DNA from: Emiliania huxleyi CCMP1516
Lineage: Eukaryota
Reading direction: 5' to 3'
Length of the DNA: 20,000 nt
Assembly: GCF_000372725.1 (NCBI RefSeq)
Contig: NW_005201551.1
Coordinates: 436,155-456,154, forward strand
Shown here: positions 1-20,000 of the stretch, one piece after another
Layout of the letters: each line of letters opens with the position of its first letter
Numbering within the stretch: the first letter of the stretch is position 1
Position numbers and translations under genes: made by a program
The notes under the pieces: model-generated
Database searches by the model: none
Told to the model about the DNA's origin: nothing
Seen by the model: only the letters and a program-made list of their open reading frames with translations

Positions 1-554
1 GTGGCAGTACGACCAGACGTCGTGGTCGGCGCGCGAATGGATGCCGTTTGCGCTGCAGCGACTGTCGGTGCAGCTCTGGACGGCGCTCGAGCGGACGAGG
101 CACAGCGCGCCATTATTGGTGCGGCGTCGCGCGGCCGCGAGGGACCGCAGGGGGGGGTAAGCGGGATCGGGGGCTCTAAGGGGAAGGGAGTGGGGGGCGC
201 CCAGTAGGGCGCCGGCACCCCAGCGTAGAGGGCCTCGTGTAGCCCTCCTTTTGGTATAATAAAACCGAGCCGGCGAGCGAGGTTCCGACCAACCCTTCTC
301 GAGAAAAGAATTTTGCGGCCACGCACGACAATAGGCAGCGTGCCGTCCTCCCATCCCTCCCTTGGGTTGTCCATCTTCTTTCTTTGTTTTACACTAGGCA
401 CGGGACTGGCGCGCACTAGCACTAACATCTTGATTTACCAACAATGCCCTTACTACACACAGGGGTTCGAGAAAAGAACTTTCCTACGTACTCGCTCGTT
501 ACACTCTCGAGGTATCGCAGTCGGCCCCGAAAGGCTTTGTGCCACCACAGCAGC

Positions 555-2939
555 ATGCGCAAACGCCGCACCATCCTCGTCGTCGGCGACTCCTTCTGCG
601 ACGTCAACGCCGGCCCACTGCCGCGCCTCCCAGAGTGGGGCCGCAACGTCGTCTCGCCAGAGCGGATCCTAGCCCAGCCAGGCGGAGCCGCGCTCAACGT
701 CGCCTGCAACCTGCAGCGGCTCCGAGGCGACACCGCTCTCTACTCGGGCATCGGTGAGCCGCTTCCAATCAGTCCGACTTCACACGGACACCACCGACTC
801 GACAGGCGGATCGACTCTCCTCCTCTCACACGGTGCATCTCTGGCCCAGGCCGCGATGCGTTTGGCGACATGCTGCGCGTCCACCTCGACTCGCTGGGTG
901 TTCGGCTGATCGAGGCGCGTTCGGGACTGTTGTAGACACCTGCCACCAAATGATGTGTGCTTCCCGGGCAGGCTTAACACTGGCCTGGGACGTAGCGGTG
1001 GATGCCGGCTAGACGCTTCGGCACTGCCCTGCTTCGACATTGCCCGGCTAGACGCTTCGACATTGCAACGCGCTCCTTCAGGCGGACTCGGACGAGGACG
1101 CGCCGACCGGCGTCTGCATGGTCCAGATTACCCGAGATTACCCGAGATTACCCGAGATTACGGCGTCTGCATAGTCCGAGGATCGGGTATCTCGGGTGAT
1201 CTCGGGTGATCTCGGCTAATCTCGGGCACGCAGCACAGGTCCTCTCCGGCCCCGACGACCGCGCCTTCTGCTCCCACTTCGGCGTCTCGGACGCCTTCGA
1301 CGCGTCCGCCCTCGTCGCCGACGGCGCCGCCTTGCTCCGGCGGTTGGGGCCTTGCCATGTCCACTGCGCGGGCTACTTCTCCTGCGCGGCGCTGCGGAAG
1401 ACTCTCCCTCGGCTGCTGCTGGCGGCGCGAGAGGTTGGCGCCACGACAAGCCTCGACACTAACAACGACGCGAGCGGACAGTGGGGCGCCGTGGACGGCC
1501 TGTGCGATGCTCTCTTGCCGCCGCTAGACTTCTTCACGCCTCTGGCTGTAAACAGGCGCCGTCGACGGCTTGTGGGATGCACTCTTGCCTCTGCCGGATC
1601 TCCGCGAAGAGGTGTGAGCAGCGCCTCGTCACGGCTTGCTCTGAGATGCACACAGGTCCTCTTGCCGCTGCTCGACCTCTTCACACCGAACGAGCTCGAG
1701 GCGTGCGCCGTCGCGGGCGTGACTATTAGTTAATTAACCCTACGAGGGCGTCACTAGTGATTAATTAACGAGCTCGAGGCGTGCGCCGTCGCGGGCGTGC
1801 CGGCCGGCGACGTCGAGGCCGCCCTCGCCCGGCTGTCGCGGCAGGTAAATTAGTGAATCGCTAATAATGAATTAGCTCTCGCCCGGCTGTCGCGGCAGGT
1901 AAATTAGTGAACACCAAAAATTAATCAGCTCTCGCCCGGCTGTCGCAGCAGGTAAATGAATGCATTTAGTTAATTAATGATTCACTAATGACTGCTGAAA
2001 AATTAATTAGCTCTCGCCCGGCTGTCGCAGCAGGTAAAGCAAGACTGATTACTCTTTAATAAGCTCTCGCCTGGGTCGCGGCAGGTAAATTAGTGAACAC
2101 TAATTAGCTGTCGCGGCAGGTCGGCGGCAGCGTCGTCATCACGCGCGGGCGGGACGGGGCGAGATATACCCGAGATATACCCGAGATATACCCGAGATAT
2201 ACCCGAGATATACGCGAGATATGCCCGAGATATACCCGAGATACGGGGCGCGACGGCCGGCGGTCGGTCGACCCGAGATCTATCCCGAGATGTACACGAG
2301 ATCTATCCCGAGGTGTAGGCGCTTGTCGGCGGGCGGTCGGTGGAGACGAGAGCTGTCTCCGCTCCGCCGGTCGTCGCTCGCGACGCGGTGGGCGCTGGCG
2401 ACGCCTTCAAGGCCCCGCCCGCGCCATGACTAGTCAATTAATGTTTACTTCATTATTCATGAACGAGTTGGCGACGCCTGGCCAGGCTGGCCTGCTCGCT
2501 TGCTTCGTCTCTGGAGCAGACCTGGCCGAGGCGGCGCAGTACGGCTGCCTCACCGGCGCTAATTAATATCAAGTGGAGCTGATGACAGCTTAATATTTAA
2601 TTAGGCGGCGCAGTACGGCTGCCTCACCGGCGCTCTCTGCGTCACGACACGCGGCGCCTGCTCGCACCCTCCCGCCGCTACACCTCGGCTGCATCTCGGC
2701 TGCATCTCGGCTGCATCTCGGCTGCATCTCGGCTGCATCTCCCCTGTCCAGGCGCCTGCTCGGACCCTCCCGACGGGGCGCGTGTCGCCGCCTTCGCCGC
2801 GCAGCATGGGCTCTCCTCGGTCGCTTCCGCCCTCCCGGCTTGCGGCGGCTCGAGCTCTGCTGCAGACGGCGACGGGCAGCAGCAGGAAGAGGGGCGGAGC
2901 GAGCGGGAGGAGCGGGCCGCTGTGCCTGCTGATGACTGA
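555..2939 (+). CDS. PfkB/ribokinase-family carbohydrate or nucleoside kinase, multi-exon; probably the N-terminal half of a kinase-ENT fusion
   Basis: Manual exons 555-753, 850-914, 1082-1120, 1239-1485, 1556-1578, 1656-1700, 1779-1844, 2120-2158, 2319-2411, 2486-2530, 2605-2653 and 2752-~2921 splice in frame. They give PfkB motifs in the expected order: ILVVGDSFCD, PGGAALNVA (signature 1), GIGRDAFG, PTGVCMV, SLDTN, FTPNELEA, VVITRGRDGA, DAVGAGDAF (signature 2) and GALCVTTRGA. If the next intron is not removed, the frame stops at TGA 2937-2939. Exon choice between 1486 and 1655 is ambiguous. Confidence 0.9.
1126..1226. repeat. Intronic 10-bp tandem repeats in inverted arrangement: (CCCGAGATTA)n ... 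(ATCTCGGGTG)n
   Basis: About 3 copies of cccgagatta at 1131-1160 and about 4 reverse-complement-like copies at 1189-1226, inside intron 1121-1238. Confidence 0.9.
1824..2121 (+). repeat. Tandem copies of the exon end plus donor (ctcgcccggctgtcgcggcag|gtaaat) separated by AT-rich spacers
   Basis: The exon copy ends at 1844. Internal copies start near 1876, 1929, 2011 and 2064, and a truncated copy forms the acceptor at 2119. Confidence 0.9.
2161..2312 (+). repeat. Intronic 10/11-bp tandem repeat (CCCGAGATATA)n and variants
   Basis: About 8 direct copies at 2161-2243 and degenerate copies out to 2312. Confidence 0.9.
2684..2741 (+). repeat. Intronic 11-bp tandem repeat (CTCGGCTGCAT)n
   Basis: Five copies inside intron 2654-2751. 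Confidence 0.9.
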
Positions 2940-2977
2940 TTGTTCCTAGTCCATGGATGGTTGATAGTTGGTAGTAG

Positions 2978-4836
2978 GAGGGGTTCCTGTGGTGGACCTT
3001 TGCGCTGTTGTGGTTGGGAGGTACCTGGCCGTCTAGAGCAGAGGCAGCTGTCACGTTTGTTGATGCTCGGTGAGTACTTGCTGATTACCGTCAGGCACCT
3101 GGCCGTACCAGAGCATTCTTCAGGCCCAGGCCTACTACGAGGCAGAGCTGCCCGGCCTCTCACATTAGTTAGTCAATCAATAACTATAATTGACTAATCA
3201 CGAGTTCGAGGCGGAGCTGCCCGACCTCGCCTTTCTCGTGCTGATGACCTTCTCGTGGCCGCTCGTCGCAGGGCACGCGGCGCAGGTCCTCTCGGGTAAT
3301 CTCGGCTAATCTCGGGTAATCTCGGGTGATCTCGGGTGATCTCGAGCACGCGTCGCAGGTCCTCTCCTGCTTAGATAACTAATTGCTTGCTGGATTCATG
3401 ATTAATGAAGTAATCCGCAGGTCCTCTCCGGCGCCGCAAAGGCCGCCCGCTTCTCCGCAAAATCATCGTTGTCTTATTTAGTAATGAGTGATCACTTATT
3501 ATGAATGAGTCAGGCCGCCGGCTTCTCGCGGCGCGTCCTCGGCGCGTGTTGCGTCAACGCCGCCGTCGGCGTCGCCTTTCTGCTGCAGGACGCGGCGCCT
3601 CTGTTCACACCTCTGCTTCACACCTCCTCTTCACACCTCCTCTTCACACCTCTGCTGCAGGACGCGGCGCCTCTGTCGCCCGGCGGCCGGCGAACCGCGA
3701 TGACTATCCTCGCGGCCCTCGTCGCGCTGGCGCGGCTGCTGCGCTCTCGAGCTTCTCTCGGAGATCGCCCCGGAGATCGCGCGAGATCGCCCGAGATTAG
3801 GCGCAGCTGCTGCTCGAGCCGGCCTTGTTCGGCCTCGCCACGTGCTCTCCCCGCGGCAGCGCCACGCAGGCGAGGATCTCCCGAGATCGCCCGAGATCGC
3901 CCGAGATCGCCCGAGGTCACCGGAGATCACCGGAGATGAGGCAGTGCCACGCAGGCGATGATGGTGGGGAACGCGTCCGCCGGCGTCGTCGTCGTCGCGG
4001 CCAGCGCGCTCACGCGCCTCGCGGCGGGTGGCGCGGCGCCGTCTGGCGCGCAGCTCGGCATCGCTGCGCGCGCCTTCTTCGGCCTGCAGGTGGCGTCGAG
4101 CGCCGCGTCGTGCGCGCTCTACCTCGTGGCGCTGCGCCGCTCGCCGCGCCTCCTCGCCGCTGCCCGAGGAGCGGGGCGACGAGGAGCCGCCTCGAGCGCC
4201 TCTGCGATTGGCTCGCCGCTGCTGACGCCGGACGTGGCGCGCGGCGCGGGCGAGGCGCCGCCACGCTCGGGGTGGCGAGAGAGGGGCGCTGCGGTGCGCG
4301 CCGCGGCAGGCGCGGTCTGGCTGCCGGCGGCTTGCCAGGCGCTCTGCTTTGGCACCACGCTCGCCGCTTGGCCGAGCATCCCCGGCGCCGCGTGCGTCGA
4401 GGGCGGCCTCGCACGCTTGGGCCAGGGCTGGTGGTTCACGCTCGTGGTGCTCGTGTACAACGTCGTCGACTTCGCCGCCCGGCTGCACCTCCCCCTCCTG
4501 CAGCGGCTCGCCGCCCGCGCTCGCCCGCGCTCTTGCCTCGCTGCGTGCGCCGCCCGCACGCTGCTGGTGCCGCTCATCTACGCGTGCGTCCGCCCGCGCC
4601 TTGTCCACGGCATGGGCGGCAACGTCGTCTTGCTGCTCGCCACGGCGCTGCTCGCGCTGAGCAACGGCGTCCTCGCCACCGCGTCGATGATGCAGGTCGC
4701 GCGACTCGCGCCGGAGGAGCTGAGGGAGGAGGGGGTCGACGTCGCCGTCGCGGGAGTCTACTTCGGACTCGCGGCGGGCGCGACCGTCAGCTGGGCGGTG
4801 GGGCGGGCGATGCAGCTGCCGCTCGCGTGTGGGTGA
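2978..4836 (+). CDS. Equilibrative nucleoside transporter (SLC29/ENT family), multi-exon; probably the C-terminal half of the same gene
   Basis: Manual exons 2978-3020, 3095-3141, 3211-3285, 3421-3441, 3514-3588, 3661-3729, 3801-3869 and 3955-4836. The translation has ENT-like segments: TM1 FLWWTFALLWLGGTWPYQSILQAQAYYE, EPALFGLA...ATQAMMVGNASAGVV, WFTLVVLVYNVVDFAAR, ARTLLVPL, LLALSNGVLATASMM and EEGVDVAVAGVYFGLAAGATVSW. No in-frame ATG lies upstream of TM1. Confidence 0.85.
3291..3345 (+). repeat. Intronic 10-bp repeat (CTCGGGTAAT/CTCGGGTGAT)n
   Basis: About 5 copies inside intron 3286-3420; same family as 1189-1226. Confidence 0.85.
3759..3937 (+). repeat. Intronic 10-bp repeats (CCGAGATCGC)n in two adjacent introns
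   Basis: Arrays at about 3759-3798 and 3875-3937. Confidence 0.85.
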
Positions 4837-5910
4837 GTGTACGGCTGTGTAGTGGAAGGTAAAGCCGTAGCAGATTTGCATTTGGGGGGATTAGAGCATA
4901 GAGGGGATCCGATGTGACTCGTGTGAGATCAGGTACGTCAGTATGAATTACAATTGGAGTGTAAGAGAAAAGAGCAACAGCAAGGTCGAAAACCGAGGAG
5001 TGCACAGGTGAGTGCTCGCGCGGAGCCACCGGTGTTCTGACTATTTTTACACACACGCCCACTCCGTCAGGGGCGCGGGCGGCGACCGGCCGACCCCCGT
5101 CCCCCCCATCTACAGATGATATGCGCATTCTAGATGCCAAACGCCACAATCTAGGATGCGTTTTCCATCTAAAGACACCGGGTGTCTCCACTATGATTCC
5201 GTTCTCCAAGAAGATTTAATCATCTTTAGAGAGCGGGCGAACCACTGATCGAGTACTAGCTTCCGCACGGGCTAGTTCCATTTCACTCTGACACGCTAAT
5301 CTTGAAAACGTCCAACGGAGCTCCGTGTTGCTCCCAGCGCCCTCCCCCGCGCTTCCTGCGGCCATGGCCGATGATACTAGTATGAGAGGTCATCTGGCTA
5401 CCGCGAGCGCGACTCAACTCGTCGACATCGTCCGATGATTGTGCCTCAAAGTCAGCCTCCGGAGGCTATCGTGGGGTCGAGCCGGCAGTAGCCGTGACAT
5501 GTGGTTCCACCACCCCTCGTATGCTTTGCCTCTGACCGCCACCGTTCCCAGGCTGCCAAATGGGATGGAAAGGAAGGCTCGGCGAGCGTATAGAAGCGTG
5601 CTCGACCTCGTCGTGGCAGCCTGCACGGCAGCGCTGGTAGGCGCGATGAGCGTCGTGCCACCTGACCCGAGACGGGTCGCAGGCGTCGTACCGAGCGCGT
5701 CGAGACCGTGTCCTGATGTGATCTGCACGGGTGAGTCACGTCGGCGTCAAAGGAGCGACGTGCGACCTGTCAGAGCTTGAATCTCCGATCTCAGCGGCGT
5801 CGAGTCGTCTCCGGCGCGCGACAAAGGTACATCCCCAGGACGCACAGAGGCAGCTGAGATTGGAGATCAAGCTCTGACAGGTCGCACGTCGCTCATTTGA
5901 CGCTGACGTG

Positions 5911-6010
5911 NNNNNNNNNNNNNNNNNNNNNNNNNNNNNNNNNNNNNNNNNNNNNNNNNNNNNNNNNNNNNNNNNNNNNNNNNNNNNNNNNNNNNNNNNN
6001 NNNNNNNNNN
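5911..6010. other. Assembly gap (100 N)
   Basis: Run of exactly 100 N; the true size is unknown. Confidence 1.
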
Positions 6011-6602
6011 CCCGCGTTACCGTCCACTCGGCGGGGTCGCAGCTGCCTCTGGAAGGCACCGAGATGTACCTTTTTCGCGCAATGGTCAAAATCAAGGTTT
6101 TGTAACGCGAGCTGTGCCACAGTGAAATGGAACTAGCCACGGCGCCTTCTACGCACTCTGTCAGCCGTCCCCGCGTGAGGTGCGCCTCCGGCCTCAGGCC
6201 CTCTGCGCTCTCTGCCCACAGCACAGCCCGTTCGAGAACCCCAGGCCTCAGGCAGTGCCCCAACCCCCATCCATCTCGACTGTCTCTCGGTTGTGTGTCT
6301 CTCGCCCAACCCAGCCCCTACCCCCACCTCTCGCCCGCCCTCTCGCCCGCTCCCTCTCGCCACACTTCCCTCTCGCCCGCCGCGGCGCGCTCCTCTCCCA
6401 CGTGCGCCTATAGAACCCCCCAACCCCCCATCCCCCCCCCCCCCCCCCACACCCATACCCCCATCCCGCGCAACCCGCGCGCGCCCGGCACCGTCGCAGT
6501 ACGGCGTGCTCCGCAGCCGCAGGGTCTGTTGCTCTCTGCCGTGCTCGCGCGGCGGTCCCGCCGGGCCCCGCGCCCTCGCCGCCCGGCCGGGGCTGGAGAG
6601 GC

Positions 6603-7882
6603 TCAGTAGAGGATGATGCCGCGCTCCTCGCACACGGCCACCAGCTCAGGCTGCTCCGTGTTGTCCACCTCGAGGTACTGCACGCGAGGGGAGGTGCGAT
6701 GAGCATTGGGCGGGGGAGGGGCGTGTGGCGAGGGGGAGCGTCTCGCGCCTTCAAGCTCGGGGCGGCCCCCTCCTTGAGGGCGGCGGCCAGCGCCTTGCAG
6801 CCCTCGTCGCCAATCTTGGTTTCGTCGAGATAGAGCCCCTTGAGCCGCGGCGCTGCCCCCTCCTTGCCGAGGGCGGCGGCCAGCGCCTTGCAGCCCTCGT
6901 CGCCAATCTTGTTGTCGTTGAGATAGAGCGTCTCGAGCCGCGGCGCTGCCCCGCTCGCGAGGACCTCCGCCAGCTTCGCCGCCTCCGCGTCGCCCCAGCC
7001 GAGGCCGGCGTAGACCAGCTTGGTCGCCTTTCCAAACTGCTCCTCGAAGGCGGCCTCGTACAGCCGCTTCACCAGCGGCTTGTCGTCCTTGCCGTTGGTG
7101 AAGCTCTTCGTCTCCAGCTCCGCCGCGAACGCAGACGGCAGCAGCGGAGGGCGCCGGCCGCCGTCCTCGGTGCAGTCGTCGACGAGGCTGCCGTAGCTGT
7201 ACTCCACGCCGGCGCGCATCTTGCCGAGGTCGAGCGAGAGGTGGCCAGCCTTTGTCAGGCCCGCCCAGCTGCACTCCGTGTAGCACCAGCCGCGGTCAAA
7301 GTACTTGGCCACGTTGGTGCCCTCGGCCTGATCCTCCGCCTTGTGGCCGTCCGGGAAGGAGGTCAGCCGCAGCACCCAAGTGTGCTGGTGGGAGTAGAGC
7401 GTGCCGAGGCAGCCCAGCCCCTCCTTGAAGAGCGCGTTCTGCTCGTCAGTGCGCAGGACGCCGTTGGGGGGGTCGGGGTGCTGGTGGAGCGAGCCGAAGT
7501 CCCAAAAGACGCCGAGCCGCGTGATGTACGGATGGCTGAGCAGGGCCTTGAGCGCCCTCGCGACGCGGGCGAGGTTGGCTCCGCGCGGGTCGGGGTGGTC
7601 CTTGGTCAGCCACGGGTAGGAGAGCGCGGCGACGGGAAGCCACTCCGCATACCCGATGGTCGCCTCGACGAGGTCGGCGAAAGAGAGGAAGGCCTCTTCG
7701 GGCAGCGCCTGGCGGTGGGTGAGGACGCCGCCCGCCTCGGCGTGGCGGATGATCCACTGCGCGTCGAGGAGGGCGACGGCGCCGCTCGCGAGGACACGCT
7801 CCAGGTCGCCGCCGCCCCACTTGCGCCACAGCTCCAGCTTCTCCTCGTAGGTCAGGCCCGGCTTGCTCGTGCCGCAGCCCAT
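6603..7882 (-). CDS. HET-like domain + ribonuclease-inhibitor-type LRR protein with predicted N-terminal acylation; 2 exons (7882-6749, 6677-6603)
   Basis: Starts MGCGTSKP (Gly2/Cys3). HET-like motifs occur in order: ALSYPW...HPDP, VFWDFGSLHQ, LGTLYS, YFDRGWCYTE. C-terminal LRRs read LETLYLNDNKIGDEGCKALAAAL and LKGLYLDETKIGDEGCKALAAAL. A GC-AG intron at 6748-6678 joins ...APSLK to YLEVDNTEQPELVAVCEERGIILY*. Confidence 0.85.
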
Positions 7883-7975
7883 CGCTTCGTCTGCCTGTGT
7901 AAGGCCGATATGTGTATCTGTGTCCGGGAAGGCGATCGACTTTGAGCACCTGTGTACTCTGTGTCCAAGGCGTAC

Positions 7976-8354
7976 TATGAGGGGCGAAGTGAAGTGGGAA
8001 CAGTGAATGCGGAAGGGGGAAGGCAGAAGTGGGCACAGCGAAGTGCAAAGTGGAAACCACAAACGCCACGCAGCAACTCAGAAGTCAACCGCAACAAGTC
8101 AGAAGTCGCTTTTCAGATGTCCTAAGTGCAAACCACGAACTGCGTAAGGAACGTGGAACTGCCAACAACAAACCTACGCGGAACTCGGAAGGCCGGAACA
8201 CAGAAGTGCAAACACACAAGTTGAAGTCAGAAGTGCCATATGTAAAATGCGAAAGTAGAAGGGTAAACAGTGAACTGCGAAACCAAAAAGCTCAAAGCAA
8301 GAATGCAAAACTCAATCTCCAAACAGTGAATTTGGAAACCCAAAGCTCGAAGTG
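7976..8354 (+). repeat. Left terminal inverted repeat (~380 bp)
   Basis: Reverse-complement match to 11281-11707; A-rich with many GAAGT(G/C) motifs. Confidence 0.9.
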
Positions 8355-8668
8355 CGAAGTGACAAAGGAAACACAACTCTGCTTCAACCTCCGCCACCGA
8401 GCACAGAGATGGCGAGCCTGACGCTACCGCATGGCCGAGCAGCGAGCAGTAACTAACCATTCGTGTTGAATTGCCTTATCCGTTATCGCTTATCGACAAA
8501 CGGGGATTTTAAGTGTTGGAGAGTGTGAACTCAAACCTACTTCCTGACCGTAGCCTGACCGTCCTTACGGTGGCCGGAGCACCACCCACTAGCTGCATGA
8601 TCACCGGCCGATCACCTGGTCACCGATCACCGGCCTTTGGAGAGTTGTATAGGACTTATCTATTCAGA

Positions 8669-9200
8669 CGGTGATCGGTGATCAAGTTTCGGCGGCACGT
8701 AACGTCCAAAACAAGGCCACGACTGTCGTCCCCCACCTTCTTAGAGGTATGGGAGCCGCTGGCACCGCGCTGGGCGCCGCGGATGCACGTACGAACGAAC
8801 ATTATGAAATCGGGACGATTTTGACCCAAAAATCACAAGGTGAGCTGAGCGGCACCACGGCCGAGCGTTTTTGATCTCTGGGTCAGTGGGCGCCCGCCCG
8901 CCGCCTCTGAGGGGGTCGGGCCCCCTAGACTGAAAACAAAAACAAAATGCATAAACAGTCAAAAACAGCCTGCGAGAGCGGCGCTGCGCGCCGCCTACCT
9001 CGTGAGTCAGCAGGCTTTTTAACTACTATTAAGTGGAAGCAAGTTGCTTACACTTAATAGTGACGCCGCAAAAGGAGCGGGCGACGGCAATACACTTCCT
9101 GATGAAGGAGCTCAACCGGCTCGAGGACGACGACATCGAGGATGTCATGTTGCGCGATGGCGTCATCCATTTCGTCAGCCACCTTCATCGTGACCGTCGC
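8669..9200 (+). CDS. Possible second gene of the transposon (fragment, unknown function)
   Basis: The open segment 8669-8839 follows ttcag and ends at G|gtgagc. It is phase-compatible with acceptor taatag at 9060, giving ...EHYEIGTILTQKSQ-V-TPQKERATAIHFLMKELNRLEDDDIEDVMLRDGVIHFVSH. Start and end could not be determined, and no domain is recognised. Confidence 0.3.
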
Positions 9201-9703
9201 CACCCTCGCCGCCGTCTCGCCTACGTCGCCGCCGTCGCCATCATGCGATGCAGGCCCATTCATGATGCAGGCCCAGCCACCCCCCTGGCTCCTATGCCGA
9301 CGTGTCCAGCGTGCTCCCCCGTCCGCCGATGTCTCTGCTGCCGCCCAGCGGAGCTCTGCAGCGGGCCCTCCTCGCCGCTTTCGCTGCCGCTGCATCGCTG
9401 TCGGCTCGTCATTTCTGTCTACAGTCATTGGGGGCTGCCATCGCTGTTCTCTCTCTCTCCCTGGGTCAGCTCCAACCTGCCGTGTCGGGACGTCACCCCC
9501 TCGGCTCCTCCCCCCCCCCTTCTCCGCTGAACTGCTTGCTGCTGCTGCTCGCTTTGTCCCAGGAGCCAGGTGCTTGTGTCTAATCGTAGTGGGGGCCCTG
9601 GCCCCCCTCTGTTTTCTGTTTTCTGTTTTTCAAAACGCCCGCCCGCCCGCCACCCCGAGGTGGCTCGGCCCCCCACTGACCCAGAGATCAAAAAACGTCG
9701 GCC
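8859..9703. mobile_element. Possible nested non-autonomous TIR element (~845 bp)
   Basis: A ~32-bp imperfect inverted repeat, GGCCGAGCGTTTTTGATCTCTGGGTCAGTGGG (8859-8890) versus CCCACTGACCCAGAGATCAAAAAACGTCGGCC (9672-9703), is flanked by CAC on both sides. There is weaker subterminal inverted similarity. Confidence 0.5.
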
Positions 9704-9901
9704 CACGCCGCAGGTCGGCGCACTGCGATGTGTCCAAATCCGCACGGAGGCCTCACACTCACAGCCGTCCACTCTCTATCTAAGACCTCGATGCACAGAC
9801 GCTGGACGCATTACTCACATTATACTCTAGCCCCTTGGGCCCACAGCCACACCCGTCCAACACAGAGCTGCCATGCGTAACACCTGGGCACGGCCCACCA
9901 C

Positions 9902-11230
9902 TCACACGAACTGCAGGAACTCTTCGTATGCATCTATAAAGGCGTCATAGTCGCCATTGACAATGTCTGTGTATGCCTCCTCCGTGTCTCCACCTAGCAG
10001 CCTGTGGACGCGCGCAGCGCGCCGGGCCCGTGCGTTGGGTCGCCCGAGGAGCGTCTCAGCGGAGCGCACAAACGCGGGGACTCGAGGGAGCCGCTGCCCA
10101 CGCGCCTGCTCGTACTCTCTCGCACCGTCGAAGTTCGGCGGGAGAACAAGCTGCCCGCCTGGGTGCGGATCTCGCGCTGCGCGCTGGGCGGGGATGCCGC
10201 CGGTGCCGGGGCATCCGGTGCGCCCGGCGATGGAGTGCTGGTTCCACGACGCCTTGAGCAGGTCTAGTCCGGCCTGCACAAGGGGCGTGGCCACCGACGA
10301 GAAGGCGTGCACCTCCTGCGCGTCGTTCTTGTCGAGGAGGTCATTCTCTTCCATAAAGTTGATGAGGCGACGGAAGTGCACCAACACGCGCATGTTCACC
10401 TCGCGGTTGAAGCGCTCGACTGGTGTCTAAACGGTACAAGAGCAGGGGTTAGAGAGAGTGGTGCAGCGGACGCCGCAGAGCGGAGATACGCAAGCGACGT
10501 TGCGGGTGGACGGCACAAAGCGGTGCGCGGCGCGCCCGCCCGCGCGCCCAGCCCTGCGCGCGAGCAGCAGGCAGACAAAGGCGGCCACGTACCACTCCCG
10601 CCCTTTGTCAGTGACGATCTGGTCGGGCAGCGCGTCGGCTGCTAGGAAAGGCGCGACAAACTCCTCGTACACCGTGACGGGCAGCTTGTTCATAAGCGCT
10701 GTCAGTGAGTGCACAAAGCGAGTGCGCCCATCGATCGCTACTGCGACAAAGATGCGGTACTCCTGCAGCTTGCACGCCAAATCAATGTGCGTGGAGTACA
10801 TGAAGTACGGCGCGTGGTAGGCGCCGCGTTGAATCCTGCGGTAGCACCAAGACCGGCGGGCGTCGCTCGCCGCAGGGTCAACTGCGCGCAGCGCCGCCTG
10901 CACCGCCTCGCGCGGCCAGCGCCAGTCGGGGTGGTGCGCTTTCAGCACTCCGAGCAGCATCTTGTAGCCGTAATTCGCGCCGTGGCGCGTTACCTCGAAG
11001 TTCACGATGTCGTTGAAGCGTGGGTGAAGCGGAAGCAGCCGCTCGCGGCCCGAGAGGCCAGCCGCAGCCACGACTTGCTGCACGCGCCGCCGCGTGAGGC
11101 CAGTGAGCGCAGCCACACGCGCCGTGTCGCGCGAATGCGCAAAGAGGTCGAGGATGTTGGCGCGGCTCGAGCCGTGGTCAAGGGTGGGTGCAGCGGTGCA
11201 CGCGGCAGCAAGGAGCAGCGCGCCGTGCAT
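9902..11230 (-). CDS. DDE transposase / integrase core domain protein, ~418 aa, 2 exons (11230-10499, 10426-9902)
   Basis: N-terminal HTH-like segment (TARVAALTGLTRRRVQQVV), then YGYKMLLGVL, AVDP...RRIQRGAY, HIDLACKL (D1), AIDGRTR, PDQIVTDKGRE (D2), STRN|TPVERFNREV (E) and WNQH. The GT-AG intron 10498-10427 (72 bp) restores the frame. Confidence 0.9.
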
Positions 11231-11280
11231 GACGAGAGTGGCCGATCGCCGAAGTCTGTGGCTTCTGTGCTTTGCTTTCT

Positions 11281-11707
11281 CACTTCGAGCTTTTGGTTTC
11301 GCAGTTCTCTGTTTAGCCTTCTAATTTCGCATTTTACATTTTACACATGGCACTTCTGACTTTTGGAGATTGAGTTTTGCATTCTCACTTCGAGCTTTTG
11401 GTTTTGCAGTTTTCTGTTTAGCCTTCTACTTTCGCATTTTACGTATGCCACTTCTGACTTCAACTGTGTGTTTGCACTTCTGCACAACGGCCTTCCAAGT
11501 TCCGCGCAGCTTTGCTGTTGGCAGTTCCACGTTCCTCACACGGTTAGTGGTTTGCACTTAGGACATGACGGAAGCGACTTCTGACTTGTTGCGGTTGACT
11601 TTGGAGTTGCTAACTAGCGTTTGTGGTTTCTACTTTGCACTTCGCTGTGCCGACTTCTGCCTTCCCCCTTACGCATTCACTGTTCCCACTTCACTTCGCC
11701 CCTCATA
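11281..11707 (-). repeat. Right terminal inverted repeat (~430 bp) with an internal ~80-bp duplication
   Basis: Matches the left TIR; segment 11279-11362 is repeated at 11385-11460. Confidence 0.9.
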
Positions 11708-11802
11708 GGCGTACTTTGCAAAGGACACAGGTGGAAAAGTATTATCCTACGGGTGTGGGGGCGCGGAGGGCTTGTTGGCGAGCCAAAATGGTGTTTTCCG
11801 AG

Positions 11803-11897
11803 GCGCTGCGCTAGGCTCAGAGCGAGTTCGCGCTGCGCTAGGCTCAGACGGCGAGTTCGCGCTGCGCTAGGCTCACAGATGGCGAGTGCGCTGCGAT
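11803..11897 (+). repeat. Short tandem repeat with a 27-31 bp unit (GCGCTGCGCTAGGCTCAG...GCGAGTTC)
   Basis: Three near-identical copies plus a partial fourth, upstream of the ATG at 12003. Confidence 0.8.
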
Positions 11898-12002
11898 AGA
11901 TTTGCGCTGCGATGAAAAGACCCCGTTATAGGAGCCGATAACCCAAGGGAGGAAACGCCGCGTTTTCTTCTTGCGTCCAACTCCGGCAGTTGGTCCACCA
12001 GC

Positions 12003-12760
12003 ATGGCAGCCTCCTCCAGCGACCTGCAGGCTCTGCAGCTTGAGAATCGGAACCTGCAGCAAAAGCTCGACTGGAAGCAGCTCAAGATCAACCAGCTCGA
12101 GACGAAAGTTCGCGATCTCCGCGACGGCGGCCTCGCCGCCAACCTCGAGCGCCTCGAGCGGTCGCTCTGCCGGCTGTCGCTGCAGATGGAGCACGTGCAG
12201 CTCGTCATCAAGAAGCCGGAGTGGTCGTTTCACACCTTTGCGATGCCGGAGACCACCGCCTCCTCGGCGCACACCATCTTTGTCCGGCCGCCCAGCGGGG
12301 AAAGGCTCGAGGTGACCATCCCGCCGGGCAAGCTGCCGGGCGAGCTCTTTACCGTGATGCTCAAGGACGAGGACGCGTTCCCGCCGGACTGGCCGTGGTT
12401 CGCGGCGCCGCCCGCGGCGCCCGCGCACTCCGCGCCGCCGCCGTGGGCGGAGGAGCAGCCGGCGGCGCAGGAGGGCGAGGACGGGGAGGAGGGCGCAGGG
12501 ACGAGGAAGAGGCAGACGAGGCGGCCCTCCGGAAGAAAGCCAAGGCAAAGGCCGATGTCGAGCGGCGCAAGGAGCAGCGGCACGCCGCGGCCGCGGCGGC
12601 AGGCCGCGAGCCCGGCCAGCGTGGCAACCCAAACTGGGTCAAGAGCGACGCGCGGCCGGCACGGCCGGAGGGAGGATCCTCCTCCTCCTCGACCTCGGCG
12701 GCCGCGATCAGCCACCTGTGGGCGGTTACCGGGGTCGCGGTCAAGCTCGCGACGGGGTGA
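12003..12760 (+). pseudogene. Hypothetical coiled-coil protein with an apparent frameshift near 12495-12500
   Basis: Coding-like sequence (LQALQLENRNLQQKLDWKQLKINQLETKVRDL; LEVTIPPGKLPGELFTV) runs to AQEGEDGEEGA. The acidic/basic sequence then continues in another frame as DEEEADEAALRKKAKAKADVERRKEQR...KLATG*, stopping at 12760. It could be a sequencing error in an intact gene. Confidence 0.55.
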
Positions 12761-12836
12761 ATCTGGTGCGTCTAGGATCACTGGTGGGCTGGGTGTGCAG
12801 CAGCAGCGCTCAAAAAGAGGCAAAAAACTCGAGAGA

Positions 12837-12972
12837 CTTCGCTGCCGCTCCTGTGATACTGCCGCTGCCGCTACTCTTACTTGACTGCGCTGCCGCTACT
12901 TACTTACTTTACTTCGCTGCCGCTACTTTGACTCGACTCACTTCGCTGCCGCTACTGCGCTGCCGCTACTTT
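12837..12972 (+). repeat. Degenerate minisatellite built on CGCTGCCGCTACT and TTAC
   Basis: About 6-7 copies of gctgccgctact or close variants, interspersed with ttac repeats. Confidence 0.75.
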
Positions 12973-13261
12973 AGCTCCCGCATGCTCTCGCTCGATCTAT
13001 CCGATTAATCCGATCTTCCGAAAAGCGGCCATTTTCACATTTTTAAGAGATGCTTCTGGCTCCAAATCTCATCTCCACTTATCTCGGTCGCGTCTGCGGA
13101 CTGAGAAAGTAAAAAGCCTCCGCTCGGAAGGTGTCTCAGCTCGGACGTCCAATCAGGGCGCCGCAGCCCCGGGTTGAGCGCGGCCGGCGCAAGCCTCGGC
13201 CTCCGCCGCACCCCGCCGCGCGGCGTGAGCCGGCACTCGCGCTGGCGGGGCGGCGGCGGTG

Positions 13262-13449
13262 ACGCCGCCGTCACCGCCGCCGCCCTCTCCGCCGCCCAGT
13301 CCACCGCCCTCGCCCCCACCGCCGGCCCGCCTAGTCCGCCACCCTTGCCTCCACCGCCCTCGCCCCCCCAACCCTCGCCGCCACCCCCTCCGCCGCCCTC
13401 GCCACCACCACCGTCTCCGCCACCGCCGCCGCTCCCACCACCCTCTCCT
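13262..13449 (+). repeat. C-rich low-complexity tract translating as SPPP repeats
   Basis: CCG/CCA/TCG-rich; same sequence class as 14240-15430 but on the opposite strand. Confidence 0.6.
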
Positions 13450-13747
13450 AGAAAACCCCAAAAAATCCCCCCCGGTGTTTCTCAACACCACCATTGTTTT
13501 TTCTTTCTCCCACTGACGGGCTGGGAGGTCTTGCGGCGCAGCCGCACCCCAGCACATAAGGCGCACAGATAAGTCTCGCACAGCGTACGTACCTTACTCA
13601 CTCACACGTCGCACCTCACATAGAAGCACAGTGTGTCGAGGCAGTGTGTCGATGCGGAGTTTGTCGAGGCGGTGTAAGGTAAGGTAAGGTAAGGTAAATA
13701 CAGCCAAAACGGGCCGTGCCGCGTTTGTGAGAGGCGAGGCGGGCAGA

Positions 13748-14236
13748 GGGCAGGGCAGAGGCCGAGGCAGGGCAGAGGCCGAGGCAGGGCAGAGGCCGAG
13801 GCAGGGCAGAGGCCGAGGCAGGGCAGAGGCCGAGGCAGGGCCAGAGCAGAGGCCGAGGCAGGGCCAGAGGCGAGGCCGAGGCAGGGCCAGAGGCGAGGCT
13901 GTCGAGGCAGGGCCAGAGGCGAGGCTGTCGAGGCAGGGCCAGAGGCCGAGGCAGGGCAGAGGCCGAGGCAGGGCAGAGGCCGAGGCAGGGCAGAGGCCGA
14001 GGCAGGGCAGAGGCCGAGGCAGGGCAGAGGCCGAGGCAGGGCAGAGGCCGAGGCAGGGCAGGGGCCGAGGCAGGGCAGAGGCCGAGGCAGGGCAGAGGCC
14101 CGAGGCAGGGCAGAGGCCGAGGCAGGGCAGAGGCCGAGGCAGGGCAGAGGCCGAGGCAGGGCAGAGGCCGAGGCAGGGCCAGAGGCGAGGCTGTCGAGGC
14201 AGTGTGTCGAGGCAGTGTGTGGAGGCAGTGTGTCGA
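13748..14236 (+). repeat. 17-bp minisatellite (GGCAGGGCAGAGGCCGA)n, ~25 copies, flanked by GAGGCAGTGTGTC units and (TAAGG)4
   Basis: Direct tandem array with variant units. 13-bp units lie at 13627-13651 and 14195-14236, and (taagg)4 at about 13675-13694. Confidence 0.9.
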
Positions 14237-14239
14237 GGG

Positions 14240-15430
14240 GGCGGCGATGGTGGCGGCGGAGGCAGAGGCAGAGGCAGAGGCGGCGGCGGCAGAGGGGCAG
14301 AGAGGCAGAGGCGGCAGAAGCAGAGGCAGAGGCAGAGGAGGTCGGCGGCAGAGGCGGCGAGGTGGCGAGGGCGGCGAGGGCGGCGAGGGATGCGAGGGGG
14401 GCGAGGGCGGTGAGGGCTGTGAGGTGGCTGGGCGGAGAGGCGGCGGTGACGGACTGCTGCGGGGCGAGGCGGAGCGAGGAGGCGGAGGCGGCGCCGGCCA
14501 GGCTGAGGCGAGGCGGAGGCAGTCGAGGCAGCGTGGGCCGGCGGAGGGCGCGGGGCAGGGGCAGCAGTGAGGGCAGTGGACGGCCGTGTGCGCGGGTGCA
14601 GGAGGCGGGCGGCGGCAGAGAGGCAGAGAGGCGGCGGTGACAGACTGCTGCGGGGCGACAGCGTCGGCGAGGGCGGCGGCGGCGAGGGTGGCGGCGGCGA
14701 GGGCGGTGGCGGGGACGGCGAAGGAGGCGAGGGCGGCGGCAGCGACGGCGGCGGCGGCGACGGGGGCGGCGGCGAGGGCGGAGGCGGCGAGGGCGGAGGA
14801 GGCGAGGGCGGCGGCGGCGACCGGGGCGGCGGTGATGGCGGCGGCGGCGAGGGAGGAGGAGGCGAGGGCGGAGGCGGCGAGGGCGGCGGCGGGCTCGGCG
14901 AGGGCGGCAAGGGCGGCGGCGGCGAGGGGGGCGGCGGCAAGGGCGGCGGCGGCGACGGAGGTGCTGGCGAGGGCGGTGCAGGCGACGGCGGAGGCGGCGA
15001 GGGGGGCGGCGGAGGCGGCGAGGGCGGCGGCGGGCTCGGCGAGGGCGGCGAGGGCGGCGGCGGCGAGGGGGGCGGCGGCGACGGCGGCGGAGGCGAGGGT
15101 GGCGGGCTGACAGCGGCGGACAGGGTCGAGGCAAGGGCGGCGGCGGAAAGGCAGGTGGAGGCGAGGGCGGTGGCAGCGCGGGCGGCGGCGGTGACGGCGA
15201 TGGCGGCGATGGCGGCGATGGCGGCTATGGCGGCGGCGGCGAGGGCGGCGGTGGAGAGGGCGGGGGCGGCGAGGGTGGTGGTGGAGATGGAGGCGCCGGC
15301 GAGGGCGGCGGCGAGGGCGGCGGCGGCGAGGGCGGCGGCGGCGAGGGCGGTGACGCTGGTGGCGGTAGCGAGGGCGGCGGCGAGGGTGGCGGCGGCGAGG
15401 GTGGAGACGAGAGTGGCGGCGGCGAGGGCG
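14240..15430 (-). repeat. GGC/GAG-rich low-complexity region that translates as extensin-like (SPPPP)n on the minus strand
   Basis: Long SPPPP runs at about 14660-15105 and 15225-15430 are in different frames. No signal peptide or globular domain is seen, so coding status is unresolved. Confidence 0.65.
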
Positions 15431-15896
15431 GCGGCGACGGCTGGAGGCGAGGGCGAGAGCGGCGTCGTGCCAGACGGCGGCGGATGCGAGGGCAGCGGTG
15501 GTGCTGGTGGCGGCGGCGAGGGTGGCGCGACGGAGGAGGCACCGGCGACGGGTGTGAGGGCTTGCGGCGGCGAGGGCGGAGACGAGGGTGGCGGCGGCGA
15601 GGGCGGCTGCGACGGCTGGAGGCGAGGGCGAGAGCGGCGGCGTGCCAGACGGCGGCGGATGCGAGGGCAGCGGTGGGGCTGGTGGCGGCGGCGAGGGTGG
15701 CGCGACGGAGGAGGCACCGGCGGCGGGTGTGAGGGCGTGCGGCGGCGAGGGCGGAGACGAGGGTGGCGGCGGCGAGGGCGGCGGCGACGGCTGGAGGCGA
15801 GGGCGAGAGCGGCGGCGTGCCAGACGGCGGCGGATGCGAGGGCAGCGGTGGGGCTGGTTTCGGGGGCGAGGGTGGCGCGACGGAGGAGGCACCGGC
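15410..15896 (+). repeat. 175-bp tandem repeat, ~2.8 copies, running into the gap
   Basis: The motif cgacggctggaggcgaggg recurs at 15435, 15610 and 15785. A degraded copy continues after the gap (about 15997-16208). Confidence 0.9.
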
Positions 15897-15996
15897 NNNN
15901 NNNNNNNNNNNNNNNNNNNNNNNNNNNNNNNNNNNNNNNNNNNNNNNNNNNNNNNNNNNNNNNNNNNNNNNNNNNNNNNNNNNNNNNNNNNNNNNN
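15897..15996. other. Assembly gap (100 N)
   Basis: Run of exactly 100 N. Confidence 1.
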
Positions 15997-16370
15997 GGGC
16001 GCCGGCCACCGCTTTATTGCGAGGGCAAAAACGGCGGCTTTCCAACGGGCGGCGGAATGCAAGGGCCACGGTGGGGCTTGTGCCGGCCGCCAAGGTGCCC
16101 CAACGGAGGAGGCCCCGGCGACGGGTTTAAGGGCTTCCGGCGCGAAGGGCGGAAACGAAGGTGGCGGTGGGGAGGGCGGCTGCGACGGGGGAGGAGGCGA
16201 GGGCGGCTCGAGACCACGCGTGCACGCGGTCCCAAGGTTTTTTCTTTTTCGGTTTGCTCTGGTAGTCCTCCTCATCGACGCCACATTCAATCAGAGCCTG
16301 CGAGGTTAACCGAGACCGTGCTCTTCGAGCCGACGGCGTGTCGTGTTGTGCGAGGCTACGTGTGCGACGA

Positions 16371-19306
16371 CCGGCAGGCGCGGTTACCTCGGTTACCTAG
16401 ATGTCACGGTCATCGCCGGGGGCAGGCGAGCGCGGCAGCGCGCGCGGCAGCGCTGCCGGCAGGCACGTGCCTAGGAGTTACGGTGCGCCGGCATGCGCGG
16501 TTATCGGTTACCGAGATGTCACGGTCATCGCCGGGGGCAGGCGAGCGCGGCAGCGCGCGCGGCAGCGCTGCCGGCAGGCACGTGCCTAGGAGTTACGGTG
16601 CGCCGGTAGGCGCGGTTACCTCGGTTACCGAGATGTCACGGTCATCGCCTGGGGCAGGCGAGCGCGGCAGCGCGCGCGGCAGCGCTGCCGGCAGGCACGT
16701 GCCTAGGAGTGAAGGTGCGCCGGCAGGCGCGGTAACCTCGGTTACCGAGATGTTACGGTCATCGCCGGGGGCAGGCGAGCGCGGCAGCGCGCGCGGCAGC
16801 GCTGCCGGCAGGCACGTCCCTAGGAGTGAAGGTGCGCCGGTAGGCGCTGTCACGGGTTACCAAGATGTGACGGTCATCGCCGGGGGCAGGCGAGCGCGGC
16901 AGCGCGCGCGGCAGCGCTGCCGGCAGGCACGTCCCTAGGAGTGAAGGTGCGCCGGTAGGCGCTGTCACGGGGGTTACCAAGATGTGACGGTCATCGCCGG
17001 GGGCAGGCGAGCGCGGCAGCGCGCGCGGCAGCGCTGCCGGCAGGCATGTGCCTAGGAGTGAAGGTGCGCCGGCAGGCGCTGTCACGGGTTACCAAGATGT
17101 GACGGTCATCGCCGGGGGCAGGCGAGCGCGGCAGCGCGCGCGGCAGCGCTGCCGGCAGGCATGTGCCTAGGAGTGAAGGTGCGCCGGTAGGCGCTGTCTT
17201 CGGTTACCAAGATGTCACGGTCATCGCCGGGGGCAGGCGAGCGCGGCAGCGCGCGCGGCAGCGCTGCCGGCAGGCATGTGCCTAGGAGTGAAGGTGCGCC
17301 GGCAGGCGCTGTCACGGGTTACCAAGATGTCACGGTCATCGCCGGGGGCAGGCGAGCGCGGCAGCGCGCGCGGCAGCGCTGCCGGCAGGCATGTGCCTAG
17401 GAGTGAAGGTGCGCCGGCAGGCGCTGTCACGGGTTACCAAGATGTCACGGTCATCGCCGGGGGCAGGCGAGCGCGGCAGCGCGCGCGGCAGCGCTGCCGG
17501 CAGGCACGTCCCTAGGAGTGAAGGTGCGCCGGTAGGCGCTGTCACGGGTTACCAAGATGTCACGGTCATCGCCGGGGGCAGGCGAGCGCGGCAGCGCGCG
17601 CGGCAGCGCTGCCGGCAGGCATGTCCCTAGGAGTGAAGGTGCGCCGGTAGGCGCTGTCACGGGCTACCAAGATGTCACGGTCATCGCCGGGGGCAGGCGA
17701 GCGCGGCAGCGCGCGCGGCAGCGCTGCCGGCAGGCATGTGCCTAGGAGTGAAGGTGCGCCGGCAGGCGCTGTCACGGGTTACCAAGATGTGACGGTCATC
17801 GCCGGGGGCAGGCGAGCGCGGCAGCGCGCGCGGCAGCGCTGCCGGCAGGCACGTCCCTAGGAGTGAAGGTGCGCCGGTAGGCGCTGTCACGGGGGTTACC
17901 AAGATGTGACGGTCATCGCCGGGGGCAGGCGAGCGCGGCAGCGCGCGCGGCAGCGCTGCCGGCAGGCATGTGCCTAGGAGTGAAGGTGCGCCGGCAGGCG
18001 CTGTCACGGGTTACCAAGATGTGACGGTCATCGCCGGGGGCAGGCGAGCGCGGCAGCGCGCGCGGCAGCGCTGCCGGCAGGCATGTGCCTAGGAGTGAAG
18101 GTGCGCCGGTAGGCGCTGTCTTCGGTTACCAAGATGTCACGGTCATCGCCGGGGGCAGGCGAGCGCGGCAGCGCGCGCGGCAGCGCTGCCGGCAGGCACG
18201 TCCCTAGGAGTGAAGGTGCGCCGGTAGGCGCTGTCACGGGTTACCAAGATGTGACGGTCATCGCCGGGGGCAGGCGAGCGCGGCAGCGCGCGCGGCAGCG
18301 CTGCCGGCAGGCATGTGCCTAGGAGTGAAGGTGCGCCGGCAGGCGCTGTCACGGGTTACCAAGATGTCACGGTCATCGCCGGGGGCAGGCGAGCGCGGCA
18401 GCGCGCGCGGCAGCGCTGCCGGCAGGCATGTGCCTAGGAGTGAAGGTGCGCCGGCAGGCGCTGTCACGGGTTACCAAGATATCACGGTCATCGCCGGGGG
18501 CAGGCGAGCGCGGCAGCGCGCGCGGCAGCGCTGCCGGCAGGCATGTGCCTAGGAGTGAAGGTGCGCCGGCAGGCGCTGTCACGGGTTACCAAGATGTCAC
18601 GGTCATCGCCGGGGGCAGGCGAGCGCGGCAGCGCGCGCGGCAGCGCTGCCGGCAGGCACGTCCCTAGGAGTGAAGGTGCGCCGGCAGGCGCTCACGGGTT
18701 ACCAAGATGTCACGGTCATCGCCGGGGGCAGGCGAGCGCGGCAGCGCGCGCGGCAGCGCTGCCGGCAGGCACGTCCCTAGGAGTGAAGGTGCGCCGGTAG
18801 GCGCTGTCACGGGTTACCAAGATGTCACGGTCATCGCCGGGGGCAGGCGAGCGCGGCAGCGCGCGCGGCAGCGCTGCCGGCAGGCACGTCCCTAGGAGTG
18901 AAGGTGCGCCGGTAGGCGCTGTCATGGGTTACCGAGATGTTACGGTCATCGCCGGGGGCAGGCGAGCGCGGCAGCGCGCGCGGCAGCGCTGCCGGCAGGC
19001 ACGTGCCTAGGAGTTACGGTGCGCCGGCAGGCGCGGTTACCTACCTCGGTTACCGAGATGTTACGGTCATCGCCGGGGGCAGGCGAGCGCGGCAGCGCGC
19101 GCGGCAGCGCTGCCGGCAGGCACGTGCCTAGGAGTTACGGTGCGCCGGCAGGCGTGGTTACCTCGGTTACCGAGATGTTACGGTCATCGCCGGGGGCAGG
19201 CGAGCGCGGCAGCGCGCGCGGCAGCGCTGCCGGCAGGCACGTGCCTAGGAGTTACGGTGCGCCGGTAGACGCTGTCTTCGGTTAAGGTGCGCAGGTAGGC
19301 GCTGTA
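16371..19306 (+). repeat. Subtelomeric (telomere-associated) satellite, 113-121 bp unit (mostly 115), 25 copies
   Basis: The unit GGTTACCAAGATGTCACGGTCATCGCCGGGGGCAGGCGAGCGCGGCAGCGCGCGCGGCAGCGCTGCCGGCAGGCAYGTSCCTAGGAGTGAAGGTGCGCCGGYAGGCGCTGTCACG was counted 25 times from 16399 to 19173. Confidence 0.97.
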
Positions 19307-19308
19307 TA

Positions 19309-19861
19309 GGTTAGGGTTAGGGTTAGGGTTAGGGTTAGGGTTAGGGTTAGGGTTAGGGTTAGGGTTAGGGTTAGGGTTAGGGTTAGGGTTAGGGTTAGGG
19401 TTAGGGTTAGGGTTAGGGTTAGGGTTAGGGTTAGGGTTAGGGTTAGGGTTAGGGTTAGGGTTAGGGTTAGGGTTAGGGTTAGGGTTAGGGTTAGGGTTAG
19501 GGTTAGGGTTAGGGTTAGGGTTAGGGTTAGGGTTAGGGTTAGGGTTAGGGTTAGGGTTAGGGTTAGGGTTAGGGTTAGGGTTAGGGTTAGGGTTAGGGTT
19601 AGGGTTAGGGTTAGGGTTAGGGTTAGGGTTAGGGTTAGGGTTAGGGTTAGGGTTAGGGTTAGGGTTAGGGTTAGGGTTAGGGTTAGGGTTAGGGTTAGGG
19701 TTAGGGTTAGGGTTAGGGTTAGGGTTAGGGTTAGGGTTAGGGTTAGGGTTAGGGTTAGGGTTAGGGTTAGGGTTAGGGTTAGGGTTAGGGTTAGGGTTAG
19801 GGTTATGGTTAGGGTTAGGGTTAGGGTTAGGGTTAGGGTTAGTCGTTAGGGTTAGGGTTAG
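19309..19861 (+). repeat. Telomeric repeat (TTAGGG)n, ~90 copies
   Basis: Near-perfect array with the G-rich strand pointing to the right end; variants (ttatgg, ttagtcg) appear only in the last 60 bp. Confidence 0.99.
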
Positions 19862-20000
19862 AGTACGCTTAGAGCATGGATCTCACTATCCTTCAGCATT
19901 AGAAAAAGGGAGATACAGGTTTTCTGTGCATGACACTGATGTGAACAAAGGACTAGGCTGATCCTCATTGTGATGCAACACATCTTCTCAGTACTAGAAA

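What the first reader, a model, noticed from the sequence alone, without database searches (positions are those of the whole stretch)
555..4836. Putative PfkB kinase-equilibrative nucleoside transporter fusion protein
Seen: the kinase frame runs through a hydrophilic linker (GGSSSAADGDGQQQEEGRSEREE) to a stop at 2937-2939, only 38 bp before the ENT TM1 exon at 2978. The two ATGs in that gap hit stops almost at once, so the ENT has no start codon or room for a promoter. Three candidate donors (GA 2910, GC 2916, GT 2922) are all phase 0 and join acceptor tag|2978 in frame, giving ~786 aa. Established: PfkB includes ribokinase and adenosine, inosine and pseudouridine kinases, and ENTs are facilitators with a cytosolic N-terminus. 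Inference: a tethered kinase would phosphorylate and trap the imported nucleoside or sugar, turning a passive carrier into a group-translocation-like uptake system. I do not know of a characterised protein with this architecture.
Basis: partly seen in the sequence, partly recalled or inferred. Interest (0 to 1): 0.85.

Follow-up and report, generated by a model that had tools for sequence, protein, structure and literature searches.

The report
Algal nucleoside transporter with built-in kinase
In what is likely a haptophyte alga, spliced RNA joins a ribokinase-family kinase in frame to a nucleoside-transporter-family membrane protein, and related marine sequences carry the same fusion; the predicted single protein would likely phosphorylate and so trap what it lets into the cell.

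Summary
The fusion is real. RNA contigs from 4 of 4 runs (four studies) splice across the junction, removing a 68-nt intron (2910-2977, GA..AG) that contains the stop codon. Contig depth leaves no room for a retained-intron form. The 20-exon model gives 782 aa with no internal stop. Five other protein clusters carry full PF00294+PF01733 fusions (kinase 60-74%, ENT 55-67% identical), one as an intronless ORF. Four more clusters run from the kinase into ENT TM1. The kinase motifs and the ENT's ribose-binding Asp/Arg/Asn are intact. The linker is 40-111 aa and low-confidence in the model, so it looks like a loose tether and no docking is shown. Most likely function: facilitated import plus on-site phosphorylation (metabolic trapping). 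The substrate is open. The kinase fits no curated family, its profile's best solved match is E. coli YdjH, and its bacterial relatives sit in sugar operons. One Prymnesium kinase and one transcriptome ENT appear unfused. Six literature searches found no description of this architecture. New variant of a known kind; interest 0.62.

The parts
555..4836 (+). Fused gene, 20 exons, 782 aa: 555-753, 850-914, 1082-1120, 1239-1485, 1556-1578, 1656-1700, 1779-1844, 2120-2158, 2319-2411, 2486-2530, 2605-2653, 2752-2909, 2978-3020, 3095-3141, 3211-3285, 3421-3441, 3514-3588, 3661-3729, 3801-3869, 3955-4836
   Evidence: no internal stop; introns are 12 GC-AG, 5 GT-AG, 2 GA-AG. 13 of 19 introns appear in the joint table. 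The other six (1486-1555, 1579-1655, 1701-1778, 1845-2119, 2654-2751, 3142-3210) are inferred from contig pieces, contig lengths, frame and homology.
555..2817 (+). PfkB/ribokinase-fold kinase domain (about aa 1-326), with GDSFCD, PGGAALN, PTGVC, DRAF, SLDTNND, PNELE
   Evidence: PF00294 is 151-166 bits in the five homologues. The window's single exons hit PfkB weakly: E 4e-4 and 0.011, below the cut-off. Motif table; fold matches.
2391..2402 (+). GAGD anion-hole motif with the predicted catalytic base Asp269
   Evidence: GAGD in the window and 5 of 5 homologues. The catalytic role is established PfkB knowledge (recalled).
2818..2986 (+). Hydrophilic linker (coding 2818-2909 and 2978-2986), interrupted by the junction intron
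   Evidence: 40 aa from the last kinase helix to TM1 here, 42-111 aa in nine fused clusters. pLDDT is below 50 in the P0001 model.
2910..2977 (+). Junction intron, 68 nt, GA..AG, phase 0; holds the TGA at 2937-2939 and both short ATG frames
   Evidence: Spliced in X1, X2, X5 and X7. Depth in bin 2924-3087 equals contig depth x 43/164 in all four runs: predicted 33.74, 5.66, 10.17, 8.63; observed 33.7, 5.66, 10.2, 8.62.
2987..4833 (+). ENT/SLC29-family transporter domain (about aa 360-782), predicted 11 TM helices; Asp661, Arg665 and Asn726 align with hENT1 D341, R345 and N407; Glu472 aligns with Q158
   Evidence: PF01733 46.6 bits on the last exon, above the 29.8 cut-off. hENT1 6ob6 is the best PDB hit, E 3e-14. 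Helices read from the model of P0001; motifs.
3142..3210 (+). Partly retained intron; retention would give a 394-aa kinase+TM1 product ending ...YYEAELPGLSH
   Evidence: X2 record 9 and X7 record 21 keep it; X1 record 4 lacks it. P0133 matches the retained product.

Best explanation
One spliced transcript joins an N-terminal PfkB-family kinase in frame to a C-terminal ENT-family transporter; the predicted 782-aa protein likely lets a nucleoside or other ribose-bearing solute cross the membrane down its gradient, and the tethered kinase would likely phosphorylate it on the cytosolic side, trapping it. Steps: (1) Fusion transcript: shown. (2) Both domains folded with intact motifs: predicted from sequence and an AlphaFold model of a homologue. 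(3) Kinase in the cytosol, because the ENT N-terminus is cytosolic and the protein starts directly with kinase strand 1: inferred from established ENT topology (recalled). (4) Shared substrate and trapping: inferred. The phosphate ester cannot return through the carrier, which keeps the inward gradient steep at low external concentration. (5) The coupling works by local concentration on a flexible tether, not by obligatory hand-over: inferred from the linker. The fusion itself I put at about 0.97. The confidence given is for the whole mechanism with a nucleoside-type substrate at the cell surface.
For: Junction spliced in 4 of 4 runs with no retained form. Five full fused clusters (18 of 26 members read are full-length) and four more clusters spanning the junction: P0027, P0028, P0036, P0215. 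L003 holds the fusion as one intronless ORF. Nine fused kinases plus one Prymnesium kinase form a clade, FastTree support 99, among 113 rows. Model of P0001 has mean pLDDT 90.6. The ENT keeps D341/R345/N407 equivalents in the window and 5 of 5 homologues; these residues recognise ribose in hENT1 and PfENT1 (PMC10729961, PMC9168172, passages read). The kinase lacks ribokinase Lys43, which fills the nucleobase pocket (PMC7797080, passages read), and shares PTGxC, xR and AGF(Y/F) with adenosine kinases (alignments).
Against: No substrate is shown. The kinase reaches no NCBIfam cut-off: best 82-94 bits against cut-offs of about 300-420. The subfamily profile's best solved match is E. coli YdjH, 169 bits against 137 for the next. 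Bacterial relatives lie beside sugar genes: glycosidase, aldolase, SIS or GatZ in 6 of 12 loci, and no nucleoside hydrolase, phosphorylase or nucleoside transporter family among 55 ORFs tested. Fructokinase and YdjH also lack Lys43, so that feature is not diagnostic. The ENT base-side residues differ from hENT1: Q158->E, W29->Y. pTM is 0.64, so the domain orientation is not fixed. Possible unfused relatives: P0031 (kinase only, Prymnesium polylepis) and P0032 (ENT only, 'type:complete'). No contig spans the whole ORF, several other introns are partly retained, and contigs drop rare isoforms. The window's allele has Asp751 where all four RNA runs and 5 of 5 homologues have Tyr.
Confidence: 0.5

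Rival explanations
1. Same import-and-trap machine, but for a free sugar or sugar acid: the kinase keeps the sugar specificity of its bacterial relatives, and the ENT has been repurposed to carry that sugar using its ribose-binding residues.
For: YdjH is the best solved match for the subfamily profile and for P0031. Bacterial relatives neighbour GH4 (3 of 12 loci), class II or DeoC aldolase (3 of 12), GatZ/SIS (1 of 12) and ABC, SSF or MFS transporters (8 of 12). Two relatives are fused to GatZ or SIS. The model has a ribokinase-type lid without helices. The ENT base-side residues are changed.
Against: Those bacterial kinases are distant: 30-42% identical even to the bacterial-type query P0055. 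The ENT family is described as specific for nucleosides and nucleobases (bioRxiv 10.1101/2022.01.11.475817, passages read). Ribokinase-fold dimers include nucleoside kinases such as PUKI.
Confidence: 0.22
2. The protein sits on the vacuole or lysosome and salvages nucleosides released by RNA turnover as they are exported to the cytosol, rather than taking them up from seawater.
For: A [DE]xxxLL motif lies in the linker of 3 of 9 fused clusters and in P0029. ENTs occur on intracellular vesicles. Lysosomal targeting of hENT3 by such a motif is recalled, not checked.
Against: The motif is absent from the window's linker and from 6 of 9 fused clusters. No chance control was run.
Confidence: 0.13
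3. The two domains are fused but do not share a substrate. The fusion only ensures co-expression or anchors the kinase at the membrane, for example to act on ribose freed downstream by a nucleoside hydrolase.
For: The linker is unconserved, 40-111 aa. Possible unfused relatives exist. A retained intron would give a kinase+TM1 form.
Against: The fusion is kept across sequences only 48-64% identical in the ENT domain (the near-sister pair P0004/P0005 and P0001 with the window are higher). The two families act on overlapping chemistry.
Confidence: 0.1
4. Two adjacent genes; the join is read-through or an assembly artefact.
For: There is an in-frame stop at 2937-2939 in the DNA. Contigs cannot show transcript ends. 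Three of the four runs are only guessed to be RNA.
Against: The stop lies in an intron spliced in 4 of 4 runs, and those runs also lack the other introns. An intronless fused ORF exists in L003. There is no usable ATG before TM1.
Confidence: 0.02

Closest known systems
Equilibrative nucleoside transporters (SLC29, PF01733, TC 2.A.57; hENT1 6ob6, PfENT1 7wn0)
   Same: Best PDB sequence hits; predicted 11 TM helices; D341, R345, N407, G179 and P308 equivalents kept.
   Different: Carries a 326-aa N-terminal kinase. Q158->E and W29->Y. Scores 48-76 bits against the 297.5 cut-off of TIGR00939, so it is a divergent subfamily whose nearest stand-alone relatives include P0039 and P0042 (Lapot gusevi).
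PfkB kinases: E. coli YdjH (3h49/3in1), ribokinases (9zpu, 1rkd), adenosine kinases (1bx4), pseudouridine kinase
   Same: Fold (target TM-score about 0.8-0.86 to ribokinase and YdjH chains); GG..N, NxxE and GAGD motifs.
   Different: 20-29% identity. No Lys43. No helical adenosine-kinase lid. Belongs to an uncharacterised eukaryote/bacterial subfamily (SLDTNxD..W) whose Aphanomyces member is auto-named 'adenosine kinase'.
PnuC-NadR (nicotinamide riboside facilitator plus separate kinase); ENT plus adenosine kinase trapping; bacterial PTS (all recalled, not tested here)
   Same: Works like them: a passive carrier made effectively one-way by phosphorylation.
   Different: PnuC/NadR and ENT/ADK are separate proteins. 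PTS uses a PEP phosphorelay with obligatory coupling. Here an ATP-type kinase is covalently tethered to the carrier in a eukaryote.

Membership tests
PfkB / ribokinase superfamily (PF00294) | Pfam score above the curated cut-off | tested here: met
   151-166 bits against 25.8 in P0001-P0005. The window's spliced protein was not scanned; it is 60-74% identical to these.
PfkB / ribokinase superfamily (PF00294) | GAGD anion hole, NxxE motif, N-terminal Asp and GG..N | tested here: met
   All present in the window and 5 of 5 homologues.
PfkB / ribokinase superfamily (PF00294) | ATP-dependent kinase activity | not testable with these tools
   Needs an assay.
Ribokinase (TIGR02152) | Equivalog cut-off, and Lys43 in PGGKGAN | tested here: not met
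   75-94 bits against 299.65. PGGAALN in place of PGGKGAN.
Ribokinase (TIGR02152) | Glu143 in the sugar pocket | tested here: inconclusive
   HMMER alignments shift in this region. The equivalent stretch reads HCAG(F/Y)(F/Y) with no Glu.
Eukaryotic adenosine kinase | Large lid with helices; closest-match status | tested here: not met
   No helix in lid residues 20-49 of either model. No adenosine kinase among the Foldseek rows shown. Some pocket motifs are shared. The lid criterion is recalled.
Pseudouridine kinase (NF007355) | Equivalog cut-off | tested here: not met
   23-42 bits against 540.
ENT / SLC29 (PF01733) | Pfam score above cut-off; best structural-sequence relative is an ENT | tested here: met
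   46.6 bits against 29.8 on the window's last exon. 7 of 7 PDB hits of the ENT profile are ENTs.
ENT / SLC29 (PF01733) | 11 TM helices with a large loop after TM6 | tested here: met
   Counted from the secondary structure of the P0001 model; low-confidence loop 593-610. A simple hydropathy scan of the window found only 7 segments above 1.6, two of them overlapping.
ENT / SLC29 (PF01733) | Ribose-binding Asp341, Arg345, Asn407 | tested here: met
   Asp661, Arg665, Asn726; roles.
ENT / SLC29 (PF01733) | Base-binding Gln158 | tested here: not met
   Invariant Glu in 9 of 9 sequences.
ENT / SLC29 (PF01733) | Nucleoside or nucleobase transport | not testable with these tools
   Needs an uptake assay.
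Group translocation (PTS-like obligatory coupling) | Transport depends on phosphorylation; fixed kinase-carrier interface | tested here: inconclusive
   Long variable linker and pTM 0.64. No interface prediction was obtained and no activity data exist.

The most novel reading that the evidence does not exclude
A single-chain, ATP-driven group translocator in a eukaryote: the kinase docks on the cytosolic face of the ENT and receives the solute directly, so that transport is gated by phosphorylation. It would give haptophytes a high-affinity route to dissolved nucleosides or a specific sugar in seawater.
Probability: 0.15. Interest if true: 0.87.

Novelty: new variant of a known kind. Interest (0 to 1): 0.62.

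Why it matters
Metabolic trapping normally uses a carrier and a kinase that are separate proteins. Here they are on one chain, conserved across at least nine other marine sequence clusters, which gives a direct test of whether tethering raises uptake. The fusion also gives a handle on two orphan subfamilies: whatever one domain handles constrains the other. If the host group is haptophytes as inferred, it points to an unrecognised route for using dissolved organic N, P and C in abundant phytoplankton. It was probably overlooked because of 19 mostly non-canonical introns and a GA donor at the junction (inference; PMC4028052 reports that predictors miss such sites).

Tried and rejected
Gene structure:
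- Two separate genes: rejected.
- Donors GC 2916 and GT 2922: not the ones seen in RNA.
- A first intron set had several boundaries off by one or two bases and gave frameshifts; corrected.
- P0012 and P0014 look split, but the break lies after ENT TM1 and the C-terminus is also frameshifted, so I read it as an assembly indel, not a natural split.

Searches and trees that gave little:
- ENT tree: 12 of 14 inner branches are open, so it cannot place the unfused P0032 inside or outside the fused group.
- ESM Atlas: no usable hit for P0001; the kinase-only query got no answer.
- Viral contigs: 0 relatives among 67 pattern matches.
- Earlier scan findings: nothing in three look-ups.
- No whole genome is held, so copy number and paralogues could not be checked.

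Not obtained:
- Only 4 of the 15 listed runs were laid, so the other studies and a closer view of introns 1486-2119 remain open.
- The VIA structure search was not obtained.
- The YdjH characterisation paper and the hENT1 structure paper are not held.

Rows left out:
- 19 near-duplicate proteins, and all proteins covering under 250 aa of the kinase, were left out of the kinase tree.
- For neighbourhoods I scanned 55 of 106 ORFs, from 12 of 17 loci scoring 200 bits or more, out of 80 fetched.
- A PurK gene on the opposite strand in L006 was not counted as a nucleoside neighbour.

Literature searches that found no description of this fusion. One search (ENT residues) returned nothing. InterPro, TCDB and subscription journals could not be searched.
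Full report
Observation. The window is a eukaryotic subtelomeric stretch (TTAGGG from about 19310). No genome is held. I infer Emiliania/Gephyrocapsa huxleyi or a close haptophyte from two things. The splice pattern is 12 GC-AG, 5 GT-AG and 2 GA-AG, and PMC4028052 reports 56% GC donors, 4% GA donors and frequent intron retention in E. huxleyi (passages read). A Prymnesium polylepis kinase also falls in the same clade. No call names the organism.

RNA. Fifteen runs were listed, 14 holding 39-44% of the sampled words. I laid four, from four studies. One is on record as RNA and three are guessed to be. All four show the joint 2907->2976, skipping 68 nt, with 43 letters on the shorter side and 5 letters of ambiguity. 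Shifted by two, this is intron 2910-2977 (GA..AG), so the stop is intronic. Depth over 2924-3087 equals the spliced contig's depth times 43/164 in each run, so no contig retains this intron. X1 record 4 (1107 nt) equals the spliced length from 2751 to 4503. X2 record 9 (1770 nt) reaches by length from about 1692, upstream of GAGD, to 4797 while retaining intron 3142-3210. Limits: these are contigs, so they show no transcript ends and no rare isoforms, and none spans the whole ORF. 13 of 19 introns are in the joint table and six are inferred. Introns 1579-1655, 1845-2119, 2159-2318 and 3142-3210 appear retained in some contigs.

Model and homologues. The 20-exon model gives 782 aa without a stop and aligns end to end with five fused proteins of 805-874 aa. 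These were the only hits when the last ENT exon was searched against longer proteins (5 of 7990 candidates scored). Each carries PF00294 and PF01733 above cut-off. Identity to the window is 60-74% in the kinase and 55-67% in the ENT; only the linker and the post-TM6 loop vary freely. Of 26 cluster members read, 18 are full-length and none has a functional name. L003 encodes the fusion as one 939-codon stop-to-stop frame on a 7.8-kb contig, so the architecture does not rest on splice inference. P0027, P0028, P0036 and P0215 run from the kinase into ENT TM1 or beyond before leaving homology, probably at introns. In a 113-row FastTree, nine fused kinases and P0031 form one group (support 99) inside a wider uncharacterised subfamily that includes stand-alone oomycete and bacterial-type kinases. 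That is compatible with one fusion event; it is not a rooted test.

Against universality. P0031 (P. polylepis, 58-73% identical to the fused kinases) ends just after the kinase. P0032 is an ENT-only transcriptome ORF labelled complete. The P0029 cluster begins in linker-like sequence with no Met before TM1, and P0025 begins at TM1. These may be true unfused forms, paralogues, or gene calls cut at introns. I recall that records named like P0031 are ORFs called on genomic contigs without splicing, but I did not check this. The ENT tree does not resolve P0032.

Anatomy. The AlphaFold model of P0001 (106 sequences) has mean pLDDT 90.6 and pTM 0.64, with low confidence at 355-380 (linker) and 593-610 (loop). 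I count 11 membrane helices. The kinase matches ribokinase and YdjH chains. Catalytic motifs are intact in all six sequences. The ENT profile's 7 PDB hits are all ENTs. Asp661, Arg665 and Asn726 align with hENT1 D341, R345 and N407, which recognise ribose (PMC10729961 and PMC9168172, passages read; I mapped construct to native numbering by counting). Q158 is Glu and W29 is Tyr.

Substrate. The evidence is split. For a nucleoside: the partner is an ENT with its ribose site kept; the kinase lacks Lys43, which blocks the base pocket in ribokinases (PMC7797080, passages read); and it shares PTGxC, the lid Arg and AGF with adenosine kinases. For a sugar: no nucleoside-kinase equivalog is reached; YdjH is the best solved match; and 12 bacterial loci of the wider subfamily show glycosidases, aldolases, SIS/GatZ and sugar-type transporters but no nucleoside enzyme among 55 ORFs scanned. 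Those bacteria are distant, so this lowers the nucleoside reading without overturning it.

Mechanism. Shown: one in-frame transcript and a conserved fusion. Predicted: two intact domains on a flexible tether. Inferred: cytosolic kinase, shared substrate, and trapping by phosphorylation.

Comparison and novelty. It works like PnuC-NadR or ENT plus adenosine kinase (recalled), but on one chain. It is a member of PfkB and of ENT, and not of the ribokinase, adenosine kinase or pseudouridine kinase families. Six searches of the open literature found no description of the architecture (search listings seen). The one paper naming both E. huxleyi and ENTs has no occurrence of 'fusion', 'fused' or 'kinase' (passages read). 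PMC5742349 (passages read) was irrelevant. No supplements were read, and the bioRxiv paper's ENT table is an image. InterPro, TCDB and subscription journals were not searchable, so the architecture may be listed there uncharacterised.

Verdict: real, a new domain architecture built from two known families, function inferred. Interest 0.62.

Noticed in passing
window 4718 and 4738: All four RNA runs read Gly744 and Tyr751 where the window has Glu and Asp; Tyr is in 5 of 5 homologues. The window copy has either assembly errors or a weakened allele at the start of TM11.
   Followed up: partly
window 4445-4592 and 4746 onward: A second expressed ENT-like sequence, about 92% identical over 148 nt, with a 153-nt in-frame skip, in X1, X2 and X5: probably a paralogue elsewhere in the genome.
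   Followed up: no
window 2159-2318: In X5 and X7 the contig enters exon 2319 from inside this intron; those strains have a 22-nt insertion and T2316C. X1 and X2 splice it. Possibly strain-specific retention.
   Followed up: no
window 3142-3210: Retained in X2 and X7 contigs and in Logan protein P0133; would give a 394-aa kinase with one TM helix.
   Followed up: partly
window 1486-3954 (introns): Most introns begin with a degenerate copy of the next exon's start (e.g. 1692/1770, 2530/2604, 3585/3657, 3861/3946), often followed by TAATTA-rich or CCGAGAT-type repeats, suggesting intron gain by tandem duplication. The homologue in L003 has no introns.
   Followed up: no
window 6248-7882 (-): ORF starting MGCGTSKPG (myristoylation-like, recalled) with LRR_6 repeats.
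   Followed up: partly
window 9902-11230 (-): Two ORFs; the upstream one has an integrase core (PF24764, E 2e-6), flanked by similar non-coding sequence at about 7970-8400 and 11270-11710 in opposite orientation: a transposon-like element.
   Followed up: partly
window 16340-19860: About 120-nt subtelomeric tandem repeats, then a TTAGGG telomere array followed by about 140 nt of other sequence.
   Followed up: no
P0053, P0106, P0147, P0155: The same kinase subfamily is also fused to RRM domains (two proteins), a SIS domain and a GatZ/KbaZ domain.
   Followed up: no
L004:2282-4303: A metagenome contig holding the same gene's kinase half with introns, 92% identical to window 541-2560 including gaps.
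   Followed up: partly
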